Source: a virus
Direction: 5' to 3' (one strand)
IMG/VR virus record: IMGVR_UViG_3300045988_150292
Location: 14,386 to 78,385 of that record
Length of the DNA: 64,000 bases
Shown: positions 1 through 64,000 of the stretch, piece after piece
Position numbering within the stretch: the stretch's first letter is position 1
Layout: every line of letters starts with the position of its first letter
Position numbers and translations under genes: made by a program
Notes under the pieces: model-generated
Database searches by the model: none
What the model was told of the DNA's origin: nothing
Seen by the model: the letters and a program-made list of their open reading frames with translations, nothing else

Positions 1-122
1 TCCGTCCTTGTCGGTATATTTCAGCCCCTTCATCGCCATTTCTGCGGTTTTCTCACAAAAATGCGGCTCATGTGCCATTTTTACGGCATTTAAGAATATA
101 TACATCACCATAGTCCTTCCTC

Positions 123-599
123 CTAACTTAGTTTATCCACAAGCGTCCTCACAAGTCCTTTCAGCTCGTTCATGCCGCTTTCAAGCGAACCGATGCGCTC
201 GTCCTGTTTCTTTTTCTCGGCAAACGCGGGATTCCACTCTTCTTTTATCCTCTCGCAGTCCTTCTTTCTCGCCTCGTGCTTTGCCACACTGTTTATGATG
301 TCGGTGCTCTCGGCCTCCAGTGCGTCCACTTCTTTGAGTATTCCTTCCCTGTCTACGCTGAGTATCGTGTTTCCTGCGCTCACAACCGAAGAGTCTGCCG
401 GCATGGTGTAGGTGTTGTTTGCTCCGTTGGTCTCCACGGTCACATCAACAACCGTTGACGATGCCGTTCCGCCGCCGCTGTATTGCGGAAAGCGTGGCTG
501 GGTAATCGCCGTCACCCTGCCTATCTCTTCTCTCAGTCCCTCGTCACCCTTGTGCAGCATATACACCGGGTGTCCTTTCTTTATGTCCTTGAACGTCAT
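123..599 (-). CDS. hypothetical phage protein
   Basis: 158-aa ORF on the late-gene strand; no motif recognised. Confidence 0.5.
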   Translation of the reverse strand: MTFKDIKKGHPVYMLHKGDEGLREEIGRVTAITQPRFPQYSGGGTASSTVVDVTVETNGANNTYTMPADSSVVSAGNTILSVDREGILKEVDALEAESTDIINSVAKHEARKKDCERIKEEWNPAFAEKKKQDERIGSLESGMNELKGLVRTLVDKLS

Positions 600-629
600 A
601 ATCTCTGTCTTTTTGGTTATACAATAAAA

Positions 630-656
630 GCGGCATCCCGACTTGTGGAATACCGC
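630..656 (-). terminator. intrinsic terminator hairpin (copy A of a dispersed 27-mer)
   Basis: Minus strand reads GCGGTATTCCACAAGTCGGGATGCCGC followed by TTTT. It forms a 7-bp stem with one G-U pair and is identical to 3715-3741. Confidence 0.55.
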
Positions 657-717
657 TTTAGAATAAGGGGGAACAATGCTTTGGCACTGTTCCCTGAATC
701 CCTAATTTGTGTAAAAG

Positions 718-1749
718 TTATAATTTTTCTGGAGGATTTTTCTTATTCCGTTTCAATTTCTTTATATCTTCATCAAGTTCTTTTAAACTCTCGATCTTCC
801 TTTGTTGCTTTAATTTCTCCTTATATTCCTTATATACAAGTTGGACTTTCTTTTTAGCCATTTCCTTACTGATTTTCCCTTTGGTTTCAAGGATATTCTT
901 CCTGTTCATCGTAAGAATAACATTCAGGCTCTTCTCCCAGTCTGCCATCATCATTGGTATGTGATTATAAGCCTGAGCTTCGGCAAAAGAAAGATATTGG
1001 TCAACTATGTATTTCAGATTCTCAATTTCCTCTTTATTTAGATAGTTCTTGCCTATACCAACATCAGAAGCTTTGACTATACCCTCATTCTCCGTAGAGG
1101 TAAGCCCCATCATTGGTAGTTCTGCATTTGCACGATAATATACGAGTTCAGCAGCCGTATGACCACTTACCGCCCATATTAATTTATTCTGAATAGCAGC
1201 AAAGAACTCTATGGTTTTCCTATCGTCTTTGTCATAGTCCGCACTGAGTTTGTAGATGTCCTTTATTTGCTGATAAAAGACCCTTTCAGATATACGTATC
1301 TGCCTAATGCGACTGAGTAACTCTTTGAAATAAGTCAAAGACTGCCCTTTGGTGAATCGCTTGTCATCAAGTACATATCCCTTGACAAGATACTCTTTCA
1401 AAGTTTTTCTTGCCCATATCCTGAATTGAGTGGCACGCTTGCTATTAACACGGAAACCAACAGACACTATAGCATCAAGATTATAGAACTTGACTTTTCT
1501 TTTGACGCTACGTTCCCCTTCTTGACGAACAACTAAAGAATCCTTAGTAGTTGCTTTTTCATCAAGTTCGCCTTCGTTAAAGACATTCCTTAGATGGATA
1601 ATCACATTCTCTTTGGTACAGCCGAATAAATCTGCCATACCCTTTTGTGTAAGCCATATAGTTTCGTTGATAGCGTCTATTTGTACGTTTATTTCGCCGT
1701 TTTCGCCACTAAATATGACTATTTCTCCGAAATTATTATTTTCTTCCAT
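718..1749 (-). CDS. RhuM-family (virulence-protein-like) moron
   Basis: Start moved to MEENNNFGEIV (1749). The core FYNLDAIVSVGFRVNSKRATQFRIWA...ISERVFYQQIKDIY matches my memory of the RhuM family. The gene is clearly more AT-rich than its neighbours. Confidence 0.7.
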   Translation of the reverse strand: MEENNNFGEIVIFSGENGEINVQIDAINETIWLTQKGMADLFGCTKENVIIHLRNVFNEGELDEKATTKDSLVVRQEGERSVKRKVKFYNLDAIVSVGFRVNSKRATQFRIWARKTLKEYLVKGYVLDDKRFTKGQSLTYFKELLSRIRQIRISERVFYQQIKDIYKLSADYDKDDRKTIEFFAAIQNKLIWAVSGHTAAELVYYRANAELPMMGLTSTENEGIVKASDVGIGKNYLNKEEIENLKYIVDQYLSFAEAQAYNHIPMMMADWEKSLNVILTMNRKNILETKGKISKEMAKKKVQLVYKEYKEKLKQQRKIESLKELDEDIKKLKRNKKNPPEKL

Positions 1750-1771
1750 ATCATTATAACTTTTACATATG

Positions 1772-1802
1772 CAAATATACTGCAAAATAATGATACTGCA
1801 AA
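1772..1802 (-). promoter_or_regulatory. candidate Bacteroides-type promoter for the RhuM-like gene
   Basis: Minus strand reads TTTG (1802-1799), 19 nt, then TATATTTG (1779-1772), about 25 nt upstream of the ATG at 1749. Confidence 0.45.
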
Positions 1803-1808
1803 ATTCAA

Positions 1809-1835
1809 GCGGTATTCCAACAAGTCAAAGAACGC
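1809..1835 (+). repeat. dispersed repeat copy C (inverted relative to copy A)
   Basis: GCGGTATTCCAACAAGTCAAAGAACGC. The first 18 nt are the reverse complement of 640-656 with one extra base. Copy D at 4568-4594 is near-identical. Confidence 0.7.
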
Positions 1836-1911
1836 TTCATTTCCTTTTCTTTCCTAAACGGAAGAGCCTCCGCACGGACTTCTTCTCCGTAGGCGCAGGC
1901 TCCTCCTTAAT

Positions 1912-2733
1912 TCATGTGGTCGCTGTAGTGGCCTTGGTTCCCAATGCCGCTATCAAGGTGGCATTCTGTCTCTGCTGCGACAGCTCAAGCTCTGCCCTGT
2001 TCAGGCGAAGCTGCAGGTCCTCCTGCCAGTGTCCGTTCAGCGTGTCGATGATGCGCTGTGTGTTGGCGTTAGCGTTGGTCTTCAGATCACAAGCCATCTG
2101 GCTCATCTGGAATCCCACGTTGGAGAAGCCTCTCTCCAGTCCTGTGTTCGTGTAGCTGAAACCCTGTTGCATTCCGTTCACGATGTCCTTCTGACCGAGC
2201 TGATTCTCATAACCCATCTTGATGATGTTCTGCTGTGTCTGGCAGCAGCAGTCCTTCAACTGCTGTACGATGTTCATGTCACCGAGGTTCACGGCGTTGA
2301 TGACTCTTTCTGCCGAAAAGCCCACCTGACCGCTAAGACGGTCGATGCCGCCACGAACATCACATATAGCAGAATTGAGAGTGTTGAAATCACAATTCAA
2401 GTTACCTGCCAAACGGTCAATAGCATTATTGTTACCCTTAATGGCATCCATCAGTAGATTTGAGTTCTGGTTGTCTGCCATCTGGGAACGGATAGCGTTT
2501 AGCTGACCTTGGATTTCAGCATTTTGAACTTTACTTCCATCGTCGCCCCACATCTTACGGGCAAACATCATCCATACAAGATAAACGAAGGGGTTATTCC
2601 ATTGTCCGCCCATACCTCCGTTCATCATCGCCGCCATAGCCATAGGGTCGTTACCCTTGTTTGCCATCGCAGCCCATGCCAGAGCGTCATTGTTCCTCGC
2701 TCCGTCACAACATATAATCTTCTCTGCTTCCAT
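1912..2733 (-). CDS. hypothetical protein (Asn/Gln-rich, one hydrophobic segment)
   Basis: Start moved to MEAEKIICCDG (2733); the upstream part of the track ORF looks non-coding. No motif recognised. Confidence 0.5.
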   Translation of the reverse strand: MEAEKIICCDGARNNDALAWAAMANKGNDPMAMAAMMNGGMGGQWNNPFVYLVWMMFARKMWGDDGSKVQNAEIQGQLNAIRSQMADNQNSNLLMDAIKGNNNAIDRLAGNLNCDFNTLNSAICDVRGGIDRLSGQVGFSAERVINAVNLGDMNIVQQLKDCCCQTQQNIIKMGYENQLGQKDIVNGMQQGFSYTNTGLERGFSNVGFQMSQMACDLKTNANANTQRIIDTLNGHWQEDLQLRLNRAELELSQQRQNATLIAALGTKATTATT

Positions 2734-2946
2734 AATAAAAATGTGTTTGTGTCGTTTCGTTCCAAAATCAGAACTTGGTGCAAATATAGCCAATGTTCCG
2801 CCTAAGACACAACATTGCTTTTCGTGGCAACATCCTGCCACATTACGGCACAAAAAAACAGTCCTGCCTCCCGACAGAACTGCCCTCCTGAAAAACAATT
2901 CAATAATTACCTTAAATTTAGAAAGAAATCGTAGTAAAATAACATA

Positions 2947-3270
2947 TCAACTTAAATGATGAAAAGTATCAAGTTCCTCTTTCGTCCATCGGCGGCTGAC
3001 ATCACCGACGACCTTCTTCCCTTGCGGTATCTTGCCTTCACGCCGCAGCTTGTCAAACTTGCTCCTCGACATTCCGAGATACCTCATCGCTTCGGTCTTG
3101 TTGTAGGTCTTCTCCCTGCTGCCGGCAAACATCTCCAGGCAGCTGAGAAACCTCTCGTTCTGCTCTTCCGTAGTGCTGCAACGTCCGCTGTCTATGCGGT
3201 CTATCAGCTCTTGCAGCAACGCTCGTATCATCTGTAACGTAACGCTCAAAACCGTCTCTTTATTAGCCAT
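2947..3270 (-). CDS. small helix-turn-helix DNA-binding protein (excisionase/MerR-like C-terminus)
   Basis: Start at MANKETVLS (3270). The C-terminal segment EAMRYLGMSRSKFDKLRREGKIPQGKKV...RWTKEELD is HTH-like. Confidence 0.5.
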   Translation of the reverse strand: MANKETVLSVTLQMIRALLQELIDRIDSGRCSTTEEQNERFLSCLEMFAGSREKTYNKTEAMRYLGMSRSKFDKLRREGKIPQGKKVVGDVSRRWTKEELDTFHHLS

Positions 3271-3683
3271 AGCAAAGATAATAAAATTATTGCTAATACA
3301 CAACAGATTGGCACGAAATAATCCACCTTAATCTGCTCCCATCTCCCCAGTTTCTTCTCCACAGGGAACGGCACTCTCACGGAGTCCGTCTTCATCACCG
3401 TGTCCGTCTTGTTCGTATAAATATAGTGGTCCTCATGTTCCGTCCTTACCTTGTCCTTGAACACGGTATCTCCCTTCATCCACACGCTCACACTGTCATG
3501 CACCCACACGGAATCCCTTTTGATGAAGCTGTCCGTCCTCACCTTATATTCTGTGTGATATTCCGGCACACTCACATACCTCACGCTCCTACATCCCGTC
3601 AGCAGCGTCATTAGTCCGCACAACACGCATCCTACCAAGAATGCGGCAAACAGCCTTGCAACTCTTATCATTGCCTGTTCCAT
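3246..3683 (-). CDS. lipoprotein with C-terminal transmembrane helix (unimolecular-spanin-like topology)
   Basis: Start at MEQAMIRVARLFAAFLVGCVLCGLMTLLTGC (lipobox LTGC). The C-terminus VDYFVPICCVLAIILLSLLWLIKRRF is a TM helix. Confidence 0.5.
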   Translation of the reverse strand: MEQAMIRVARLFAAFLVGCVLCGLMTLLTGCRSVRYVSVPEYHTEYKVRTDSFIKRDSVWVHDSVSVWMKGDTVFKDKVRTEHEDHYIYTNKTDTVMKTDSVRVPFPVEKKLGRWEQIKVDYFVPICCVLAIILLSLLWLIKRRF

Positions 3684-3714
3684 AACATTTCCCTTTCTTT
3701 TATATACAACAAAA

Positions 3715-3741
3715 GCGGCATCCCGACTTGTGGAATACCGC
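3715..3741 (-). terminator. intrinsic terminator hairpin (copy B of the dispersed 27-mer)
   Basis: Identical 27-mer to 630-656, followed on the minus strand by TTTTGTTGTATATA. Confidence 0.55.
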
Positions 3742-3828
3742 CTGCTTAGTGATTCACCTCGACAGATTGCCTTTGCATATCTACACGAGTGAGCTACGGA
3801 CACGTAGCCTTTCAATATGACAAAGACT

Positions 3829-4275
3829 TTATTTGACTCTTGTAACGACCCAATTCCTTGTTCTCGGGTCGTAAGAAATTGCATCTCTGAACATGTTAAG
3901 TAAAAGAAGAGCAGAATCAACCTTGTCTGCCTTGACTTTATAAAGACCGTTTTTGTTTTCTACATGTATATCATAGTTCCGTTCTATCAAGTCAAGACGT
4001 GTCTTATATTCGGATATGTCGTTTATAAGGTTCGCATTTTCCTTTACAAGGCTGTCTACGGAAATCTTGTTGCCGTTCCTGTCAGAAACCATCTTCGGCT
4101 CTGATACAAGACGGGTGTAATCTTGTATGATTTCATCTTTCTGTTCTATATCTTTCCTTAATCCGTCTATATGATAGTTGCTGATAAGGAAATAAGTTAC
4201 GGAAAATACAGCCGTAACTATAAACAGTAGCCAACCCAGTGAATTACTATTTTTCTTTTCCATAACCGTATTCAT
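3829..4275 (-). CDS. N-terminally membrane-anchored coiled-coil protein
   Basis: 148-aa ORF with TM segment GWLLFIVTAVFSVTYFLI. AT-rich, and overlaps the upstream ORF. Confidence 0.55.
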   Translation of the reverse strand: MNTVMEKKNSNSLGWLLFIVTAVFSVTYFLISNYHIDGLRKDIEQKDEIIQDYTRLVSEPKMVSDRNGNKISVDSLVKENANLINDISEYKTRLDLIERNYDIHVENKNGLYKVKADKVDSALLLLNMFRDAISYDPRTRNWVVTRVK

Positions 4276-4519
4276 TTATTATCTCAATATTCTTTTCTCT
4301 CAGCTCAAAATATTTCTCCATATATTTCTCTTTCTGTTCAAGCAATTCTTTGGTGTGTCCGTTTCTCATCTCGGTAATCTCACGTTCTTTCTTTATGTTC
4401 TCGTAATACATCCCGAGTCTGAAAGATGTAACGGCAACGGCAAGAATAAAACCGACAAGCAAAGACAATTCCTTGTGGAGGGTGTTGAACTTCTGTAAAA
4501 TGCCAACCTTTCTTGTCAT
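4247..4519 (-). CDS. N-terminally membrane-anchored coiled-coil protein
   Basis: 90-aa ORF with TM segment LSLLVGFILAVAVTSF followed by a Lys/Glu-rich helix. TATCTTTG -7 box upstream on the minus strand. Confidence 0.5.
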   Translation of the reverse strand: MTRKVGILQKFNTLHKELSLLVGFILAVAVTSFRLGMYYENIKKEREITEMRNGHTKELLEQKEKYMEKYFELREKNIEIINEYGYGKEK

Positions 4520-4567
4520 CAGCTTTTATTTTCTTGCAAAGATAAAGAAAATTCTTGAATAGCACAA

Positions 4568-4594
4568 GCGGTATTCCAGCAAGTCAAAGAACGC
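4568..4594 (+). repeat. dispersed repeat copy D (inverted relative to copy B)
   Basis: GCGGTATTCCAGCAAGTCAAAGAACGC. The first 18 nt are the reverse complement of 3725-3741 with one extra base. Confidence 0.7.
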
Positions 4595-4669
4595 CTTTTT
4601 GAAAAGCCCCTATCCTCACGGACCGAGGCTTGAAAAAATTAACTAACACTTAAAACTATGAAGAAAAAA

Positions 4670-5104
4670 CTAAATATCCTTATATTCCTCCACCGCGTTG
4701 AAGCAAGGACAGCTCTTCTCCCATTTCTTCGGTGTGTCCTCTCCCCAGATGCTGCGGTGCCCCATTATCCTTGCGGCAGGGTACTTCTTGTGCAGTATGC
4801 CAAGCAGCTTCCTCAGTGTCGCTTTCTGCGCAGGAGTCCTGTTGTCAACTGCCACAATCTTCTTGTTCGGTCGCTCTATTCCTCCCACATAAGCCACATT
4901 GATGGCAGTGGAATTGTAGCCCTTCACTCCATTGCTCACCTCTTCCACTGCGAGCATCTGATGTACGCCTCCGTCAGCAGTCACTACATAGTGATAGCCC
5001 GGCTGTTTCCATCCTTTCGCCTTGAACTCCGCCCAAAGCTCCTTCGTTCCCCAGTTCTGGTTGCTTGCCGTGCAATGCACGAAAATCCTTTCTATCTTTC
5101 TCAT
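4670..5104 (-). CDS. N-acetylmuramoyl-L-alanine amidase (T7-lysozyme / PGRP type endolysin)
   Basis: IFVHCTAS...GYHYVV..DG...GYNSTAINVAYVGG...TPAQ...YP.A.IMGHR...KSCPCF matches the amidase_2 / T7 lysozyme pattern. Start placed at MRKIERIF, just after the upstream stop codon. Confidence 0.85.
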   Translation of the reverse strand: MRKIERIFVHCTASNQNWGTKELWAEFKAKGWKQPGYHYVVTADGGVHQMLAVEEVSNGVKGYNSTAINVAYVGGIERPNKKIVAVDNRTPAQKATLRKLLGILHKKYPAARIMGHRSIWGEDTPKKWEKSCPCFNAVEEYKDI

Positions 5105-5105
5105 T

Positions 5106-5609
5106 TTAATTCTGTTTTTTGTCATCTTCTTCCTCAAGTGCCTCCTCGATCGCATCGCCTACGTCATTGTTGCGCTTGCGAATAAGGCAGATGATGAATT
5201 TCTTTATACTCAGTTTGTTTGTCACTCCGTGCAGGGCGCAGATATGCCCCACGATGCTGTCCACTTCCCAGATACACCCGAAGCCGAGTCCCACCGCCGC
5301 CGTTGTCACGTGGTTGGCGATGCCCAGCGGCTCGAAGATGCCCAGACCGAAGAATGTTCCAAGCAGCAGGTAGCCGATGTAGTCCATGAACTTGTTACAG
5401 GTTCGTCTTCCTGCTCTGGAAAATCTGAAATGCTCCTTCTTCTGAAGGCTCTCGCTCAGTCCGTACCAGAAGTCCGCCACTATCAGCACTGCTATCAGTA
5501 TCAGCATCCACCGCAGGTCATACACTACGCCCAGTGCTTCCTTCGAAAATGTTCCGCTACTTATGAACAGGAAAATCCCTCCTCTCGCCAGTCCCTCATT
5601 CATGCGCAC
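5106..5609 (-). CDS. holin-like membrane protein
   Basis: 167 aa with 3-4 hydrophobic helices and an acidic C-terminal tail, immediately upstream of the amidase. Confidence 0.5.
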   Translation of the reverse strand: MRMNEGLARGGIFLFISSGTFSKEALGVVYDLRWMLILIAVLIVADFWYGLSESLQKKEHFRFSRAGRRTCNKFMDYIGYLLLGTFFGLGIFEPLGIANHVTTAAVGLGFGCIWEVDSIVGHICALHGVTNKLSIKKFIICLIRKRNNDVGDAIEEALEEEDDKKQN

Positions 5610-5661
5610 CTCCTTTCGTTATTCTATTCATAATCTTTCTCATTCAATTCCATTTATAAGG

Positions 5662-6132
5662 TTAAACCATCAACTTGTAAACACACACACCATACACCAT
5701 CCCCATCCCTGCCAGTTCCGCAGCGAGCCATGCCCAGCGACTTTTAGTCACCTGCATCACGGCTACGTAAGCCACAAGGCTCAAAGCAACTATCTCCCAA
5801 CAGGTTGCCATTCCCCAGGCCACTGCGCACACCCCTGCCACCTTTGCAGCAGTCTTGTGCAGCTTCGCCTCGTCACCTTTGTAGTGTGGAGCAACGGCAA
5901 CGAACACCAGTGCCGCGGCAGCGAGGAAGCCGAGGAATTTCCAGTTTTCGGGAGCCACTGCCACCATCACCGGCATCAGCAGTGCTGCGCTCGACCCTAT
6001 ACAGGCAGTGAAGAGCGTCATCCCTCCTTCGTAGGCATATTCGCTCACCACCTCCTTGGCTCCGTATCTCATCGCCATTGCGATTACGTATGCCGTGAAT
6101 ATCACGCAGCTCAAGATTACCATCCACATCAT
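5662..6132 (-). CDS. polytopic membrane protein (second holin/antiholin candidate)
   Basis: 156 aa, almost entirely hydrophobic helices. Its start overlaps the upstream stop (6129-6132). Confidence 0.5.
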   Translation of the reverse strand: MMWMVILSCVIFTAYVIAMAMRYGAKEVVSEYAYEGGMTLFTACIGSSAALLMPVMVAVAPENWKFLGFLAAAALVFVAVAPHYKGDEAKLHKTAAKVAGVCAVAWGMATCWEIVALSLVAYVAVMQVTKSRWAWLAAELAGMGMVYGVCVYKLMV

Positions 6133-6719
6133 AGGCTTACCTCCATTCTTAGCTGTTCTGGATAGCCCTTGGTGTAGTCATAGCCAAGCACCTCTTCCAC
6201 GGTATTCAGTTCCGCCACCGCCTTCTTGTGCGCTGCCGTCACATTGAAGCACTCTAAGGCATACATCTCCAAAGCAGAGAGCAGTCCGATAGCCTTGTCG
6301 CAGTTCACTTCTATCTCCATTCCTCCGAACCACAGCGTTGTTGTCGTCTTTCCCATCGCCTTTGCAATGGAGGTGGAGTTCATCAATCCCACACGCGTAT
6401 CTTTGTTCAGCCACACCCTCTGTCCGTTCAGCATGAAGCCGTTAACGGAAGGGGAGGTGTCGTATTTGTCTATCTGTTCCAGCACCATCTTCTGTGCCGC
6501 AGCAGTCAGAGCAGCCTCCGATGTCATTCCGCCTGTTTCCAGACGCACACCGTCATACACCCACACCTTACGTTCTACAGCTTCGGTAGTCTCCAGTCCG
6601 TTCCCGTCAGGCATACCACCCATTGTTGCCGTCTCCTGCTTGCCATTCACAAGCAGCAGAACAACACCATCGCCAACAGTCAGTCTTGGCTGCGGATTGT
6701 CAAAATAATACTTCTCCAT
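6129..6719 (-). CDS. hypothetical tail-fibre-associated protein
   Basis: 196-aa ORF directly downstream of the fibre gene; possible fibre assembly factor, by position only. Confidence 0.4.
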   Translation of the reverse strand: MEKYYFDNPQPRLTVGDGVVLLLVNGKQETATMGGMPDGNGLETTEAVERKVWVYDGVRLETGGMTSEAALTAAAQKMVLEQIDKYDTSPSVNGFMLNGQRVWLNKDTRVGLMNSTSIAKAMGKTTTTLWFGGMEIEVNCDKAIGLLSALEMYALECFNVTAAHKKAVAELNTVEEVLGYDYTKGYPEQLRMEVSL

Positions 6720-6758
6720 TTTTCTTTTCGTTTTTTCTGGTTTGTAAGATATTTCTGA

Positions 6759-9700
6759 TTATTCGCCACGTTGCACGATTCGGCACTGGGCGGAACCTCC
6801 AGTAAACGCAGCCATATCATTCGACGGATAGAGAGCATACAAAGTCCGAGGCGAACAAGACACAGCATTCGCAGTGTTACGTAAACGCAAGCAAATACGG
6901 ACACGCTCGTCTTTACGACGGCTCCAATATGGATAGGATTGTGCAAAAAAACACTGCCAGCTCTGTATGTTGCCACCATTTGCAATTTTGTAAGGAGTAA
7001 AGCCGAGGCGGTCTTGTGTATATCCTTCTGAGAGGATAGGAGGACCGAAGGTTCCCACCTTGGGATATAGAGACTCAAAGCTGAAGGTTCCGAGGTTCGC
7101 CTTGGTGTATGTATTTTCGTCCACCCATTTCCTCTGATCTGTCTCCAGGTAGAAATCCACATAGGCGTCTCTTAACTGCTCCGGATTATATCTGCCTCCA
7201 GTATCGAGTTTGTTGGTTCCCACCATCTCCAAACCGCCACCCCAATAGGCATAGATGTCACCACTGAGATTCATGCCGTGTATCAGACTCATTCTTAACG
7301 ACAGTTCGAGGTCGTAGGTCACTTGTGTGCTGGCATCCTTGTAGCCTTTACAGGTGCCTTTCTTGATACGGTAAACCTTGCAGTTCATCACTCCGTCAGA
7401 AAGTTTTTCTGCACCGGGGATATTCTTATATCGGTAGACAGCTCCGTATGCATCAAAATCCGTATCTTCTGCCACACCGAACTCCGTAGCCCACGATGCT
7501 GCCATCTGGCTCTCCATGCACTGTTCCTTCGGTCTGCCATAGTTGATGTAATAACTGAAGTTGTTCGTGTCCATATTGGCATTCGCTCCAAAGTACGCTT
7601 GTCTGCCCAAAATGGAATAAACCCAGTCTTGGGTGCCCTGCTCCTTGGTGCGCACTCCGCCGTTCTCTCTCCAATCGTTTTCGTTTTTTACGTTGTCGTT
7701 GCTCGATATTCCCGAACCGAAGAGTGCGTTGGCGTGAAGATTTTTCGTACCATAGAGCAATTCCATACAAATGATGAATACATTCAGAGAGTGATAGCCA
7801 CCCTCGGCAAACGGCACCGGCGATTGTGAATTGACATTAGACACACGGGCTACAGCCTTATTCATTGCCTGGGAAATATCACTGCTTCTCGGATATGTGC
7901 GTCCGTCGTCTACGAACATCGAGCATACATCCTTTCCATATTGGCTTACGTGGTTCATCGTGTTCGTATCACCCACGGCATAGGTATAGAAAAAATTCCT
8001 TGCATTGCCGCCCAACGTAGTAATAGGACATGGCGACATTGCAGTGCCGAGAAATGGAAATCTGCCGGTGTCTATACCATCATACTTCACGGGTTTTTTG
8101 AATATTCCTGTCAGCATCTTGCCGCTGTCGCCTGTCTGACGGTCTACAGGATAGAGGGTGTCGTATCTGCCTATCATCACCGAATACTTCGTCTCCGTGG
8201 TCTCCCATGGCAACAACTGGCGCACCTTGTTACCCTCGCCATCGTATAGGTCAACAAGTCCCAGGGAATTATAAACCTCCGCTGCGTCGTAAGGGTGCTC
8301 ACCTGCCTTATCGGTTACAATAACACCATTTTTCAGCGTCAATGGAGTAGTGTGCTCAGCATCGGTATAGAGCTGCACGTCACACGCAGCACGCATCTCC
8401 TCCGTAATGCCCACGGTAGGTGCGAACGCTCCACTCTTGAAGCGGAAGAGATTGTTACCCATCAGCTCACCCACAGGGTGCGTAGCCTCTCCTGTGTTGT
8501 CGGTGTGGTCGATGAGATAGAAGTGCCAGTCGGATAAGATTTCCTTGTTGCCTTTGCAGTTCTTGAAATTTGGATCACCTGTCTTCTCGTCGTTCTCGCC
8601 GACATAATAGTCGGCCATGCCCTCCATCTCGCTTCTCAGAGTCTCGATGTTTGCCTTCGTTTCGTCCACCTTCTGATTAATCTTGCTGAGCTGCGTACAC
8701 ATACTCGCCGTCATTCCGTCCCTCACAACCTTCATCGTAAGGTCGGCAACGTCAACCTTATAGCTCACCACCACCTTGATGGCACTGCGAGACTGAAAGT
8801 TTGACACAAAGCGACAATATCCGTCCTCTGGAAGTTCAGCATCGGCATTGAGCAGAGTCATCGGCTGATAGCTGCCCACGGTAGTTTGGAATGTAGCAGG
8901 CAGATAATCCACGGTCTGCCCTGTCTGGTCGTCGGTAATCACGCAGCTCTCTACAGCCGCAGCATCAGCATCGTATGCGTAGGTGTAAGAATGAGTCTTG
9001 CCATCGTATGTAGCCTTGGCAGAGGCTATGCGTCCCTTCTCGTCGTATGTGTATGTATATTCAATCGCCCTACGCTCAATCTTGTCGATATACTCGGCAA
9101 ACACGCACACATTTCCGTCTGTAGCCCCCGGCTTGAACAGGTATTCGTTGCCAAGCTCGGCAGTAAACACCGCAATCGCCCAGCCCTGCTTGCTCACCTT
9201 CACACCGTCGGCAGAAATAGCCACGTTCTGCTCCGAAGGAGTGAGCACAATGTCAGGACGCTCCGAATACGGACCAAGGCTCTTTTTCATTCTCGCTACA
9301 TCGCTCACATCACCTAAATCGGCAGTCTTCACTGTTCCTGTGCGGTCGGTAACGGTCAGCACATGGTCGTCGTCCATCACGGCGTTCACCTTGCTTGCTC
9401 CGTTGGCGGCGGCATTGGCATTAGCCGTTGCCGTGTCGGCATTTGTCGCTGCCGTGTCCGCCTTGCCCGTAGCAGTGTAAGCAGCAGCAGTAGCGGCTTC
9501 GGCAGCAGCCACCGCAGCATCATTGGCAGCCTTGTTATCTTTCGCAGCCTGCTCACGCTTTGCCTCTGCACGCTGTCGTGAGAGCTCGGCAAGTACACGT
9601 TCGGTTTCGGCGGACACTCTTGTCGTCTCGTTCTCCTGTCTCGCCTGTTCCGAAGTGGTGCGCTCCCTTTCGGCTGCCGTGCGTTCCTGTTCAGCTGATT

Positions 9701-10823
9701 TGCGCTCTGTTTCAGCAGTTATGCGCTCGGTCTCATTCTTGCCACGTTCGGTTTCAGCGGTCACTCTTGCAGTTTCGTTCTCCTGTCTTGTCTGTTCAGA
9801 AGCAGTGCGTTCCTGCTCGGTAGCCACACGTGAGGCTTCGCTGTCCTTCCTTGTCTGCTCTGCCGTGGTGCGTTCCTGCTCGGCATTGTCCCTGCCAGTC
9901 TCAGCCTGCTTGCGCAGCGTTTCGGCAGCGTCGCGCTTGCCCTCAGCGTCTGCTCTCACATTTTCGTGCTGACGGCGCTCCTGCTCGGCATCATTGCGGT
10001 CGTTCTCTGCCGTATCACGGAGCTTTTCGGTTGCCTTGCGGCTTGTCTCCGCATCCTCACGCTCTTTCTCGTTGCGGATGCGGTCTGCCTCGTCACTCTT
10101 GCGCATCTTCTCCGCTTTCTCACGTGATGTCTCGTTTGCATCGCGGCGCTGCTCGGCATCGCTTCTGCCGGTCTCGGCGCTCGCTCTGTTCTCCTCTGCG
10201 GTCTTGCGCAGGTTCTCGTCGCCCTGCCTTGCCTGTTCCGCCTTGTCGCGTGCGGTTTCGGCAGTAGTGCGCTCCTGCTCTGAGGTGATACGACCTTCTT
10301 CCGCCTCCTGTCTTGCCGTTTCCGCTGCCTTGCGTTCCGCTTCTGCTTCCGCTACATCTGCGGCGATGTCGGTGGCTGGCTTGCGCAGAAAAGCGTACCA
10401 GTCTGCGAGTGTTCCCGTGTTGCCCTCACTGAGCCACACTTCGTATGCCGAAAGTCCGGGCTTGCCTATGAGCACGTTGCTCTGTAGACTCACCATAAAA
10501 TCCTCGAACTCCACATCGTCGTCGCTCTCCTCGCAGGAATGTGCCACGAGTATGAATGCCTGGTCTGCACAGACTGTCCTACGTGGTGCTCCTTCGGTAG
10601 CGTCTTCGAGTATCACCGCCCTTGCTCCCGTCATGCGCTGCATGGAAGCAGGGTAGACAAAGCTCACCACGCAGCCTTCCACTGTGAAGGTCGTGATTTC
10701 TTCTTTCCTATACGCCGACCTCAGGTAGAGCTTCAGCGCCTTCCCTTCGAGGCTCACGGCTTGTCCGTCCGTCTTCACCTCCCATCTGACATTGATGTCA
10801 TTGCCGATTCTTACCTTTCTCAT
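6759..10823 (-). CDS. tail fibre protein with ~300-aa Ala/Glu/Arg heptad coiled coil
   Basis: 1354 aa. N-terminal GKPGLSAYEVWLSEGNTGTLADWYAFL is a fibre-type motif, followed by a long AE(T/Q)xRxx repeat array and a large globular C-terminal part. Confidence 0.75.
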   Translation of the reverse strand: MRKVRIGNDINVRWEVKTDGQAVSLEGKALKLYLRSAYRKEEITTFTVEGCVVSFVYPASMQRMTGARAVILEDATEGAPRRTVCADQAFILVAHSCEESDDDVEFEDFMVSLQSNVLIGKPGLSAYEVWLSEGNTGTLADWYAFLRKPATDIAADVAEAEAERKAAETARQEAEEGRITSEQERTTAETARDKAEQARQGDENLRKTAEENRASAETGRSDAEQRRDANETSREKAEKMRKSDEADRIRNEKEREDAETSRKATEKLRDTAENDRNDAEQERRQHENVRADAEGKRDAAETLRKQAETGRDNAEQERTTAEQTRKDSEASRVATEQERTASEQTRQENETARVTAETERGKNETERITAETERKSAEQERTAAERERTTSEQARQENETTRVSAETERVLAELSRQRAEAKREQAAKDNKAANDAAVAAAEAATAAAYTATGKADTAATNADTATANANAAANGASKVNAVMDDDHVLTVTDRTGTVKTADLGDVSDVARMKKSLGPYSERPDIVLTPSEQNVAISADGVKVSKQGWAIAVFTAELGNEYLFKPGATDGNVCVFAEYIDKIERRAIEYTYTYDEKGRIASAKATYDGKTHSYTYAYDADAAAVESCVITDDQTGQTVDYLPATFQTTVGSYQPMTLLNADAELPEDGYCRFVSNFQSRSAIKVVVSYKVDVADLTMKVVRDGMTASMCTQLSKINQKVDETKANIETLRSEMEGMADYYVGENDEKTGDPNFKNCKGNKEILSDWHFYLIDHTDNTGEATHPVGELMGNNLFRFKSGAFAPTVGITEEMRAACDVQLYTDAEHTTPLTLKNGVIVTDKAGEHPYDAAEVYNSLGLVDLYDGEGNKVRQLLPWETTETKYSVMIGRYDTLYPVDRQTGDSGKMLTGIFKKPVKYDGIDTGRFPFLGTAMSPCPITTLGGNARNFFYTYAVGDTNTMNHVSQYGKDVCSMFVDDGRTYPRSSDISQAMNKAVARVSNVNSQSPVPFAEGGYHSLNVFIICMELLYGTKNLHANALFGSGISSNDNVKNENDWRENGGVRTKEQGTQDWVYSILGRQAYFGANANMDTNNFSYYINYGRPKEQCMESQMAASWATEFGVAEDTDFDAYGAVYRYKNIPGAEKLSDGVMNCKVYRIKKGTCKGYKDASTQVTYDLELSLRMSLIHGMNLSGDIYAYWGGGLEMVGTNKLDTGGRYNPEQLRDAYVDFYLETDQRKWVDENTYTKANLGTFSFESLYPKVGTFGPPILSEGYTQDRLGFTPYKIANGGNIQSWQCFFAQSYPYWSRRKDERVRICLRLRNTANAVSCSPRTLYALYPSNDMAAFTGGSAQCRIVQRGE

Positions 10824-10843
10824 GTTTTTTATTGTTTTTTTGT

Positions 10844-13800
10844 TTATTCCACAAAAACTTCCACTCTCTCTCTCGTTCCGTCCACGTCGGTATAGTAGTT
10901 ATACACGTAGATGGCGAGCACATTCAGTCCGTTCTTCTTCGTTCCCCAATGCAGTTTCTCGCCCTTTTCGATATACACTCCCGAGGTGATAAGTTGCAAA
11001 CTGCCGTTCAAATACAGCGGTCGGCGGTTAAACCATTTTCCGTCTGCCTGTTGTGCCAGAGCAGGGGTGTTGATGCCGTTGGCAGTGTCTGCTACATAAG
11101 CGTTGCTAACCCTCGCAGCACGATAGTAATAGATGTCGGCAGACTGGTTCATTCTCGATTTCGGCTCGTAGCCTGCTCCTGTAGCGGCGCTTGGCATGAG
11201 CTGACTCTTGAACTTGCTGTCTATGATATTGTCTCCGTCGGAATTGGTGTGATACACATCATCGTCGTATGAGGTCACACCGCCCATCACAATCACATTC
11301 GCGAAGAAGGTGCCGAGTCTTTCTGCCGAATAGGTTGACACACTGGCGGTCTGCAAGCCCTTGTTCTCAAGTCCGCCGGGACCGAGATTGTAAAGAAGGT
11401 TGCCGAGGTTGTCGTAATACGAGAGCACCATCATTCCGCTGTTCGGATCGAGACCGAACTGGATGTTCAGCTGACCCTTGCCGTTGAACACTTCCATGAG
11501 TCCGTCCTGTGCTTTCACGTAGCCCTCGCCTCTGTTCATCGTTGCGAGTATGCCTGCCGTGAGCTGCCCGTCGGCAGTGATTGCCGTGGTGGTCTCGCCC
11601 AGCCTGTTCCTCACGAGGAAATTGTCCGCCGTGGCGATTATCTTCTGTGCCTCGATGTCGATGCCGACGGGCAGAAGCTGACCTGCCGTGAGGGTACGCT
11701 CTGTGTATTCCGTGGCCCTGTAGCTCTTTTCGAGCTTCACTCCTGCCACCCACACTTCGCCGCCGGCAGAGAGCTGCACGGGGACAAGGGTGTCTTTCAC
11801 GTCTTCCAGCGTGTGGTACACCGATGGGATGTGTCCTTCGTTGAGCATCACTTTGCCGATGCCGGCGTATTTCTGCGTAAAACGGAATATCACGAGCTGT
11901 GAGTTGCCCTTCACATTCTTTGCCTGGAAGGTCACTGTGTGGTTTGTGATAGTCTCGTCTGCGGCTATCGTTATGCTGCCGCTGCTGGTCGCCGTGACTG
12001 CCTTTCCGTCGAGATACACTTCCGCAAGGGTCGTGTTGGCGAGCAGTAGTGTGAGTCCGAAACTGGTGACGCTGAACTGCAGGGTGTATATCTTGCCGGC
12101 AGAGAGAGAGACCGTCTGCGAAATCTGACCGTAGCCTGTGCTTGTGGGTAAAGCCGTGAGATAAGCCATACCGTTGGCTCTCACCTCCCATGTTCCCATC
12201 CTGTTCCATGACGTGAGCTGTCCTGCCGCGTCGTTGTAGCCGGAGTTCTTTATCATGTTGTAGACGCTGAATGCCGTTGACCATCTTACGATTATCTTCC
12301 TCCAGTCTGCCGTGAGGGTGTTTGCCACTCCTCCTGCCGCACCTGTAGATTCGTGTCCTTGGTTGTCTTCTGTGAGCGCGCAACATGCAGGTCCGAGTAT
12401 CGTTCCTAAGGTGCCCGTGCCCTTCACCCACATAGACAGGGTGTAAGCGGATTCTCCGTCCAGTGTCACAGGGCATTGCAGCAGCATGAGCGCCTTGTTC
12501 TTCGTATCTTTGTAGTGGGCTACCGTAGTGTGTCTTCCGTCCACCACGTAAGCGTCGGTGGTGAGCTCCGTTCCCGATGCCTTCACCCATCCTCCTTCAT
12601 CGAGACAGGGCAGAAGATTGCCTGTTACGGCAGGGTCTTCTTCGGCTGGGGTCCAGGGTGTCGCCGTGTCTCCTTCTTCTATCTGCATATAGTCGAGACG
12701 GAAGAATCCTTTTTCCTGCGCCCGTCTGTTGCCGTAAACGCTTACTGACTCATTGTGCCAAGCGTAGGCTGCCACATTGTAGTTTCCGCTTTCGGTAATG
12801 TCGAAGGTGACGCTCGCGGTCTGGTCTTCGCCGGTGATTTCCACTGCCTGTACGAATGACCATCCGTCATTGTAGAGGTAGACTCTCAGACTGCCTCCTG
12901 TGCTTGTCAGACTGTTTTCCGCCGTGCCTCTCGTGCTGAGCGTGTAGACAGTCCCTGCTTCAAGTCTCACTGTCCTGCGACACACTTCATAGCCGTTGCT
13001 CCTCAGCATCACCTTGGAGTCGGGGATGAGGTTGCGGTATGTCCTCGCCACGTTATCCACCTTCGCGGAAATTTTGTCGGCTTCTACTTTCAGCTCGGCG
13101 ATGGTCTTCGACAGTCCGTCAAGTGCTTTTCCCTGCTCGTCAAGTGCTTTTCCCTGCTCGTCAAGTGCGAACGACAGTTCCTTCGTGCCGTTCTGCGCAT
13201 AGAAAGCGCCACGGATGATGTTGCCGCTCGGGGAGAGTTTCGTCACCTCCTTGCCCGTCAGGGTGTAATCATTGATGCCGGCATACTGGATGAAGCTCGG
13301 CGCTCCATCGCCAGTAGTGTTTATCATCACGGCATTGCCTCTTTCCGTCGCATGTGTCTTGCTTCCCAAGCAGCAGATGTCGTCGCCTGCCGACGGGATG
13401 TCACTGCCTGTCATGCAGTCGGTGCCGCTCAGCACTATCAGGTGGAATTTCCGTCCGGCAAGGATCGTCTTGCCGCTGTTGTCGTTTTCGTAGGTGTTTG
13501 GCGATACCCACGTCACCTTGCGCCAGTAGTCCTTGTTCTGCACATTCTGGTACACTCCTGTCTTCACGTTGAAGGTCTTGCATCTTGCCAAGTCGCCTTC
13601 CTTCCAAAGATTCTCTGTAGCCTTCTCTCCGTCGTCGGCAAGGATATAGCACCAGTAGTCCCCTTCCACCAGCTCTACGTGATACAGACTGCTTCCTGCC
13701 GGGGAGAAAACGAAATTACCGCCGACATACGACAGCTTGCGTATCTCAAGTTCATGGAACACCGCCTTGCCCCATACTTCAAGGTCTGTAAGCGAGAGCT

Positions 13801-16342
13801 TGTATTTTCCGTCATTCCTTTTCTTCAGTCCGTAGCCGCTCTGTTCGTCTGCGTTATAGTCCGTCGATGCTATCTCTCCCAGTGTCGCGTCTCCCGTGCT
13901 TGTGATGCCGTATTTCCCCAGAGTGAGGCTTTTCAGCACCGCCTCTCCCAGCTCGCTGATGGAATACTCGCTGCCAAGCTGGATGCCGCGGAGGAATGTT
14001 ATCAGTCCTTTGGCTGTATCTGCCTCCGTCTTCGACAGGAAATGGTTCTTGCCTGCCTGGGCTACCATCTGTTCTATCTGTCTGCTCGTGAAGCTGCCGA
14101 GACCCAAGGAACCGCTGACGATGCTTGATACCTGGTTCTGGATCTTCTTGATGGTGCTGACTTCCTTTTCTTCTTTCAGGGTTATCTCAAAGGTGGGAAT
14201 CTTGCCGTCCTGCTCCTTTATCACGAGGTTGTTGATGGTTATCCTCGTGTCAATGGAAAGGTCGTCGTCCCTGAACTGGAGGATGTCGCCTTCTTTCAGT
14301 GTCTTGTAGAGGGAAATGGTGGTGCCTGTCGTATCGCTTTCGGCAGCATCATCCTGGCGTGCCATGAATATCTCGTCTACTTTCGGGGTGTAGGTCTTGC
14401 GGGTGTAGTCATTGTCGTCAAGCTTGGCGATGGCGTATTTCAGCATCTCTATGGAGGCGTTTTCGATGTATTCTTTCGGCAGGTCGATGCCGGTAAGGAC
14501 GAAATGGTCGCCTTTGCTTATAGGGAAATCCTTGTAGGGGAAATAGAGGTTGAGGTCGCTGTCTTTCGCTCTTTCAAGTTTCAGACGCCATCTTCCGTCT
14601 TTCTCGTGGTGGATGGCGGCTACATTGAAACTCCTGCCGCCGCACATACCGTCTTTCATGTTGACCTGGAAATCGCTCTGGGCAAGGAGCTGTAAATCGA
14701 AATTTATCTGTGATTTCAGATAGATGTCGAAATTGGGGATGTCTTTCACGGTGTCCTTGAACACACCGGGGTCGGTAACGCTTTCTTCCGTTCCGGTCTC
14801 TATTTCGTCGATGCGCTGACCGTCCACTTTCATTTCTTCTATCGTGGGATAGATGTCCTTCAAGCCTTCTTTTTCGTTGTCGGTGTCGAAAAACACTGAT
14901 GACGGACGTATGCCTATCTTGTCGCGGTTCTCTGACTCTATGTAGGGCCTGTATTTGTCGGTGGAGAAATAATGTTTGCGGCCGTTGGGATTCACATAGT
15001 TCTTTATATCGTCACTCTGGGCTTCCCACCACTCCTGGAGGGATTTCTCCGGGAAGCCGGGCAGCATAAGGACATTTACTGACATCCTGTCGGGAACGAG
15101 GCTCGTACCGTCGAGGTTGCCTGACGGGATGTTGGTCTTCACTGTACCTTCGTCAAAATACACGCGCTTGCCAACGCCGCTGCCTCTGATGAAGGCTTCA
15201 ACATTCGTGGGGTTGCTGTCGGCGATGGGGTAGTGGGTGGGGTTGGCGGTGTTCCTGGCTTCTACTTGCAACAGGGTGTATTTGGTGCCTTCACTATGGT
15301 AATTGCCGTCGAGGTCATAGTAACTGCGCTCCACGAAGCCTTTTACTGCCTCTCCTGTTGACAGACGGACTTTCACCAGATGGGCATCGTGGCACAGTCC
15401 TTCGATGTCGTCTATCTTGTTCGTGAAATACTTGTCGTCGTATTCCAGCGCAAGGACGAGCCTCACCCATCTGCTTTCAAGGGAGTATGTCTTGTTCTTG
15501 ATGATGGCGTAGCTCAGCGTGCCTATCTCGGCGTAGTAATGGTTGGGGAGGTTCTTGTCTGAACCGTAGGCGCGGAGTCTCGTGATTACGAGCTGACTGC
15601 TGTCTGCGGCTTCTTCTATCTCATACAGGCCCTTGCCCCTGCCATACTCGAAAATGTGGTCGGCCCATATCTCGGCTGGCTCGATGTAGATGTTCCTGCC
15701 GCGGACCACGAAATTCACGTCAAACTGGCTGTTCACGAGACTCAACACGTCCCAACAGCTCTGGCTGCTTACCGAAAGGGAGGTGCTTTCTATTGTCTTG
15801 CCTGCTCCTGCGCCTTTGTAGCGCTCGTCCCACAAAGTGCCGTCGCAGCCGCGGTCGGTGACGCTCTTCACGCGGTCGCGCGTATATACGTGCCACAATC
15901 CGTCGCCGAACTGTTCGTTCAGGTTGGCCTGCAGACGGTCGGCGATGTCGTCGAGACTGCTCACGTAGAACACGAACTTGGGAAGGGCGGTGTAATGGAT
16001 GTTGTTGTCGTTCAACACGATGTCGAGGAACTCTGAACGGGAGAGCTCGTCTACAGGGCTGTTGAAAACTATGTTGCTGTACTTGAAACCGTCGCCTTTC
16101 ACACCGGACGGGGCGTTCTTGATCTTGCCGGGGTCGTAGTTTATCTCGAAACGCTCGCCACGGTAGTCCAGATAGTCGCCGATACTGAAAGGGATGGGGC
16201 GCTCGTTCTCGATGGTGACGCTGACATTGCACGCTCCCATCCATTCACCGCTGTATTCAAGGGTGCTGACGGATATTTCCTTGCCGCCGGTGTCTTTCAG
16301 CGGGGTGCCGTCTTTCTTGTATATGGTTATCTTGCTCTTCAT
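10844..16342 (-). CDS. large tail tip / baseplate-hub-like protein (Tal-like) with distal receptor-binding-type domains
   Basis: 1832-aa ORF downstream of the tape measure and two small tail genes. Assigned from size and position. Confidence 0.6.
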   Translation of the reverse strand: MKSKITIYKKDGTPLKDTGGKEISVSTLEYSGEWMGACNVSVTIENERPIPFSIGDYLDYRGERFEINYDPGKIKNAPSGVKGDGFKYSNIVFNSPVDELSRSEFLDIVLNDNNIHYTALPKFVFYVSSLDDIADRLQANLNEQFGDGLWHVYTRDRVKSVTDRGCDGTLWDERYKGAGAGKTIESTSLSVSSQSCWDVLSLVNSQFDVNFVVRGRNIYIEPAEIWADHIFEYGRGKGLYEIEEAADSSQLVITRLRAYGSDKNLPNHYYAEIGTLSYAIIKNKTYSLESRWVRLVLALEYDDKYFTNKIDDIEGLCHDAHLVKVRLSTGEAVKGFVERSYYDLDGNYHSEGTKYTLLQVEARNTANPTHYPIADSNPTNVEAFIRGSGVGKRVYFDEGTVKTNIPSGNLDGTSLVPDRMSVNVLMLPGFPEKSLQEWWEAQSDDIKNYVNPNGRKHYFSTDKYRPYIESENRDKIGIRPSSVFFDTDNEKEGLKDIYPTIEEMKVDGQRIDEIETGTEESVTDPGVFKDTVKDIPNFDIYLKSQINFDLQLLAQSDFQVNMKDGMCGGRSFNVAAIHHEKDGRWRLKLERAKDSDLNLYFPYKDFPISKGDHFVLTGIDLPKEYIENASIEMLKYAIAKLDDNDYTRKTYTPKVDEIFMARQDDAAESDTTGTTISLYKTLKEGDILQFRDDDLSIDTRITINNLVIKEQDGKIPTFEITLKEEKEVSTIKKIQNQVSSIVSGSLGLGSFTSRQIEQMVAQAGKNHFLSKTEADTAKGLITFLRGIQLGSEYSISELGEAVLKSLTLGKYGITSTGDATLGEIASTDYNADEQSGYGLKKRNDGKYKLSLTDLEVWGKAVFHELEIRKLSYVGGNFVFSPAGSSLYHVELVEGDYWCYILADDGEKATENLWKEGDLARCKTFNVKTGVYQNVQNKDYWRKVTWVSPNTYENDNSGKTILAGRKFHLIVLSGTDCMTGSDIPSAGDDICCLGSKTHATERGNAVMINTTGDGAPSFIQYAGINDYTLTGKEVTKLSPSGNIIRGAFYAQNGTKELSFALDEQGKALDEQGKALDGLSKTIAELKVEADKISAKVDNVARTYRNLIPDSKVMLRSNGYEVCRRTVRLEAGTVYTLSTRGTAENSLTSTGGSLRVYLYNDGWSFVQAVEITGEDQTASVTFDITESGNYNVAAYAWHNESVSVYGNRRAQEKGFFRLDYMQIEEGDTATPWTPAEEDPAVTGNLLPCLDEGGWVKASGTELTTDAYVVDGRHTTVAHYKDTKNKALMLLQCPVTLDGESAYTLSMWVKGTGTLGTILGPACCALTEDNQGHESTGAAGGVANTLTADWRKIIVRWSTAFSVYNMIKNSGYNDAAGQLTSWNRMGTWEVRANGMAYLTALPTSTGYGQISQTVSLSAGKIYTLQFSVTSFGLTLLLANTTLAEVYLDGKAVTATSSGSITIAADETITNHTVTFQAKNVKGNSQLVIFRFTQKYAGIGKVMLNEGHIPSVYHTLEDVKDTLVPVQLSAGGEVWVAGVKLEKSYRATEYTERTLTAGQLLPVGIDIEAQKIIATADNFLVRNRLGETTTAITADGQLTAGILATMNRGEGYVKAQDGLMEVFNGKGQLNIQFGLDPNSGMMVLSYYDNLGNLLYNLGPGGLENKGLQTASVSTYSAERLGTFFANVIVMGGVTSYDDDVYHTNSDGDNIIDSKFKSQLMPSAATGAGYEPKSRMNQSADIYYYRAARVSNAYVADTANGINTPALAQQADGKWFNRRPLYLNGSLQLITSGVYIEKGEKLHWGTKKNGLNVLAIYVYNYYTDVDGTRERVEVFVE
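13118..13168 (-). repeat. perfect 21-bp tandem duplication (2.4 copies) inside the tail tip gene
   Basis: GTCAAGTGCTTTTCCCTGCTC occurs twice, plus a further 9 nt. It encodes ALDEQGK ALDEQGK ALDG in frame. Confidence 0.9.
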
Positions 16343-16848
16343 CCCAGTCTGGTTATTATGCCTTTTTTGTTGGTGATGGTGGATATTGATATTGAGGTGA
16401 CGGGGTCGTCTGCCTTGAACTCAAACTCGGCGACGAGGATGTCGCCTTCATCGCCGTTCCTCACAAGCTCGGCTTCACCCGGTAGCTTCGTGAGGCGCAC
16501 ATGGCGTCTGCCTATGCCTGTATAGTCGCAGTACAGCTTCATGTAAACGCCGCTGCCGTCTGCTCCCGTGAGGTAGTCCACAAATTCCTTGAGCTTGGGG
16601 TTGGCGCCGTATTTCGCACCTTTGTAGCCGAACTTTATCTTTATCGTGTAGGCTTCGAGGCTCAAACGGCCGGGTACATAGGTGTCAAGACCGTCTTCGC
16701 CTGCCCAGCTCCTCTCACTCAGGGCCTTGATGCCGTCGCCGACGCTCATCGGGATGCTCATGCAGTACATGCCGAAAGCGGCGATAGTCTCTTTCAATGG
16801 GGCTCCGTCGCCTTCTTTCTGCATATATACTTTGTAATAATCGGTCAT
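16339..16848 (-). CDS. tail component (distal-tail-protein position)
   Basis: 169-aa ORF whose stop overlaps the start of the 1832-aa gene. Confidence 0.45.
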   Translation of the reverse strand: MTDYYKVYMQKEGDGAPLKETIAAFGMYCMSIPMSVGDGIKALSERSWAGEDGLDTYVPGRLSLEAYTIKIKFGYKGAKYGANPKLKEFVDYLTGADGSGVYMKLYCDYTGIGRRHVRLTKLPGEAELVRNGDEGDILVAEFEFKADDPVTSISISTITNKKGIITRLG

Positions 16849-16913
16849 AACGCAATATTTTACAACAAAGTTAATAATTTATGTATAAATATATAATAAA
16901 TATCGCATTTTTA

Positions 16914-17429
16914 TTACTCTTTCATTCTTTCCCTGACTGTCACTCTGCCTTCACTCGTCAGTCTTCCGCCGTAGTGGTACACGAAACACCTTGCTCTTCC
17001 TTCGCAGTGGATGGTTGCTTCGCTGTCGTCGTAGAGGTTCACTCTTACGTATGACTGGTCGCCTGCGGTTATCCTCACTTTGCTCTTGTGACGCACGTAG
17101 ATGTTGCTGACGGCGTAGTCACGGCAGGTTACGGAGGCATCGCAATGGCCGTTGAATATAGCAGTGAAAGGATTGAGGAGACTGGTGCTTTCGTCAACAT
17201 ATACTCCGTGCCGGTGGATGACGTCGCCGAAGCTCTTTTTCATCACTTCCACACTGGGCCAGTTGTGTTGGATGCAGAAGTCTATGCCTTCAACGAATTT
17301 TTCTACCATATCGTCTTTGTTCGTGCCGTCTTGCCACTCGGCGGTCCATTGGGCGCACAGACCCAATGTGACTGCTTCGTGTTTCATCTTGTCGGAGAGA
17401 CGGCGCTCCTTGTTGCTTGTCTTGCTCAT
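16914..17429 (-). CDS. tail component, hypothetical
   Basis: 171-aa ORF starting 4 nt after the tape-measure stop. Confidence 0.45.
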   Translation of the reverse strand: MSKTSNKERRLSDKMKHEAVTLGLCAQWTAEWQDGTNKDDMVEKFVEGIDFCIQHNWPSVEVMKKSFGDVIHRHGVYVDESTSLLNPFTAIFNGHCDASVTCRDYAVSNIYVRHKSKVRITAGDQSYVRVNLYDDSEATIHCEGRARCFVYHYGGRLTSEGRVTVRERMKE

Positions 17430-17432
17430 GTC

Positions 17433-20400
17433 TTATGCTATGTATAGTTTTCTTGTTCCGTTGGTGGTCGAACGCATCCAGTCGTACATCTGGTCGAGCT
17501 TGTCGTTACGCGCCTGCGAAAGGCTTACAAGGGTATTTAGCTGGGTGAGCTGCGACTGGGCGATGACATTGAGGTTAGGGAGAAGCTTCACGGCTTCAAC
17601 GACAATGGAGAGGTTGGCGCGGTTCACGCTCACGTCGAGCCTTATGGCGTTGATGTAACTGGCGAGAAGGTCGGCGGTCTCTTCGGTGACTCCCTTGATG
17701 GTGTTGCTTGTCGAAAGACTGCCGTTCTCACTCAGATCGAGACCTTTTTCTTTCAGACTGTCAAGGATGGAGACGATGGAGTCGATGGCATTGCCTTCGG
17801 CATCTATCAGACTGTCGGTGATGGAGAGCACGTCTTCGGCTTCCAGTTTGCCGCCGTTGGCCTTTAGCTTGTTCTCAAGATTGTCAAGGGTCGGCTTCAA
17901 TGCCACTTCCAGGATCTTCTGCGAAAGGATGTTCTTCGTCAGACTGTTCATCAGCTCTTTCACCTTGTCTTCGTAGGCATCAACGGCATCTTCGCCTTTC
18001 TGCCAGGCTTCAATAATGGCGTCCGTCAACTGGCTCGCCCAGTCTTTGAGGTCAATGCTGTAGATGGTCTTGGCCCACTCCTGTGCAAATTCGGAAATCT
18101 GTTGGTTGGCTTCTTCTATCTGCGCGTCGTAGTCACTGATGGCGTTCTTGTCTTTCTTCTTCTTGTTGTTTTCGGAGTCGCGTTGCTTCTGGAGCTCGTC
18201 GCGCTGGACCATAAGGGAGGCGAGCTGGGCATCGAAATTGCTGTCCTTGTTTTGCAGCGACTTCTCCACCTGCTCTGCGGTCTGTTCGCTGTAACGGCTC
18301 TTGTTCTTGTTGGTCTTCTCCCATTTCTGGGTCTGGAAATTGAATTTGGTGTTCTCTTTCCGGAAGGTTTCAAGAACTTCCGTGAGCTTGTCGCGGGTCT
18401 TGTCATTCATAGTGTATGAATACACTCCTCCCAGGGCAATCTCGATGGCGTGCTGGAGGTTCTTGGTCAGATTCTCCATCTCTTTCTGACGCTGCTTGCT
18501 GGCTTCTATCTCGCGTTCCAAAGCGGCGTCATGGGCGGCGGCGAAACTGCTGATGATACTGATGGCGGCAGCGGCAGCGGCTCCGTACGGACCGGCTTGC
18601 TCCAGACCGAGGTTGTTCAAGGCTCCGGCTGTACTGCCTGCTGCACTCAAGGCGTCACTGCCACCTTGTATTATACCGCCGGCCACGGTGTCTTCCTTGC
18701 CGAAAGCGGCGAAGAGGTCTACCACGGGCGACATGATGCTTTCCAATGCCTTGAACTTGTTGGCGACGCTCTGGAGGCTCTTGCTGAAATCCGTGTACTT
18801 GCCTTGCTGCCCGTTCTCAAGCTCGCCTTTGGTATACTTGCCTTCCTGCATGCCCATACGTTTGCCCGCTTCGGCACTGACTATATATTTGCCGTCCTTG
18901 CCGGGTTCGCTGCGTTTCAGAAAGTCACCGATAGCATTGCCCTGGCCTATGGTGTTGAACATCACACCGAACGGGCTGCGGTCAATCTGCTCGTTGCGCA
19001 GCTTGTCAAGGGCATCACGGAGCTGCTTCACCACCTCTACGCTCAGACCGGCTTTCTTCGAGAATTTCTCTATCTCCGTGCACATGGTGTCGATAGTGTT
19101 CGATGACACCCTGTCAAGGTCGTCGAAAATCGTCACCCAGTCGGTGTTGTTCTTGAACTGTTCGAACTCAAGCTTGGCGCGTTTGTCCTGCCATTCCTTG
19201 TTCTCGCCTTCCGAAGCGCGTTTCTTCATTTCGGTGGTGGTGCTGCTTCCCCATATCTTTGTCTGGTTGCTTTCGTGCTCCCTGTCGAGGTCGGCAATCT
19301 GCTGATCCAAGGTCCTGTTGTCCTTGATGAGGTCTGTCATTTTCTTGATGGTGTCGAGGCGCACCTTGTCACTCTCTTTCTTGTAGCGCTGCACCAATAC
19401 GCTCAACGCTTCGCTCTTTTCTCCGAAAAGCTTGTTGAAATCGTTGTCAGACAGTGCTGTGACATCTGCGGCTTTAGTTCCCGGATGGCTCTTGTCAAGC
19501 TCGTCCTGTATCTGTTTCATAAGCGACTGCAGGAGGCTCTGGCTTTGTACGGTATTCCCCTGGAAGGCTACTTGCATAGCGCCTTGGCTGTCGCCTGTCA
19601 GATCATAGAGCTGCTTGTATAGGTCGTATTCTTCTGACAGCAGGTCGAGCTTGCGCGACAACTCGCTGTTCACGTCTTCTATTCTCTTCTGCTCTTCTTC
19701 ACGCTCTTTGGACGAGATTCCGGCGATGGACTGCTCGACGAACGACTTGCGCTCTTCCGTGTTCTTCGGCAGTCTGCCTACAAGCTGACGGATACTGCCG
19801 CCGTAGTCACTGCGGTCTTTCAGGCCATATCCCTTGATAGGAGCGAAGTTCTTGTCCTTCATCAGCTCCTTGTCGGCATCGGCTCCATACAGCTTTCGGT
19901 ATTTCTGCAGCTCTGTGTAGTAGGTCTTATACAGCGACACCTTGTCTTTCAGGGCCTTCAGTACCTTGTCGTCCTTGTTGCCGCCGTCTTTGCCGAAATC
20001 TCCGCTTACCTTGTCCTTGCCGACATCAAGGGAAACGCCTATCTTGGCCGCGGCTTCTTCAAGTAGCTTCATCTTGTAGTAATAGGGCTGCTTCTCCCCG
20101 GCTTTCCTGGCCTGGTTGTTCTCATCACGCCATTCTTTGTATTGCTTGCGGATGGCTTCTCCGTACTCGTGCCAGCCGGAACTCTTGCCCTGGTCTATGT
20201 TAAACAGGACATTGGCCATGTCTCTGTGCTTGTTCTTTAGCAGACCGGCGGCTTCGAGCTTGTCGTATGTCTTTCTGCCTATCGTGCCTTCTCTTAAAGG
20301 GTTCGTCCAACCTTTCGGCTTCTTGGGTTTCGGGGTCTCTGGAACAACCATATCGGCGGCTTCATACCACATTCTTTTCAGTGCCTCGCGTATCTTCGGC

Positions 20401-23400
20401 GCTGAAATGTTGGCGATTGACAGGAGACTGTCAAACATCGCCTGGAACTTTTTAGGGTTGCGCTGGCAGAAGGTCTTGAACTCACTTTCGGTCATACCAA
20501 GGTCTTTGCGCCAGCTTTCCATTATCTTCGGGAAGTCGTCTTCGGCTATCTCTTTCAGGTCTTTTGACATATTCTTGCCTGCTTTGCCGATGTTCTTGAG
20601 GTGCTTGGCGGTTGTCTCGTCTCCGTTGGCTACTCTCTTGACTATCTCTTCCCAAGCGTCACTGTTGTACTTGGCGAGGTAGGCGATTTTCTCCTCAAGT
20701 GACATTACACGTTGTTCCGGGCTCAAGAAAGCATCGGCGACGCTTTCAAGCTTGCTCCTCGCATCGCTTGACAATATGTCAAGTTGGGCTGAGACTTTCA
20801 TCAGACTGTTGTTCAGGTCGTTGCTGTTCTTCTCCAGATCATCATTAAATAGACCGCTGATATAACCGAAAACACCGCCGTGTTCGGAAAGACCTGCAGC
20901 GTCGGATATACGGGATAGTATATCGTACTGACCAGCCCACGCTCCTCCTCTCTGGCTCTCGAACATGGCATTGGCGGCCATCTGGGTGTACTGCCCTTGG
21001 GCTTTGGCATTTTCAGATGACTCCTTTGTCTTGGAAACCAGAAGGTCGTATTCTTCGTTGATGTCACCACATGCCTCAAGCTGCTCGTTGAGTTCGTCTG
21101 TGAAATAGCCTGTCTGTGTCAGCAGGTCTTTCATATTGTCTATTCCGGCAATCTTGTCGCCTTCACCTGGACTGGCAGGGAGTCCTTTTACATAATCGCT
21201 GAGCTGCTTGAAATGGTCTTCGGCTGACTTGCGCATGTTTTCCATGCTTTGCTCAAGCTTGCTCGTATATTGGTCATAGCCCATCCATATCGCAGCTCCT
21301 ACGGCGGCTCCTACGGCGGCTACATTGCCACCTGTGAGAAGGCTTCCCAACTTGCTCGTAGCTTGGTTCCAGGCGAGCTGACTGCGGGCTATAAGACCGC
21401 TTTTGAGAATAAGCTCTGACTGCTTGCTGCTTATCATACCCATCAGCTCAAGCTGCTTGATAAGCTCTGGGGAGATCATGCGCTCTTGGACAAGACGTTG
21501 CATCTGCAACATTGAGAGTTTGCCTTTTATCGCAAGCTCTTCCATCGCATTCCTCTTGTTTATCGTGCCATTCAGGAAACCTGCTCTGGCGACAAGATTC
21601 TGTCTTAGCTCTTCCTGCGTAATCTTTCCTTCTACCAACAGACGTTGCTGTGCTATCGCATAGCGTCTCAATTCGGCTGCCTGTGCCGCTTTCATCGCCG
21701 TGAGTTCCTGTGCTATACCTGTTCTTGCAGCTACTGCACCTAAACCTTTACGCAGGGCGAACATCGCACCGAATGATACCAAAGCCGGGGAAAGTTTGTC
21801 GAGCATAAGGACAAGATTGGCGGCTTGTTTGACTATCGAAGTGAATACGCCTCCGATAACGTTGTTGCCTTCGGCAAACTTGCCCAACATGATGTCCCAT
21901 GCGTCGATAAGCTTGTTCCACTGGCCTAAAAGGGTATTTGACAACACAAGCTGCATATTATAGAACTTGCCGCCTTCGTCGGTCATGCCCCACAATACTT
22001 TCTGCACGTCTTCAAATGACACCTGGCGCTGACTGATCATCTTCTTGATGTCACTTTCGGTATAGTCGGTCTTGCCGCTCCTGCCTGTTTCGTTATACAT
22101 CTCTGCGATGCTCTTCAACAATGGAAGACCGGCGTAGGCGAACTGGCGTAACTCTTTTCCGTCAAGCCATGAACGGGCTTTTACCTGACCGTAGGCAAGT
22201 CCCAAGCGCTCGAAGCTGACTCCAAGTCCTGACGCGATGTCGGCAAGACGTTTCGTCGTGTCGTAAAGGTCGTTGGCTTCTACGCCGAAGGCGGCAAGCT
22301 GCTTGACGTCTCGGTTCAACTCTCCGAACTTGAAGGGTGACTGCAGGGCAAGCTGCTGGGTCTGGGCGAAGAGTTCGTCTGCCTTGGCTATGTCTCCGAT
22401 GATGGAACGGAGGGCTACATGCTGCTGTACAATTTCACCTCCGGTCTGTATTATACTGTCTGCAAACTGCTTCGCGCCGTATATCAGACCGCCCTGCAGG
22501 AAGAGGCTCTTCAAATCCTGCACTGCGGAGCTCATACCCCCGGCTGACTTCTTCGCCTGCTCGAAGGCGCTTACAAGGTCACTCCTTACACGGGCGGCGG
22601 TGGCGGCGACTTCCTGGCGGTGTCTCTCTTCCAGGGCGATGGCTTGTCTCTTCTCGCTGTTTGCCTTGGCTTGCTCTGAGGACAGGCGCTTCGCTCCTTC
22701 GGCGAGGGTGCCGAAATAGTTGTAGTTCAAGCTTCCGAGGCTGCTTTGCCAACCGACGCCCTTGTTGCCAAGCATATTGCTGTATTCACGCAATGTGCGC
22801 AGGGCGCTTATCATTGAACGTATCTTGGCATCGGCTTCGGAGGTGTCAAGCCCCAAAGCTTTTCCTGCCTGGCGCTCTCCCCATAATCTGTTCAGAGCGT
22901 CTTTCAGTGCTTTGATTTTCTGTTGGCTCTTGTCAAGTTCCGCCTGTCGCTGCTTCTCGTTCTTGGCAGCTTCAGCGGCTTCCCTCTTCTCGGCTTCCAT
23001 CCTCTCAAGAATGGCGTTCTTCAAGGCGTTAGTTTCCTGCAGACGCCTCTGGGCTTGTTCTTGCGGAGTGGTAGCGTTGGGCTTGTATGTGGCATCGAGT
23101 CGGGCGGCAGTCTGCATTGACAGTCGCTCGGAGGCGGCGACAAGGCGCTGCATCTGACTTTCCACTTCTGCAAGCTGTGCTTTTGTCTTCACAAGCCATT
23201 CGTCGTCTTTAGGGCCGTGGAAACTGGAAATCTTCTGCTGTAGCCGGTCGTATCTCTCTCCAAGGGCGTCAAAGGCTTTGCCGTAGGCTTTCTGGACTTC
23301 ATTTATCTGGTCCATATTGCCGGCAAACGGAACGTAATAACGGGTTGGCTCAGAAGCAAAGGATGCCCTGACCGCACGACGTCTATCAAATTCCGTTCCT

Positions 23401-24005
23401 CCCACCCTGGAGCGACGGAGCTTCTCCTCTGCTTCCATCTGCTTCTGTAGGGCTTGGGCGAAGGCACGCGACTTCTGTTCGGCGGCGGCTATCTCCTGCC
23501 GGTATGCCTCCTGCGCCATCTGTGCGGAGATTTTCTGGCGTTCCTGCTTCTGCTTCTCAAGCTCCTCCTCCCTCTTGGCTTGCTGTTCCTGGGCATGGCG
23601 GCGTTGCTGTAAAAGTTCTTCAACGCGCTGCATGTCTTGGTAGTCGGAAAAACCTGCGTGGCCTTTCCCGGTTGCATTTATTCTTTGTAGTATTTGCAAC
23701 ACTTTCCCATATTGCTCTGCTATGGCGGTTATATTATTGACCGTCTTGGAATCAACCCCCAGACCCTCAGCTCTGGCGGCAAACGCCTGATATTGCGCTA
23801 TAGCATCTTGCAGTTTCTTGATGTCGGCAACTCCCTTGCTGCTAAGGGTACTTGTTGCTTCCGTTATCAGATTCAGTGCGTCCTGGGCTCGCTTGCCGGT
23901 GACGTCAATCTTGTTGAGAGCGTTAATAAGCTTCTTGGATTCTTCCTCCATGCGCGTCTTCAACGTGAGCGTCATGCTCAAATCTCCTAAATTTCCTCCT
24001 GCCAT
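17433..24005 (-). CDS. tail tape measure protein
   Basis: 2190-aa ORF directly after the G/GT chaperone pair, with long coiled-coil-like Ala/Gln/Lys/Glu segments. Size and position are diagnostic. Confidence 0.85.
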   Translation of the reverse strand: MAGGNLGDLSMTLTLKTRMEEESKKLINALNKIDVTGKRAQDALNLITEATSTLSSKGVADIKKLQDAIAQYQAFAARAEGLGVDSKTVNNITAIAEQYGKVLQILQRINATGKGHAGFSDYQDMQRVEELLQQRRHAQEQQAKREEELEKQKQERQKISAQMAQEAYRQEIAAAEQKSRAFAQALQKQMEAEEKLRRSRVGGTEFDRRRAVRASFASEPTRYYVPFAGNMDQINEVQKAYGKAFDALGERYDRLQQKISSFHGPKDDEWLVKTKAQLAEVESQMQRLVAASERLSMQTAARLDATYKPNATTPQEQAQRRLQETNALKNAILERMEAEKREAAEAAKNEKQRQAELDKSQQKIKALKDALNRLWGERQAGKALGLDTSEADAKIRSMISALRTLREYSNMLGNKGVGWQSSLGSLNYNYFGTLAEGAKRLSSEQAKANSEKRQAIALEERHRQEVAATAARVRSDLVSAFEQAKKSAGGMSSAVQDLKSLFLQGGLIYGAKQFADSIIQTGGEIVQQHVALRSIIGDIAKADELFAQTQQLALQSPFKFGELNRDVKQLAAFGVEANDLYDTTKRLADIASGLGVSFERLGLAYGQVKARSWLDGKELRQFAYAGLPLLKSIAEMYNETGRSGKTDYTESDIKKMISQRQVSFEDVQKVLWGMTDEGGKFYNMQLVLSNTLLGQWNKLIDAWDIMLGKFAEGNNVIGGVFTSIVKQAANLVLMLDKLSPALVSFGAMFALRKGLGAVAARTGIAQELTAMKAAQAAELRRYAIAQQRLLVEGKITQEELRQNLVARAGFLNGTINKRNAMEELAIKGKLSMLQMQRLVQERMISPELIKQLELMGMISSKQSELILKSGLIARSQLAWNQATSKLGSLLTGGNVAAVGAAVGAAIWMGYDQYTSKLEQSMENMRKSAEDHFKQLSDYVKGLPASPGEGDKIAGIDNMKDLLTQTGYFTDELNEQLEACGDINEEYDLLVSKTKESSENAKAQGQYTQMAANAMFESQRGGAWAGQYDILSRISDAAGLSEHGGVFGYISGLFNDDLEKNSNDLNNSLMKVSAQLDILSSDARSKLESVADAFLSPEQRVMSLEEKIAYLAKYNSDAWEEIVKRVANGDETTAKHLKNIGKAGKNMSKDLKEIAEDDFPKIMESWRKDLGMTESEFKTFCQRNPKKFQAMFDSLLSIANISAPKIREALKRMWYEAADMVVPETPKPKKPKGWTNPLREGTIGRKTYDKLEAAGLLKNKHRDMANVLFNIDQGKSSGWHEYGEAIRKQYKEWRDENNQARKAGEKQPYYYKMKLLEEAAAKIGVSLDVGKDKVSGDFGKDGGNKDDKVLKALKDKVSLYKTYYTELQKYRKLYGADADKELMKDKNFAPIKGYGLKDRSDYGGSIRQLVGRLPKNTEERKSFVEQSIAGISSKEREEEQKRIEDVNSELSRKLDLLSEEYDLYKQLYDLTGDSQGAMQVAFQGNTVQSQSLLQSLMKQIQDELDKSHPGTKAADVTALSDNDFNKLFGEKSEALSVLVQRYKKESDKVRLDTIKKMTDLIKDNRTLDQQIADLDREHESNQTKIWGSSTTTEMKKRASEGENKEWQDKRAKLEFEQFKNNTDWVTIFDDLDRVSSNTIDTMCTEIEKFSKKAGLSVEVVKQLRDALDKLRNEQIDRSPFGVMFNTIGQGNAIGDFLKRSEPGKDGKYIVSAEAGKRMGMQEGKYTKGELENGQQGKYTDFSKSLQSVANKFKALESIMSPVVDLFAAFGKEDTVAGGIIQGGSDALSAAGSTAGALNNLGLEQAGPYGAAAAAAISIISSFAAAHDAALEREIEASKQRQKEMENLTKNLQHAIEIALGGVYSYTMNDKTRDKLTEVLETFRKENTKFNFQTQKWEKTNKNKSRYSEQTAEQVEKSLQNKDSNFDAQLASLMVQRDELQKQRDSENNKKKKDKNAISDYDAQIEEANQQISEFAQEWAKTIYSIDLKDWASQLTDAIIEAWQKGEDAVDAYEDKVKELMNSLTKNILSQKILEVALKPTLDNLENKLKANGGKLEAEDVLSITDSLIDAEGNAIDSIVSILDSLKEKGLDLSENGSLSTSNTIKGVTEETADLLASYINAIRLDVSVNRANLSIVVEAVKLLPNLNVIAQSQLTQLNTLVSLSQARNDKLDQMYDWMRSTTNGTRKLYIA

Positions 24006-24067
24006 ATTCCTACCATTTTTGTGTTTTTTTAATCAAGTCCATATCTCTCCAGAATACCTGTTTACAC

Positions 24068-24789
24068 TCACTTCAGGAAATCCCCGAACGTCACTCCTTC
24101 TTTTCCTACAAGCTTGTCGCCGCCTTCCTTCTCCTTGCGTGCCTTCCAACGTGCATAGGCGGAGGCGAGTTTCTTGCGGGTCGGCCCCTTGTCTTTCTTC
24201 GGATATACCACCAATGGCTGATCGGCGACCATAAGGTCTATCTGCGCTGACGTGTAGCCCCACCAGTAGTCGTAGGCACGGATGCCGTAACGGCGCTCGA
24301 AGAGGAAAGGGAACTTCTCGGCTAACGAATATGCGGCTCCCCAGCTTGTTCGGCTTGGATAGCATCGACTTCCTTCGTCGTCATCGTCATCGTCATCGTC
24401 ATCCTCAGATTCGTCATTCCTATCACTAATATGGTAAGCAGTGAGGATGCTGTCGATTGAGTTTTTTTTTTCGCAGTTTCCAAAAGACGCAACACTTCCA
24501 CATCGTCAAGGTCGCAGAAGTAATACAGCCAACGCCAATAGATACCGTAGAAGGCACGGATCTTCCAGATGTTGTTAAGAAGCACAACGGCGCATATCTT
24601 CGCATTGCGACGGTTCTCGTTCTTCTCTCTCGCCACGATATGACTGAATTTCATTATCGTACCCTTGTGGAGCCAACCTATAGTACGGCGCTTGCCTCTG
24701 AACTCCACGTCAAGGGGCTCGGCGGCAAGAACGGCATCAAGCATCTTCTGGTATTCTACGGAGGGTTGCTCTATCTTTTTTTCTGACAT
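24068..24789 (-). CDS. tail assembly chaperone, -1 frameshift fusion product (gpGT-like)
   Basis: The -1 frame opens 13 codons before the A10 run. It reads ...NSIDSILTAYHISDRNDESEDDDDDDDDDEGS...FERRYGIRAYDYWWGYTSAQIDLMVADQPLVVYPKK...GDFLK and stops at 24070-24068. It has no usable ATG of its own. Confidence 0.6.
24322..24789 (-). CDS. tail assembly chaperone, zero-frame product (gpG-like)
   Basis: Start at MSEKKIEQPSVEY (24789). Lies between the tail tube and tape-measure genes. The zero-frame tail after the A10 run is low-complexity (MTMTMTMT). Confidence 0.6.
   Translation of the reverse strand: MSEKKIEQPSVEYQKMLDAVLAAEPLDVEFRGKRRTIGWLHKGTIMKFSHIVAREKNENRRNAKICAVVLLNNIWKIRAFYGIYWRWLYYFCDLDDVEVLRLLETAKKKTQSTASSLLTILVIGMTNLRMTMTMTMTTKEVDAIQAEQAGEPHIR
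24462..24471 (-). promoter_or_regulatory. A10 slippery run, candidate programmed -1 frameshift site
   Basis: Minus strand reads GCG AAA AAA AAA ACT, lying inside the 0 / -1 overlap window of the chaperone genes. Confidence 0.55.
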
Positions 24790-24914
24790 GATATTTGGCT
24801 TAGTGTGATTGATACAATTAAAAAGGCGGCACGGCATTTCTTATGCCTGCCGCCTCTAAGGTTCTGTGGTGTCTCAGACTGTCGGTTTTTCTTCCTTTTT
24901 AGCCGACTGTGTCG

Positions 24915-25499
24915 CTACGCTGACTTTTTTTTTAGATAAGCGAAGCTCTTCTTGCCTGCACCTTCAATACTGCCGGTCAGCTGGATGGCAAACGGCTGTG
25001 TGCCTGGGTTGTCATACAACTGCTTGGCGTAAAGGGCGAGGTTGGTAATTACCACAAGGTTCTTCTTCTCTGAGTCTACAAGGAAGAAGGTTCCTGTAAT
25101 CTTCTTCTTCTTCAGCTCCCATGCGTGACCTTCAAAACCGGTTGTGCCGTCAAGCTCGGTGTCACCGGTGGTCATAGTGGCTGTAGGGACATCCTTCACG
25201 GCGTCTGCGCCGTAGAAAATCTTCATCACTTCCTTGTCAAGGGTTGGGACGGTGAGCTGGATTTTCACGTCTCCGGAGGTTGAACTTGAGGTCCAGTCGG
25301 CATCAAGGCCGATTACCTTGTAGTGGTTGATGGTCGGGTCGTCCTGGGTGATCTGCAGTGTGTCTACAGTCACCGGAAGGTTGAACTCTGGGGCAAACTT
25401 CAATGTAGTCTGCTCGAAGTCCACAACGGCCTGCTGATAGTAAAGGTCGGCGATGTCATTGAAAACGACCTTCAATTCCTGTTTTGTCTTTGCTGCCAT
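24915..25499 (-). CDS. major tail (tube) protein
   Basis: 194-aa ORF immediately upstream of the chaperone pair. Assigned by position. Confidence 0.55.
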   Translation of the reverse strand: MAAKTKQELKVVFNDIADLYYQQAVVDFEQTTLKFAPEFNLPVTVDTLQITQDDPTINHYKVIGLDADWTSSSTSGDVKIQLTVPTLDKEVMKIFYGADAVKDVPTATMTTGDTELDGTTGFEGHAWELKKKKITGTFFLVDSEKKNLVVITNLALYAKQLYDNPGTQPFAIQLTGSIEGAGKKSFAYLKKKSA

Positions 25500-25527
25500 A
25501 TACTTATAAGTTTTTGGTTGGTTATTG

Positions 25528-25932
25528 TTATCTTGTCCTTAAACGGCCTTGTATCATCGTGATGTCGAATCCGTCTCCGTCATCGGTCTGCAGTATCACC
25601 TTGGGCTTCGTGACGATTATCCGGGGGGTACGGATGGGGAAGACGGACAGCACACGCTCAAGCTTCTCGTCCATGGCGTCAAGGTCTGTGCAGTTGCCGA
25701 GACCGGAGGAAACACGGTTCCTCGTGTAGATGCTTATCTGGACGGTAGTGCTGTAGTCGTTGTATGAGCCGTCATCGCTTATCTCGTTGTTACGGATGGC
25801 GTAGGGCAGGCTCACGACGATAAAGCTGTCATAGCGCTTGTCTACCGTGTCGGGACGGTTGCGGGCTATGACGACATCACAGATGCCTTTCACGGCATTG
25901 CCCAAATCGTAGTATATCTGTTTCAGGTCCAT
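25528..25932 (-). CDS. head-tail joining / tail terminator module protein
   Basis: 134-aa ORF in the connector gene block. Confidence 0.4.
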   Translation of the reverse strand: MDLKQIYYDLGNAVKGICDVVIARNRPDTVDKRYDSFIVVSLPYAIRNNEISDDGSYNDYSTTVQISIYTRNRVSSGLGNCTDLDAMDEKLERVLSVFPIRTPRIIVTKPKVILQTDDGDGFDITMIQGRLRTR

Positions 25933-25938
25933 CTTGCA

Positions 25939-26505
25939 TTATATGTCAAAGTTTAGCGTTCCGTTGGTTTCTGCTATGCCGATTTGCAAAAGGAATGGAA
26001 CGTCTTCGTAGGTGCTGTAGACGGTTTCGACGATTTTCTCATTGAACTTGGCGTATTCCACAGGGCACACGCACATCAATGCCCATTCGCCTCCGGGCTT
26101 GAACTTGCCGATGCGGCCGTAGATGAGGTTCGGACCCCATTGTCCGCCTTTGCCTGTCTTTCCTCTGAATGGAGGATCTGCTTCGTCGCCTTCATAATAG
26201 GATGGCTTGTCGTAGATTTCGCCTTTACGGAGGGTGGGACGGGTTGGAGGGGCTTCGCCGTCTGCGGAACGGGAGACGTACATCAGCTTGCCGCGGTAGT
26301 AGACGGAGGCATAGAACGAGGTGAAGGTGTTTCCTGTCACATTATAGAACTCACGGTTCTTCTTGAATGCCTCTACCACCTTGTCGGCGGCCTTCTTCAT
26401 GATGGCGTAGGCTCGCTCGTAGGCGTATTTGTTTATCTTGCCGAGCATCTCGTGCTCGAACTGCAAGCCTAACGACAGTCTGCGTTCATATCCTCCCATT
26501 GTCAC
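25939..26505 (-). CDS. head-tail joining module protein
   Basis: 188-aa ORF in the connector gene block, overlapping the upstream stop. Confidence 0.4.
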   Translation of the reverse strand: MTMGGYERRLSLGLQFEHEMLGKINKYAYERAYAIMKKAADKVVEAFKKNREFYNVTGNTFTSFYASVYYRGKLMYVSRSADGEAPPTRPTLRKGEIYDKPSYYEGDEADPPFRGKTGKGGQWGPNLIYGRIGKFKPGGEWALMCVCPVEYAKFNEKIVETVYSTYEDVPFLLQIGIAETNGTLNFDI

Positions 26506-26876
26506 ACTCTTTTCAAACTCCAGTACACTACGGTCCTGTTATTGTCTCCCTCGCAGTCTTTCACGATGCCTTCTTCCGTGTGGTTGCCTATCCTGCAACG
26601 GATGATGTCACCGTCCAAAGGAAACTTGCAGCCGGACCAGGCATCGAAACGTATCGGGATGCTGGCCTTCCGCTTGTTCTCGTCTATACGGCTGTCTCCG
26701 GTCGTGGTGGTGTCGGTGTAGATACGACACTTTCCGCAGTACAGCTCTTCTTCCACATCGAGTAGGGGGGCGTCGGCTTCACAGAACGGGTTGTCCGGGT
26801 CTTTCCTGCCGTGGATGACGCGCACGATGCTCACATAGTGGGGGTAGCGGGGGTTGTCAATACGGGACTCTCTCAT
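26502..26876 (-). CDS. head-tail adaptor module protein
   Basis: 124-aa ORF in the connector gene block. Confidence 0.4.
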   Translation of the reverse strand: MRESRIDNPRYPHYVSIVRVIHGRKDPDNPFCEADAPLLDVEEELYCGKCRIYTDTTTTGDSRIDENKRKASIPIRFDAWSGCKFPLDGDIIRCRIGNHTEEGIVKDCEGDNNRTVVYWSLKRV

Positions 26877-26880
26877 ACGC

Positions 26881-27312
26881 TCAATGCTTTATGACGTGGG
26901 GCAACGGCATACCATACGATGTGTAGGTGGCTCGCTTGATGCCGTGGGAGACAATCTTGAAGGAGGACTGGCTCTTGAATACTGACGAGGGCTCAAGTTC
27001 CTGGTAGATGGCGTTGGCCTCTTCCTTCAACTCGCGCCGGTCGGTGTCGCTGAGCTCGTAACCTCCTCCCGAATGACTCCAGCCGTTATCGGAATCGGAG
27101 GTGTTGTTCACCTTGCTCGCACCAAGGACAAACCATTTCAATATGTCGGCGTAGGCAAGACGCAGGGCGGACTTGTCGGCGTCGCCGTATTGAATGTCAA
27201 GGTCGAGACCGCGGTCCAACAGTATCGGGCGCAGCGCTTCGTCGTTGACGCCGAACTTCACTTTGCCTGAAAGATAATCGGCCACGGTGTATGTTTCACA
27301 CTCCTTTTCCAT
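26881..27312 (-). CDS. head-tail connector module protein
   Basis: 143-aa ORF directly downstream of the capsid gene. Confidence 0.4.
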   Translation of the reverse strand: MEKECETYTVADYLSGKVKFGVNDEALRPILLDRGLDLDIQYGDADKSALRLAYADILKWFVLGASKVNNTSDSDNGWSHSGGGYELSDTDRRELKEEANAIYQELEPSSVFKSQSSFKIVSHGIKRATYTSYGMPLPHVIKH

Positions 27313-27333
27313 GTCGTTTCTCGGTATTTAGGG

Positions 27334-28515
27334 TTAGCCCTTTCCCTTGATGTTGATGATCCAACGGTAAGGGAAGTCGAGCATCGCGGGAACAGCAGCG
27401 AGGAACAGGTCTGTCTTGAACTCCTTATACAATCCGTTAGGAGTGGTCATGTTCCTCAACAGACCGAGGCCGTTGTTGGTGGTTGCCCAAACTACGTCTA
27501 CCATCTTGTTGCCCAAGGCTTCGAATATCACCTTGTCGCTGATCTGCTTGCGCTTGAAGGTGAATGCCTTGCCTGCCGGACGCAATACTACCGTACCGTC
27601 AGCCCAGCCCTGGATGGTCTCGACGCTGCCGTCGAAACGGATGTTCTGCTCCTGCTCCTCCACAATCTCGATTGGAGAAAGACCGTTGAGGTCGGTCACG
27701 GACTTCAGGAACATCTCCTTGTTCACGCCGTAGTTCTGCAACACTGCTACATAGTTGGCGGCTGCCCAGCTCTTCCAAAGCTCCTGCACCTGCTTGTTCT
27801 TCAGAAGAACGTTGTTGAAGTCGTTCTTCGTCATCTGCCATACAAGTGGGGTCTTGGCGTACTGTGGGTATGCCTTGCGCCAGTTTTCCTCAAACTGGCG
27901 CATCTGCTCCAGAATGTCGCAGTCCTTGTTGGCCCACTCCAGCTTGCCGGCTTTCTTGAAGTTCTCCTTCGGAATGTTGGCGGTGTGGAGAGGTGCCTGG
28001 ATGCCGCGGCCAATGTTCGTGTAGTCGAGCTCACCGGTAGAAGCGAGACGGGCGGTCATGAAGGTCATGGTACTGTTCAGGGAGTCCACAAGGTCCTGAA
28101 GCTTGTCGGTATACTCGTCCACGAGGTCGGCGTCGTCACCGAACTCCTCACCGAGCATCTTCATGCGATACCAACGCTCTGTGGCGGTCTCGCGGAAACC
28201 GTCGGCGGCGAAGTCGGGGATGGTGGCGGTATACCAGTTCATGTTGCCCTTCTCTTTCTGATAGCCTTCACTGAGCGGAGCACGGAGGTTCATCAGAGTG
28301 GCGGCTTTCAGCTCGCGGGATTTCACCGAGAAGGTGGCAAGTCCCTTGTTGTCGGTAGGAGTAACGTCGGTGGCGATGGTTCCCTGGGTGAGATACCAGT
28401 CGTAGTTACTGAGAAGGATGCCTTCTTTGTTGATGTATGTCTGCAAATAGTCACGGTTTATCTTCGAAGAGAAGAACTTGGCCATTCGAGAATCGTTGAA
28501 ATTGAATTTTCCCAT
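27334..28515 (-). CDS. major capsid protein
   Basis: 393-aa ORF downstream of the scaffold gene. Size, position and general resemblance to lambda-E-like capsid proteins (from memory). Confidence 0.7.
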   Translation of the reverse strand: MGKFNFNDSRMAKFFSSKINRDYLQTYINKEGILLSNYDWYLTQGTIATDVTPTDNKGLATFSVKSRELKAATLMNLRAPLSEGYQKEKGNMNWYTATIPDFAADGFRETATERWYRMKMLGEEFGDDADLVDEYTDKLQDLVDSLNSTMTFMTARLASTGELDYTNIGRGIQAPLHTANIPKENFKKAGKLEWANKDCDILEQMRQFEENWRKAYPQYAKTPLVWQMTKNDFNNVLLKNKQVQELWKSWAAANYVAVLQNYGVNKEMFLKSVTDLNGLSPIEIVEEQEQNIRFDGSVETIQGWADGTVVLRPAGKAFTFKRKQISDKVIFEALGNKMVDVVWATTNNGLGLLRNMTTPNGLYKEFKTDLFLAAVPAMLDFPYRWIINIKGKG

Positions 28516-28553
28516 ATCCTGTTACAATCTTTTTACGTTATACTTTGCGTTGG

Positions 28554-29315
28554 TTAAATGCGCCAGAACTCTGGGTACAAGCTCTTGTTCATGGCAGCAA
28601 CGGCCGGACATACGGGACCCATCTTGTCTTTCCACATCACAAGGTCGGGGTGCAACATACAGAAGTTGATGTTGTAACGGGGCTTGTGATACTTGTCGCC
28701 ACCGAGGTCGAAGAACGGAAGGTCGTAGTCGTTCGGGGCGAAACAGTTAGGGTTTGTAACCATTGGCAAAACACTGGCACCTGCTGCAGATGCCTCGACA
28801 AGAACTGTCTTTTTCTCCAGTGTGCCTAATGTGGCGGAAAGGGTTACTTTCCATACGTCACCGGCTGTAGCGTCTGTCTCGGTCTCTACCTTGGTCACGG
28901 TAACACCGGTGCCCTTGGTGGTGAAGTCTTTCTGGCCTATCATAATGTTGTCGCCGACAAACGGGATGTGGACGAAACCGTTGCGGGTAAGGTATATCAC
29001 CGTGTCTGTGGCGCTTCCGGTTGCTTTGGCCACCTCGTAGGCTTTCAGCACTTTCACTGTCGCACCCTTGCCGCTTACAATGCCAAGGTCGTGCTCGATG
29101 AGGTCTCCTGCGTAGATCTTGGCGGGACCGGGGAACGGATTGGCAAGCTGACCGCCGATTGGTGGACGGTTGAAAGCGTTCTTGACAAGGGCCTCAAGAC
29201 CGGCGAACACATAACGCTGACCGCCGATGGAACCTTCGGCCTGCAGCATCACACCGCCGTTCATCACGGCTCCCTGGGCGAGCATCTGGTCGTAGTAATT
29301 CATAGAGTTATCCAT
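28554..29315 (-). CDS. head-module protein between scaffold and capsid genes (decoration-like position)
   Basis: 253-aa ORF; function inferred from position only. Confidence 0.35.
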   Translation of the reverse strand: MDNSMNYYDQMLAQGAVMNGGVMLQAEGSIGGQRYVFAGLEALVKNAFNRPPIGGQLANPFPGPAKIYAGDLIEHDLGIVSGKGATVKVLKAYEVAKATGSATDTVIYLTRNGFVHIPFVGDNIMIGQKDFTTKGTGVTVTKVETETDATAGDVWKVTLSATLGTLEKKTVLVEASAAGASVLPMVTNPNCFAPNDYDLPFFDLGGDKYHKPRYNINFCMLHPDLVMWKDKMGPVCPAVAAMNKSLYPEFWRI

Positions 29316-29345
29316 AATCAGTCTTTTTTGTTTTTGTTTGTTCTG

Positions 29346-30032
29346 TTACTTCTTTTCGTCTACCTTTCCGAAACGGCGCTTCCTACGCTCTATGATGTCG
29401 TCAAACTCATGGTCGTCAACCTTGCCGGTGTCATTGCCCGGGGTGACATGCTTGGTTGGGATGGCGGCACCGCCGTTGGCGCGCTTGTAATCGGTGGTGT
29501 AGATACTCTCGGCCTTCGCCGTCAGTTCTGCGATGTCGGCATCATCGTCTGGAACGGCGAGCTTCGAAAGCGCGGTTTCAAGGAAGAAGTCGTTCATCTC
29601 AAGGTTCGCCTTGCTGAACTTGTCCTTCAAACCGCTTCTTACGGAGTCAAGGGCGGCCTGCTTTGCTGCGCGCTTGTCTCGCTCTTCGTTGGCGGCAAGG
29701 AGCTTGTTGAGCTTATTTTCCAGAGCCTGGTAACGGTCGTCTTCGCTTTCCTCTCCCTGCTTCTGGCGCTCGTCTTCCTCCTTCTTCTTCTTGCGCTCTG
29801 CCTCGGCTCTGTTCTTCTTCATCTCGTCGGAGACGTTCTTGTGAAGGTTGCCGTCCATGCGCTTCAAGCGGTTCGCCAACTTGGTGACTATCTTGGAATT
29901 GGCTTCCTCGTCATCACCGAAATCTTCCAGGACATCATCAAGTTCTTCATTGATGGTCTTCTGGCTTAATGATGTGAACTTGGTAGTGTCTGCTTCCTTG
30001 TTCACAAGGTTCAAGAGTTCTTCCCTTGTCAT
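29346..30032 (-). CDS. capsid scaffolding protein
   Basis: 228 aa, highly charged and helical (Lys/Glu/Asp-rich), upstream of the capsid genes. Confidence 0.6.
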   Translation of the reverse strand: MTREELLNLVNKEADTTKFTSLSQKTINEELDDVLEDFGDDEEANSKIVTKLANRLKRMDGNLHKNVSDEMKKNRAEAERKKKKEEDERQKQGEESEDDRYQALENKLNKLLAANEERDKRAAKQAALDSVRSGLKDKFSKANLEMNDFFLETALSKLAVPDDDADIAELTAKAESIYTTDYKRANGGAAIPTKHVTPGNDTGKVDDHEFDDIIERRKRRFGKVDEKK

Positions 30033-30185
30033 GGTGTAAAATGTTTAGTTTTTGTGTCGGTTACATCGGGGTGCTTCCCCGGAATGCATAAGTATAAATA
30101 TTTACATCGCAAAAATATGTATAAATATGCAATTATACAAATAAAATTCGATATTTTTGCATTTAGAATATATATATATACCTAA

Positions 30186-31826
30186 ATGGAGACTTTTACT
30201 GGACTTAAACTTGACAATGGAGCTCCTGTTTATACGCAGGAGTACATACAATCTCTGCGCGACGCTGACCGCAAGCATCCTGACAGACTCAAAATCGTGG
30301 CGCAGCGTGGAGGACAGGAACGTATGCTCTCTATCAACGCTGACATCAAAATTGTTGGAGGTTCAAGAGGTGGTTCTAAATCGTTCTCTTCTCTCATGGA
30401 GGTTCTGAAAGACATCAAGAAACCTGACTTCCATGCAGTTATTGTCAGAAAGGAGAAGGATGACTTGCAGTCGCTGATTACCGACTCTTACACGCTGTTC
30501 TCGCAGTTCGGCACTTACAACAAGTCTCCGAACGACATGACTTGGAACTTCACTAACGGAGGATGGCTGAAATTCTCGTATTACTCCGGGTCATTCAAGG
30601 ACTTCAAGGACAGGTTCCAGGGAAGGCAGTTCGCATATATCTGCATTGATGAGGGTACGCAGTGCCCGTACAAGAAATTCAAATACCTGCTCACAAACAA
30701 CCGTAACGCGGCGCACATAAGAAACAGATTCTGGATCACTTGCAACCCGGACCCGGAATCCTGGGTGAGGAAGTTCATCGACTGGGGGGTGGACGAGGAC
30801 GGATATATCATACCTGAACGTGATGGTGTCATAAGGTATTGCTTTATGGATGGCTACACACCGGACTCGATATACTGGGGTAACACCAGAGAGGAGGTCT
30901 ACGAACAGTGCTCACACCTCATAGACAGACTATGGAACAAATACAGGGACAGCTATGAACCGCTTGGGTACACGAAATATGACGTGTTCATAAAATCGGC
31001 AACATTCATAAGGGCTGACGTTTCGGAGAACATAAAGCTGATTTCTACCGACCCTTCGTATATAGCGAACCTCGCACAGCAGGACGAGGAGCAGAGAATG
31101 CGCGACCTTGAGGGTAACTGGAACTGGAAAGCGGCGGGCGATGACTTGATAAAGATGGGGGACATGGAGGCTGTCTTTGAAAACGCAGAGCAGGAGGGGG
31201 ACGGTATCGACAGGGCATCGGCGGACATCGCCTTCACTGGTGGCGACAACTTCGTGATGTGGCACTGGAAAGGATTCCACATCAAGGACCTTGTGGTTTT
31301 GAGACTCGACGCAAAGAGACTGGTGTCGTGCATTCAGACGAAACTCAGGGAGTGGGGAGTGGAGGAGTGTAACTTCACATACGACTTGCAGGGTATCGGA
31401 CAGTACCTCAAAGGATTCATGCCGGAGGCTGTGCCGTTCAACAACCAGGCGGCACCGATGGCGAAGAACAAAAAGGAACAGGAGGGAGTGAAATACTTGT
31501 ACAAGAACCTGAAATCGCAATGCGCATGGCTGTTCTACAGGCTTGTCAAGGACAAAGGGCTGTCAATAGACAGGGGGCTGCTTGACAGGAAATTCTCTGG
31601 TGACGGCTTCAAGAACTGGACTCTGAGGCAGATTCTGCAGAAGGAGAGGAAAATGCTACGGCGTGACGAGAACGGGGATGACAAGGGATTCAACCTGCTG
31701 GCAAAGACCAAGGCGAAGAAATATGTCGGACACTCGCCTGACTTCTTCGAGTCGCTGATATACATGATGATTTTCTCACTCACAAAAACTAAAAACAAAA
31801 ATATTAAAGGATTATGGAGGATTTGA
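30186..31826 (+). CDS. terL: terminase large subunit
   Basis: Walker A-like GGSRGGSKS and Walker B-like FAYICIDEG. 546 aa, directly followed by the portal gene. Confidence 0.85.
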   Translation: METFTGLKLDNGAPVYTQEYIQSLRDADRKHPDRLKIVAQRGGQERMLSINADIKIVGGSRGGSKSFSSLMEVLKDIKKPDFHAVIVRKEKDDLQSLITDSYTLFSQFGTYNKSPNDMTWNFTNGGWLKFSYYSGSFKDFKDRFQGRQFAYICIDEGTQCPYKKFKYLLTNNRNAAHIRNRFWITCNPDPESWVRKFIDWGVDEDGYIIPERDGVIRYCFMDGYTPDSIYWGNTREEVYEQCSHLIDRLWNKYRDSYEPLGYTKYDVFIKSATFIRADVSENIKLISTDPSYIANLAQQDEEQRMRDLEGNWNWKAAGDDLIKMGDMEAVFENAEQEGDGIDRASADIAFTGGDNFVMWHWKGFHIKDLVVLRLDAKRLVSCIQTKLREWGVEECNFTYDLQGIGQYLKGFMPEAVPFNNQAAPMAKNKKEQEGVKYLYKNLKSQCAWLFYRLVKDKGLSIDRGLLDRKFSGDGFKNWTLRQILQKERKMLRRDENGDDKGFNLLAKTKAKKYVGHSPDFFESLIYMMIFSLTKTKNKNIKGLWRI

Positions 31827-33526
31827 AAGTAACGGATTTGAGGGAACTGCTCGTGAAAAAGCCGTTCTTCGAAGTGACGCCTAAAGGCTACATGAAACAC
31901 GACCTGTTCAACAGGGAGGTGACGGACAAGGAGAACCCTTCGATGCCGGAGGACACGCTCTACAGAAGGATCAAGACGCAGGCGGACTTCCTCAGGGAGT
32001 TCTATCCTTCTGGACACCGCATCTGGGATGAGGAGGAATATCCTGACATATACAAGCAGAACCCGGAGGACGGGAAATGGTACGTACAGAAGATAATGAG
32101 GACGGCGTTCGCATTCCAGTTCCTGATATGGGTGAAGCATGTACTGCACGTGACGGGAAATGACATCCAGTTCGAACTTACCGACAGCGAAAACGATAAG
32201 GGCATCGAAGATGACCTGAAACTGCTTTCCAAGTTCAAGAAGGGATGGCTGACACACAACGTCGAGATAAGGTTCTTCGAAGCGGTTTGTGCGTATATGA
32301 AGGTCGCCGAGGGGGCTATTGTGGGTTTCTTTGACAAAAACAAGAGGTTTGGACTGAAAACTCTGTCTTACGATAACGGGGACATTTTATACCCGCATTA
32401 TGACTCGCTGACAGGTGAGACGGCAGCTTTCGCAAGAAAATACTACGACTATGATGATGACGGAAAGGAAATCACTGAATGGGTCGAAGTGTGGGATGAC
32501 AGGAAATTCTACAGGTTCAAGAAGGGACTCGGTAAAGGGAAACTGGCTAATACGGTCGTAAGGATAGCGAGGATTTTCGGAATCAGTGACTATACGCTTG
32601 TCAATGAGGAACTGCACGGATTCCTGTTCGTGCCTGTGGCTTACAAAAGGAATGATGACGGACCGTGCTGGAGCCCGGTGCAGAGAAACATTGAAGACTA
32701 TGAGGAGGCGTATGCTTACCTGTGCGAGAACAACAAGGCGTATGCGTTCCCTATACTGTCTCTGACGGGTGACGGAGAGAGCATTTCTGTGACAGGAGAC
32801 AATACGGGAGCGGCTAAGACTATTCTTATCACCGACCCTGACGGAAAAGCGCAGTTCCTCAACGGAACGGATGCATCTAACGCTTTCGCAACTCAGCTGA
32901 ACAAATCGTATGACCTTATTTATGAATTGTCGTTCACTGTAAAGCCTCCTGAGCTGAAATCGGGTGACTTGCCTGGGGTCGCTCTGAAACTGCTGTATTC
33001 TCCGGCTATAGAAATGGCTACCAATGATGCACAGAAACTGCAGCCGTTCCTCGACCAGATTGTGCGTATTTGCAAGTTCGGAATAGGAACAGAGGAGGAC
33101 TGCATGGCGTCGATGACGGGGTTGTCTGTAAACGCATGGATTGAACCGTATGTGCATCAGAATGACACGGAGCTGGTGACGAACCTCGCAACGGCGGTAC
33201 AGAACAGCTTCCTGTCGAAACAGACGGCTTCGGAACGTAATTCCAAGTTCAGCAAGAATGATGAGTTTACTCGCATCATGAGGGAAAAGAAGGAGGAGCA
33301 ACAGCAGGATCTGCTTATGGACATCGAAAGGGCGGACAACGAGACGGAAAACGCTATCCAACAACAGAAGGAAGCGGCAAAGATAAACCAACAGTCTTCG
33401 GGAAGCGATATGAATACCGGTAACGGAAGGAAAGCGGGAAGACCGAACAAGTCCGGAAAGGAATATGACGAAAACAGAAACTGGGACGGACGCAACAACT
33501 GGCAGAATTACAACCGTAGTCATTGA
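31814..33526 (+). CDS. portal protein
   Basis: 570-aa ORF overlapping the terL stop. Acidic/basic C-terminal tail. Confidence 0.75.
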   Translation: MEDLKVTDLRELLVKKPFFEVTPKGYMKHDLFNREVTDKENPSMPEDTLYRRIKTQADFLREFYPSGHRIWDEEEYPDIYKQNPEDGKWYVQKIMRTAFAFQFLIWVKHVLHVTGNDIQFELTDSENDKGIEDDLKLLSKFKKGWLTHNVEIRFFEAVCAYMKVAEGAIVGFFDKNKRFGLKTLSYDNGDILYPHYDSLTGETAAFARKYYDYDDDGKEITEWVEVWDDRKFYRFKKGLGKGKLANTVVRIARIFGISDYTLVNEELHGFLFVPVAYKRNDDGPCWSPVQRNIEDYEEAYAYLCENNKAYAFPILSLTGDGESISVTGDNTGAAKTILITDPDGKAQFLNGTDASNAFATQLNKSYDLIYELSFTVKPPELKSGDLPGVALKLLYSPAIEMATNDAQKLQPFLDQIVRICKFGIGTEEDCMASMTGLSVNAWIEPYVHQNDTELVTNLATAVQNSFLSKQTASERNSKFSKNDEFTRIMREKKEEQQQDLLMDIERADNETENAIQQQKEAAKINQQSSGSDMNTGNGRKAGRPNKSGKEYDENRNWDGRNNWQNYNRSH

Positions 33527-34305
33527 TGCTTATGGACGAGAAAAGACGTGGAGCTGAATATGCGGCGAAAAGGGCGCAGGCTCTCAGAAACATGGAACGA
33601 AGAATACAGAAAGAACTGTTCCCAAAAGCGAAGCTCATCATTGCAGCGGCAAGGAAATACCGGCGCGGAAACAAACTCTACAGACAGGAGAAGCTGCTTG
33701 AAGAGGCGAGGGGGATAACGAGAGAGGCGGCAGGGAACATCTTGAAGTTCACGGAGGCTTATGCCTACGCTTCGGCTGACATTCTCGGCACTGAAGGGAA
33801 CGGCATCGCTTCCCTGCTCTCCGGGAAGGTGTACGGAAGGACCATCAGCGAGAGGATGATGGCGTACCTTGACAATTTCGCAGAGGATATGGTGAGAATG
33901 GTCAAGGCTGGCGTGATGATGGACTACAAGGAGGAGCAGATTCTTTCGGCTATAAGGACTGGCTATAAGGACCCTTACCGAACTTCGGTAATCACAAAGG
34001 CGAGGAGAAAGGATGTTAACATCGCTACGCCTTCTTACGGGAAGGGTGTATTCCGCAATGCATACAGGAACATCGTCAGAAACTCTACGCAGGTGATTGC
34101 ATTGGCGTGGGGACTGGCAGAGAAGGAATATGGCATGGAAATGGAAGCTGTCGGATTCCGGGTGTATCGGGGGTCAAGCTTTCCGTGCGACCAATGCGAC
34201 CATGAGTGTTCTTATGTTCACAAATGGACGGACCCGTTCCCGCCTTTCCACGTATCGTGCGTGTGCTATGTGGAGTTTGTGTTTGAAGATGATTTAATTT
34301 CTTGA
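33523..34305 (+). CDS. head morphogenesis protein (SPP1 gp7 / Mu F-like)
   Basis: Follows the portal gene with an ATGA overlap. The C-terminal PPFHVSCVCY resembles the PP.HP.CRC motif of this family. Confidence 0.6.
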   Translation: MMLMDEKRRGAEYAAKRAQALRNMERRIQKELFPKAKLIIAAARKYRRGNKLYRQEKLLEEARGITREAAGNILKFTEAYAYASADILGTEGNGIASLLSGKVYGRTISERMMAYLDNFAEDMVRMVKAGVMMDYKEEQILSAIRTGYKDPYRTSVITKARRKDVNIATPSYGKGVFRNAYRNIVRNSTQVIALAWGLAEKEYGMEMEAVGFRVYRGSSFPCDQCDHECSYVHKWTDPFPPFHVSCVCYVEFVFEDDLIS

Positions 34306-34311
34306 AGATAA

Positions 34312-34830
34312 TTGTGTATGGATGGATATACTTTGACGGTACAGGCGCTGAAAACAGCGAAATCGTATGGAATGAAGGCACCGGAATATCTTATTTACGC
34401 TGACCTCAGAGCAGCGGGATGGTGCAAGCGTGATGCATGGAGCGTGGCGTTCCAGGGAATAGGGCTGAACTGGGAGAAAGCGGAGCTTGAAAGGGAGATG
34501 AACAAGCTGGAGGCGCTCGGCTCGGTGCAGAGGCGCGTGGCGGAACAACAGGAGAAAAGCAGAGGGGATGAAATATCTCCGGAGGAACTGGCGAAGGAGA
34601 CTTCAAAGGAGACTATTCTCAAAAAACTGGTAAGGGCAGAGAAAAAGGCTAAATTCGGCTCTACGGAGTGGATGAAGATTGTGGCGCTTGAAGCTGACTA
34701 CAACAAGATTAAGCAGGATGAGATTGATACGGAGAACAATACCGTACACTATTACTTGCCTAAAGACTATCCTACGTGCAAGGAGGACTGTCTGTTGTTC
34801 AAGAACAATCTCTGCAAAGGGGGAAAATAG
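34312..34830 (+). CDS. hypothetical protein
   Basis: 172-aa ORF, last gene of the plus-strand packaging block. Confidence 0.45.
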   Translation: MCMDGYTLTVQALKTAKSYGMKAPEYLIYADLRAAGWCKRDAWSVAFQGIGLNWEKAELEREMNKLEALGSVQRRVAEQQEKSRGDEISPEELAKETSKETILKKLVRAEKKAKFGSTEWMKIVALEADYNKIKQDEIDTENNTVHYYLPKDYPTCKEDCLLFKNNLCKGGK

Positions 34831-34977
34831 TTAATTTAATGTTAAAGGCAACAGGCAATTGGGAATAAGTGGAAGAATTGGTTACTTTTGCAACAACTTT
34901 TAATGAGCGGGGAGCTTTCCTCGTTTCATAATTCTAAAATTTTCAGTTGAGGCGGTGCTGTGAAGCATCGCCTTCTT

Positions 34978-35175
34978 TTATTTGTACTCCTTGCCGGTGA
35001 TGCGCTCAAGAATGGCGAAGAATGTTTCGTTCACAAGACTGTCACTGAAAAGCGGAAGGCTGCTTTCTGGTGGAAGTTGTCTGGTTCCCAAAGACCAAAG
35101 GATAATGCGCATGGCTTGCTCCATAGCGTAGCGGTCTTCTATGATTTCTACAAGTCTGTCAATTCCGTTGATCAT
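34978..35175 (-). CDS. small hypothetical protein
   Basis: 65-aa ORF overlapping the upstream stop. Weak support. Confidence 0.3.
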   Translation of the reverse strand: MINGIDRLVEIIEDRYAMEQAMRIILWSLGTRQLPPESSLPLFSDSLVNETFFAILERITGKEYK

Positions 35176-35731
35176 CTCCTGTCTCCTTTCTCATTATTTC
35201 TTCTGCCATGTCAAGAAGGGTATTGGCGTGGGTCTCTCTCGCTGCGGTTTCTTCAACGGCGGCTTCGTTCTCCTTGCGAAGTTCTTCGTCGCTCTTGCCG
35301 GTATCGGCTTTCTTGTTCAGCTCCTTGCCTGCACGGTCAAGGTATTCTGACAGGAGCTTCTGTTTGGCTACCTGGTATTCGTAGTCACCTACAACGGTGG
35401 TGTCGGCGAACATCGCAACGAACATGGCTTCGGCGTTCTTGGCTTCTACTCCATACAACTGTCTCTCGCCGGTTTCGTCCATAACAACACGCAGTGCGTC
35501 GATGGCGTCATACATGGATGTGCCCATGATATACTCAACCGACCACGAACCGCTGATTGTACCTACCTTGATGAAAGGCAGTGTACGGCCGTTGCCAAGA
35601 TGTTTCTGCACTTTCCTGGGGATGCCTGACGCGTTTCTCAAACGGCTAAGTTCTTTCTTGCCAAGACCTTTGGCATACTTCAAGATGTAGTAGTTGCCTA
35701 CTTTGACTTTTACTCCAAACTCTAATTTCAT
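35159..35731 (-). CDS. hypothetical protein
   Basis: 190-aa ORF in the replication/recombination block. Confidence 0.5.
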   Translation of the reverse strand: MKLEFGVKVKVGNYYILKYAKGLGKKELSRLRNASGIPRKVQKHLGNGRTLPFIKVGTISGSWSVEYIMGTSMYDAIDALRVVMDETGERQLYGVEAKNAEAMFVAMFADTTVVGDYEYQVAKQKLLSEYLDRAGKELNKKADTGKSDEELRKENEAAVEETAARETHANTLLDMAEEIMRKETGDDQRN

Positions 35732-35748
35732 ATTCCTCTTTTTTTATG

Positions 35749-36201
35749 TTATAAATTCTGTCTTCTTCCGTACTCGCAAATAAGCAGGGCGTCGCAGGTG
35801 GCAAGCGTTATCTTCTTGCCCAAATGCGGGAACATCTGCTGCGCCTTGGCTTTTAGCCTGTTCTTCCACTCTGTCTTTGTGTACTTGCCGCTGCTGCCAA
35901 GCTGGTATGCCTTCTCCCACTTGTTCGGCGTGACGTCTTCTGTGGGGATATGCAGGGCGAGCAACGCCATCTGCAGGTGGCCGTAGCCCTTGCCGAAGTT
36001 GAACATCGCACTGCCGCCGTTGCCGGGCATTCCGCCTACTCGCTCCAGTGTGCAGAAGCTGTCGTCCTTGTACTGCTCCAGGAAGTCAAGCAAATCCTGC
36101 GGCGTTTCCGGCATCTTCACTACATCAAGCACCTCCCCGTCGGCTCCCATCACTGCGATGCCACCGTGCTTGCCTGGGTCTATTCCTATATATCTCTTCA
36201 T
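35749..36201 (-). CDS. RuvC-like Holliday junction resolvase
   Basis: N-terminus MKRYIGIDPGKHGGIAV (catalytic Asp motif). 150 aa, typical of phage RuvC-family resolvases. Confidence 0.7.
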   Translation of the reverse strand: MKRYIGIDPGKHGGIAVMGADGEVLDVVKMPETPQDLLDFLEQYKDDSFCTLERVGGMPGNGGSAMFNFGKGYGHLQMALLALHIPTEDVTPNKWEKAYQLGSSGKYTKTEWKNRLKAKAQQMFPHLGKKITLATCDALLICEYGRRQNL

Positions 36202-36731
36202 TTCTCCTCCTTTCTTTCAAGTTCCATAATCGTCAGGATGGCGTAGTTTGCAAGGTCTTTAAGACTGTCCTTCATCCCTTCGCCTTTCACCTTCGCCTCA
36301 TCCTTCATAAGCGACTTCACTCGCTCCAGTTTCTCCTTCATGTGTCCGTAGGCGTATGTCATGCCGCACTCCTTGAACAGATTGCTGAAGCTATTCCCGT
36401 AGTCTTGATTCTTAGCCTTATAGGTATCGAGCATCTTGTCAGTGATAGTTTTGAAGCAGTCTGCATCGCTTTTCTCGGTTTCTGTTTTAAAAACCAAGAG
36501 ATCAGCAACCTTCGCCAGTGAGACTATATCCACATTATAGGAATACAACGTAGATATGGTTGCTTTAATCCTACACATTTTGTTTCCTATATCAATAATC
36601 TTGATGAAGAACGAACCAATATTATGTAGAGGATCTATTACGTCAACAAACGACAAACTTGTAATCTCTATCAAATCAAACCTCTCTATCTGCAAGATTG
36701 AACCAACCTTAATATATTCTTCCTTAATCAT
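36198..36731 (-). CDS. hypothetical protein with DUF1599/MazG-like helical C-terminus
   Basis: KAKNQDYGNSF...MKDSLKDLANYAIL resembles the K-x-x-DYG helical domain (from memory). Confidence 0.35.
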   Translation of the reverse strand: MIKEEYIKVGSILQIERFDLIEITSLSFVDVIDPLHNIGSFFIKIIDIGNKMCRIKATISTLYSYNVDIVSLAKVADLLVFKTETEKSDADCFKTITDKMLDTYKAKNQDYGNSFSNLFKECGMTYAYGHMKEKLERVKSLMKDEAKVKGEGMKDSLKDLANYAILTIMELERKEEK

Positions 36732-36734
36732 AAT

Positions 36735-37079
36735 CTATTCCTCCTCTTGAAACGTATGAATCTTTTGAATCATATCCTTAGGCGGATTATGGAAGAGAAT
36801 AATGCAGAAGTCGCCATGCTCTTTCGTATGCACCTTTTTCAGGCCACAACCGACAAGCCAGCCAGCACCATTAATAAACGGTTTAAGAATCTCGTGTACC
36901 GCACTCTTTGCGTCCGGCTTAACGATAATAACTCCGCCGGTCTTACGAAGCCCTTCAAGTTTCTCCCACTGGGCTTCAATATTTTTATCACCTACAAAAA
37001 GCTCGTATCCATAAGGATTAACAACCTCTTTGTCTATACCCATTCCCTCTACAATTTCTATTACAATAATCGGTTTCAT
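36735..37079 (-). CDS. hypothetical protein
   Basis: 114-aa ORF, AT-rich block. Confidence 0.45.
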   Translation of the reverse strand: MKPIIVIEIVEGMGIDKEVVNPYGYELFVGDKNIEAQWEKLEGLRKTGGVIIVKPDAKSAVHEILKPFINGAGWLVGCGLKKVHTKEHGDFCIILFHNPPKDMIQKIHTFQEEE

Positions 37080-37084
37080 ATTTC

Positions 37085-37432
37085 TTATTCTTTTATATCT
37101 TTAATTTCAATAAAATTACCAATGCCCAAACGAGCCTTGTTGATGCAAGATGCAATCCAACCCATAAGGTAGGCGGAAGCCTCATGGCAACAAAGCCCCA
37201 TCTTCATAGAACCCTTGCTTTCAAAATTAATAAATGAACAAATCTTCTTATTCGCCTTATCTCTAACGCAATCGTAGGTTACTGCGTCATAATTAGTGAA
37301 ATCAACCATCAAAACCTCGCCATTTCTGCCTTCAAAACACTTATTAGCGTCCTCTTGGTTCATACCAATAGCGACACACAACCTCCTCGGATAGATAACA
37401 GGGTCGTATTCGTAATATCCTTTCTTCTTCAT
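37085..37432 (-). CDS. hypothetical protein
   Basis: 115-aa ORF, AT-rich block. Confidence 0.45.
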   Translation of the reverse strand: MKKKGYYEYDPVIYPRRLCVAIGMNQEDANKCFEGRNGEVLMVDFTNYDAVTYDCVRDKANKKICSFINFESKGSMKMGLCCHEASAYLMGWIASCINKARLGIGNFIEIKDIKE

Positions 37433-37785
37433 TATAATTCACGAATTAGCTTAGTTATACGTTTGTATACCTTGATCATTGGAGCATTAAAAAATTCAGT
37501 TTTAACAATATATGTTCTACCTTGTTTTATAACTCCAACAAGTTGAGGATTAGCCCATATCCCATACAAATCTATACGATACGCCCCCTTGTCTGTAGCC
37601 ACAAGATAATAGGTCTCTGTGCTAAACTTTTCTTTGCTTCCAGACGTTTCTACGATTTTGTCTACAGAGTACACCGTAATGGTGTCATACAACTCACGAT
37701 TGCCCTCTTGGAATCTCTGATCCCTGCTGCACATTGCCAATAGCAACGTCATAGCGATTAATGCAATGAATAAATATTTCCTCAT
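37432..37785 (-). CDS. putative lipoprotein
   Basis: Signal peptide and lipobox MRKYLFIALIAMTLLLAMC. Confidence 0.5.
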   Translation of the reverse strand: MRKYLFIALIAMTLLLAMCSRDQRFQEGNRELYDTITVYSVDKIVETSGSKEKFSTETYYLVATDKGAYRIDLYGIWANPQLVGVIKQGRTYIVKTEFFNAPMIKVYKRITKLIREL

Positions 37786-37895
37786 ATCTCAACTATTTTA
37801 TTATTAAAAATCCAGTTTCTTCCTCAATGGCTCGCTCAGTTTCTGTATCACCTCGCTATAATCAAATGTCATCTCTGAATTTATCATCATCTATA

Positions 37896-38108
37896 CTATC
37901 TTTTATGTCCTATATGCCACATACTGCATACATGGCACTTGTATACTGTCATTCCCTGTCCGGCAAGTCTCGGATTCTGCTGCAGGTATTCCCATGCTTC
38001 ATCCTCGCTCCTGTACGCCACCTTAGCCTTCCACGACCTCGACTTCCTCGTCCAGTGCTCAGAGTCTGGAGTGAAAGGAGGCATCTTGTTCCTGTATCTC
38101 CCCGCCAT
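37896..38108 (-). CDS. small Cys/His-containing protein
   Basis: 70 aa, with YKCHVCSMWHIGH near the C-terminus. Starts 2 nt after the primase stop. Confidence 0.4.
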   Translation of the reverse strand: MAGRYRNKMPPFTPDSEHWTRKSRSWKAKVAYRSEDEAWEYLQQNPRLAGQGMTVYKCHVCSMWHIGHKR

Positions 38109-38109
38109 A

Positions 38110-39657
38110 TCAGTCGTCGTCTCTGATGAAACTCTCGCTGTCCTCCTTCTTCACCGGAAGCTCGGAAAGCAACACCTGCTCCATAACCCTATCCTCAGTG
38201 GCTCCGTATACCTTATAGACCATGCCGGAAGGTGTCTTCCTCTTGAAGAAACGCTCCTTGTCCCTCATAAGCCTGCCGAAACGCTGTATAGAAGGGATGT
38301 CCCTCTCGTCAACGTCATTGTCCCTGCAGAACGTAGTGAAGCTCGTATACATCTTCGCAGCGGGTATCTCAACGCCTATCTCGTTCTGCGCCTCCTTGCC
38401 CGGACGCATACCGTAAGCCGCTACCCAGGCAGTAATTGGCTGGCTGCTCATCAGACTCAACAGCTTCTGCCTGTCGTTCAAGTCTGACTCCGGGAACACG
38501 AAACGACGCTTCCTCAGCTCCTGTGCACCGCGAAGGACCCAGTTGAAGACTCCGCTGAGCTCGGAAGAGACTATCTTTGAAGACAATGCCTTGTCCTCCT
38601 TCTCCTTGGGGACTACGACGTTGAAGCTCACGAACTGAAGCCTTCGTATGAATCCGAAAGAGGCATCCTCGGAAAAAGGAAGCTCGTTCATGTTGAAGAT
38701 CATATACGGAAGCCTGCGGGTCTCAAGGATATTCTTCCCCAATTCCCTCATAGGGACAGGCTCTCCGCTGACAAGTCTCTTGAACATTCCGTTGTCTCCC
38801 CTGCCGAACTTCTTAGCGTCAGAGTCCATTGACCAGTTGAAGATGGCGTTCCTTATAGGGAACCTCCCTCTCATTCCCTCGTCTCCCTGCGCAGTCAGCG
38901 CCCCGTAGTCCATGGAACTTATCCTCTCCTTGCCGAAAAGGGCACTCATGACCTCATACACTACGCTCTTGCCGTTCTTTCCGGTACCGAGGAGTATAAG
39001 GCACAACTCTATCTTGGAAGTCGTCTTCCCGTCATATTTGTTATACGCATCACCCCTCTGCACAAGACCGAGTCCGAGGAACATCTGAAGTATCAGACGG
39101 GAGGTCTTGTCCGGAAGCATCTCGTGAAGGAAACTCTGCCATCTCAAACACTTCGCCTTGGGGTCGAAATCATAAGGGTGGTAGTATATGACGTGCCACT
39201 CGGGACCGAATGGCATCACCTGAGGGTCTATCCTGTTAGTGCCGAAATCAACAACACCGTTCTTGAAAGCTACGACATCAAACTGCGGACTCAATACATT
39301 ATACAGCTTTATCGTAGCCAGAAACACATCCCTCATCACTGTAACGTTGTCAACCATCCTCGCAAGCGCAAGACCTTCAAGCAACAGCCTGTACGCCTGC
39401 TTCACCACATCATCGTCACACCTCTCGTATATCACTCCGTTGAAAAGATAGAAACTGCCGTTATACCACTTCACAGGACAGTCCTTCGCAAGCTCCCTTA
39501 TGCCACGGCAGAAAGAAAGCTTCTTGCTGTTATACAACTCACCATTGGTACGTCCCCACTCACTCCGCAGAGAGTCAAGACCGTAACGCGGATTCCTCGA
39601 CAACGTAAGCAACTGCTGGTACAGAGTGTCTATCATCAATCCTGTATTCCTGCTCAT
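38110..39657 (-). CDS. primase-helicase (P4/D5-type, SF3 NTPase)
   Basis: 515 aa. Walker A LLGTGKNGKS, a downstream Walker-B-like region, and the overall layout of phage/plasmid P4-family primase C-terminal domains. Confidence 0.75.
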   Translation of the reverse strand: MSRNTGLMIDTLYQQLLTLSRNPRYGLDSLRSEWGRTNGELYNSKKLSFCRGIRELAKDCPVKWYNGSFYLFNGVIYERCDDDVVKQAYRLLLEGLALARMVDNVTVMRDVFLATIKLYNVLSPQFDVVAFKNGVVDFGTNRIDPQVMPFGPEWHVIYYHPYDFDPKAKCLRWQSFLHEMLPDKTSRLILQMFLGLGLVQRGDAYNKYDGKTTSKIELCLILLGTGKNGKSVVYEVMSALFGKERISSMDYGALTAQGDEGMRGRFPIRNAIFNWSMDSDAKKFGRGDNGMFKRLVSGEPVPMRELGKNILETRRLPYMIFNMNELPFSEDASFGFIRRLQFVSFNVVVPKEKEDKALSSKIVSSELSGVFNWVLRGAQELRKRRFVFPESDLNDRQKLLSLMSSQPITAWVAAYGMRPGKEAQNEIGVEIPAAKMYTSFTTFCRDNDVDERDIPSIQRFGRLMRDKERFFKRKTPSGMVYKVYGATEDRVMEQVLLSELPVKKEDSESFIRDDD

Positions 39658-40757
39658 ATCAATTCTCTCTTCTCCTCATTTCACAATTATATTATACAAT
39701 ACGCTAAATACATCAAAACACACGCAAAAACATATGTAAAAACGTATATCCAATGTAAAAATGCACATTATGATTATTCAGTGCACACTTCTGAACATTG
39801 TAGAAGATTGACGTTTTTCATCAAGTCGTTGAAAACCAATGATTTACGAAATTATCCATACCCGTGGTTTTTTGCCTAACCCAATTTTAACTTCAATCTA
39901 TTGTATAGCAAAGATAAGAAAAATTTCTATAAATATGCAGAAGTACTTTAAAATAAGGGGATTATTATGCATTGTTAACATACATAATATGTAGGATAAA
40001 TATGCTAAGACAAAATCTGACATTTTGAGTGTTTGACCACACTCATATTTTCAAAACAAGCCCCTCTGTATACTTATGCAAAATAACAGGTGTTAACAAT
40101 CAATGAATAAATCTTGACAATTAACCTAAATTTGCAGTTGAGAAAAACAAGAAAAAGAAAAAATTTTTGTGGGGTGAGTGACCGCGAAAGCGCCCATTTC
40201 CCATGGGGGGGGGTGGGTGTCCTTCATTTTTGGTGTCATACCAACACTTATTAAACGTCTATCACACACGTTAAACTATGTTATTTTAGATAACCTTGTT
40301 TTGTAAAGATTTTTTCACACTTTGAAAACCCTTTGTTACTTTTGTAATTATATTTTGTAACCCTCTGTCCTTCAACCACTTACATCCGTATATTAATTCT
40401 TTTCTTTTGTATATATATCCACAAAAGGCTGAATATTGTATAATTGTATTTACACACTCAAACGTTATCATTATTTAATTAAACTTATATAAAATTCACT
40501 CTGTTATTGACCCTCTTTTGTTAACACACCTTTCGTTTCTTAATTTATATTTTGTGTTTATTGTGTAACTTATTGAATATCAGTTATTTACACGTTAGGT
40601 TAAAAATCTAAATTTTTGTATATTTGTTTGGCAGCTACATATATTGTTAGTACCTTGGGGTACGTTCAGCGGAACGCATATATATACCTATGCTATAGGC
40701 GTATCTGGTTGTCTGGTAGAACCGATATTAAATCTGCCACTTAAATTACATAGAATT
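39658..40757. promoter_or_regulatory. AT-rich divergent control region (possible origin/promoters) with a GC-rich island and G9 run
   Basis: 1.1 kb without credible ORFs between divergent operons. TATATTTG at 40619-40626 (plus strand), several TTTTGTAA motifs, a GC island at 40169-40222 and G9 at 40205-40213. Confidence 0.5.
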
Positions 40758-41048
40758 ATGGATATTATTTTAAGAAATGCTTTTTTCTTCGATGAAAAAA
40801 CTGGAGTGTTAACAGATGAGCTAACTACAGATTTTGTAAGGGCTTGCAAGGCGTGTGGCGTGTGGGAAACTTATGGCATCGTATGCCTCCCCAATCGTCT
40901 GTTACGTGTCATTTACTTCGATGTTGCGGAATTTGATGAATACACTTTAAACGTGTGGCTGAAAAAATTCCCAGAAAATACTTGGGGGCTTGATGATGAA
41001 CATCAAGCAATTGCCGTGGTATTCGCAGAGTACCCAATACCGTATTAA
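40758..41048 (+). CDS. hypothetical protein
   Basis: Start moved to MDIILRN, which is preceded by TAGAATTATG like other genes of the array. Confidence 0.5.
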   Translation: MDIILRNAFFFDEKTGVLTDELTTDFVRACKACGVWETYGIVCLPNRLLRVIYFDVAEFDEYTLNVWLKKFPENTWGLDDEHQAIAVVFAEYPIPY

Positions 41049-41058
41049 TTAATGGCAA

Positions 41059-41105
41059 TCCGTGTTAGTTCGAGGCTATACCGTGGTTCAAATCCATGGC
41101 ACGGA
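41059..41105 (+). ncRNA. tRNA-like minihelix (acceptor-like stem plus T-arm, no D or anticodon arms)
   Basis: TCCGTG (41059-64) pairs with CACGGA (41100-05). CCGTGG (41081-86) pairs with CCATGG (41094-99) around the T-loop-like TTCAAAT. Confidence 0.3.
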
Positions 41106-41146
41106 ACAACGGCAATATTGCCCAATAACTAAAAAAATTCAAAATT

Positions 41147-41665
41147 ATGAAAACTCTAAACGAACGTGTGAAAGATGTGGTGCGTACCGTTGTACTCGAT
41201 GCGGATTATACGGAATTAGGTGAACAATCTAAAGCCGTGCAAGAATGGCTACAGAATGATGCTAAATTCATTCAGTTGAAAAAAGCGTTAGAAGCCTACA
41301 GACTTAAGGCTTTTGCAGAAAACGCTGAGTACCAGAAAATAAGCCGTGCTACATTGTTCACCGCTTTTGTAGCGGTAGTAAAGTTGGTAAAAGGTGTCAA
41401 CATTCCCGAAAACTACCTAACTGAGGACGACGGTAATACCCTTGCGCGTCTTGCATCTGAGAATATATGTGATACAGATTCACGTATAGCTTCACTTATA
41501 TGTCGGATTAACGACACCTTTAAGCCGGCAAAGGTTACACGTACAACAGAATTCATTCCGTACACTATTGCGGAAATTCGCAAATTGGTTGAACTCATTC
41601 AGTTGGGTATTTTGGAACGTGAAGCGGTGCGAAGACAAGTAAGAGAAGGAAAACGGAAACGTTAA
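41147..41665 (+). CDS. hypothetical protein
   Basis: 172-aa ORF, followed by a strong terminator. Confidence 0.55.
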   Translation: MKTLNERVKDVVRTVVLDADYTELGEQSKAVQEWLQNDAKFIQLKKALEAYRLKAFAENAEYQKISRATLFTAFVAVVKLVKGVNIPENYLTEDDGNTLARLASENICDTDSRIASLICRINDTFKPAKVTRTTEFIPYTIAEIRKLVELIQLGILEREAVRRQVREGKRKR

Positions 41666-41681
41666 CCGCTACAGACAAGAC

Positions 41682-41717
41682 AAAAAAAGGATTGCAATAT
41701 ATTGCAGTCCTTTTTTT
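41682..41717 (+). terminator. intrinsic (bidirectional-type) terminator
   Basis: A7 run, then GGATTGCAATAT/ATTGCAGTCC stem, then T7 run. Confidence 0.8.
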
Positions 41718-41789
41718 GATACCAGATTTTTTTAGGGTGCCCAAATTGGGTACCCTTTGTTATATCCTTTTTTTTCAGAGGATGAAGAT

Positions 41790-42480
41790 TCTAAAAACTG
41801 TCTAAACCGACATTCCGTATATCTCAAGTAACGGAACACTTCCAGACGGAAATAAATTTCCGGAGGATGTGGCAGGTGAGAGGACAGACAGAGGGCAAAC
41901 CTTCATAGTGATATGGAGGAGCGGAGGAGAAATCCCGTCGAGCTGTCGAGAAAATCAGGAAGGAGTCAAGCGAGCGTTTAAGCGTGCTAACTACCTTTTC
42001 CGAGTCAAGCCCTACGCACTGAGTAGGAGTAGATGCAGGCACGGAGAGCAGGATCACGGCAAAAGTTGTACGGATCCCGCCACGATCCGAAGGCAAAGGA
42101 GAAGGCAAGAGCAGCCAGCAGAGGCAGGAGCGGAAACTCCCAGGAGAGCAACCCAATGCACCGTGGAGCCTGAGCCTAACATAAAGCGTTATGTGGGTAT
42201 TGAGAATTAATCATAATTCATATTCTATCGTATGAGCGTGCGAGGTGTGGTTAACCAGAAACGCTCAATATCCGTTATCCGTCACGTGTGGCGGAGCGAG
42301 TGAAGAAAGTAGATACTGAACGGATTAATGAAATCTACCTGAAAGCGGTTATATGTGAGCCGTGTTACCCTTGAGTATGCAGCAGAAAAACATATCGGAC
42401 CAATCTTGTTTAATTGGAGGGTGCCGAATGACGTGAGACATTTTGCAACGAGAGCAAAAGGAAATAGAGGCATCCTGGCT
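41790..42480 (+). other. ORF-poor purine-rich segment (candidate ncRNA or decayed gene)
   Basis: About 0.7 kb lacking the leader motif. Only Arg-rich, implausible ORFs on either strand. Several local helices (42071-76/42084-89; 42233-38/42261-66). Confidence 0.3.
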
Positions 42481-42532
42481 AATGGGGTTGAGAAATCAAC
42501 CCTACAATATAAACCATTAAAATTGTAGAATT

Positions 42533-42763
42533 ATGAAGAAGATTGCGTGCAGTTCATTGTGTGTGTTGTTTATCATTTTGGCGTGCTCCCTGATACCTGC
42601 CTATATCACAGGTGTCAGGGAGCTGCTGGATTCAGCCACACTGACGGAGATAGACTGGAGCCTGACAGTGTGGAGCGGTGTATTGTTCACCGTTTCCACT
42701 GCCTTCCTCGGTGTTGTCATTGCAGATGTGTTCATAACTGCATATCTGGCGGTAAAGAAGTAA
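42533..42763 (+). CDS. small two-helix membrane protein
   Basis: 76 aa, two hydrophobic helices, leader motif upstream. Confidence 0.6.
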   Translation: MKKIACSSLCVLFIILACSLIPAYITGVRELLDSATLTEIDWSLTVWSGVLFTVSTAFLGVVIADVFITAYLAVKK

Positions 42764-42853
42764 AGCCTTAACGAGCAGGACATCGTGTAATGTGGTGTCC
42801 TGCTTTCATCATTAACTGAATGATTTGGAATTTAATTTGAAAACTATAGAATT

Positions 42854-42970
42854 ATGACAAACGACGAGATTTATTACGAGATGGCAGGCGGTTATATCTG
42901 CCTCTGCCATTATGGAGAGCAGCTCCCAGAGACTTCACCAGAGAGAGAAGGAAAGGAGGTGGCACTATGA
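42854..42970 (+). CDS. micro-ORF (38 aa)
   Basis: ATAGAATTATG leader. Its stop overlaps the next start (ATGA at 42967-42970). Below the ORF-track cutoff. Confidence 0.35.
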   Translation: MTNDEIYYEMAGGYICLCHYGEQLPETSPEREGKEVAL

Positions 42971-43203
42971 GAAGAGAGAAGATATATTCAAGTACGATAA
43001 TTCTGCTTGGAATTATTCAGGTGCTTCCAATTTTCCTGCTCCTGGGAAGTACGATAATTGGCGGTCTGCTTGGAGTGTTTTATGCCGTTCTGCTCTGGAA
43101 ATTCTGGAGAAGTACGAGAATTGGAAGATGGTTCATGCGAGAGTGGTGGCGTTCCACGCTGCTGCTTGAGAGGATCATCTTCGGAGGCAATGCAGAGTGT
43201 TGA
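42967..43203 (+). CDS. small membrane protein
   Basis: 78 aa with two similar hydrophobic helices (STIILLGIIQ / STIIGGLLG). Confidence 0.5.
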   Translation: MRREKIYSSTIILLGIIQVLPIFLLLGSTIIGGLLGVFYAVLLWKFWRSTRIGRWFMREWWRSTLLLERIIFGGNAEC

Positions 43204-43282
43204 AATTCTGCGGTGAAAATGCCGGAGCCTGAAAACTGCCTGTAATCCGGGCAGTACGATAATAACTAAAAACGAAAGAATT

Positions 43283-43456
43283 ATGAAAGTATTGATTAGA
43301 GAAAGGTATTTTACAGACAAGTTCACCTGCAACGAGTTTTACAGAGAACATGTCATTACACGCATGGAAGAGCGTGGAGATATGTACCAGTTGTATCAGG
43401 GTGCATATACATACATGTGTGTCCCAAAAAGTGACATTATAAATATAGAATCATGA
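43283..43456 (+). CDS. micro-ORF (57 aa)
   Basis: AAGAATTATG leader. ATGA overlap with the next ORF. Confidence 0.4.
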   Translation: MKVLIRERYFTDKFTCNEFYREHVITRMEERGDMYQLYQGAYTYMCVPKSDIINIES

Positions 43457-43605
43457 AAACAAGAAGACAGGCAGCCATGGAGCTGCTTCCATTGTATAAT
43501 TCAATGGAAACAAGGAAAATCACATTAGGCACTCTCGCAAGGAAAATGTATAAGTGCGGTGATTGCTGGAGATGTACCGGTGTTGGCTACGACTACACCG
43601 TGTAA
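43453..43605 (+). CDS. micro-ORF (50 aa) with CGDCWRC motif
   Basis: Translationally coupled to the preceding ORF and followed by a hairpin plus leader unit. Confidence 0.35.
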   Translation: MKTRRQAAMELLPLYNSMETRKITLGTLARKMYKCGDCWRCTGVGYDYTV

Positions 43606-43665
43606 GCCAAAAAAGGCAGTACGATAATCTGTGCTGCCTTCATTGTCTAACTAAAACTTTGAATT

Positions 43666-43992
43666 ATGGAATATATCAGAACAAAAGAGTATGACACGCC
43701 CATCGACGTGTATTTCGACGGAGAGAAGTACGTTTTCATCAACCGCTTCATCGGTCTCGTTGCCGTTGCCAGAAGAAAAGGGACATCGGCATTCTCCGAT
43801 GACGGGAACACCTGTTATTCCACATTCTCAGTGGAGCACACTGACGGCATCTGCAAGGAGACGATAATAAAGGTGATACAGAAGCAGGAGAGCCAGTATC
43901 TCCCGTGCAGCGTCGCCTACAAATGGAAGGAGGAGCAGAAATATTCCTCTCTTCGTTACTCTGTCTCCGTGAAGCTGGAGAGAATGGGATAA
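43666..43992 (+). CDS. hypothetical protein
   Basis: 108 aa, leader motif upstream. Confidence 0.55.
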   Translation: MEYIRTKEYDTPIDVYFDGEKYVFINRFIGLVAVARRKGTSAFSDDGNTCYSTFSVEHTDGICKETIIKVIQKQESQYLPCSVAYKWKEEQKYSSLRYSVSVKLERMG

Positions 43993-44058
43993 GCCTGAAC
44001 GGTCCTCACCTCAAAAAGGTGGGGATTTCTTTTTACTAACCCTAAAAAAAGAAGAATT

Positions 44059-44421
44059 ATGAGAACAAGAAAGTACAAGACCCTGACAGGGCTGCTGAAG
44101 GCATACGACAGAAAGCAGTTCACAATGAACGATTTCTTGTCTGGACGAATCTATGACGGCTACAAGACATTTAAGTTTGAACTGTCTGACGAAGCCCTAA
44201 GAGAATTGTCCGACGGCTTTTGTTATGCCTGCAACTGCCAGAAATCAAAACGCGACACGGTTTTCTTCAACATGAAATTCCATAAGATATTGAACCGTGG
44301 TATTCTGGACAGGCTATGGGTGGAGTTATGGAATGGCAAACCGAGCTTCACCTTCTGCGTAGGACAGGACGGAGATTATGAGTATCCGCTTGTTAGAAGA
44401 ACCCTATATCGGGGTTATTGA
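44059..44421 (+). CDS. hypothetical protein
   Basis: 120 aa, leader motif upstream. Confidence 0.55.
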   Translation: MRTRKYKTLTGLLKAYDRKQFTMNDFLSGRIYDGYKTFKFELSDEALRELSDGFCYACNCQKSKRDTVFFNMKFHKILNRGILDRLWVELWNGKPSFTFCVGQDGDYEYPLVRRTLYRGY

Positions 44422-44484
44422 GCCAAATGGCGTACATTTCCAAGTGTGCGCCTCATTTTACTAACCCTTTAAAACATTAGAATT

Positions 44485-46053
44485 ATGATTTTTATTAAAA
44501 GTTTCAAAAACTACGAAGAGTTCAAGAAGTTGTTTGCAATCGTGGAACACGGCAACGGAGCCAAGTCTCGCAAGAACAAGATTCTGCTTGCATGGCTCAA
44601 GGACAGACGCTTCCTCAAGGCGTGGCTCTCTTTCCAGAGGACCATGCTGAACAAAGGACTGGTGGCTGAAGAGTTCGTCTACAAATACGATTATCTTAAC
44701 GCCAGAAGTATGGACGATGTGAAAAAAGCCGTTCTCCGTATCTCGGAGTCATTCGCCGCATATCATTTTGACGGCGGACAACCTCAATGGATGGAGAATT
44801 ACGGACCTTTTGTCCTTAACGACTGGCCATTGCGCCACCGGACTCTCTATATCGACAGCCGCCACGGGTTGTGTGCCGACGGAGACACGAAATCCGTCCG
44901 CTACATCAATTCAGAGCGTGGCGACAGGGTGTTCAAGATGAAGGCAGGAAAATTCATAACTTCCTGTCTCGACAGCCTGCCGTTCACAGAAATCCTACCT
45001 GAACAGGTCAAACGATGGATAGGCGAGGAGTTCGCCCGTGACTGGCAGGTATATGCAGAGTCCCTTATCGGAGAGTCTGCGTTGACGCTCCACGTGGGAT
45101 CTGACAAAAGCGACTTTGAGACCATCTACGACAAAAACCTATACAAGGGAGATTTCCACTCCTGTATGGGAGGCGAGGACCAATACTTCTTCTATGCCGA
45201 CGCCGTGGATGCCAGCGCAGCATGGCTGACAGACAGTGACGGAATGATAGTGGCACGTTGTGTCATCTTCAATGACGTCATAGACGAGGAAGGGAAATCC
45301 TGGAGACTGGCAGAGCGTCAATACTCGTCCGATATGGACGAAGTTCTAAAGCAGACGCTTGTGAACAGACTCATCAAGGAAGGCCTCATCGACGGCTACA
45401 AGCGTGTCGGTGTCGATTGTCACGACAACAGGAATTTCGTCGCCAACAACGGCGAGTCCCTGAGGGCGAAGCGGTTCTCTATCGAATGCCGGCTGTGCGA
45501 TGGTGATACGTTGTCGTATCAGGACAGCTTTGTCTGTTACGACTACAACAAGGACATCGCATACAATCATTCCGATGTATACTACACCGACGATCTGGAC
45601 GTAACCAATCATCATTTCTACTGTTCACACGACAACGAAAGATGGTCGGACTATTCGCAAGAGTGGATCGCCGATAATGTCGCCGAGTATGACGACTATC
45701 ACGAGGACTGGATGCACGAGGACTGTTCGACTGATGCTATATATAACGGACACCACATCCATATCAACGAATACCGCACGAATGATTTCGTGTGGTCTGA
45801 AGAGGAAGACTGCTACATCTATGAGGATGAGGCGGTATGGGTTGAAAACCTCAACGACGACATCCTCAGAAGAAACGCCGTCGAGGACATCCACGGAGAG
45901 TGGCAGCGTGCAAACGATTGTGTGCACTCTGCATATCACGATGAGTACATCCTCAAAGAGGATGCTATTTACTCCGAAGTCCTCGAAGACTGGTTCGAAG
46001 ACGAGGATACGATGCACGAAGCAGAGAAAGAAGAACTTGAAGTAGAAGCCTGA
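44485..46053 (+). CDS. large hypothetical protein with strongly acidic, Trp/Tyr-rich C-terminal third
   Basis: 522 aa, leader motif upstream. The last ~150 aa are rich in D/E/W/Y/H (e.g. EDWMHED, VLEDWFEDED). Confidence 0.6.
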   Translation: MIFIKSFKNYEEFKKLFAIVEHGNGAKSRKNKILLAWLKDRRFLKAWLSFQRTMLNKGLVAEEFVYKYDYLNARSMDDVKKAVLRISESFAAYHFDGGQPQWMENYGPFVLNDWPLRHRTLYIDSRHGLCADGDTKSVRYINSERGDRVFKMKAGKFITSCLDSLPFTEILPEQVKRWIGEEFARDWQVYAESLIGESALTLHVGSDKSDFETIYDKNLYKGDFHSCMGGEDQYFFYADAVDASAAWLTDSDGMIVARCVIFNDVIDEEGKSWRLAERQYSSDMDEVLKQTLVNRLIKEGLIDGYKRVGVDCHDNRNFVANNGESLRAKRFSIECRLCDGDTLSYQDSFVCYDYNKDIAYNHSDVYYTDDLDVTNHHFYCSHDNERWSDYSQEWIADNVAEYDDYHEDWMHEDCSTDAIYNGHHIHINEYRTNDFVWSEEEDCYIYEDEAVWVENLNDDILRRNAVEDIHGEWQRANDCVHSAYHDEYILKEDAIYSEVLEDWFEDEDTMHEAEKEELEVEA

Positions 46054-46115
46054 AAAAAGGCGGGAGATGTAATGCTCCTGCCTTTACATCATTAACCATT
46101 AAAACATTTAGAATT

Positions 46116-47057
46116 ATGAAAGAAAAATTGAATTACGAGTTACTTAAAGATCTGTACTGCATCCATTCAAAAAGCGGCAGCGAGAAACGCATCCGTCGAT
46201 TCATCAAGAAATGGCTAAAAGCTAATGTTCCTGAAGCTGTCGTGACACAGGACAATATAGGAAACCTCTACATCACGAAAGGTGTTGCGGTTAATTACCC
46301 CTGCCTGTGCGCACACATGGACCAGGTGCAGGATTTCCATCCTTCTGACTTCACTTGTGTGGAGACTGACGAGGTCATTTTCGGCTATTCGCCCAAGATG
46401 CGCAAGCAGTGCGGACTGGGAGCCGACGACAAGAACGGGATATTCCTTGCGCTCTCTGCGCTGATGGAATACCCTGTCCTCAAATGTGCCTTCTTCATCG
46501 GAGAGGAAATCGGCTGCATCGGCTCAAGCGCCGCAGACATCGGCTTCTTCATAGACTGCCGTTTCTGCGCCCAGATTGACAGGCGTGGAAGCAGTGACAT
46601 GGTGACAGAAATCTCCGGTCCGCTCTGCTCAGATGGTTTCATCAAGGCTGCGGACTGCGAGAGCTGGGGCTACCATGAGTCCGGCGGAATGATGACGGAC
46701 GTAGAGGCGCTTGCAGAAGCCGGTGTCAGCGTGTCGTGCATCAATCTGTCCTGCGGATATTACGATCCGCACACCGACTGCGAGTTCACCCACAAGCCCG
46801 ACCTTGAGAAATGCTGGGCTTTCGTATGCCATCTCATAGAGGACTGCACTGCGGTCTATCCGTTCGAATACACAAACGGATGTCAAGGTTCAACAAGAAC
46901 TTTTTACGTCAAAGACAGTCTCTTATATGAGATGGAATGTGTCCTTGCAGAAGAACCGAATACCACATTCAGAGACTTCTACGACAACGTGGGATGTATG
47001 TATTCTGAGGTCAGTAGAGAAAGTCAGCACATACTGTTCGACTTTGCTAAGAAGTAA
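46116..47057 (+). CDS. M20/M28/M42-type zinc metallopeptidase-like protein
   Basis: Ordered metal/catalytic motifs CAHMDQV, GLGADDKNG, GEEIG, IDRR and YYDPHT. Confidence 0.55.
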   Translation: MKEKLNYELLKDLYCIHSKSGSEKRIRRFIKKWLKANVPEAVVTQDNIGNLYITKGVAVNYPCLCAHMDQVQDFHPSDFTCVETDEVIFGYSPKMRKQCGLGADDKNGIFLALSALMEYPVLKCAFFIGEEIGCIGSSAADIGFFIDCRFCAQIDRRGSSDMVTEISGPLCSDGFIKAADCESWGYHESGGMMTDVEALAEAGVSVSCINLSCGYYDPHTDCEFTHKPDLEKCWAFVCHLIEDCTAVYPFEYTNGCQGSTRTFYVKDSLLYEMECVLAEEPNTTFRDFYDNVGCMYSEVSRESQHILFDFAKK

Positions 47058-47123
47058 GCCTTAAAGAGCCCTGCTCCTCACGGAGTGGGGCTTCCTATTT
47101 TCTAACCTTTAAATTTCAAGAAT

Positions 47124-47801
47124 ATGGACAAGAAAAAGTACATTGAAATTCTGTCTTCCGAGGCGGAGAAGAACGGCAGGCCACAAGAGTCTGCCCTGGA
47201 TGATTTCCTCGACTACGTGATAGACTATTTCGACGTCAAGAGCCTGCAGTCCGGTATGGACTCATACGGCAATCACATTCTGGAGCAGAGGCGCAAATCG
47301 CACGGCTTCTTCAATCTTGTCATAATGTGGCTTCAAGATGTCGCCAAGGCTATGGAGCGTGGAGAATGGCTCGATGTGTTCGGCATTCTTTATGAGGAGA
47401 TGTACCTCTCTCGCGGCAAGGCTTCACGCACGGGACAGTTCTTCACTCCCCAGTGCGTGTCAGGCCTCATGGCTCAGGTAATCGACACCGGCAAGGAATG
47501 TGGCACGGTCAACGACTGCGCTTCCGGCAGCGGACGTCTCCTTCTCGCCCATTATATCAGCAAGAGCAGGACGGATCATTATGCCGGACGCCGCTTCAAG
47601 TATGTGGCGCAGGATTGCGATCCTATCGCCTGCAAGATGTGCGCCTGCAACATGATGGCGCACGGAATGTACGGAATGGTCATCTGCCAGAACACTCTGA
47701 CGATGAGCGTGCCCTCCGTTGTGTACTACATCAACGAGGCTAAATATCCGTTCGACACACCTTACTGCTCCATCCGTGCGGTACGCAACGAAAAAGCCTG
47801 A
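47124..47801 (+). CDS. HsdM/N6-methylase-like protein lacking the NPPY/F catalytic motif
   Basis: GQFFTPQCVSGLMAQVI, DCASGSGRLL (motif I) and YVAQDCDPIACKMCACNMMAHGM...CQNTL match the N6_Mtase layout. The ORF ends about 30 aa later without (D/N/S)PP(Y/F). Confidence 0.55.
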   Translation: MDKKKYIEILSSEAEKNGRPQESALDDFLDYVIDYFDVKSLQSGMDSYGNHILEQRRKSHGFFNLVIMWLQDVAKAMERGEWLDVFGILYEEMYLSRGKASRTGQFFTPQCVSGLMAQVIDTGKECGTVNDCASGSGRLLLAHYISKSRTDHYAGRRFKYVAQDCDPIACKMCACNMMAHGMYGMVICQNTLTMSVPSVVYYINEAKYPFDTPYCSIRAVRNEKA

Positions 47802-47849
47802 AACGGCCTCCCCTGTGGAGGCACATGTTTAACCAATTAAAAAATGATT

Positions 47850-48062
47850 ATGAATACGAATTTAAAAATTGCGCAGTGTGGAATCAGTGATGTTGTCGGT
47901 GGCAGAATGTGGTTTTGTGTAAAGCCCGACAATCCGCGTAAGGTTGAACGTTTTTATACAAAGAGAGAGTGCGAGGCGTATATACGCAAAGAACATAATT
48001 CTAATCCTTATCTTCTGAAAGAATTGCGTAATACTCATGGCAGAGCTTTTATTTACGCCTAA
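47850..48062 (+). CDS. hypothetical protein
   Basis: Start chosen at the ATG that fits the leader motif (MNTNLKIAQ). Confidence 0.5.
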   Translation: MNTNLKIAQCGISDVVGGRMWFCVKPDNPRKVERFYTKRECEAYIRKEHNSNPYLLKELRNTHGRAFIYA

Positions 48063-48111
48063 AAACAGAGAGTTTGTGCTCTCTGACATTATTAACCAAA
48101 ATTCAGAATTT

Positions 48112-48384
48112 ATGAGAAAGATAAAATGTGACTACCATTATGTAGACAACCTCGTCGCACGATACGAAGAGAAGGGAGGATATGCCATACAGCTCAATGA
48201 GGGTTCGCTCGCTTCTGGCGACTGGATTCTGTACGACGACACAGGGAAGCTGAAATGCTTCTATATCTACGAGGAAGCTCTCAGCTCATGGGCTTCTTGC
48301 CAGATCGTACAGGTTTACAGGGACTGGAACGGATTCCCGAAGAAATACAAGAAGATGGTGGAATCCTGCTGTGTCTACGCCTAA
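48112..48384 (+). CDS. hypothetical protein
   Basis: Start moved to MRKIKCDYHY, which follows hairpin 48066-48085 and the leader. Confidence 0.5.
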   Translation: MRKIKCDYHYVDNLVARYEEKGGYAIQLNEGSLASGDWILYDDTGKLKCFYIYEEALSSWASCQIVQVYRDWNGFPKKYKKMVESCCVYA

Positions 48385-48434
48385 AAACAGAGGGAGCAAT
48401 CCCTCTGCCATTATTAACCAAATTATCAAGAATT

Positions 48435-48662
48435 ATGAAGAGATTTTACGTATCAGTCACAGAGACTTTAAACAAGGTAGTAAGTGTAGATGCCGAGAAC
48501 GAGAAAGACGCATTGGAACAAGTAAAAGCAGCCTACTATGATTCGGCTATTGTTCTTGATTCTGACAATTTCTGTGGAGAAACTATAGAGATTGAAGACG
48601 ACCAGCAGTTCTATATCGACTATGAGAAGGACTACGGCAAAACCTATCAGCACGTAGACTGA
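48435..48662 (+). CDS. DpnD/PcfM-like small protein
   Basis: [46 protein letters not shown] resembles that family (from memory). Start fits the leader. Confidence 0.4.
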
Positions 48663-48712
48663 GCCGGACGGAGGCACACGCCTCCACATCATTAACCAAA
48701 TTTTTTACAATC

Positions 48713-49189
48713 ATGGATATAGCAATAATGAATTATTCGACAGCTGAAATCACAACAATCACAGGCTGTCCCGACAAGTGGGAGAACGAGCAGATCGAAG
48801 AATATCTCTTCAAGAAACTCAATCTCAAAGAGAGTGAAATACACTATATGTGTGCCAAAAGCGTCACCCACAAGACGGAGAAATACCGGACGCTTGAGGT
48901 GTGGCCTCTCCTGGAGCAGTTCCAGGAGCTGAAAGTGAAGCATCCTGATGCCCTGTTGCTCTTCCGTAGCGGCGATTTCTACGAGGCTTATATGGAGGAT
49001 GCAGTGACAGCCGCCAATCTCCTCGGAATAACGCTGACACGCTACAGCAAGCAGGTGGACGGCGAAGGCAAGCCGATAAAACTGGCAGGATTCCCTTATC
49101 ATGCTCTCGACACCTATCTGCCGAAACTCATACGGGCAGGACAGCGGATAGCCATCTGCGACTATACGGATATTCTTCCTGAACGATAG
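48713..49189 (+). CDS. stand-alone MutS domain-I (mismatch-binding domain)-like protein
   Basis: Residues ~70-155, [44 protein letters not shown]...[30 protein letters not shown], align with E. coli MutS residues ~12-95, including the GDFYE Phe-x-Glu motif. Confidence 0.65.
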
Positions 49190-49251
49190 CCGCAAGCCTT
49201 GAAAGGTGGGGTTGAAAAGCCTCACCGCATACAAACCAAAACTTTAGGAAT

Positions 49252-49680
49252 ATGACAGAACAGGAAATCATCAGGAGGGTGGAGAACGGAGAGAAGTTCT
49301 TCATAAACCTCGAAAAGCGCACTCTGCGCATCGCAAACCACCTCGTTGACCTCAAGGAGGTGGAGATGCCCGAATACGACGGCGACGTGTTGAAGGAGAT
49401 AGAGAGGAGATACAGGATATACAAGCACTCCGTCCCCTCCGAACGCTCTGAGTCCCACCGTCGCAGGTATTTCAAGGCTCTGCCGGAAAGTAAGCTGTCC
49501 GACGAGGCGATGATGTACGGAGAGCAGCGTGAGGTCGCACGGTGCAGCCTTGAGCTATTCGTCCTTATGGCAATAGTCAGAGGCATCCTCACATGGCACG
49601 AGGAATGGGGCTCGTGGTTCTGGCAGTCATCTGCCGACAAAGACCTCATATTGTTCCGCCAATGGATTGGCGCAGAATAG
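49252..49680 (+). CDS. hypothetical protein
   Basis: 142 aa, leader motif upstream. Confidence 0.55.
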   Translation: MTEQEIIRRVENGEKFFINLEKRTLRIANHLVDLKEVEMPEYDGDVLKEIERRYRIYKHSVPSERSESHRRRYFKALPESKLSDEAMMYGEQREVARCSLELFVLMAIVRGILTWHEEWGSWFWQSSADKDLILFRQWIGAE

Positions 49681-49752
49681 CCGGAACGGGCAGGGTTCGT
49701 CCCTGTCCTCACGAATTAACAAACCTTTTTTATTAATTAATTTTTTTGAATT

Positions 49753-50754
49753 ATGAAACGAAACGTAATGATTTCAGGTGAGTTCACTATGACTGAGTTG
49801 GAAAACAAGGCGACAGACAACGGCAAGAAGACCGCCGTCAAGACTGCGGCTGCACGCATAGCGGCCCTCAAGGCTGCCGGCATCGACACTTCAAACTATT
49901 TCTCTCTCGGAGAGCAGATGGTGGTCAAGGTCGTTGACGGAGTGCCTGTAGAGGTCACTGACGATGATCCCGTGTTCAACAAGATCAAGACCGGGGGATA
50001 TATCAGCCACTACAAGCTCTTCCGCCGGTGGGTGATGGCACAGATGTTCCGCATCCTGCGCGAAATGGAAGAGCGCAACCTCAGTTTCAACAAGGTGCTG
50101 CAGGGCTTCGGCTACGAATACCAGTGGCGCATGGTCGAAAACGAGTTTCTCGCACAGATGAAGATGTTCCGCCACGGAGACACAAGCTGCCTCAAGCAGC
50201 GTAAGCTCTTCTTTGACGGCAAGACTCTGGCTGACATGATAGACGATTATATCGACAAGCTGAAAGCCTACATTGAAGACAATCTCATGTATAGTACTGA
50301 CAAGCATGGTGTCCGCAGACCGAAGCACACGTGCAAGGGAATGCCTTATGTGCGTCTCAACAACGTCAACATCTTCGTGGATGACCTTAATACGAAAGTA
50401 TACAGACCGTTCAGGGAGATGGCATCCATTGCCACACACACCACCAATCCGGAGGAACTTTACAAAATCGTGGCAGCGTTCAACAAGAAACACAGGCATC
50501 TGTGCCACATCACGAAACACTCTTCAGCGTTCATCAACGCCTACAAGGGAGCAGGAGCGTATTTCACGATGCGCAACCTCATAATGTTCCACGGCGCACG
50601 TTTCCTCGGCATGAGCGAGAGCCGGTCTCTTGAGCATGTCGATGCCAAGGCGAACGCTTACAGAGAGGAGGGATGGCGCATGATGGGTGTTCTCAAGCAG
50701 CTCATCGCCGTTTCCCACATCTCCGTTGAAGCGAAAATCAAAGAGTGGGAATAA
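49753..50754 (+). CDS. hypothetical protein immediately upstream of the RT
   Basis: 333 aa, variant leader. No motif recognised. Confidence 0.6.
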   Translation: MKRNVMISGEFTMTELENKATDNGKKTAVKTAAARIAALKAAGIDTSNYFSLGEQMVVKVVDGVPVEVTDDDPVFNKIKTGGYISHYKLFRRWVMAQMFRILREMEERNLSFNKVLQGFGYEYQWRMVENEFLAQMKMFRHGDTSCLKQRKLFFDGKTLADMIDDYIDKLKAYIEDNLMYSTDKHGVRRPKHTCKGMPYVRLNNVNIFVDDLNTKVYRPFREMASIATHTTNPEELYKIVAAFNKKHRHLCHITKHSSAFINAYKGAGAYFTMRNLIMFHGARFLGMSESRSLEHVDAKANAYREEGWRMMGVLKQLIAVSHISVEAKIKEWE

Positions 50755-50986
50755 CACGCTCTCCTGAAGCCGACAGCGTGCGGTGGGCAGGCATTCTTTA
50801 CAGAAGCTCGTTTAAGCGGATCTCTCTACCTGGAGCATCTCCAGGTTCCGTGATCCCCCAAGAGGAGCTTCTACAATCAGAAACTTGCAGCGAGGCTCCA
50901 AGCCTGCGGCCGCACACAAGCCTAACGGCCCGTCACCGTCAAAAGTGGCGGGCTTCTTAGTATAAACCATTAAGACAAACAGAATT

Positions 50987-52252
50987 ATGAAAGAAGACAA
51001 AATCCTTGATATGTTCTTCGAGCCCGAACGCTGGCAGTACGCCATCGCAAAGGGTGTAGACAAGGACATAAACAAAGCTACATTGTATCAGCTCACAACT
51101 CCTGAGGCTCGCTCGCTAATGTATCAGCGGATGCGCGACGGACAATACAAGATAATGCCTCCGCACACGGCTGAGATACCGAAAGACAACGGCGATTTCC
51201 GCACGGTTTACGTAAATGAACCCTGCGACCGCGTAGTCCTTTCCATCGCCAACGACCTCTTCTTCGAGCTGATGCCCGAAATGCTCCACCCACGCTGCAA
51301 GTCCTACCAGAAAGGTATAGGCTGCGGAAAGGTGGTGCAGGAGGTGTCACGCCGCATCTGCAATGCCGGAGGAAAGACTGTCGGATGGAAGTCCGACCTC
51401 TCCAAATACTTCGATTCCGTCCCTCTCTCATTCATAGACAGGGCATTCGACAGGATAGAGGAGAAATACGGAAAATCGGCGCTCGTCGCCATTGTCCGCG
51501 ACTATTACCACTCCGACCTCTACTTCGACACACAGGGCAACCTGTGCCGCAGCTACCAGTCCCTCAAGCAGGGATGTGCCGTGGCTGCATGGCTCGCCGA
51601 CGTGGTCCTCTGTCATATAGACGAGCGTCTGTCCGGTCTCAACGGATATTATGTCCGCTATTCCGACGACACCCTGTATGTCGGAGAGGACTATGAAGAG
51701 GCGATGCGCATAATGCAGGAGGAACTGGCGGTAATGCAGATGAAACTCAACCCCAGGAAGGTTGAATATCTCGATGCGGACCACTGGTTCAAGTTCCTCG
51801 GATATTCCATCAAGGGGAGCTGCATCTCATTGTCTTCCTCGCGCATCAAGACTTTCCAGAAGGAAATAGAGCGCAGGACGATAAGGAAGCGCAACAATAC
51901 CTTCACACGTGCCGTGAACGCCGTAAACCGCTATCTCTACAAGGGGTACGGGGAATTTTCGTGGGCTACGCAGGTACTGCCGGTCATCAACGTTAAAGAG
52001 GACATCGACAAGCTCAACGCCTTCGTCATGGACTGCCTCCGTGCCGTCCATACGGGCAAGAGCAAGGTCGGCGGACTCGGATATGTCAAGACACAGGCAG
52101 TGGGATGCGTTGACCGCGGACGTGGCAGGAATGTCACGGCGAACAGGAGCAAGACGGAGAGCGAAATCAGAGGCTATCTATCAATAGGCTGCGCACGTAA
52201 CGCCATGCTCACAAGCAGGGCAGCGTACAGCATGTTGGTGGCAAACCTCTGA
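50987..52252 (+). CDS. reverse transcriptase (free-standing, group-II-intron-like/G2L-like palm motifs)
   Basis: IPKDNGDFRTVYV; WKSDLSKYFDSV; SLKQGCAVAAWLAD; YVRYSDDTLYV; MKLNPRK; FKFLGYSI. Confidence 0.85.
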   Translation: MKEDKILDMFFEPERWQYAIAKGVDKDINKATLYQLTTPEARSLMYQRMRDGQYKIMPPHTAEIPKDNGDFRTVYVNEPCDRVVLSIANDLFFELMPEMLHPRCKSYQKGIGCGKVVQEVSRRICNAGGKTVGWKSDLSKYFDSVPLSFIDRAFDRIEEKYGKSALVAIVRDYYHSDLYFDTQGNLCRSYQSLKQGCAVAAWLADVVLCHIDERLSGLNGYYVRYSDDTLYVGEDYEEAMRIMQEELAVMQMKLNPRKVEYLDADHWFKFLGYSIKGSCISLSSSRIKTFQKEIERRTIRKRNNTFTRAVNAVNRYLYKGYGEFSWATQVLPVINVKEDIDKLNAFVMDCLRAVHTGKSKVGGLGYVKTQAVGCVDRGRGRNVTANRSKTESEIRGYLSIGCARNAMLTSRAAYSMLVANL

Positions 52253-53240
52253 CACCTCTCTCCGTTTCCGGGCACACGGACCGGGGAGTAGGACGGACAG
52301 AGTTTAATTTCCTGCCTCAATGACGGCAAGGTACCTTGAGAGATTCTCCAAGGTACCTTACTCGCCCAAGGCAGGCAATATCATCACATTATTTTCATGT
52401 GCCGGTCCGTAACTCTCCCCACATGCGGCGCACACCGCCCCATCCCGACGAATGGCTCACGTTCATATATCCGGTTCTTAACCAGAGATAGAGGTTCCTG
52501 ATCTCAATCTCATTACTGAAAGGAGTTCAGGATCCTCGATTTCTGGCAGACCGGCTATAAATCGCTCCATTACAGCAATGTGCCAAGCCAAAGGTCGGAA
52601 CACCATCCGTGGACGCGGACCGTCTGCCTGCCTGCCTCATTTAACATCTCTGGATACAATCCACCGGCATCCACCGGGAAACTCCCCGTTACTGTCCGGT
52701 GTCCATCCAGACATTATCTGTATAATACAGAAACGTCCCATCAGACAGGGGGAGACGGATTTTCATTGCCGAAAAAGACACACAAGTGGAAACGCTTCAA
52801 CAATCCCGTATGAATTGCGGCGGGAGACAAATATCTTTGGTATCCCGCCGCTTGTAACATACTGGATAGTATCTACTGACTACAGCAAGGCAACAATTTC
52901 CTTGAGTGTGTCTACAATACAACCAAAGCCCATTGCAGGGCGTTCCGTCAGGGGCGTGCTATTCATGTGAGTCGTGCAGATATGACGCGTGGAAGGGTAG
53001 AGCCTATCCTTCAACGCGTCATCCGTCACGCCTCTACAATCTATACTCTATACCCCATGCAACACAGCGCCGGAGACGGGACAGGCATTGCAGCCTGAAA
53101 GTGCGCAAGAAGGAACATTCAGGAAAACAGTACGTATAGAATGATAGTCCTGCCAGTCTATCGCCTGGTAGTCCGATTATTCCACTTGACTGTTTTAATC
53201 AACGACATACAGACAAGCAACGCATCCTTTGAGCGCACAC
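52253..53240 (+). ncRNA. candidate structured RNA downstream of the RT (988 nt without credible ORF)
   Basis: No leader motif is present. Helices: 52276-84/52402-10, 52311-17/52369-75, twin AAGGTACCTT at 52328 and 52350, 52817-25/52843-51 and 52984-96/53008-20. Confidence 0.4.
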
Positions 53241-53269
53241 ACATCATTAACATCTTAAACTTTTGGATT

Positions 53270-53674
53270 ATGAAAAGAATCGACAACATCTCCGAAGCTT
53301 ATTCACATAAGCTCACCGCAGCTCCAATCGACGGCAAGAACGTAGTGGAAGAGGCTCTCTTGGAGGCAGTCTTCGACAATTCCGCATTCGTATCAAACAA
53401 GCACGATGACTCCATCGGCTTCATCAACGAATGGCCTGCAAGCGTACATGTGGCAGGAAACGGACTCGTATTGCAGAACCTCAGTTCCTCACTGCATCAC
53501 ATCATCGTGATGCGCAAGGCGGTAGAGAGGCTGACCGGCGATGCCTGCAACGGCATCAATACATACGGCACACTGGCGTATCTCGACGACGAGGAGGCGA
53601 TACCGCTCGTCTATTTCTTCTCCGTCACACCTGCACGGAGCCTGGTGGTGACAATCTTCTATGCTCCTGAATAG
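53270..53674 (+). CDS. hypothetical protein
   Basis: Start moved to MKRIDNISEAY, which fits the leader motif. Confidence 0.55.
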   Translation: MKRIDNISEAYSHKLTAAPIDGKNVVEEALLEAVFDNSAFVSNKHDDSIGFINEWPASVHVAGNGLVLQNLSSSLHHIIVMRKAVERLTGDACNGINTYGTLAYLDDEEAIPLVYFFSVTPARSLVVTIFYAPE

Positions 53675-53754
53675 CCTGCTAATGCCTTTGTCCCTTCCGG
53701 GCAGGGCACTCATTCTGACCATATCATAATTCTATACTAATGTTTTATCTTCGG

Positions 53755-53788
53755 CAGACCCACCGTGAGGTTCGTCTGTCGTATTTTT
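53755..53788 (+). terminator. intrinsic terminator with GTGA tetraloop
   Basis: CAGACCCACC-GTGA-GGTTCGTCTG followed by a T-rich run. Confidence 0.6.
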
Positions 53789-53849
53789 CTTTGAAAATAA
53801 TCATGCGGGATATGCGGAATTCGAAGGATTTTCCGTATATTTGCAATGA

Positions 53850-53904
53850 AATTTTAGATATAATGCAGCAGTCGGGACCCGCCGTGAGGTTCGTTCCGGT
53901 TTTT
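53850..53904 (+). ncRNA. candidate ~55-nt small RNA (promoter-like box to second GTGA-loop terminator)
   Basis: TATATTTG at 53836-53843. A homologous terminator CGGGACCCGCC-GTGA-GGTTCGTTCCG plus T-run lies at 53873-53904. Confidence 0.25.
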
Positions 53905-53969
53905 ACTATTCAAACACATGTCGAAAGGCCGTAAGGCACAATTTTCAAACCTTAAAATTTAGAAAGAAT

Positions 53970-54377
53970 ATGGCAAAAAAAGTAATTTTCGCAGACAACA
54001 TCCTCAGAGCGAAAGGTATCAGCAAAAGGAATTTCGACACCTCTGAACTCAATGAATTGGTAGAGGACTTTTTCATGACACATGAAGCCAATGCCAGGTT
54101 CATGATAGTTTCCGTCAGGTTCGCAGACAGGGAAGGTATGCCCGACAGCGGCATCGAGAACCATCTCGGCAGCTCCTTCTATCAGTGGCTTTTTAACGGT
54201 GAACAAGACGATTTCCTTAATCTGAGAAAGAACAAGGATTACAATCTTCCGATGATCATCATCGACGAGCCGTTCATCAAGAACGTCGCGTCTTATCTCC
54301 GCTCGATATGCGGGTTCACCGTCAAGCGCTCGAAGGACGTCCAGCCCGAGGCTTACGTTGTCTCGCTGCCGTTGTGA
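53970..54377 (+). CDS. hypothetical protein
   Basis: 135 aa, leader motif upstream. Confidence 0.55.
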   Translation: MAKKVIFADNILRAKGISKRNFDTSELNELVEDFFMTHEANARFMIVSVRFADREGMPDSGIENHLGSSFYQWLFNGEQDDFLNLRKNKDYNLPMIIIDEPFIKNVASYLRSICGFTVKRSKDVQPEAYVVSLPL

Positions 54378-54466
54378 TGCAGCCTTAAATGTGCAGAAAT
54401 AGTCGTGTTATCATATAATATTACTATCTTTGCACAACACATACTAACCCTTAAAACATTGGAATT

Positions 54467-55435
54467 ATGAAACAGGAAAAGCAGAAAGGATGGGAAGACC
54501 TTCTTTCCGAACCGCAGATCGAGAAGTACTCCAACGCCATCCGCCAGGGTTATTTCGACGACTACCACGGCAACGAATGGCGCCACACCTTCTACGGGGC
54601 ATGGATATGGAAACACCCGAACCGTGTCAAGGCAGTGTCGCGCTTCCGCGACCTCGTCGGGCATCTGCCTCAATGGGAGGATGTCACGGAAGACAATCTC
54701 CGTGATTTCCGCATGGAGCTCGACGACAACTACGCCCCCAACTCCGTGAAGACCATCTGCGCAGAGCTCTCGGCGATAATCCGGGCACACGGCGACAAGA
54801 ACATACCGCTTGATTTCAGCGGTCTCACGCGGATAATGAAGATGAAGAAGGTGCCTTCCGTCTCCACATACCTCACGATGCATGAGGTGGAGAAGATAAA
54901 CATGTATCACCCCCGTTCCGTCTACACCAGACTGGTAAAGCGCATCTTCATGATAGAGTGCCTCACGGGTGCAAGGTGGTGCGACTGCCTGCGCATGTCA
55001 CCGGACAACATCACGGAGCTTGACGGAGTGCCCTACATCCGGTACATCGCACAGAAGACACAGACCGAGGTGATGGTGCCGGTACATAGGCTGCTGCCAC
55101 AGTATCTCGTCAGGACTCCATTGGAACCCACGCAGCCCGACCTCTCGTTCTACAACAAGACCCTGCGCAAGATATGCCGATACTGCGGTGTCGTCTCGTG
55201 GGTCAAGGTGTTCAAGGGGGGCAAGGAGTATGCAGGGCGCAAATACAATTTCGTGTCCTCGCATACAGGCAGGCGCACCTTTGCCACCAACCTGGCGCAG
55301 AAGGGCGTTACACTTGAGCAGATTGCGCTCATGATGGGACACATGAACGGCAACGTGCCTAACATCGAAATGACAAAACGCTACGTGTGCGAAAAACTGG
55401 AGATTGACAAGAAGGTGCTCAAGTTCTTCCAGTGA
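54467..55435 (+). CDS. tyrosine recombinase (second, array-embedded)
   Basis: TGARWCD (Arg), SSHTGRRTFAT (H-x-x-R), MMGH and TKRYV (Tyr). 322 aa, leader motif upstream. Confidence 0.8.
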   Translation: MKQEKQKGWEDLLSEPQIEKYSNAIRQGYFDDYHGNEWRHTFYGAWIWKHPNRVKAVSRFRDLVGHLPQWEDVTEDNLRDFRMELDDNYAPNSVKTICAELSAIIRAHGDKNIPLDFSGLTRIMKMKKVPSVSTYLTMHEVEKINMYHPRSVYTRLVKRIFMIECLTGARWCDCLRMSPDNITELDGVPYIRYIAQKTQTEVMVPVHRLLPQYLVRTPLEPTQPDLSFYNKTLRKICRYCGVVSWVKVFKGGKEYAGRKYNFVSSHTGRRTFATNLAQKGVTLEQIALMMGHMNGNVPNIEMTKRYVCEKLEIDKKVLKFFQ

Positions 55436-55508
55436 GCATCCGAAGCCTCAAAAGGTGCAGTCCATACGGCTGCACCGCAATTCATCAACCTTTTAAATTT
55501 GAAAGAAT

Positions 55509-55967
55509 ATGTATATGCTTGAACAATTCAGAAAAATGTCCGAAGAGGAACTTGACAAGGAAATCAGACGAGTAAGAGAACACTACGAGAACGAGGAGCT
55601 TTCCGAGCTCTACCGCAAGGCGGCGGACTACGAGATCCGCACCTACGAGGAGATGAAGAGCGAACTGCGCTACCTTGACCGTCGCTATCAGGACGATATG
55701 ATGGAACGGGGCAGAAATGTTTGTGACGGCGAGTTCTGCGATTTCTTCATCGGCTGCCTGACCGATGCGGAGAAACACTCCAGTCTCCAGCTCCACGCTA
55801 TCGAGTGGTGCAAAATCCGGGGCGTGCTCTCCGACCTGCACCGTCCGCATTTCGAGAACGAGGACGGCGAGCGGTGCGACGAATACGGACGGCCTCTCAC
55901 TGCCGACGGAGAGCACTACATCGGTGAAATCATCGAAGGCGGCAAGTTCCGGGACAGAAAAAAATGA
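55509..55967 (+). CDS. hypothetical protein
   Basis: 152 aa, leader motif upstream. Confidence 0.55.
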   Translation: MYMLEQFRKMSEEELDKEIRRVREHYENEELSELYRKAADYEIRTYEEMKSELRYLDRRYQDDMMERGRNVCDGEFCDFFIGCLTDAEKHSSLQLHAIEWCKIRGVLSDLHRPHFENEDGERCDEYGRPLTADGEHYIGEIIEGGKFRDRKK

Positions 55968-56031
55968 CCCCATTGGCCTTAAAAGGGAGCCTTCCGGCTC
56001 CCACTTTGTCTAACATTTAAAACATCCTGAT

Positions 56032-56244
56032 ATGAAAGCAGTAAATCATTATGTTGCGTGGCTCGAATACAAAGGTCAGCGCAGCGCACGTTACCAGGGC
56101 TTCGCAGAAAGTCTTGACGAGTTTCGCCGGATGTGCGAGGAGAAGCATTTCAACCTCGACGAAACCGACGAAGTTGAGTGTATCAAGAAAGACGCGAGGA
56201 ATGCCGTTGGCAGACCATGCGAGAAAATTGTAACAGAGTATTAA
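56032..56244 (+). CDS. hypothetical protein
   Basis: 70 aa, hairpin 55984-56003 and leader upstream. Confidence 0.5.
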   Translation: MKAVNHYVAWLEYKGQRSARYQGFAESLDEFRRMCEEKHFNLDETDEVECIKKDARNAVGRPCEKIVTEY

Positions 56245-56265
56245 CATTTAGTAAAGCGAAAAAAT

Positions 56266-56583
56266 ATGATTACCAACGAATTGGCAAAACAGCTTATTGA
56301 GCAGGCTGAGTATAATTGCTCTGGCGAAAAAGTAGAGTACAACATAGATGACATACAGGCGCTCAGTGAAGACGGCGCCTATCTCGTCTTTGCATCATCC
56401 GAGTCTTGCAAGACATCTTTCGTTTGCTACGAGGATGGTACGGCATATTTCCTCAGCGACTGGCAGAGTTGTTACCCTGCAAGCGAAGATGCAATTTCCG
56501 AGTTCAACAACTGGGTTACGATTGACTGGAAGGAGTCACCCGTGATTTTCAATGGCCTCCCAAGAGTTTTATCCGATTTGTAA
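56266..56583 (+). CDS. hypothetical protein
   Basis: 105-aa ORF. Confidence 0.5.
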   Translation: MITNELAKQLIEQAEYNCSGEKVEYNIDDIQALSEDGAYLVFASSESCKTSFVCYEDGTAYFLSDWQSCYPASEDAISEFNNWVTIDWKESPVIFNGLPRVLSDL

Positions 56584-56614
56584 AATTTGTTTTATAAATA
56601 AAAAAAATACAATT

Positions 56615-57112
56615 ATGAAGAAAACATTATCAGTCCTAACCGTTCTGTCTTTAATCCTTTTGTGTATGCTTTCTTGCGGAGAAGAGCATGCCATCAAAAG
56701 ACAGGTGCAGAAAACCGTCGATGAAATGTGCGAGAAAAACGGTGTGGACATGAAGATCAAAGAGTTCGACAACTTTTACGGCTGTGTTTGGAAACCGGAT
56801 GGCAACGCCGAAAAGGCAATAACAGACAAGTACGGCAAAAAGAAATATGATGAGATAGAAAATGCCAGTATGAAACTTGTGGCACTCTCTGTCGCCGGTC
56901 ACAAAACAGACAACTCTGTCTCGTTGAAGATGGAGGCCGCAGAAATCGACAGGATATTGAAAGACTGCGGCATCACTCCAACATCCTATTTCACGCGTTG
57001 TAGTGTGGAGATGGAAGACCCTGTTTCCGGAGAGAAAGCCGAATGTGTAATAGCGATGGTCGGCAATAGTGAACATGTAGGTTACATTATTGACGACAGC
57101 TCTTTTAGATAA
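56615..57112 (+). CDS. putative lipoprotein
   Basis: Start moved to MKKTLSVLTVLSLILLCMLSCGEE (signal peptide plus lipobox LSC). Confidence 0.6.
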   Translation: MKKTLSVLTVLSLILLCMLSCGEEHAIKRQVQKTVDEMCEKNGVDMKIKEFDNFYGCVWKPDGNAEKAITDKYGKKKYDEIENASMKLVALSVAGHKTDNSVSLKMEAAEIDRILKDCGITPTSYFTRCSVEMEDPVSGEKAECVIAMVGNSEHVGYIIDDSSFR

Positions 57113-57203
57113 TATCTATAACCCCCATCCCCACGCCTTGCAGTCTTGCTTGAGCGTGGGGATTTTCCGTTTATAATAATGTACGCAAAAAAATGCCCGA
57201 TAA

Positions 57204-57235
57204 TTTGGACGCTAACAAATATATTCGTATATTTG
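57204..57235 (+). promoter_or_regulatory. candidate Bacteroides-type promoter of the antirepressor gene
   Basis: TTTG (57204-07), 20 nt, then TATATTTG (57228-35). Preceded by terminator hairpin CCCCACGC...GCGTGGGG. Confidence 0.5.
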
Positions 57236-57464
57236 CAGCGTTCAACAAATCAAGTGGCAGAGACGTAAGCTCTTCCACAAAAAACTTTTGAGGGAGGGCT
57301 TCAATTATGCTCGAAACTTTTGGGAAAAAGATATGCTTTTGGCGTATCGCCCCTTGCACGCATTGTAATGATGTGTGCGTGCCATCCACTTGAGGCATTG
57401 AACAAAGGGTAGCGGTACGCCCTTTTTGTGTCCGCATAGCTAATTGTTCAAAAATCAAGTTTAT

Positions 57465-58298
57465 ATGGACGAATTGATTATCAAAGAAACAATGAGTTCA
57501 CTGCAAATCGCAGAAATTTCCGGGAAACGCCATAAAGACGTAATGAGAGCTATCCGCAAAATGGAGCCTGCATGGGAAAATATATGTGGGCGCAAGTTTG
57601 CGCTTACATCGCAAATCGTTGATATGCCTAACGGTGGTACAAGAAAAGAGTCTTGCTACATTCTCAACAAAACCGAATGTCTTTTTATTGCTACCAAATT
57701 CAACGATGAAGCAAGAGCAAAGCTTGTGATCCGTTGGGAAGAGCTTGAAAGAAACAAACATAAAAACGAAATCTCCCTTCCCGACTTTTCCAACCCTGCC
57801 GAAGCCGCAAGAGCATGGGCAGCAGAGTACGAGCAGAAACAGCAGCTCGCCCTGGAGAACAAACGGCAGGCGCAGGAAATCGAAGTGAAGGACGCACAAA
57901 TCACAGAACTCAACACAGCAGTAAGCGAAATGCAGCCGAAGGTCTCATACGTTGACACCATCCTGCAATGCAAGGACACCGTACAGACGACAATCATCGC
58001 ACAGGACTACGGCAAGTCCGCAAAGGCTTTCAACATCCTGCTGCGCAACTTCGGCATACAGCGCAAGGTCGGCGCAACGTGGGTGCTCTACGCAAAGCAC
58101 ATCTCCAACGGATATGTGCAGTCAAAGACCTTCACCTACAAGCACAAGGACGGAACGGACGGAGCACGCACATACTCCGAATGGACGCAGCGCGGACGCC
58201 TCTTCCTCTACGACACGCTCAAAAAAAAAAAAAAAAAAAAACACGGCATACTGCCTCTGATAGAGAAATCATCAACCCTAACAAATGAAACAAAATAA
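57465..58298 (+). CDS. antirepressor (Rha-family N-terminus + KilAC-like C-terminus)
   Basis: SSLQIAEISGKRHKDVMRAIRKM is Rha-like. TTIIAQDYGKSAKAFNILLRNFGIQRKV...NGYV is KilAC-like. Start at MDELIIKE. Confidence 0.75.
   Translation: MDELIIKETMSSLQIAEISGKRHKDVMRAIRKMEPAWENICGRKFALTSQIVDMPNGGTRKESCYILNKTECLFIATKFNDEARAKLVIRWEELERNKHKNEISLPDFSNPAEAARAWAAEYEQKQQLALENKRQAQEIEVKDAQITELNTAVSEMQPKVSYVDTILQCKDTVQTTIIAQDYGKSAKAFNILLRNFGIQRKVGATWVLYAKHISNGYVQSKTFTYKHKDGTDGARTYSEWTQRGRLFLYDTLKKKKKKKHGILPLIEKSSTLTNETK
58221..58241 (+). repeat. 21-nt poly(A) homopolymer inside the antirepressor ORF (7 Lys codons)
   Basis: Counted directly. All three plus-strand frames are open across it. Confidence 0.95.
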
Positions 58299-58322
58299 AA
58301 ACAATTTTAAAAACTCAACATT

Positions 58323-58538
58323 ATGGAAATAACAAGCAAGGTTAAGATAAGCGATAAAGCAATGGAGGCTTTGGATATGCTCCGCCAGGTAACTCTCATC
58401 TTCAACGAGGAAACGGATGCCGTCGAGGACCCGGACGAAGTCGCCCAGATTGAAACCCTGTTCGCCGAACACATGATGCAGCTCTGCGACGACATCACAC
58501 AGCTTATAGCACTCGACATCAGACACCAGGTAATCTAA
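58323..58538 (+). CDS. hypothetical protein
   Basis: 71-aa acidic ORF. Confidence 0.5.
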   Translation: MEITSKVKISDKAMEALDMLRQVTLIFNEETDAVEDPDEVAQIETLFAEHMMQLCDDITQLIALDIRHQVI

Positions 58539-58589
58539 AGACAAAAAACAGCCCCACACCGACCTCCTTACGCCGTGTGGGGCTTTCTT

Positions 58590-59807
58590 CTATTTTCCCC
58601 ATTCGGGAAAGACAAACATCATCAACCGTTCATTGGCCTCGTTGATGGGCCTGTAATCCTTCTTGATATAAAGCTCCGTCACCTTCATGGCAGGGTCCAC
58701 ATGGCAGAGCATGTCATTCACAAGCCATTTCGATATGCCTGCCTCGTTCAGAGCGATGGTGGCCATCGAATGACGGGCGGAATAGAACTGCAGACCTTCC
58801 ACGCCCACTTCCCTGCCGACAGCCTTCAAGCCTTCGTTTATCGACTTGTTCAGATTCTCCGGCGTAGAGAAACGGCGGTGGAAGCTGAACACACGCTCCC
58901 CATCGGCATCCCTCCACCTCTCAAACACATCCCTGACCACATCGGGCACCACGACACGCATCTCCGCACCGTCGCTGCGCCTGTCCTTCGTCTTCGCCCT
59001 GTGATACACTATCATCCCGTCCTCATAGTCCTCTGCGGCCCACAGGTCGGCGGAGTTCATCCCCATCAGACAGAAGCTCAGCCGGTAGCAGTCCAGCGCG
59101 AGGTCTCGCACACTGCACCTCCCTTTCGTTCCTTTTCCGTCATAAGGCAAGGCGAAGATTCTCCTCACCACTTCCAGAGGCAAAGCCCTCTTCTCTGCCA
59201 CACCGGGCTTCGGTACACGGTATTTCCGCAGCGAATGCTTTATCAGCACCACATCATTGTCCTCGTCATTATAGTATTCGCGTGCGTCGTTGAACATCTT
59301 CACTATTGCGCTGCAATACAGGGAAGCGGCACGGGGCTTGTCGCCGAGCCATTTTTCAAATCCGCGCATCAGGTTCACCGTCACCTCGTCAAACATAATC
59401 TCCTCCCTGCCCACAAAGCGTTTCAATGCGTTCACGGCAGACCTGTAGTTCTTCTTCCCCTTCACCTCCGACTCTTCAAGCCATTTCTCCGCATATCCCG
59501 TAAACGACAAGCCTCCGGCATTCCGCTTCATCGTCACATATCTCACCACATCATCTATATCCATGTCGTTCACTTCGAGATTCAGTTCCCCGATCCTTTT
59601 CCTGTAAACCCTTATCAAGTCCTCACACCTCTCCACCACGGCCATGTTCTTTATCCTGCCGGAAGCCGTGATGTCCTTCTTCTCCACAAATTCGTTCGTG
59701 GCGATATATTTCACCCTCCTGTCATAAGTCAGGCGTATCAAGACATTCCAAGTCTTGTCCGCCCTCATCTTGCTCTTCCTTATCAGAGCCTTCAAAGTAA
59801 CTGCCAT
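58590..59807 (-). CDS. int: tyrosine integrase (Bacteroides-type with N-terminal arm-binding domain)
   Basis: Start at MAVTLKALIRKSKMRADKTWNVLIRLTYD. C-terminal SARHSMAT...MLCH...ELYIKKDY catalytic motifs. Adjacent to the att core. Confidence 0.85.
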   Translation of the reverse strand: MAVTLKALIRKSKMRADKTWNVLIRLTYDRRVKYIATNEFVEKKDITASGRIKNMAVVERCEDLIRVYRKRIGELNLEVNDMDIDDVVRYVTMKRNAGGLSFTGYAEKWLEESEVKGKKNYRSAVNALKRFVGREEIMFDEVTVNLMRGFEKWLGDKPRAASLYCSAIVKMFNDAREYYNDEDNDVVLIKHSLRKYRVPKPGVAEKRALPLEVVRRIFALPYDGKGTKGRCSVRDLALDCYRLSFCLMGMNSADLWAAEDYEDGMIVYHRAKTKDRRSDGAEMRVVVPDVVRDVFERWRDADGERVFSFHRRFSTPENLNKSINEGLKAVGREVGVEGLQFYSARHSMATIALNEAGISKWLVNDMLCHVDPAMKVTELYIKKDYRPINEANERLMMFVFPEWGK

Positions 59808-59828
59808 ATCCGTCTCCTTTCTTTCTTC

Positions 59829-59861
59829 GGTCAAACATTGGTCAAACAATGGTCAAACAAA
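59829..59861. repeat. three tandem 11-bp repeats GGTCAAACAWT (candidate integrase arm sites)
   Basis: GGTCAAACATT GGTCAAACAAT GGTCAAACAAA. Confidence 0.8.
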
Positions 59862-59997
59862 TTCCATTTACTTGTAGTTATTTAAGGTTACTTTCACCGA
59901 TGCGTCAATCTCCCGCACCTCCTTAAATAAACCCTGTATTTTTCTATAACTCCTTAAAAATCAATGGGAAAGCACCTTTCGGGTACCTTCCCATCCC

Positions 59998-60050
59998 TGG
60001 TGACTCCGGTGGGATTCAAACCCACGACCTTCAGAACCGGAATCTTATAC
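59998..60050 (-). other. att core: 3' half of a tRNA (anticodon-loop CCG, Arg-like) without the 5' half
   Basis: Minus strand reads ..TAAGATTCCGGTTCTGAAGGTCGTGGGTTTGAATCCCACCGGAGTCACCA. The T-arm, 3' acceptor and CCA are present. No complementary 5' acceptor lies within 100 nt. The T-loop has T at the C56 position. Confidence 0.6.
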
Positions 60051-60105
60051 CCGTAATTTGTAACCCTTTGTCTGCCAGTTTATTACGTGAATTGTTGTAA
60101 TAGCT

Positions 60106-60127
60106 GGTCAAACAATGGTTAAACAAT
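60106..60127. repeat. two tandem 11-bp repeats GGTYAAACAAT (candidate arm sites, other side of core)
   Basis: GGTCAAACAAT GGTTAAACAAT. Confidence 0.8.
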
Positions 60128-60654
60128 CAGTCCTTTTCCTGCTTCAACAGGCTGCGGTAAAACTCAATCTCCCTGTCCTGTTTCACGATCATCTCCTCTT
60201 TCTGTCTCAAAAGCTCGTTTTTCAGTTCGATCTCCCTTGACAGGTCGGTGGAGTTGCGCTCTTCCGAAGCACTGCCGTTCAGCACCCTGTTGAGAGCGTC
60301 CCAGAGTTCGTGCTTCTTTCCGTCATCAATGGCCATCGAGGAGTTGATGATGTTCTTCAAGGTCTCGTCAAGTGTCTCGTTGCCGTGGAAATCGGCATTC
60401 AGTTCCTCGTATGCCTTCTCTCCGTCAGCTCCGCACAGTCCGCAGCCGGTCAGAAGCCAGTCAAAGGTCACATTTGTCGCCTTGGCTATCTTCATCAGGA
60501 CAACCTCTGAAAAGCCACCCTTGCCGTTCAAGGCACGGGAGAAATTCCCCTGGTCTACGCCACATTCTTTTGCAAACCTGGAAGCGGTCACGCCGCGCTT
60601 CCGTCTCAAAACCTCAATTCTCTTCTTGATGCTTTCATCTGTATAATTAGCCAT
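60127..60654 (-). CDS. XRE-type HTH repressor-like protein (cI analogue)
   Basis: N-terminus RKRGVTASRFAKECGVDQGNFSRALNGKG is HTH-like. Divergent from a cro-like ORF. Confidence 0.65.
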   Translation of the reverse strand: MANYTDESIKKRIEVLRRKRGVTASRFAKECGVDQGNFSRALNGKGGFSEVVLMKIAKATNVTFDWLLTGCGLCGADGEKAYEELNADFHGNETLDETLKNIINSSMAIDDGKKHELWDALNRVLNGSASEERNSTDLSREIELKNELLRQKEEMIVKQDREIEFYRSLLKQEKD

Positions 60655-60887
60655 AATAAACCCTCCTTTTATTAAAGATTTGTAACACTATGTTGAAATA
60701 TATTAAACTATGTCGTAAATATGTGAATTTATGTGCTTTTATTTGGTGGATTATGTAATTCTATGTACTTTTGCAAGCGTTGAACATAAACCAACATTAA
60801 ATCAAAGTTAAACCAAAATTAAACTTATGGTTTGATTTGGCAAATATATATAAATTAACAATAGATACCAAATTTTGATGTAAAAAC
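60655..60887. promoter_or_regulatory. immunity-region intergenic with six phased TATGT motifs and a TACTTTTG -7 box
   Basis: TATGT at 60689, 60709, 60720, 60730, 60752 and 60762 (spacings 20, 11, 10, 22, 10). TACTTTTG at 60766-60773. Confidence 0.5.
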
Positions 60888-61064
60888 ATGGCACCACATA
60901 GAAAAAAAATAATCCTCCGCCACGGAAAGGGTGTGGCTCTGGCGAAAGACGTTGGCGTTTCGGTGCAGACGGTAAGCAAAGCCTTGAGGTGGGAGTCAGA
61001 CTCCGACATACAGAACCTCATCAGAAAAAGGGCGAAGGATTTGGGTTACATAAAACAATTCTGA
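60888..61064 (+). CDS. cro-like small HTH protein (58 aa)
   Basis: GVALAKDVGVSVQTVSKALRW is HTH-like. Below the ORF-track cutoff. Translated by hand. Confidence 0.5.
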   Translation: MAPHRKKIILRHGKGVALAKDVGVSVQTVSKALRWESDSDIQNLIRKRAKDLGYIKQF

Positions 61065-61066
61065 CG

Positions 61067-61372
61067 ATGACGATGACGATAGAACAGATAGGGGCAATGA
61101 TGGCTGACTTCGTGCAGATCGGCTACATGACGGCAGTCAAGGCTTACGAGCCGACATCCGACGAGCTCCGGCTCAAGGATGTGGAGAAATGGTGCAGGGC
61201 TACCTTCACTGACTACAAGACGCTGCTGCGGCTCATAAAGGCAGGTGTCATAAAGGCACACAGAAAAGGAGACAGCAGAAATTCCCCCTTATATTACTCC
61301 AAAGCGGAGATAAAGCAGGCGATAATCAATGCCAGGCTTTCAAGATACATAACGGAAGACAACATACGCTGA
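61067..61372 (+). CDS. HTH/excisionase-like protein
   Basis: Start at MTMTIEQIG. LRLKDVEKWCRATFTDYKTLLRLIKAGVIKAHRKG resembles Bacteroides-type HTH/excisionase proteins. Confidence 0.45.
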   Translation: MTMTIEQIGAMMADFVQIGYMTAVKAYEPTSDELRLKDVEKWCRATFTDYKTLLRLIKAGVIKAHRKGDSRNSPLYYSKAEIKQAIINARLSRYITEDNIR

Positions 61373-61764
61373 CAAGTCTTCCATATCCGCCGAGACAGCT
61401 GACGACTGGCAACCCGGAGCGAGACCGGCGAGCGGAACCACTCAAATGGACGGTATATGCCTTGCCCTATCAGCCATGGGGCGAACCACAAGGAAGCCGA
61501 ACCGAGGCGACGGCTCTTCCGTGACGAACGATCTTTGACTTATCGGAACTAAATAGTATAGGTGTAATAAAGTAGCGGAGAGCATCGTGGATGCCGTGAC
61601 CCGTGAAAAGGACGCACAATTATACGCAAGTCCTCTCTCAGCGTGTTTCTGAGTAGCAACAAACGAACTGCATCTTTCTTTTAAAGATGCAAGCGGAGCA
61701 TAAAGGGAACACAAGAGGGGCAAGAAAGCAAACGGCTTACGCTTTCATCATCATATATTCAAAG

Positions 61765-61847
61765 AGGCGGGTAGCTCAAAAGGTGAGAGCATGCACAGGT
61801 CTTCCAAAGACTGATGCAAGACGCAGGTTCAAGTCCTGTCCTGTCTC
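61765..61847 (+). tRNA. tRNA-like gene, anticodon loop TTCCAAA (CCA, Trp-like) with abnormally long (4+4 bp) anticodon stem
   Basis: Acceptor AGGCGGG/CCTGTCT (two G-U pairs). D-arm GCTC-AAAAGGTGA-GAGC. T-arm GCAGG-TTCAAGT-CCTGT. The anticodon arm (61792-61818) is 10 positions per side with a 2x2 internal loop. Confidence 0.4.
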
Positions 61848-61920
61848 CATCGCATTTTGTTTTTATTATATTTTGCTAATTCGACATATAACTATTTGTT
61901 TGATTTATTTATGTGTCAAT

Positions 61921-61950
61921 CCTTCCCGTCTGTGAGGATAGGGAGGATTT
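61921..61950 (+). terminator. hairpin with GTGAGGATA loop, terminator-like
   Basis: CCTTCCC..GTCTGTGAGGATA..GGGAGG followed by ATTTTATTTT. Confidence 0.4.
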
Positions 61951-62161
61951 TATTTTAAAAACGACAGATTATGAAACAACTGAAACGATTCCTGTGGAAC
62001 GACTGGACGCTCGCTCTGCTGTGGTCACTGGCGCTTCTACTGCCAGTATTCCTTAAATGAAAACTGAATTTCTAACTATAAATAGGTATGAAAGGACATG
62101 CCTGCAGGTGAAAATCCTGTTGTTTATGGGTCTTACAAGAGGAGTCGCAGGCTCCTCAACC

Positions 62162-62245
62162 GGTGAAGGTCGGCGCAGCGCCTTGGAGAGTGCGCCATGG
62201 CATATAAAGCCCGAGAGCAAGGAAGTTCGATTCTTCCCTTCGCCA
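62162..62245 (+). ncRNA. tRNA-like element (acceptor stem + canonical T-arm, non-canonical body)
   Basis: GGTGAAG/CTTCGCC acceptor and GGAAG-TTCGATT-CTTCC T-arm. An internal 6-bp stem GGCGCA/TGCGCC carries a 13-nt loop. No convincing anticodon arm. Confidence 0.3.
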
Positions 62246-62384
62246 CCCGTGTGTTTATTATATTTGTTATAGTTTGAATAGATTTTTAGGCAGTTGCCTT
62301 TCTGTGAGAGGCGGGCGGCTGTATTAGAGCCTCAGTGGAGGCAGAATATTATCTAACATGTTTATTGGAGCAATAAAAACCTAT

Positions 62385-62417
62385 AGAAGCCCCGTCCGTG
62401 AGGATAGGGCTTCTTTT
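62385..62417 (+). terminator. hairpin homologous to 61921-61950, terminator-like
   Basis: AGAAGCCC-CGTCCGTGAGGATA-GGGCTTCT followed by TTT. Confidence 0.45.
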
Positions 62418-62420
62418 CAA

Positions 62421-62511
62421 GGGCGCAAAGTGGCAGCGGACACTCATAATAAAGGACAAAGCCATTTTAATCTAAATATATCCGCTGGCGGTTCGATTCC
62501 GTATGCGCCCA
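62421..62511 (+). ncRNA. tRNA-like element with acceptor stem, T-arm and a 6-bp stem carrying a 40-nt AT-rich loop
   Basis: GGGCGCA/TGCGCCC acceptor. (G)GCGG-TTCGATT-CCGT(A) T-arm. AGCGGA (62435-40) pairs with TCCGCT (62481-86). No D-arm. Confidence 0.3.
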
Positions 62512-62642
62512 CTAACCAATTTCTGTGAACAATGAAGTATATAAGAAATTTCATCATCCACCTGCTCGGTGGTGTCACCTTGGAGGAGGATATGGATAAT
62601 TCAAGAGCAAGATTGTATTGAATCCTATAACCAAAACGCATC

Positions 62643-63242
62643 ATGATACATTCCAAAGACTGGACCGGCAACTCTGCCTCTATATTCAAGGCTCTTGGCG
62701 CAAGCAGTCACGCAGACCACGAACGTCAGTCCGATGACTACTACGCCACCGAGCCCAAAGCGACGGAATGGCTTTGCAGGTTGGAGCAGTTTGAGGGCAG
62801 GATATTGGAGCCTTCGTGCGGCGAGGGCCACATGAGCGAGGTGCTGAAAAAAGCAGGGTATGAGGTGGTAAGCCGCGACCTTGTGGATAGAGGCTACGGC
62901 GAGGTGGCTGACTTCCTCGCTATTGATAACCAAGTGTGGGACGGCAACATCGTGACCAATCCTCCCTACAAATATGCGCAGCAGTTTGTGGAGAAGGCTC
63001 TGAGCATCATTCCCGAAGGTAAGAAAGTGGCGATGTTCCTGAAGCTGACTTTTCTCGAAGGCAAGGCTCGACGCGCTCTCTTCCGTTCTACCCCCCCCAT
63101 TCGTGTTTGGGTAAGTTCGTCACGACTGAAATGTGCTATGAATGGCGACTTCGAGGCTTTCGGAAGCAGCGCAGCGGCTTACGCATGGTTTGTATGGGAG
63201 AAAGGGTATAAGGGCGAGACAACAGTAAAATGGTTTAATTGA
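62643..63242 (+). CDS. N6-adenine DNA methyltransferase (motif I before motif IV)
   Basis: EPSCGEGH (motif I) and TNPPYKY (motif IV). 199 aa. Confidence 0.8.
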   Translation: MIHSKDWTGNSASIFKALGASSHADHERQSDDYYATEPKATEWLCRLEQFEGRILEPSCGEGHMSEVLKKAGYEVVSRDLVDRGYGEVADFLAIDNQVWDGNIVTNPPYKYAQQFVEKALSIIPEGKKVAMFLKLTFLEGKARRALFRSTPPIRVWVSSSRLKCAMNGDFEAFGSSAAAYAWFVWEKGYKGETTVKWFN

Positions 63243-63264
63243 TAATTTTACAAAACAGCAAAGC

Positions 63265-64000
63265 ATGATTGAACTGAATAAGATATATAATGAAGACTGC
63301 CTGGAAGGAATGAAAAAGATTCCGGACGGAAGCGTGGATTGCATTGTGTGTGATTTGCCGTATGGCGTTCTCAACAAAAAGAGTGAAGGAGGAGGATGGG
63401 ACAACGCCATTCCTTTCAAGCCTATGTGGAACGAATATTTACGCATCACAAAACCTAATGCAGCTATCATTCTTTTCGGACAAGGTATGTTCACAGCGCA
63501 ACTCATGATGAGCAATTTAAAGATGTGGAGATACAATATCTATTGGGATAAGTGCCGCACAACTGGTTTTCTGAATGCCAAAAAGATTCCTTTGAAGCGG
63601 ATTGAAATAATGTCTGTTTTCTATGATAAACAGCCTACCTATCATCCGCAAATGCGCAAATGCCTGCCACATGAACGCAACCATAGTAGAGGTAAGCAGA
63701 TAAACGACCAAACTAACCGATGCTACGGAAACTTTGGGAAAGCGGACGATATTTTTACCGATGAGAAATACCCGACCGATATAGTTGTATTCCGGCGAAA
63801 CGTCCATGATTCTTTCCACCCCACCCAAAAGCCAGTCACTCTCATTCAGTACCTCATCCGCACCTACTCAAACGAGGGCGACACCATATTAGACAACTGT
63901 ATGGGCAGCGGCACCACCGCCGTTGCAGCCATCAGAGAGAAACGCAACTTCATCGGCTTCGAGCTCAACAAGGAGTATTACGACAAGGCTTGCAAGCGCA
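63265..64000 (+). CDS. DNA methyltransferase, N4/N6 beta-class (3' end beyond window)
   Basis: Hand-translated MIELNKIYNEDCLEGMKKIPDGSVDCIVCDLPYG...DNCMGSGTTAVAA. DPPY-like motif IV (DLPY) precedes motif I. The ORF is open to the end of the window. Confidence 0.8.
   Translation, partial: MIELNKIYNEDCLEGMKKIPDGSVDCIVCDLPYGVLNKKSEGGGWDNAIPFKPMWNEYLRITKPNAAIILFGQGMFTAQLMMSNLKMWRYNIYWDKCRTTGFLNAKKIPLKRIEIMSVFYDKQPTYHPQMRKCLPHERNHSRGKQINDQTNRCYGNFGKADDIFTDEKYPTDIVVFRRNVHDSFHPTQKPVTLIQYLIRTYSNEGDTILDNCMGSGTTAVAAIREKRNFIGFELNKEYYDKACKR

Follow-up and report, generated by a model that had tools for sequence, protein, structure and literature searches.

The locus lies on the + strand of a 64-kb stretch of viral DNA, referred to here as the window, which also carries phage genes for TerL, portal, major head protein, primase and Ant. 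A small gene (sORF, 49252-49680, 142 aa) and a large gene (bORF, 49753-50754, 333 aa) are followed by a reverse transcriptase (RT) gene (50987-52252, 421 aa, active site YSDD) and then by a non-coding, strongly structured segment (52253-53269). This segment holds six tandem ncRNA units of 152-174 nt (U1 to U6, 52267-53238), and a seventh unit, U0, sits in the intergenic region 5' of the RT. The RT is preceded by a gene leader (~50955-50986) that a first-pass annotation of this DNA described as shared, and the leader is real, with the motif TTAACC..TTAAAA..GAATT-ATG preceding a run of at least 13 + strand genes to which the RT belongs. Between U0 and this leader RNAfold placed a G+C-rich, terminator-like hairpin at 50927-50954 (+; scan match 50936-50951), which we infer to be terminator-like in function.

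All of the RT motifs quoted in the first-pass annotation were present in the 421-aa translation, and Pfam RVT_1 matched the ORF with an E value of 1.2e-17. Classification with curated RT profiles, a check that had been proposed, resulted in UG27, a family whose RNA array adjoins the RT. PADLOC RT_UG27 aligned residues 3-421 to positions 2-420 of its 420 with an E value of 6.7e-222 and 734.9 bits, and the runner-up was UG26 (9.8e-33, 111.5 bits). Secondary scores were weak for Drt9 (3e-24), a generic group-II-type RT (1.9e-24), Drt2 (4.6e-12) and retron RT (8.4e-10). On its profile match the RT is a full-length member of UG27, within the Class 2 UG/Abi RTs, and the earlier description of it as group-II-intron/G2L-like did not survive a score of 735 bits for UG27 vs 111 for the next family. 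The proposed Rfam scan of 49000-55000 returned zero matches to group II introns, retrons or other curated RNA families at E values up to 1. The RT is free-standing and non-intron, in agreement with the annotation. Rfam has no curated UG27 RNA family. In IMG/VR the RT had 369 relatives, the closest 99% identical, and its nearest relatives overall were IMG/VR viral contigs and Segatella, Prevotella and Barnesiella genomes. Among GenBank phages there were two distant RT-level matches to the locus (63-68% identity), and a search of these phages with 20 kb of this phage as query gave no near match.

The two genes directly upstream of the RT went unrecognised in the first-pass annotation. Using tblastn, homologues of sORF were found beside the RT and homologues of bORF directly after sORF. 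Both were present in 98 of the 100 related loci with full flanks, with bORF always directly after sORF in those loci. Neither protein matched Pfam or PHROG, and the published UG27 systems likewise have two accessory proteins without known domains, the small one included (PMC9226505; bioRxiv 10.64898/2026.09.22.753630). On homology to genes in UG27-RT-containing loci, sORF and bORF are assigned as the obligatory accessory proteins of a UG27 system. Compared with the locus of Alistipes putredinis DSM 17216 (L109), identity was 69% for the RT, 42% for sORF and 38% for bORF. The locus order seen here, sORF-bORF-RT-array, is a minority form found in 9 loci vs 94 with the other order. In loci of the other order a unit also directly follows bORF, for example at 8452-8615 in L021 and at 8120-8286 in L093. 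The first-pass annotation had also drawn attention to a MutS domain I gene and a tyrosine recombinase as suggestive context. Both genes were confirmed (48713-49189, Pfam E value 5.9e-26, and 54467-55435), but the MutS gene is the third rather than the second gene upstream of the RT, with sORF and bORF lying between. MutS_I occurs in 17 of 113 related loci and the integrase in 7 of 113, so both were dropped as parts of the system and the suggested link was not sustained.

No credible gene was found in 52253-53269, confirming the stretch as ORF-free. Its longest ORF (130 aa) is unstable in length, and codon-type conservation was not seen across 52253-53240, where ORF length varies and pairing is conserved instead. 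The segment had been read as one RNA several-fold longer than known examples. It is an array of ~150-nt units rather than a single long RNA, and six such units account for its length of ~1 kb. All units follow a common plan, in which a 5' hairpin (loop of 6 nt) and a basal stem in two parts are combined with a variable central hairpin that is preceded by UUYA and followed by AUCN7UANAG, and a further strand forms a pseudoknot with the 5' loop. The DNA form of the start motif, ATCN7TANAG, was exact at 52561, 52716, 52871 and 53198 and present with one or two mismatches at 52380, 53039 and 50876. Downstream of the RT stop it recurs on the + strand with a spacing of 155-168 nt, and most of the 113 related loci show the same periodicity, at 150-190 nt, downstream of their RT. 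The motif is thus exact in four units, with one mismatch in two and two mismatches in one, TANAG being replaced by TATTT in U1, TATAC in U5 and TGCAG in U0. UUYA (TTTA or TTCA) stands at the 5' foot of the central hairpin in every unit, and in each of the six downstream units the 6-nt loop of a 4-5-bp hairpin pairs with a segment 3-4 nt past the motif. A further ATC motif at 54944 lies inside the integrase ORF, had no covariance-model support and was taken as chance.

All units were mapped on the + strand. U0 (50755-50918) lies directly 3' of bORF and 5' of the RT and was called from covariance model R1 (match 50740-50918, 19.4 bits, E value 2e-4 in the whole window) together with hand-read pairings. 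Its basal stem, read from the sequence, is 50778-83/50910-15 and 50787-92/50902-07, followed by UUUA at 50797-50800 and a central hairpin at 50801-50875. The predicted cDNA template is 50797-50878 and the start motif ATCAGAAACTTGCAG (50876-50890) departs from the consensus at one position. Both the 5' hairpin and the pseudoknot are ambiguous in this unit. U1 (52267-52420) was identified by a descriptor match, its pairings and a weak R2 match at 52293-52410 (E value 0.25 in the 1-kb search). It has a 5' hairpin at 52267-70/52277-80 with loop GGCACA, a pseudoknot of 52272-76 with 52398-52402, a basal stem at 52283-88/52415-20 and 52293-98/52405-10, UUUA at 52303-06, a central hairpin at 52307-52379 and a predicted cDNA template of 52303-52382. 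Its degenerate start motif ATCATCACATTATTT (52380-94) has two mismatches and the activity of U1 is uncertain for this reason. U2 (52425-52598) was supported by an exact motif, a descriptor match, its pairings and a partial R2 match (E value 0.03). The 5' hairpin is 52425-28/52435-38 with loop CGCACA, the pseudoknot joins 52430-34 to 52579-83 and the basal stem is 52445-49/52594-98 and 52453-57/52586-90. UUCA (52462-65) is followed by a long central hairpin (52466-52560), with a predicted template of 52462-52563 and the exact start motif ATCGCTCCATTACAG at 52561-75.

U3 (52606-52758) was detected by R1 (52646-52735, 22.1 bits, E value 3.5e-5 in the whole window), by the descriptor and by its pairings. 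Its 5' hairpin (52606-09/52616-19) has loop TGGACG, the pseudoknot is 52611-15 with 52734-38, the basal stem is 52620-25/52753-58 and 52627-34/52742-49, and UUUA at 52640-43 is followed by a central hairpin at 52644-52715, a predicted template of 52640-52718 and the exact start motif ATCTGTATAATACAG (52716-30). U4 (52760-52911), which was outside the seed alignment, gave a full-length R1 match (52753-52914, 60.2 bits, E value 5.4e-16) as well as a descriptor match. It contains a 5' hairpin at 52760-64/52771-75 with loop ATTGCC, a pseudoknot of 52766-70 with 52889-93, a basal stem at 52778-83/52906-11 and 52788-92/52897-901, UUCA at 52796-99, a central hairpin at 52800-52870 and the exact start motif ATCTACTGACTACAG at 52871-85, with 52796-52873 as predicted template. 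For U5 (52928-53079), called from a descriptor match and pairings read from the sequence, R1 and R2 detected the 5' hairpin only (52928-31/52938-41, loop ATTGCA). Its pseudoknot pairs 52933-37 with 53058-62, the basal stem is 52945-49/53075-79 and 52953-56/53068-71, UUCA is at 52962-65, the central hairpin is 52966-53038, the predicted template is 52962-53041 and the start motif ATCTATACTCTATAC (53039-53) has one mismatch. The last unit, U6 (53082-53238), is the best conserved across loci and scored 111.9 bits with R1, of which it is itself a seed member. It consists of a 5' hairpin at 53082-86/53093-97 with loop ATTGCA, a pseudoknot of 53088-91 with 53217-20, a basal stem at 53101-06/53233-38 and 53110-14/53225-29, UUCA at 53118-21, a central hairpin at 53122-53197, a predicted template of 53118-53200 and the exact start motif ATCAACGACATACAG at 53198-212.

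The unit structure was assessed by covariation across homologous loci, again a check proposed earlier. In an alignment of orthologous last units from 35 loci (A1), 91.2% of cells were paired vs 31-43% when the partners were slid, a level reached by 0 of 500 shuffles, and 22 of 27 pairs had changed on both sides. A second alignment (A4) of 47 diverse units from other loci, with the window units excluded, was 89.6% paired vs 31-43% with partners slid, and here all 27 pairs had changed on both sides. The pseudoknot, which was absent from the model that made this alignment, was 93.5% paired with 4 of 4 pairs covarying. Scanning the 1-kb segment with R2, a weak apex-trimmed scaffold covariance model (U6 35, U4 26 and U3 15 bits), gave nine matches, all on the + strand. 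A descriptor combining the hairpin, ATC and the pseudoknot found exactly six units in 1 kb compared to ~0.5 per kb in shuffles, and the calls of U1, U2 and U5 rest mainly on this search and on hand mapping. RNAalifold on MAFFT alignments recovered the 5' hairpin and basal stem only, or almost nothing, because sequence alone cannot align central hairpins this diverse. The minimum free energy fold of the whole 1-kb segment was likewise uninformative, being dominated by long-range mispairing between units.

The five helices listed in the first-pass annotation were all present in the sequence, but they belong to periodic units in which ATCN7TANAG recurs rather than to a chance set of hairpins. They comprise I8 (52307-17/52369-79), I11 (52276-84/52402-10, 9 bp), I7, in which two AAGGTACCTT decamers pair mutually over 11 bp, I6 (52817-31/52837-51) and I3 (52982-53000/53004-22). 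Four of the five are the templated central hairpins of units 1, 4 and 5. The 9-bp helix I11 competes with the family-consistent 5' hairpin and inner basal stem of U1. The octamer TCTACAAT had been noted in three copies, all of which are present, and it occurs seven times in the window vs 1.7 expected. The copies at 50870 and 53033 are homologous, both forming the base of a central hairpin that leads into the AUC start site, and the copy at 52911 is not homologous to them.

Variation was compared between the window and its four nearest relatives (L001-L004). None of 88 columns varied in the 5' hairpin and none of 29 in the pseudoknot strand, and the templates were variable at 76 of 460 columns. 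This figure (16.5%, inflated by indels) is near the 13.5% seen at RT third codon positions, and accelerated diversification of the templates was rejected. Three of these relatives (L002-L004) carry an extra 164-nt unit with TGTAG instead of TANAG, and phages that share 96-98% DNA identity in the RT gene differ by the gain or loss of entire units.

UG27 was described in gut phages with two associated gene clusters and a predicted ncRNA, and defence islands showed no enrichment for it (Mestre et al. 2022, NAR; PMC9226505). A preprint of September 2026 describes arrays of ~150-nt units with matching motifs and a pseudoknot, as well as cDNA hairpins of 50-100 nt that were lost in YSAA, delta-sORF and delta-bORF constructs, with experimental evidence covering five systems, one of them from Alistipes putredinis (Li et al.; bioRxiv 10.64898/2026.09.22.753630). 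Judging by organism and strain name, L109 is probably the exact construct tested in that work. The locus shares with these systems the RT family, two domain-less accessory proteins, ~150-nt arrays with AUCN7UANAG and UUYA, the basal hairpin and pseudoknot, a further unit in an intergenic region nearby, the phage context and the Bacteroidota host range. Its units of 152-174 nt, on the RT strand, compare with ~135-167 nt in the published arrays, and it fits the published hosts, which are phages or prophages of Bacteroidota or Bacillota. Nothing categorical sets it apart, the differences being the minority order (sORF-bORF-unit-RT-array) and slightly degenerate start motifs in three of seven units. 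The locus is of an already described system type and adds no new kind of system.

The family of the RT, the presence of both accessory genes, ncRNA units with a shared, covarying architecture and the surrounding phage genes lead us to conclude with high confidence that this is a complete UG27 RT system in a tailed phage of gut Bacteroidales, made up of sORF, bORF, U0, the RT and a six-unit array, all on the + strand, and that the array would, by homology, template cDNA hairpins. The candidate partner or template RNA proposed in the first-pass annotation is borne out by UG27 arrays and covariation. At this locus the array would be transcribed and copied into cDNA, with the same start and stop points, as in the published systems. 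The scaffold of 5' hairpin, basal stem and pseudoknot, the last formed by the 5' loop with the segment 3-4 nt after UANAG, displays a central hairpin of variable sequence within an internal loop that is asymmetric. By homology to the systems of Li et al. 2026, synthesis of DNA by the RT and its two accessory proteins would start at the AUC of AUCN7UANAG, proceed through the central hairpin and stop after UUYA. From each unit a single short hairpin of single-stranded cDNA would result, for a total of seven distinct products. The predicted cDNAs are 78-102 nt long, and for six of the seven the z-scores of the DNA hairpin fold were -4.1 to -6.8. Within the window no targets of the predicted cDNAs were found, the longest exact match being 12 nt with an E value of at least 0.29, and the template segments had no match above 12-15 nt in the rest of the 64 kb, and so no VR candidate.

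Some units, among them U0, U1 and U5, may be inactive, since the motifs of these three deviate and the covariance models find U1, U2 and U5 weakly. An array that is partly decayed, in which only the intact-motif units U2, U3, U4 and U6 template cDNA and U0, U1 and U5 are relics, spacers or structural elements, would agree with the mismatches in U1 (two), U5 and U0 (one each), with the weak or partial covariance-model matches of U1 and U5, and with the gain and loss of units between close relatives, including the extra unit of L002-L004. We consider this unlikely. In U1 and U5 the central hairpin is stable, and UUYA, the basal stems, the 5' hairpin and a pseudoknot of 5 bp are all retained. The two scaffold elements that were scored, 5' hairpin and pseudoknot strand, show no variation in any downstream unit between the window and its four nearest relatives, an observation in favor of ongoing selection. 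The TGTAG of the extra unit also suggests that the motif may tolerate change.

The other alternatives are less probable still. That the segment is a passive non-coding spacer of terminators, attenuators or repeats, unrelated to RT activity, would suit the lack of a matching Rfam family and the common occurrence of terminator-like hairpins between operon genes, but it is very improbable given that units with a long-range pseudoknot and AUC/UUYA motifs covary across distant loci, that this architecture always accompanies a UG27 RT and that homologous arrays are experimentally templates. Protein coding has in its favor + strand ORFs of 77-130 aa, of which 52578-52970 is an example. This ORF is 130, 119, 97 and 152 aa long in loci with 96-98% identical RT DNA, is absent in distant loci and spans four separate RNA units, and conservation tracks RNA pairing and not codons, leaving coding with next to no likelihood. 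We give equally little credence to an RT from another system, be it retron msr/msd, DGR TR/VR, DRT2, DRT9 or a group II intron/G2L. The weak secondary profile scores point in that direction, but UG27 is ahead by ~600 bits over the full length and Rfam finds no RNA family. A G2L or group II intron RT was rejected on this score difference and the lack of any intron family in the Rfam scan, and a retron RT on a best retron profile E value of only 8.4e-10 with no Rfam retron RNA match. The RT is also not of the DGR type and the window holds no TR/VR pair, the templates not being repeated elsewhere in it (longest exact match 12 nt), although a VR could still lie beyond its 64 kb.

The UG27 system resembles several known systems. 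It shares with retrons a free-standing RT and a structured ncRNA next to it, part of which is reverse transcribed into short and abundant ssDNA that forms hairpins. It differs in RT clade, in having many template units per locus where a retron has one, and in its two obligatory accessory proteins, its carriage by phages and its lack of enrichment in defence islands, and the locus shows no sign of a 2'-5' branch or a1/a2 repeats. DGRs share a phage-borne RT with a nearby non-coding template, whereas this RT has no SQ signature and the window no TR/VR pair and no target gene. DRT9 (UG28) and DRT3 (UG3+UG8) are host defence systems with a single ncRNA each. They also use UG-type RTs with group-specific conserved ncRNAs but belong to other UG groups, and the Drt9 profile scored only 3e-24 here. 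DRT2 (UG2) is likewise a Class 2 UG RT with a neighbouring structured ncRNA as template, but its ncRNA sits upstream of the RT (Mestre et al.; PMC9226505), and the cDNA of other Class 2 UG RTs is long or concatemeric (Li et al.; bioRxiv 10.64898/2026.09.22.753630), in contrast to the discrete 50-100-nt hairpins that UG27 yields from an array with two extra proteins.

As to function, the array could encode a modular set of structured ssDNAs, acting as decoys or aptamers that titrate or blind host factors in counter-defence, with hairpin shape (bulges, mismatches) counting over sequence complementarity. This idea is speculative and we rate it as rather improbable. It is consistent with phage carriage and the lack of defence-island enrichment reported by Mestre et al., with whole-unit gain and loss between phages with 96-98% identical RT genes, with a scaffold that stays invariant while template drift is close to the synonymous rate and the hairpin is preserved, and with no template being complementary to the rest of the window. 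A narrower version, in which mismatched hairpins are ligands of the neighbouring MutS-domain-I-only protein, is weakened because that gene accompanies only 17 of 113 loci.

Together these data corroborate a claim of the preprint, as the unit architecture including the pseudoknot was re-derived independently with unrelated tooling and with strong covariation. They also document a complete locus of the minority order that is ready for cloning, all seven units and the cDNAs predicted from them being placed to the base. A frozen scaffold, approximately neutral drift of the templates and units that come and go among near-identical phages constrain ideas on the function of UG27 systems, suggesting that the shape or presence of the hairpins may count more than their exact sequence.

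The ORF at 50987-52252 (+) encodes a 421-aa protein whose translation contained all of the RT motifs quoted in the first-pass annotation, including YVRYSDDTLYV, and which matched Pfam RVT_1 (E 1.2e-17), confirming this gene as an RT. Among the PADLOC RT profiles the best match was RT_UG27 (E 6.7e-222, 735 bits), which was end to end, aligning RT residues 3-421 with profile positions 2-420 of 420. The runners-up were UG26 (111 bits), the generic group-II-type RT (84 bits) and Drt9 (84 bits), with lower scores for Drt2 (44 bits) and retron RT (36 bits). As every other family scored far below UG27, the earlier label of group-II-intron/G2L-like was unsupported.

UG27 belongs to the Class 2 UG/Abi RTs. 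Mestre et al. (2022, PMC9226505) placed it mostly in predicted human-gut phages of Bacteroidetes and Firmicutes and saw no enrichment in defence islands. They also reported two associated gene clusters, both of unknown function, and predicted a structured ncRNA in the adjoining intergenic region after the RT. The UG27 locus has been described as an RT with a small and a large accessory protein (sORF and bORF) plus a variable array whose ~150-nt ncRNA units are conserved in structure and diverse in sequence (Li et al., preprint September 2026, 10.64898/2026.09.22.753630). In the systems tested there, cDNA synthesis started at the AUC of an AUCNNNNNNNUANAG motif and ended after a UUYA motif, and the products were abolished by YSDD-to-YSAA or by deletion of either accessory ORF. 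Gene order is variable, and additional units are found in intergenic regions nearby (Li et al.).

No conserved ORF was found between the RT stop and the next start codon (53270), in agreement with the earlier description of this stretch as ORF-free. The longest ORF (52578-52970, 130 aa) had counterparts of 119, 97 and 152 aa in loci with RTs 96-98% identical in DNA and was lost in more distant loci. The exact published start motif was present on the + strand at 52561, 52716, 52871 and 53198, with copies carrying 1-2 mismatches at 52380 and 53039 and a further one before the RT at 50876. The spacing in the array was 155-181 nt. The stretch, taken earlier for a single long RNA, is instead an array of ncRNA units. 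The comparison set comprised 113 related loci, 80 of them IMG/VR viral contigs and the other 33 contigs of bacterial genomes. Beyond the RT stop of most of these loci the start motif was repeated at intervals of 150-190 nt, usually 5 to 8 times. An exact ATCN7TANAG at 54944-54958 was taken as chance because it lies inside the integrase ORF and had no covariance-model support.

Unit architecture was read from an alignment of the last array units across loci. The unit has a 5' hairpin of 4-5 bp capped by a 6-nt loop and a bipartite basal stem interrupted by an internal loop of AAG/GAG type, followed by UUYA, a variable central hairpin and AUCN7UANAG. A short strand 3-4 nt past this last motif pairs with the 5'-hairpin loop, forming a pseudoknot. 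In 35 orthologous last units 91.2% of cells were paired, falling to 31-43% when the 3' partners were slid by 1-3 columns; both sides changed in 22 of 27 pairs and 0/500 shuffles reached the observed pairing. An alignment of 47 diverse units from other loci, without any window unit, gave 89.6% paired cells (31-43% when slid by 1-3 columns), both-side changes in 27/27 pairs and 0/500 shuffles reaching the observed percentage paired or covariation score, although the counts for its nested helices are biased upward, as the model that aligned them contained them. The pseudoknot was absent from that model and is therefore an independent test; it was 93.5% paired with covariation in 4/4 pairs.

A covariance model built from the last units (R1) was run unfiltered and in full on both strands of the 64-kb window. 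On the + strand it recovered U6 (53082-53238; match 53075-53241, 111.9 bits, E 1.1e-30), a seed member, and U4 (52760-52911; match 52753-52914, 60.2 bits, E 5.4e-16), which was outside the seed. U3 (52606-52758) was matched partially (52646-52735, 22.1 bits, E 3.5e-5). R1 also matched a unit upstream of the RT, U0 (50755-50918; match 50740-50918, 19.4 bits, E 2e-4). A scaffold-only model made with no window sequence (R2) gave nine matches in 52240-53280, all on the + strand and together touching all six units of the array. R2 matches to U1 (52267-52420, +), U2 (52425-52598, +) and U5 (52928-53079, +) were weak, and every unit was therefore mapped by hand. A descriptor of a 4-bp hairpin with a 6-nt loop, an ATC 60-175 nt downstream and a 4-nt loop complement 3-4 nt past the 15-nt motif matched exactly the six downstream units in this 1 kb; shuffled sequence gave ~33 matches per 64-kb strand (~0.5 per kb). 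UANAG deviated in U1 (TATTT), U5 (TATAC) and U0 (TGCAG). R1 also gave weak matches at 44405-44454 (+), which is intergenic before gene 44485, and 9865-9949 (-), each 12.5 bits (E 0.019) and covering the 5' hairpin and outer basal stem without a central hairpin. These could be chance or remnant scaffold.

All five helices noted earlier were found in the sequence. The 52311-17/52369-75 helix is the lower stem of the U1 central hairpin and the AAGGTACCTT pair its apical stem, while 52817-25/52843-51 and 52984-96/53008-20 form the apices of the U4 and U5 central hairpins. The remaining helix, 9 bp at 52276-84/52402-10, is in competition with the pairing consistent with the family: U1 has two copies of ACGGAC (52276-81 and 52293-98), the second of which R2 pairs with 52405-10. 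The octamer TCTACAAT occurred 7 times in the window (12869, 37048, 39797, 42522, 50870, 52911 and 53033) against 1.7 expected, a count reached in 0/100 shuffles. Of the three copies singled out earlier, those at 50870 and 53033 mark a homologous junction from the central-hairpin foot to the AUC, and the one at 52911 does not.

Immediately upstream of the RT lie genes for proteins of 142 aa (49252-49680) and 333 aa (49753-50754). Of the 100 related loci with complete flanks, 98 carried homologues of both, including the Alistipes putredinis DSM 17216 locus, which is 42%, 38% and 69% identical to the window in sORF, bORF and RT. An A. putredinis system was tested by Li et al. Neither protein matched Pfam or PHROG, in agreement with the literature, and we therefore assigned them as sORF and bORF. 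The window order is sORF-bORF-U0-RT-array and 94/103 loci have RT-array-sORF-bORF-unit; in both, one unit lies directly 3' of bORF.

Every testable feature that defines UG27 was found at the locus, and the segment after the RT was correctly inferred to be its partner RNA, now seen as a UG27 unit array with covarying architecture. The defining features of retrons, DGRs, group II introns/G2L and DRT2/DRT9 were lacking, and these identities were rejected.

The window is a tailed phage with a large terminase, portal, major head protein, primase and Ant-type anti-repressor. The leader said to be common to the RT and its neighbours was confirmed: TTAACC..TTAAAA..GAATT-ATG directly precedes at least 13 + strand genes in a row (44485 to 56032), among them the RT and the first gene beyond the non-coding stretch. 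Its fuller form, (CAT)TAACC-N-TTAAAA-N4-6-(A)GAATT-ATG, keeps a constant spacing to the ATG (44425-56032, +, ~30 nt before start codons), and several copies are in turn preceded by a G+C-rich hairpin. Leader and hairpin look like a promoter, leader or terminator cassette that is repeated gene by gene in the phage accessory region.

A MutS domain-I-only gene (48713-49189, 158 aa, Pfam E 5.9e-26) was present as reported, but as the third rather than second gene upstream of the RT, directly upstream of sORF. MutS_I homologues lay <4 kb from the RT in only 17/113 UG27 loci and the integrase (54467-55435) was present in 7/113, so this context, once considered suggestive, is outside the UG27 system. 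A mismatch-binding domain beside a system making bulged DNA hairpins is a curious pairing. Nearby, a DpnD/PcfM-like small protein (48435-48662, Pfam E 1.2e-13), with homologues near the RT in 74/113 loci, mostly of one phage lineage, and an N6 DNA methylase fragment just upstream of it (47124-47801, 225 aa) are typical anti-restriction-type accessory genes.

By homology, the locus would be expected to synthesise cDNA. Applying the published start and stop points predicted templates of 78-102 nt, and the predicted cDNAs folded into DNA hairpins whose z-scores lay between -4.1 and -6.8 in 6/7 (U6, -1.9). They showed no complementarity to the rest of the window (longest exact match 12 nt), consistent with the statement that UG27 cDNAs have no evident targets (Li et al.). 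Variability was compared between the window and its four nearest relatives (L001-L004, RT DNA 96-98% identical). Variable columns numbered 0/88 in 5' hairpins, 0/29 in pseudoknot strands, 3/90 in motifs and 76/460 (16.5%) in central hairpins (52307-53197), where some changes (e.g. 52976/53027 and 52997/53007) look compensatory by position. RT third codon positions were 13.5% variable, near the central-hairpin rate, suggesting roughly neutral drift under hairpin constraint rather than fast diversification; accelerated template diversification showed no sign among these five loci. Compared with window 52253-52266, L002-L004 (RT DNA 96-97% identical) carry one additional complete 164-nt unit directly after the RT stop (5270-5419 in L002; motif ATCAGTCTCCTGTAG). 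Near-identical phages here differ by the gain or loss of an entire unit, as reported at other UG27 loci (Li et al.).

The UG27 system has been described before, together with its array and products, in the 2022 paper and the 2026 preprint, and loci near-identical to the window are in IMG/VR, one of the databases searched by Mestre et al. (PMC9226505).

What the first reader, a model, noticed from the sequence alone, without database searches (positions are those of the whole stretch)
61373..62640. 1.27-kb ORF-poor 'RNA island' with three aberrant tRNA-like elements
No convincing protein gene lies between the excisionase-like gene and the methyltransferases. Three elements there have good acceptor stems and canonical T-arms but abnormal bodies.
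- 61765-61847: normal D-arm and a TTCCAAA loop (anticodon CCA). The anticodon stem is twice the normal length, 4+4 bp around a 2x2 internal loop.
- 62162-62245: acceptor and GGAAG-TTCGATT-CTTCC T-arm, a 6-bp stem with a 13-nt loop, and no recognisable anticodon arm.
- 62421-62511: acceptor, T-arm, no D-arm, and a 6-bp stem carrying a 40-nt AT-rich loop. This layout is reminiscent of a tmRNA tRNA-like domain but far too small to be one.

Two homologous GTGAGGATA-loop hairpins (61921-61950, 62385-62417) and a strong 9-bp hairpin (61669-61691) punctuate the island. Two tiny hydrophobic ORFs (61971-62060, 29 aa; 62534-62623, 29 aa) are also possible.

A fourth minihelix (41059-41105) and the att core (59998-60050) are also acceptor/T-arm derived.

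Possible roles, all speculative: decoys or substrates for host anticodon nucleases or tRNA-targeting defences, RNase P/Z processing signals, or decayed phage tRNA genes.
Basis: partly seen in the sequence, partly recalled or inferred. Interest (0 to 1): 0.7.

Follow-up and report, generated by a model that had tools for sequence, protein, structure and literature searches.

The report
Anticodon-less tRNA-like RNAs in phage operon
A gut Prevotella/Bacteroides-type temperate phage carries three conserved RNA elements in its early operon that keep the top half of a tRNA but have lost the anticodon. They most likely act as cutting signals for the host's tRNA-processing enzymes, not as decoders.

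Summary
61765-61847 (E1), 62162-62245 (E2) and 62421-62511 (E3) each have a perfect 7-bp acceptor stem stacked on a T-arm. ARAGORN calls none of them. Rfam calls only E1 a tRNA, with 19 nt where 9 belong.

They are not decayed genes. Each belongs to a family found in related Prevotella, Paraprevotella and Bacteroides phages. In these families the acceptor, T and D-like stems covary strongly: E3 has 11 of 18 pairs compensated, E2 has 15 of 20. The anticodon region meanwhile ranges from absent to about 20 bp, so there is no conserved anticodon.

The elements lie on the coding strand of the early operon and have no consensus promoter of their own. The base after the discriminator is almost always C. 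Many are preceded within 3-12 nt by a GUGA-tetraloop, terminator-type hairpin. E3-family members end 1-2 nt before the next gene's ATG in six lineages.

My best reading (about 0.45) is that they are RNase P and 3'-end processing signals, a phage counterpart of mitochondrial tRNA punctuation and plant t-elements. Released tRNA mimics acting in trans are not excluded.

Side results: the 29-aa ORF at 61971 is a real micro-gene, the ORF at 62532 is a deletion remnant, and 61386-61436 is a diverged DUF2693-FD motif.

The parts
60766..60773 (+). Context: a consensus Bacteroidetes promoter -7 box (TACTTTTG) with an upstream TTTG, ahead of the cro-like gene. It is the only full consensus promoter upstream of the island.
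   Evidence: regex TAnnTTTG with TTTG in the -33 zone.
61386..61436 (+). Diverged DUF2693-FD RNA motif: a 7-bp closing stem plus a 5-bp stem with a 7-nt loop, 14 nt after the stop codon of the Xis-like gene.
   Evidence: Rfam RF02926 scores 28.5 bits, below the gathering score of 44.5. The same motif scores 62.7-73.3 bits in syntenic arrays of related phages L100 and L133. It is 84% conserved in L173-L186.
61532..61764 (+). Conserved non-coding leader. It contains the TCTTTGAC block, a GNRA hairpin, the position-conserved covarying hairpin at 61669-61691, the GCAAGCGGAGC..GGAAC block, and the ATATATTCAAAG box that ends at E1.
   Evidence: Alignment of 8 lineages. BLAST blocks of 75-80% identity. 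The minus-strand 93-aa ORF here is broken in L082.
61765..61847 (+). E1: tRNA-derived element with an A1:U72 acceptor, a conserved G at -1 and C at 73, a canonical D- and T-arm, and an anticodon stem extended to 4+4 bp with loop UUCCAAA.
   Evidence: Family members L176:1054-1156, L184:4793-4895 and L178:762-833 score 41-47 bits on Rfam tRNA, but their anticodon region is a 7-bp stem with a 16-nt loop, or absent.
61918..61957 (+). Two-tier hairpin with a C-GUGA-G tetraloop (..GTCTGTGAGGATAG..) followed by a T-run. It is a terminator-type hairpin.
   Evidence: It partly matches the terminator portion of the Bacteroides sRNA model BTnc201.
61971..62060 (+). Real micro-ORF of 29 aa, a hydrophobic single-helix peptide (MKQLKRFLWNDWTLALLWSLALLLPVFLK).
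   Evidence: The recurrent substitutions among close relatives fall on third codon positions. Full-length homologues are 72% (L194) and 41% (L213) identical.
62162..62245 (+). E2: tRNA-like element with a 7-bp acceptor, the GTC junction, a 6-bp D-like stem with a 13-nt loop (GCGC..GGAGAG), a 3-bp vestigial arm, the GAGCAA junction, a T-arm, and discriminator A followed by C.
   Evidence: Model R2 gives a 9-member alignment that is 99.4% paired with 15 of 20 pairs compensated. The middle arm is absent in L184:5160-5228 and about 20 bp in L092 and L183.
62246..62384 (+). Variable spacer containing one promoter-like -7 box (TATATTTG, 62259-62266, with no -33 TTTG). It is replaced in L083-L085 and deleted in L001.
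   Evidence: Weak hits to BTnc231 and GibS.
62385..62418 (+). Second two-tier GUGA hairpin (AGAAGCCCCGTCCGTGAGGATAGGGCTTCT plus TTTT). It ends a few nucleotides before E3.
   Evidence: (-19.7 kcal/mol, z = -5.0). An equivalent hairpin with a covarying lower stem precedes the E3-family element in every lineage examined.
62421..62511 (+). E3: tRNA-like element with a 7-bp acceptor, the AAGUGG junction, a 7-bp stem closing a 40-nt loop that holds the conserved AGCCAUUUUAAU, the T-arm GCGG/UUCGAUU/CCGU, and discriminator A followed by C.
   Evidence: Model R1 gives a 14-member alignment that is 98.8% paired with 11 of 18 pairs compensated. A metagenome scan added further members.
62532..62621 (+). 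Remnant ORF of 29 aa, left by a deletion of about 330 bp that fused the start of a 64-aa ORF to the end of a 78-aa ORF present in all close relatives.
41059..41106 (+). Fourth element of the same kind: a 48-nt acceptor/T-arm minihelix with discriminator A followed by C, in the 5' UTR of ORF 41147-41665.
   Evidence: It is present in 1 of 4 relatives (L263) with one compensatory acceptor change.

Best explanation
E1, E2 and E3 are members of three conserved families of tRNA-derived structured RNAs. They occur in the early operon of temperate phages of Prevotella, Paraprevotella and Bacteroides.

Selection preserves exactly the part of a tRNA that tRNA-processing enzymes read. That part is the 7-bp acceptor stem coaxial with the T-arm, a D-like loop with GG that can form the elbow, the discriminator, and the C that follows it. 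The anticodon arm is free to shrink, vanish or grow, so the elements do not decode.

They are transcribed as part of the long rightward early transcript that starts at the promoter near 60770.

Inferred mechanism:
1. Host RNase P cuts at the 5' end of each element. The upstream RNA is then left ending in a stable GUGA hairpin.
2. A 3' tRNA-maturation activity cuts at or next to the discriminator. This frees the downstream mRNA with little or no leader. In the E3 family the AUG lies 1-2 nt after the element.

The array would therefore punctuate the boundary between immediate-early genes (cro-like, Xis-like) and delayed-early genes into separate RNAs, and would release small tRNA-like by-products.

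Shown: the structures, their covariation, synteny, strand, lack of own promoters, the conserved C, and the abutment to start codons. Inferred: cleavage by RNase P and a 3' enzyme, and its effect on expression.
For: - Structure and non-randomness.
- Family membership and covariation: E3 (98.8% paired, 11 of 18 pairs with changes on both sides, 0 of 500 shuffles as high, slid controls 31-60% paired). E2 (99.4% paired, 15 of 20 compensated). E1-type acceptor and T.
- The anticodon region is not conserved, ranging from 0 to about 20 bp, sometimes capped by a tetraloop.
- The arrays are linked to the early region next to the Xis-like gene in phages where that protein is 43-94% identical. They are absent from loci that share only the methyltransferase.
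- No consensus promoter lies directly upstream of E1, E2 or E3. The nearest full consensus promoter is at 60766, upstream of the cro-like gene.
- The base after the discriminator is C in 62 of 70 unique hits, and the 8 exceptions look like false positives. Established knowledge: C74 pairs with the L15 loop of bacterial RNase P RNA.
- E3-family elements end as A|C|ATG or A|CT|ATG before the next ORF in L092, L173/L184, L178, L181, L183 and L219. A folded tRNA-like domain touching the AUG would block 30S binding unless it is removed (inference).
- Many other elements sit 20-40 nt upstream of an ORF start.
- A GUGA hairpin ends 3-12 nt upstream of many elements.
- A documented precedent exists: plant mitochondrial t-elements and tRNA punctuation (PMC1920247).
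Against: - There is no transcript-end data, so no cleavage has been shown.
- In the window itself E1 and E2 are not next to ORF starts, and E3 is 20 nt from a remnant ORF.
- The conserved C after the discriminator is thought, from memory, to disfavour RNase Z in some bacteria. The 3' cut may therefore be made by another route or not at all.
- E2 and E3 conserve loop and junction sequences (GCNC..GGANAG, GAGCRA, AAGUGG, AGCCAUUUUAAU) beyond what RNase P is known to need. This hints at an additional partner.
- The hairpins upstream look like real terminators. If they are efficient, little transcript would reach the elements unless there is antitermination.
- The covariation alignments were retrieved and fitted with structure-aware models or a pairing filter, which inflates the percentage paired.
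Confidence: 0.45

Rival explanations
1. The functional products are the released small tRNA-like RNAs themselves, acting in trans as mimics. They could act as decoys, sponges or regulators for a host or phage factor that reads the tRNA top half or elbow. Candidates include tRNA-targeting defence nucleases or acceptor-end-modifying toxins, CCA-adding or modification enzymes, an aminoacyl-tRNA synthetase, or the ribosomal E-site/L1 stalk.
For: - Family-specific single-stranded motifs are conserved beyond the stems.
- Several different families occur per array, as expected for a panel of mimics.
- The elements are expressed from the earliest operon, when counter-defence is needed.
- Phage tRNAs that neutralise tRNA-cleaving defences are documented (PMC11555353 and PMC10802454, listed).
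- The anticodon loop, which is the usual cleavage site, is exactly what has been lost.
Against: - No partner protein is consistently linked.
- A catalytic nuclease is poorly countered by a stoichiometric decoy.
- The tight abutment to start codons and the position in 5' UTRs are not explained.
- No own promoters or dedicated terminators flank each element.
- This reading is not exclusive of the processing model.
Confidence: 0.25
2. They are cis-acting 5'-UTR control elements that are not cleaved. The idea is a folded tRNA-like domain placed just after a terminator and just before the AUG. It would gate translation initiation or mRNA stability, or take part in antitermination, possibly through a bound factor.
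For: - The order terminator-type hairpin, then element, then ORF recurs across lineages.
- The array sits where lambdoid phages place nutR/tR1, between the cro-like gene and the replication genes.
- The leader upstream is conserved and appears structured.
Against: - The element lies downstream of the hairpin, so it cannot act as an antiterminator for it.
- Nothing explains why a generic regulator should retain tRNA-specific features: the TTCRA loop, the 7+5 stack, and the discriminator followed by C.
- E1 and E2 in the window are far from any AUG.
Confidence: 0.12
3. They are decaying pseudogenes of phage tRNA genes with no present function.
For: - Phage tRNA genes turn over quickly.
- Some arrays hold nearly normal tRNAs, for example L181:4784-4852 (CAU anticodon loop, Rfam 50.9 bits).
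- E1 still carries a tRNA-like 7-nt loop, UUCCAAA.
Against: - Decay would hit all arms equally. Here the acceptor, T and D-like stems stay 98.8-99.4% paired in the model-retrieved E3 and E2 sets through many double substitutions, while only the anticodon region varies.
- The elements persist in phages whose neighbouring protein has diverged to 62-85% identity.
- The C after the discriminator is conserved.
Confidence: 0.05
4. They are working decoding tRNAs with unusual bodies. For example, E1 could be a tRNA-Trp (CCA) with a long anticodon stem.
For: - E1 passes the Rfam tRNA gathering score.
- The UUCCAAA loop has U33 and A37 in place and is invariant in the close relatives.
Against: - ARAGORN rejects all three.
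- The E1 family has no conserved anticodon arm. It is a 7-bp stem with a 16-nt loop in L176 and L184 and is absent in L178.
- An anticodon stem of about 10 layers is incompatible with the fixed anticodon-to-CCA distance on the ribosome (established knowledge).
- E2 and E3 have no anticodon arm.
Confidence: 0.03
5. They act at the DNA level, as recombination or att-like sites or as module-boundary sequences that promote mosaic exchange.
For: - The spacers between elements are swapped or deleted between close relatives.
- The phage integrates at a tRNA gene.
Against: - Compensatory changes that preserve base pairing point to selection on an RNA (or single-strand) fold, not on a duplex recognition sequence.
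- The strand bias matches transcription.
- Full 5' and 3' acceptor strands are present, unlike att cores.
Confidence: 0.05

Closest known systems
Plant mitochondrial t-elements and the mitochondrial tRNA-punctuation model
   Same: Both are non-canonical tRNA-like folds with a conserved T-arm (GGTTCRANYCC), embedded in polycistronic transcripts. Their borders coincide with mRNA ends, including ends at or next to the start codon. In mitochondria they are cleaved by RNase P and RNase Z and receive non-templated C/CA (PMC1920247).
   Different: Those are organellar and their ends have been mapped experimentally. Here the host is a bacterium and the carrier is a phage, nothing has been mapped, there are three distinct covarying families with family-specific loops, and the elements usually follow a terminator-type hairpin.
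Canonical bacterial and phage tRNA genes (Rfam RF00005)
   Same: They share the 7-bp acceptor, the T-arm with a TTCRA loop and the discriminator. E1 also has a normal D-arm and passes the Rfam threshold.
   Different: There is no conserved 5-bp anticodon stem with a 7-nt loop. ARAGORN rejects all three. E2 has a 6-bp D-like stem with a 13-nt loop, and E3 has no D-arm.
DUF2693-FD RNA motif (Rfam RF02926, Weinberg et al. 2017)
   Same: It occurs in the same arrays (L100, L133) and as a diverged copy at 61386-61436. Its consensus also has a 7-bp closing stem directly stacked on a 5-bp stem with a 7-nt loop (structure line).
   Different: It is 49 nt long, its loop is AGCGAGA rather than TTCRA, and it has no D-like or central arm. 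E1-E3 do not match its model.
tmRNA tRNA-like domain
   Same: E3 has an acceptor plus T-arm, lacks a D-stem, and replaces the anticodon arm with a long helix. A short pseudoknot-like complementarity (AAGUGG with CCAUUU) is possible.
   Different: It is 73-94 nt long, with no tag reading frame, no pseudoknot series and no conserved G3:U70. ARAGORN makes no tmRNA call at default settings and there is no Rfam tmRNA hit.
Other RNase P-processed tRNA mimics recalled from memory and not tested here: T4 species 1 and 2 RNAs, P1/P7 C4 RNA precursor, MALAT1 mascRNA, MHV68 tRNA-miRNA units, bacterial YrlA Y-RNA
   Same: All are non-decoding RNAs with a tRNA-like module, used to define RNA ends or to bind tRNA-recognising proteins.
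   Different: No sequence or model similarity was detected in the Rfam scan. The hosts, sizes and genomic settings differ.

Membership tests
Canonical tRNA | 7-bp acceptor stem stacked on a 5-bp T-stem with a 7-nt TPsiC-type loop | tested here: met
   E1 and E2 have 7/7 and 5/5 pairs. E3 has 7/7 and 4/5.
Canonical tRNA | 5-bp anticodon stem with a 7-nt loop carrying a conserved anticodon | tested here: not met
   E1 has a 4+4-bp stem with an internal loop, E2 a 3-bp vestige and E3 none. The region is not conserved within the families.
Canonical tRNA | Recognition by tRNA gene finders | tested here: inconclusive
   Default ARAGORN gives 0 calls. Rfam tRNA scores E1 at 43.8 bits, above the gathering score of 29. 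E2 and E3 get only 19 and 17.6 bits against tRNA-Sec, whose gathering score is 47. tRNAscan-SE was not available.
Canonical tRNA | Aminoacylation and use on the ribosome | not testable with these tools
   Needs acid gels, tRNA-seq or charging assays.
tmRNA | tRNA-like domain plus an internal tag reading frame with a resume codon and pseudoknots | tested here: not met
   ARAGORN finds no tmRNA at default settings. A permuted 'tmRNA' appears only at a relaxed threshold and has an implausible tag. There is no Rfam tmRNA hit. E3 is 91 nt long.
tRNA-Sec | 8/5 (or 9/4) acceptor/T geometry, 6-bp D-stem, UCA anticodon and a long variable arm | tested here: not met
   E2 has a 6-bp D-like stem but 7/5 geometry and no UCA anticodon. 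Its score is 19 bits against a gathering score of 47.
DUF2693-FD RNA (RF02926) | Score at or above the Rfam gathering score (44.5 bits) with the 7-bp closing stem and the 5-bp stem with AGCGAGA loop | tested here: inconclusive
   61386-61436 scores 28.5 bits and has two mismatched closing pairs. Syntenic copies score 62.7-73.3 bits in L100 and L133, and 84%-identical copies occur in L173-L186.
t-element / tRNA-punctuation processing signal | Non-canonical tRNA-like fold with a conserved T-arm inside a longer transcript | tested here: met
   None of E1, E2 or E3 has a consensus promoter of its own directly upstream.
t-element / tRNA-punctuation processing signal | Element borders coincide with mapped RNA 5' and 3' ends made by RNase P and RNase Z | not testable with these tools
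   The only evidence is indirect. E3-family 3' ends lie 1-2 nt from start codons, and the C after the discriminator is conserved.
Intrinsic terminator (for the GTGAGGATA hairpins) | GC-rich hairpin followed by a U-run, located at transcript ends | tested here: inconclusive
   Both island hairpins are stable and followed by T-runs, and the same hairpin type ends gene blocks elsewhere in the window. Several homologous hairpins in relatives lack a U-run. The simple terminator scan does not pick them up because of the bulge.

The most novel reading that the evidence does not exclude
Gut Bacteroidales phages use arrays of anticodon-less tRNA mimics as a bacterial-virus version of mitochondrial tRNA punctuation. 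Host RNase P and 3'-end enzymes would cut the early transcript at these modules, producing leaderless or near-leaderless delayed-early mRNAs. The same cuts would liberate a panel of small tRNA-like RNAs, which may additionally titrate tRNA-binding host factors or defences.
Probability: 0.35. Interest if true: 0.8.

Novelty: new variant of a known kind. Interest (0 to 1): 0.65.

Why it matters
If the reading is correct, it would be, as far as my Rfam scan and literature searches could find, an undescribed case of conserved tRNA-derived processing modules organising a phage operon. It would show that tRNA-processing enzymes shape phage mRNA ends, and possibly leaderless translation, in a phylum that does not use Shine-Dalgarno initiation.

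It defines at least two RNA families (E2 and E3) that match no Rfam 15 model above threshold. It also gives a genomic context to the orphan DUF2693-FD motif.

It has an annotation consequence too. In these phages, 'tRNA-???' calls, pseudo-tRNA calls and odd Rfam tRNA hits are not decoders.

The alternative trans-acting reading would add RNA mimics to the list of candidate phage counter-defences against tRNA-targeting immunity.

Tried and rejected
- Default ARAGORN found nothing. At relaxed thresholds it gave contradictory identities (Thr, Tyr, Pyl with intron, a permuted tmRNA), which I did not trust.
- A distant BLASTN search of the INPHARED phage collection found no match.
- Loci found through the downstream methyltransferase (80 loci) lack the island and lack tRNA-like elements, so the linkage is not to that gene.
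- An exact-pattern scan for E1 with a variable anticodon insert returned only near-identical relatives.
- MAFFT alignments of E2 and E3 across lineages put the acceptor or D-like strands out of register. I replaced them with covariance-model alignments.
- The simple promoter/terminator scan missed the bulged hairpins.
- Pfam and PHROGs gave no function for the Xis-like protein or for the ORFs after E3.
- Literature searches found no earlier description of these elements. The supplement of the DUF2693-FD paper is not held.
- G3:U70 (alanine identity) is present in some related elements but replaced by A3:U70 in L163 and L165, so I dropped it as a general feature.
- A pseudoknot in E3 (AAGUGG with CCAUUU) is complementary over about 4 bp in most lineages but broken in L092, so I do not claim it.
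- A promoter reading of the ATATATTCAAAG box before E1 has no properly spaced -33 TTTG.
Full report
**Setting.** The window is a temperate phage genome of the Bacteroidales type.
- An integrase lies at 58590-59849 (-), with Phage_int_SAM_5 and Phage_integrase domains.
- Next comes an attP core that is the 3' part of a tRNA gene on the minus strand, ending ...GTCACCA.
- An HTH repressor lies at 60127-60654 (-).
- A consensus Bacteroidetes promoter (TTTG ... TACTTTTG) lies at 60766-60773.
- Then follow a 58-aa cro-like HTH gene, a 101-aa 'Xis-like' gene of unknown family (61067-61372), the island, and a DNA methyltransferase (phrog_799).
- The closest genome-resolved relative of the Xis-like gene is in an uncultured Prevotella MAG. 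More distant relatives are in Paraprevotella clara, P. xylaniphila and Bacteroides MAGs.

**Checking the observation.**
- Default ARAGORN reports no tRNA or tmRNA in the 64 kb.
- Rfam at gathering thresholds reports one hit, tRNA at 61765-61847 with 43.8 bits. In the alignment, 19 nt occupy the place of the 9 central anticodon-arm positions.
- E2 and E3 reach only 19 and 17.6 bits on tRNA-Sec.
- My scan for a perfect 7-bp acceptor directly following a T-arm with a TTCRANN loop finds 7 hits in the window, against 2.1 in shuffles. Only E1, E2, E3 and the 48-nt minihelix at 41059 combine a clean T-stem with a GC-rich acceptor.
- The same scan finds nothing comparable in about 600 kb of phage loci that share only the methyltransferase, apart from one true tRNA-Met.
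- Three such elements on one strand within 750 bp is therefore not chance.

**Relatives.** Close relatives at 87-100% identity (IMG/VR contigs L001, L081-L085, L087) carry the same island.
- Within E1, the substitutions in these relatives keep the pairs. Position 5:70 is G-U, A-U or G-C.
- Homologues of the Xis-like protein let me fetch intermediate relatives at 62-85% protein identity (L173-L186, L092) and distant ones at 43-53% (L098-L172).
- Most of the intermediate relatives have a gene-poor gap of 1.2-1.9 kb after that gene; in L178 it is only about 0.5 kb. All of them have the same layout: a DUF2693-FD-like motif, a conserved leader, then two to five tRNA-like elements with different acceptor sequences.
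- In the distant relatives, the arrays sit just upstream of the Xis-like gene, again with DUF2693-FD. There it scores 62.7-73.3 bits, above Rfam's gathering score.
- Across all these loci there are dozens of distinct elements of 50-130 nt on the coding strand. ARAGORN labels several of them 'tRNA-???' with 2- or 4-nt 'anticodons'.

**Family E3.** A covariance model built from seven sequences (R1) retrieves 14 distinct members from the phage loci, and more from human-gut metagenome contigs.
- On the 14-member alignment, 98.8% of cells are paired.
- 11 of 18 pairs show changes on both sides: 6 of 7 in the acceptor and 5 of 7 in the inner stem.
- No shuffle out of 500 reaches the observed values, and sliding the partner drops pairing to 31-60%.
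- Acceptor variants include GGGCGCA/TGCGCCC, GGTCGCA/TGCGACC, GGAGCGC/GCGCTCC, GGGCTGC/GCAGCCC, GGATGCG/CGCATCC and GGTCGGG/CCCGACC.
- The T-arm, the AAGUGG junction and an AGCCAU(U/A)(U/A)U motif in the large loop are conserved. The rest of the loop varies.

**Family E2.** Model R2 retrieves nine members, including copies my scan had missed because their T-loop is TCCGAAT.
- Pairing is 99.4%, and 15 of 20 pairs are compensated.
- The conserved unpaired features are the GTC after the acceptor, a 12-13-nt loop GCNC...GGANAG on a 6-bp stem, and a GAGCRA-type junction before the T-stem.
- The central arm is absent in L184:5160-5228, 3 bp in the window and about 20 bp in L092 and L183.

**Family E1.** Syntenic members L176:1054-1156, L184:4793-4895 and L178:762-833 are called tRNA by Rfam at 41-47 bits.
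- They share A1:U72, a G at -1, C73, a canonical D-arm and the T-arm GCAGG/CCTGY.
- Their anticodon region differs completely. It is a 7-bp stem with a 16-nt loop plus 20 extra nt in L176 and L184, and it is missing in L178.
- Acceptor and T-stems of this class are fully paired, with 11 of 12 pairs compensated. That set was chosen with a pairing filter, so the percentage is not independent evidence.
- The UUCCAAA loop of the window's E1 is therefore a lineage-specific remnant, not a conserved anticodon.

**What this excludes.** Neutral decay would erode all arms equally. Here only the anticodon region erodes, while the acceptor, T and D-like stems are maintained through many double substitutions. 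So the elements are functional RNAs that do not decode.
- A roughly ten-layer anticodon stem (E1), or no anticodon arm at all (E2, E3), is incompatible with ribosomal decoding. This rests on established knowledge.
- E3 is not a tmRNA.
- Apart from E1's tRNA hit, no Rfam 15 family matches E1-E3 above threshold.

**Context that bears on mechanism.**
1. None of E1, E2 or E3 has a consensus Bacteroidetes promoter directly upstream. Only a lone TATATTTG at 62259, without a -33 box, lies inside the island, just after E2. The nearest full promoter is the early one at 60766. The elements are therefore parts of the early transcript.
2. The base after the discriminator is C in 62 of 70 unique hits, and the exceptions look like false positives. 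Positions +2 and +3 vary, so CCA is not encoded.
3. E3-family elements end 1-2 nt before the ATG of the next ORF (A|C|ATG or A|CT|ATG) in six lineages with different acceptors. The N-termini of those ORFs align from that ATG. Many other elements lie 20-40 nt upstream of an ORF behind an AT-rich leader.
4. A two-tier hairpin with a C-GUGA-G tetraloop and a covarying lower stem ends 3-12 nt upstream of many elements, including E3. The same hairpin type ends gene blocks elsewhere in the window, so it is the phage's usual terminator-like hairpin.
5. The genes further downstream are replication and recombination genes (O-like, ERF, AAA_24). The array thus sits between immediate-early and delayed-early genes.

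**Proposed mechanism.** The retained features are the ones read by RNase P, the CCA-adding enzyme and 3'-end tRNA nucleases: the acceptor/T stack, the elbow, the discriminator and C74.
- I propose that the elements are cleavage signals that cut the early transcript.
- The upstream RNA would keep a protective 3' hairpin.
- The downstream mRNA would start at or near its AUG.
- A folded domain touching the AUG would otherwise hinder 30S binding.
- This is the logic of mitochondrial tRNA punctuation and of plant t-elements, whose borders coincide with mRNA ends, including one at +2 of rps4 (PMC1920247).
- Structure, covariation and context are shown. Cleavage and its consequences are inferred.

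**Weak points.**
- No RNA-end data exist.
- E1 and E2 in this window are not next to ORFs.
- C74 may disfavour RNase Z.
- The family-specific conserved loops suggest an extra partner. This keeps the trans-acting mimic or decoy reading alive, at about 0.25.

**Other features in the island.**
- 61386-61436 is a diverged DUF2693-FD motif. Its consensus has the same 7+5 stacked-helix geometry as an acceptor/T minihelix.
- The leader at 61532-61764 is conserved in eight lineages.
- The 29-aa ORF at 61971 is real. The recurrent substitutions among close relatives are at third codon positions, and full-length homologues are 72% and 41% identical.
- The 29-aa ORF at 62532 is what remains after a deletion of about 330 bp that fused a 64-aa ORF and a 78-aa ORF.
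- The minus-strand 93-aa ORF at 61442-61723 is broken in L082.

**Verdict.** It is one instance of a recurrent array of tRNA-derived, non-decoding RNA modules in gut Bacteroidales phages. At least two of the families are absent from Rfam.
- I classify it as a new variant of a known kind, namely tRNA-like processing or mimic elements.
- Interest is 0.65.
- The mechanism needs transcript-end mapping.

Noticed in passing
window 61373-61764 (also L178:425-761, L183:4322-4790, L184:4340-4792, L092:1346-1809, L176:679-1053, L181:4307-4656): The 330-470-nt stretch between the Xis-like stop codon and the first tRNA-like element is conserved across eight lineages. It has invariant blocks (TCTTTGAC, GCAAGCNGAGC, GGAAC), a GNRA hairpin, and a possible long-range pairing of GUUCU with GGAAC. 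It may be a larger structured RNA in its own right.
   Followed up: partly
window 61971-62060: A 29-aa hydrophobic micro-ORF is conserved as a full-length peptide in diverged relatives (72% identical in L194, 41% in L213). It is a probable small membrane protein encoded inside the RNA array.
   Followed up: yes
window 62532-62621 compared with L082:5464-5896: The window phage has a deletion of about 330 bp between short repeats. It fuses the start of a 64-aa ORF to the end of a 78-aa ORF. Both ORFs are intact in all close relatives.
   Followed up: yes
window 4604-4631(-), 34949-34974, 53752-53781, 53870-53901, 61918-61949, 62385-62414: The phage uses a stereotyped two-tier hairpin with a C-GUGA-G tetraloop and a 3' bulge (..GTCCGTGAGGATAG..), mostly followed by T-runs. 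The same loop appears in the terminators of B. thetaiotaomicron sRNA models (BTnc201, BTnc231). Some homologues in relatives have no U-run.
   Followed up: partly
L157-L172 (e.g. L158:1809-1891, L158:2469-2534) and L127/L133-L137 (e.g. L133:1992-2059): Several related elements carry G3:U70 with A73, the alanine identity set, and have tetraloop-capped or missing anticodon arms. L163 and L165 have A3:U70 instead, so the feature is not universal. Charging by AlaRS was not tested.
   Followed up: partly
E1-type elements: window 61764/61847, L176:1053/1156, L184:4792/4895, L178:761/833, L092:1809/1869, L183:4790/4849, L181:4656/4717: All E1-type elements have G at -1 and C at the discriminator position, which can form an eighth acceptor pair as in tRNA-His. 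They are preceded by a conserved ATAT(A/T)TTCAAAG-like box.
   Followed up: no
L082:5918-6373: In relative L082 the methyltransferase reading frame diverges after about 40 residues into an unrelated coiled-coil-like C-terminus. The gene after the island is therefore replaced or disrupted in that phage.
   Followed up: no
L181:4784-4852: A near-normal tRNA-like gene with a CUCAUAA anticodon loop (CAU) but only a 3-bp T-stem sits in the same array, right after a GUGA hairpin. Rfam tRNA scores it at 50.9 bits and ARAGORN does not call it.
   Followed up: no
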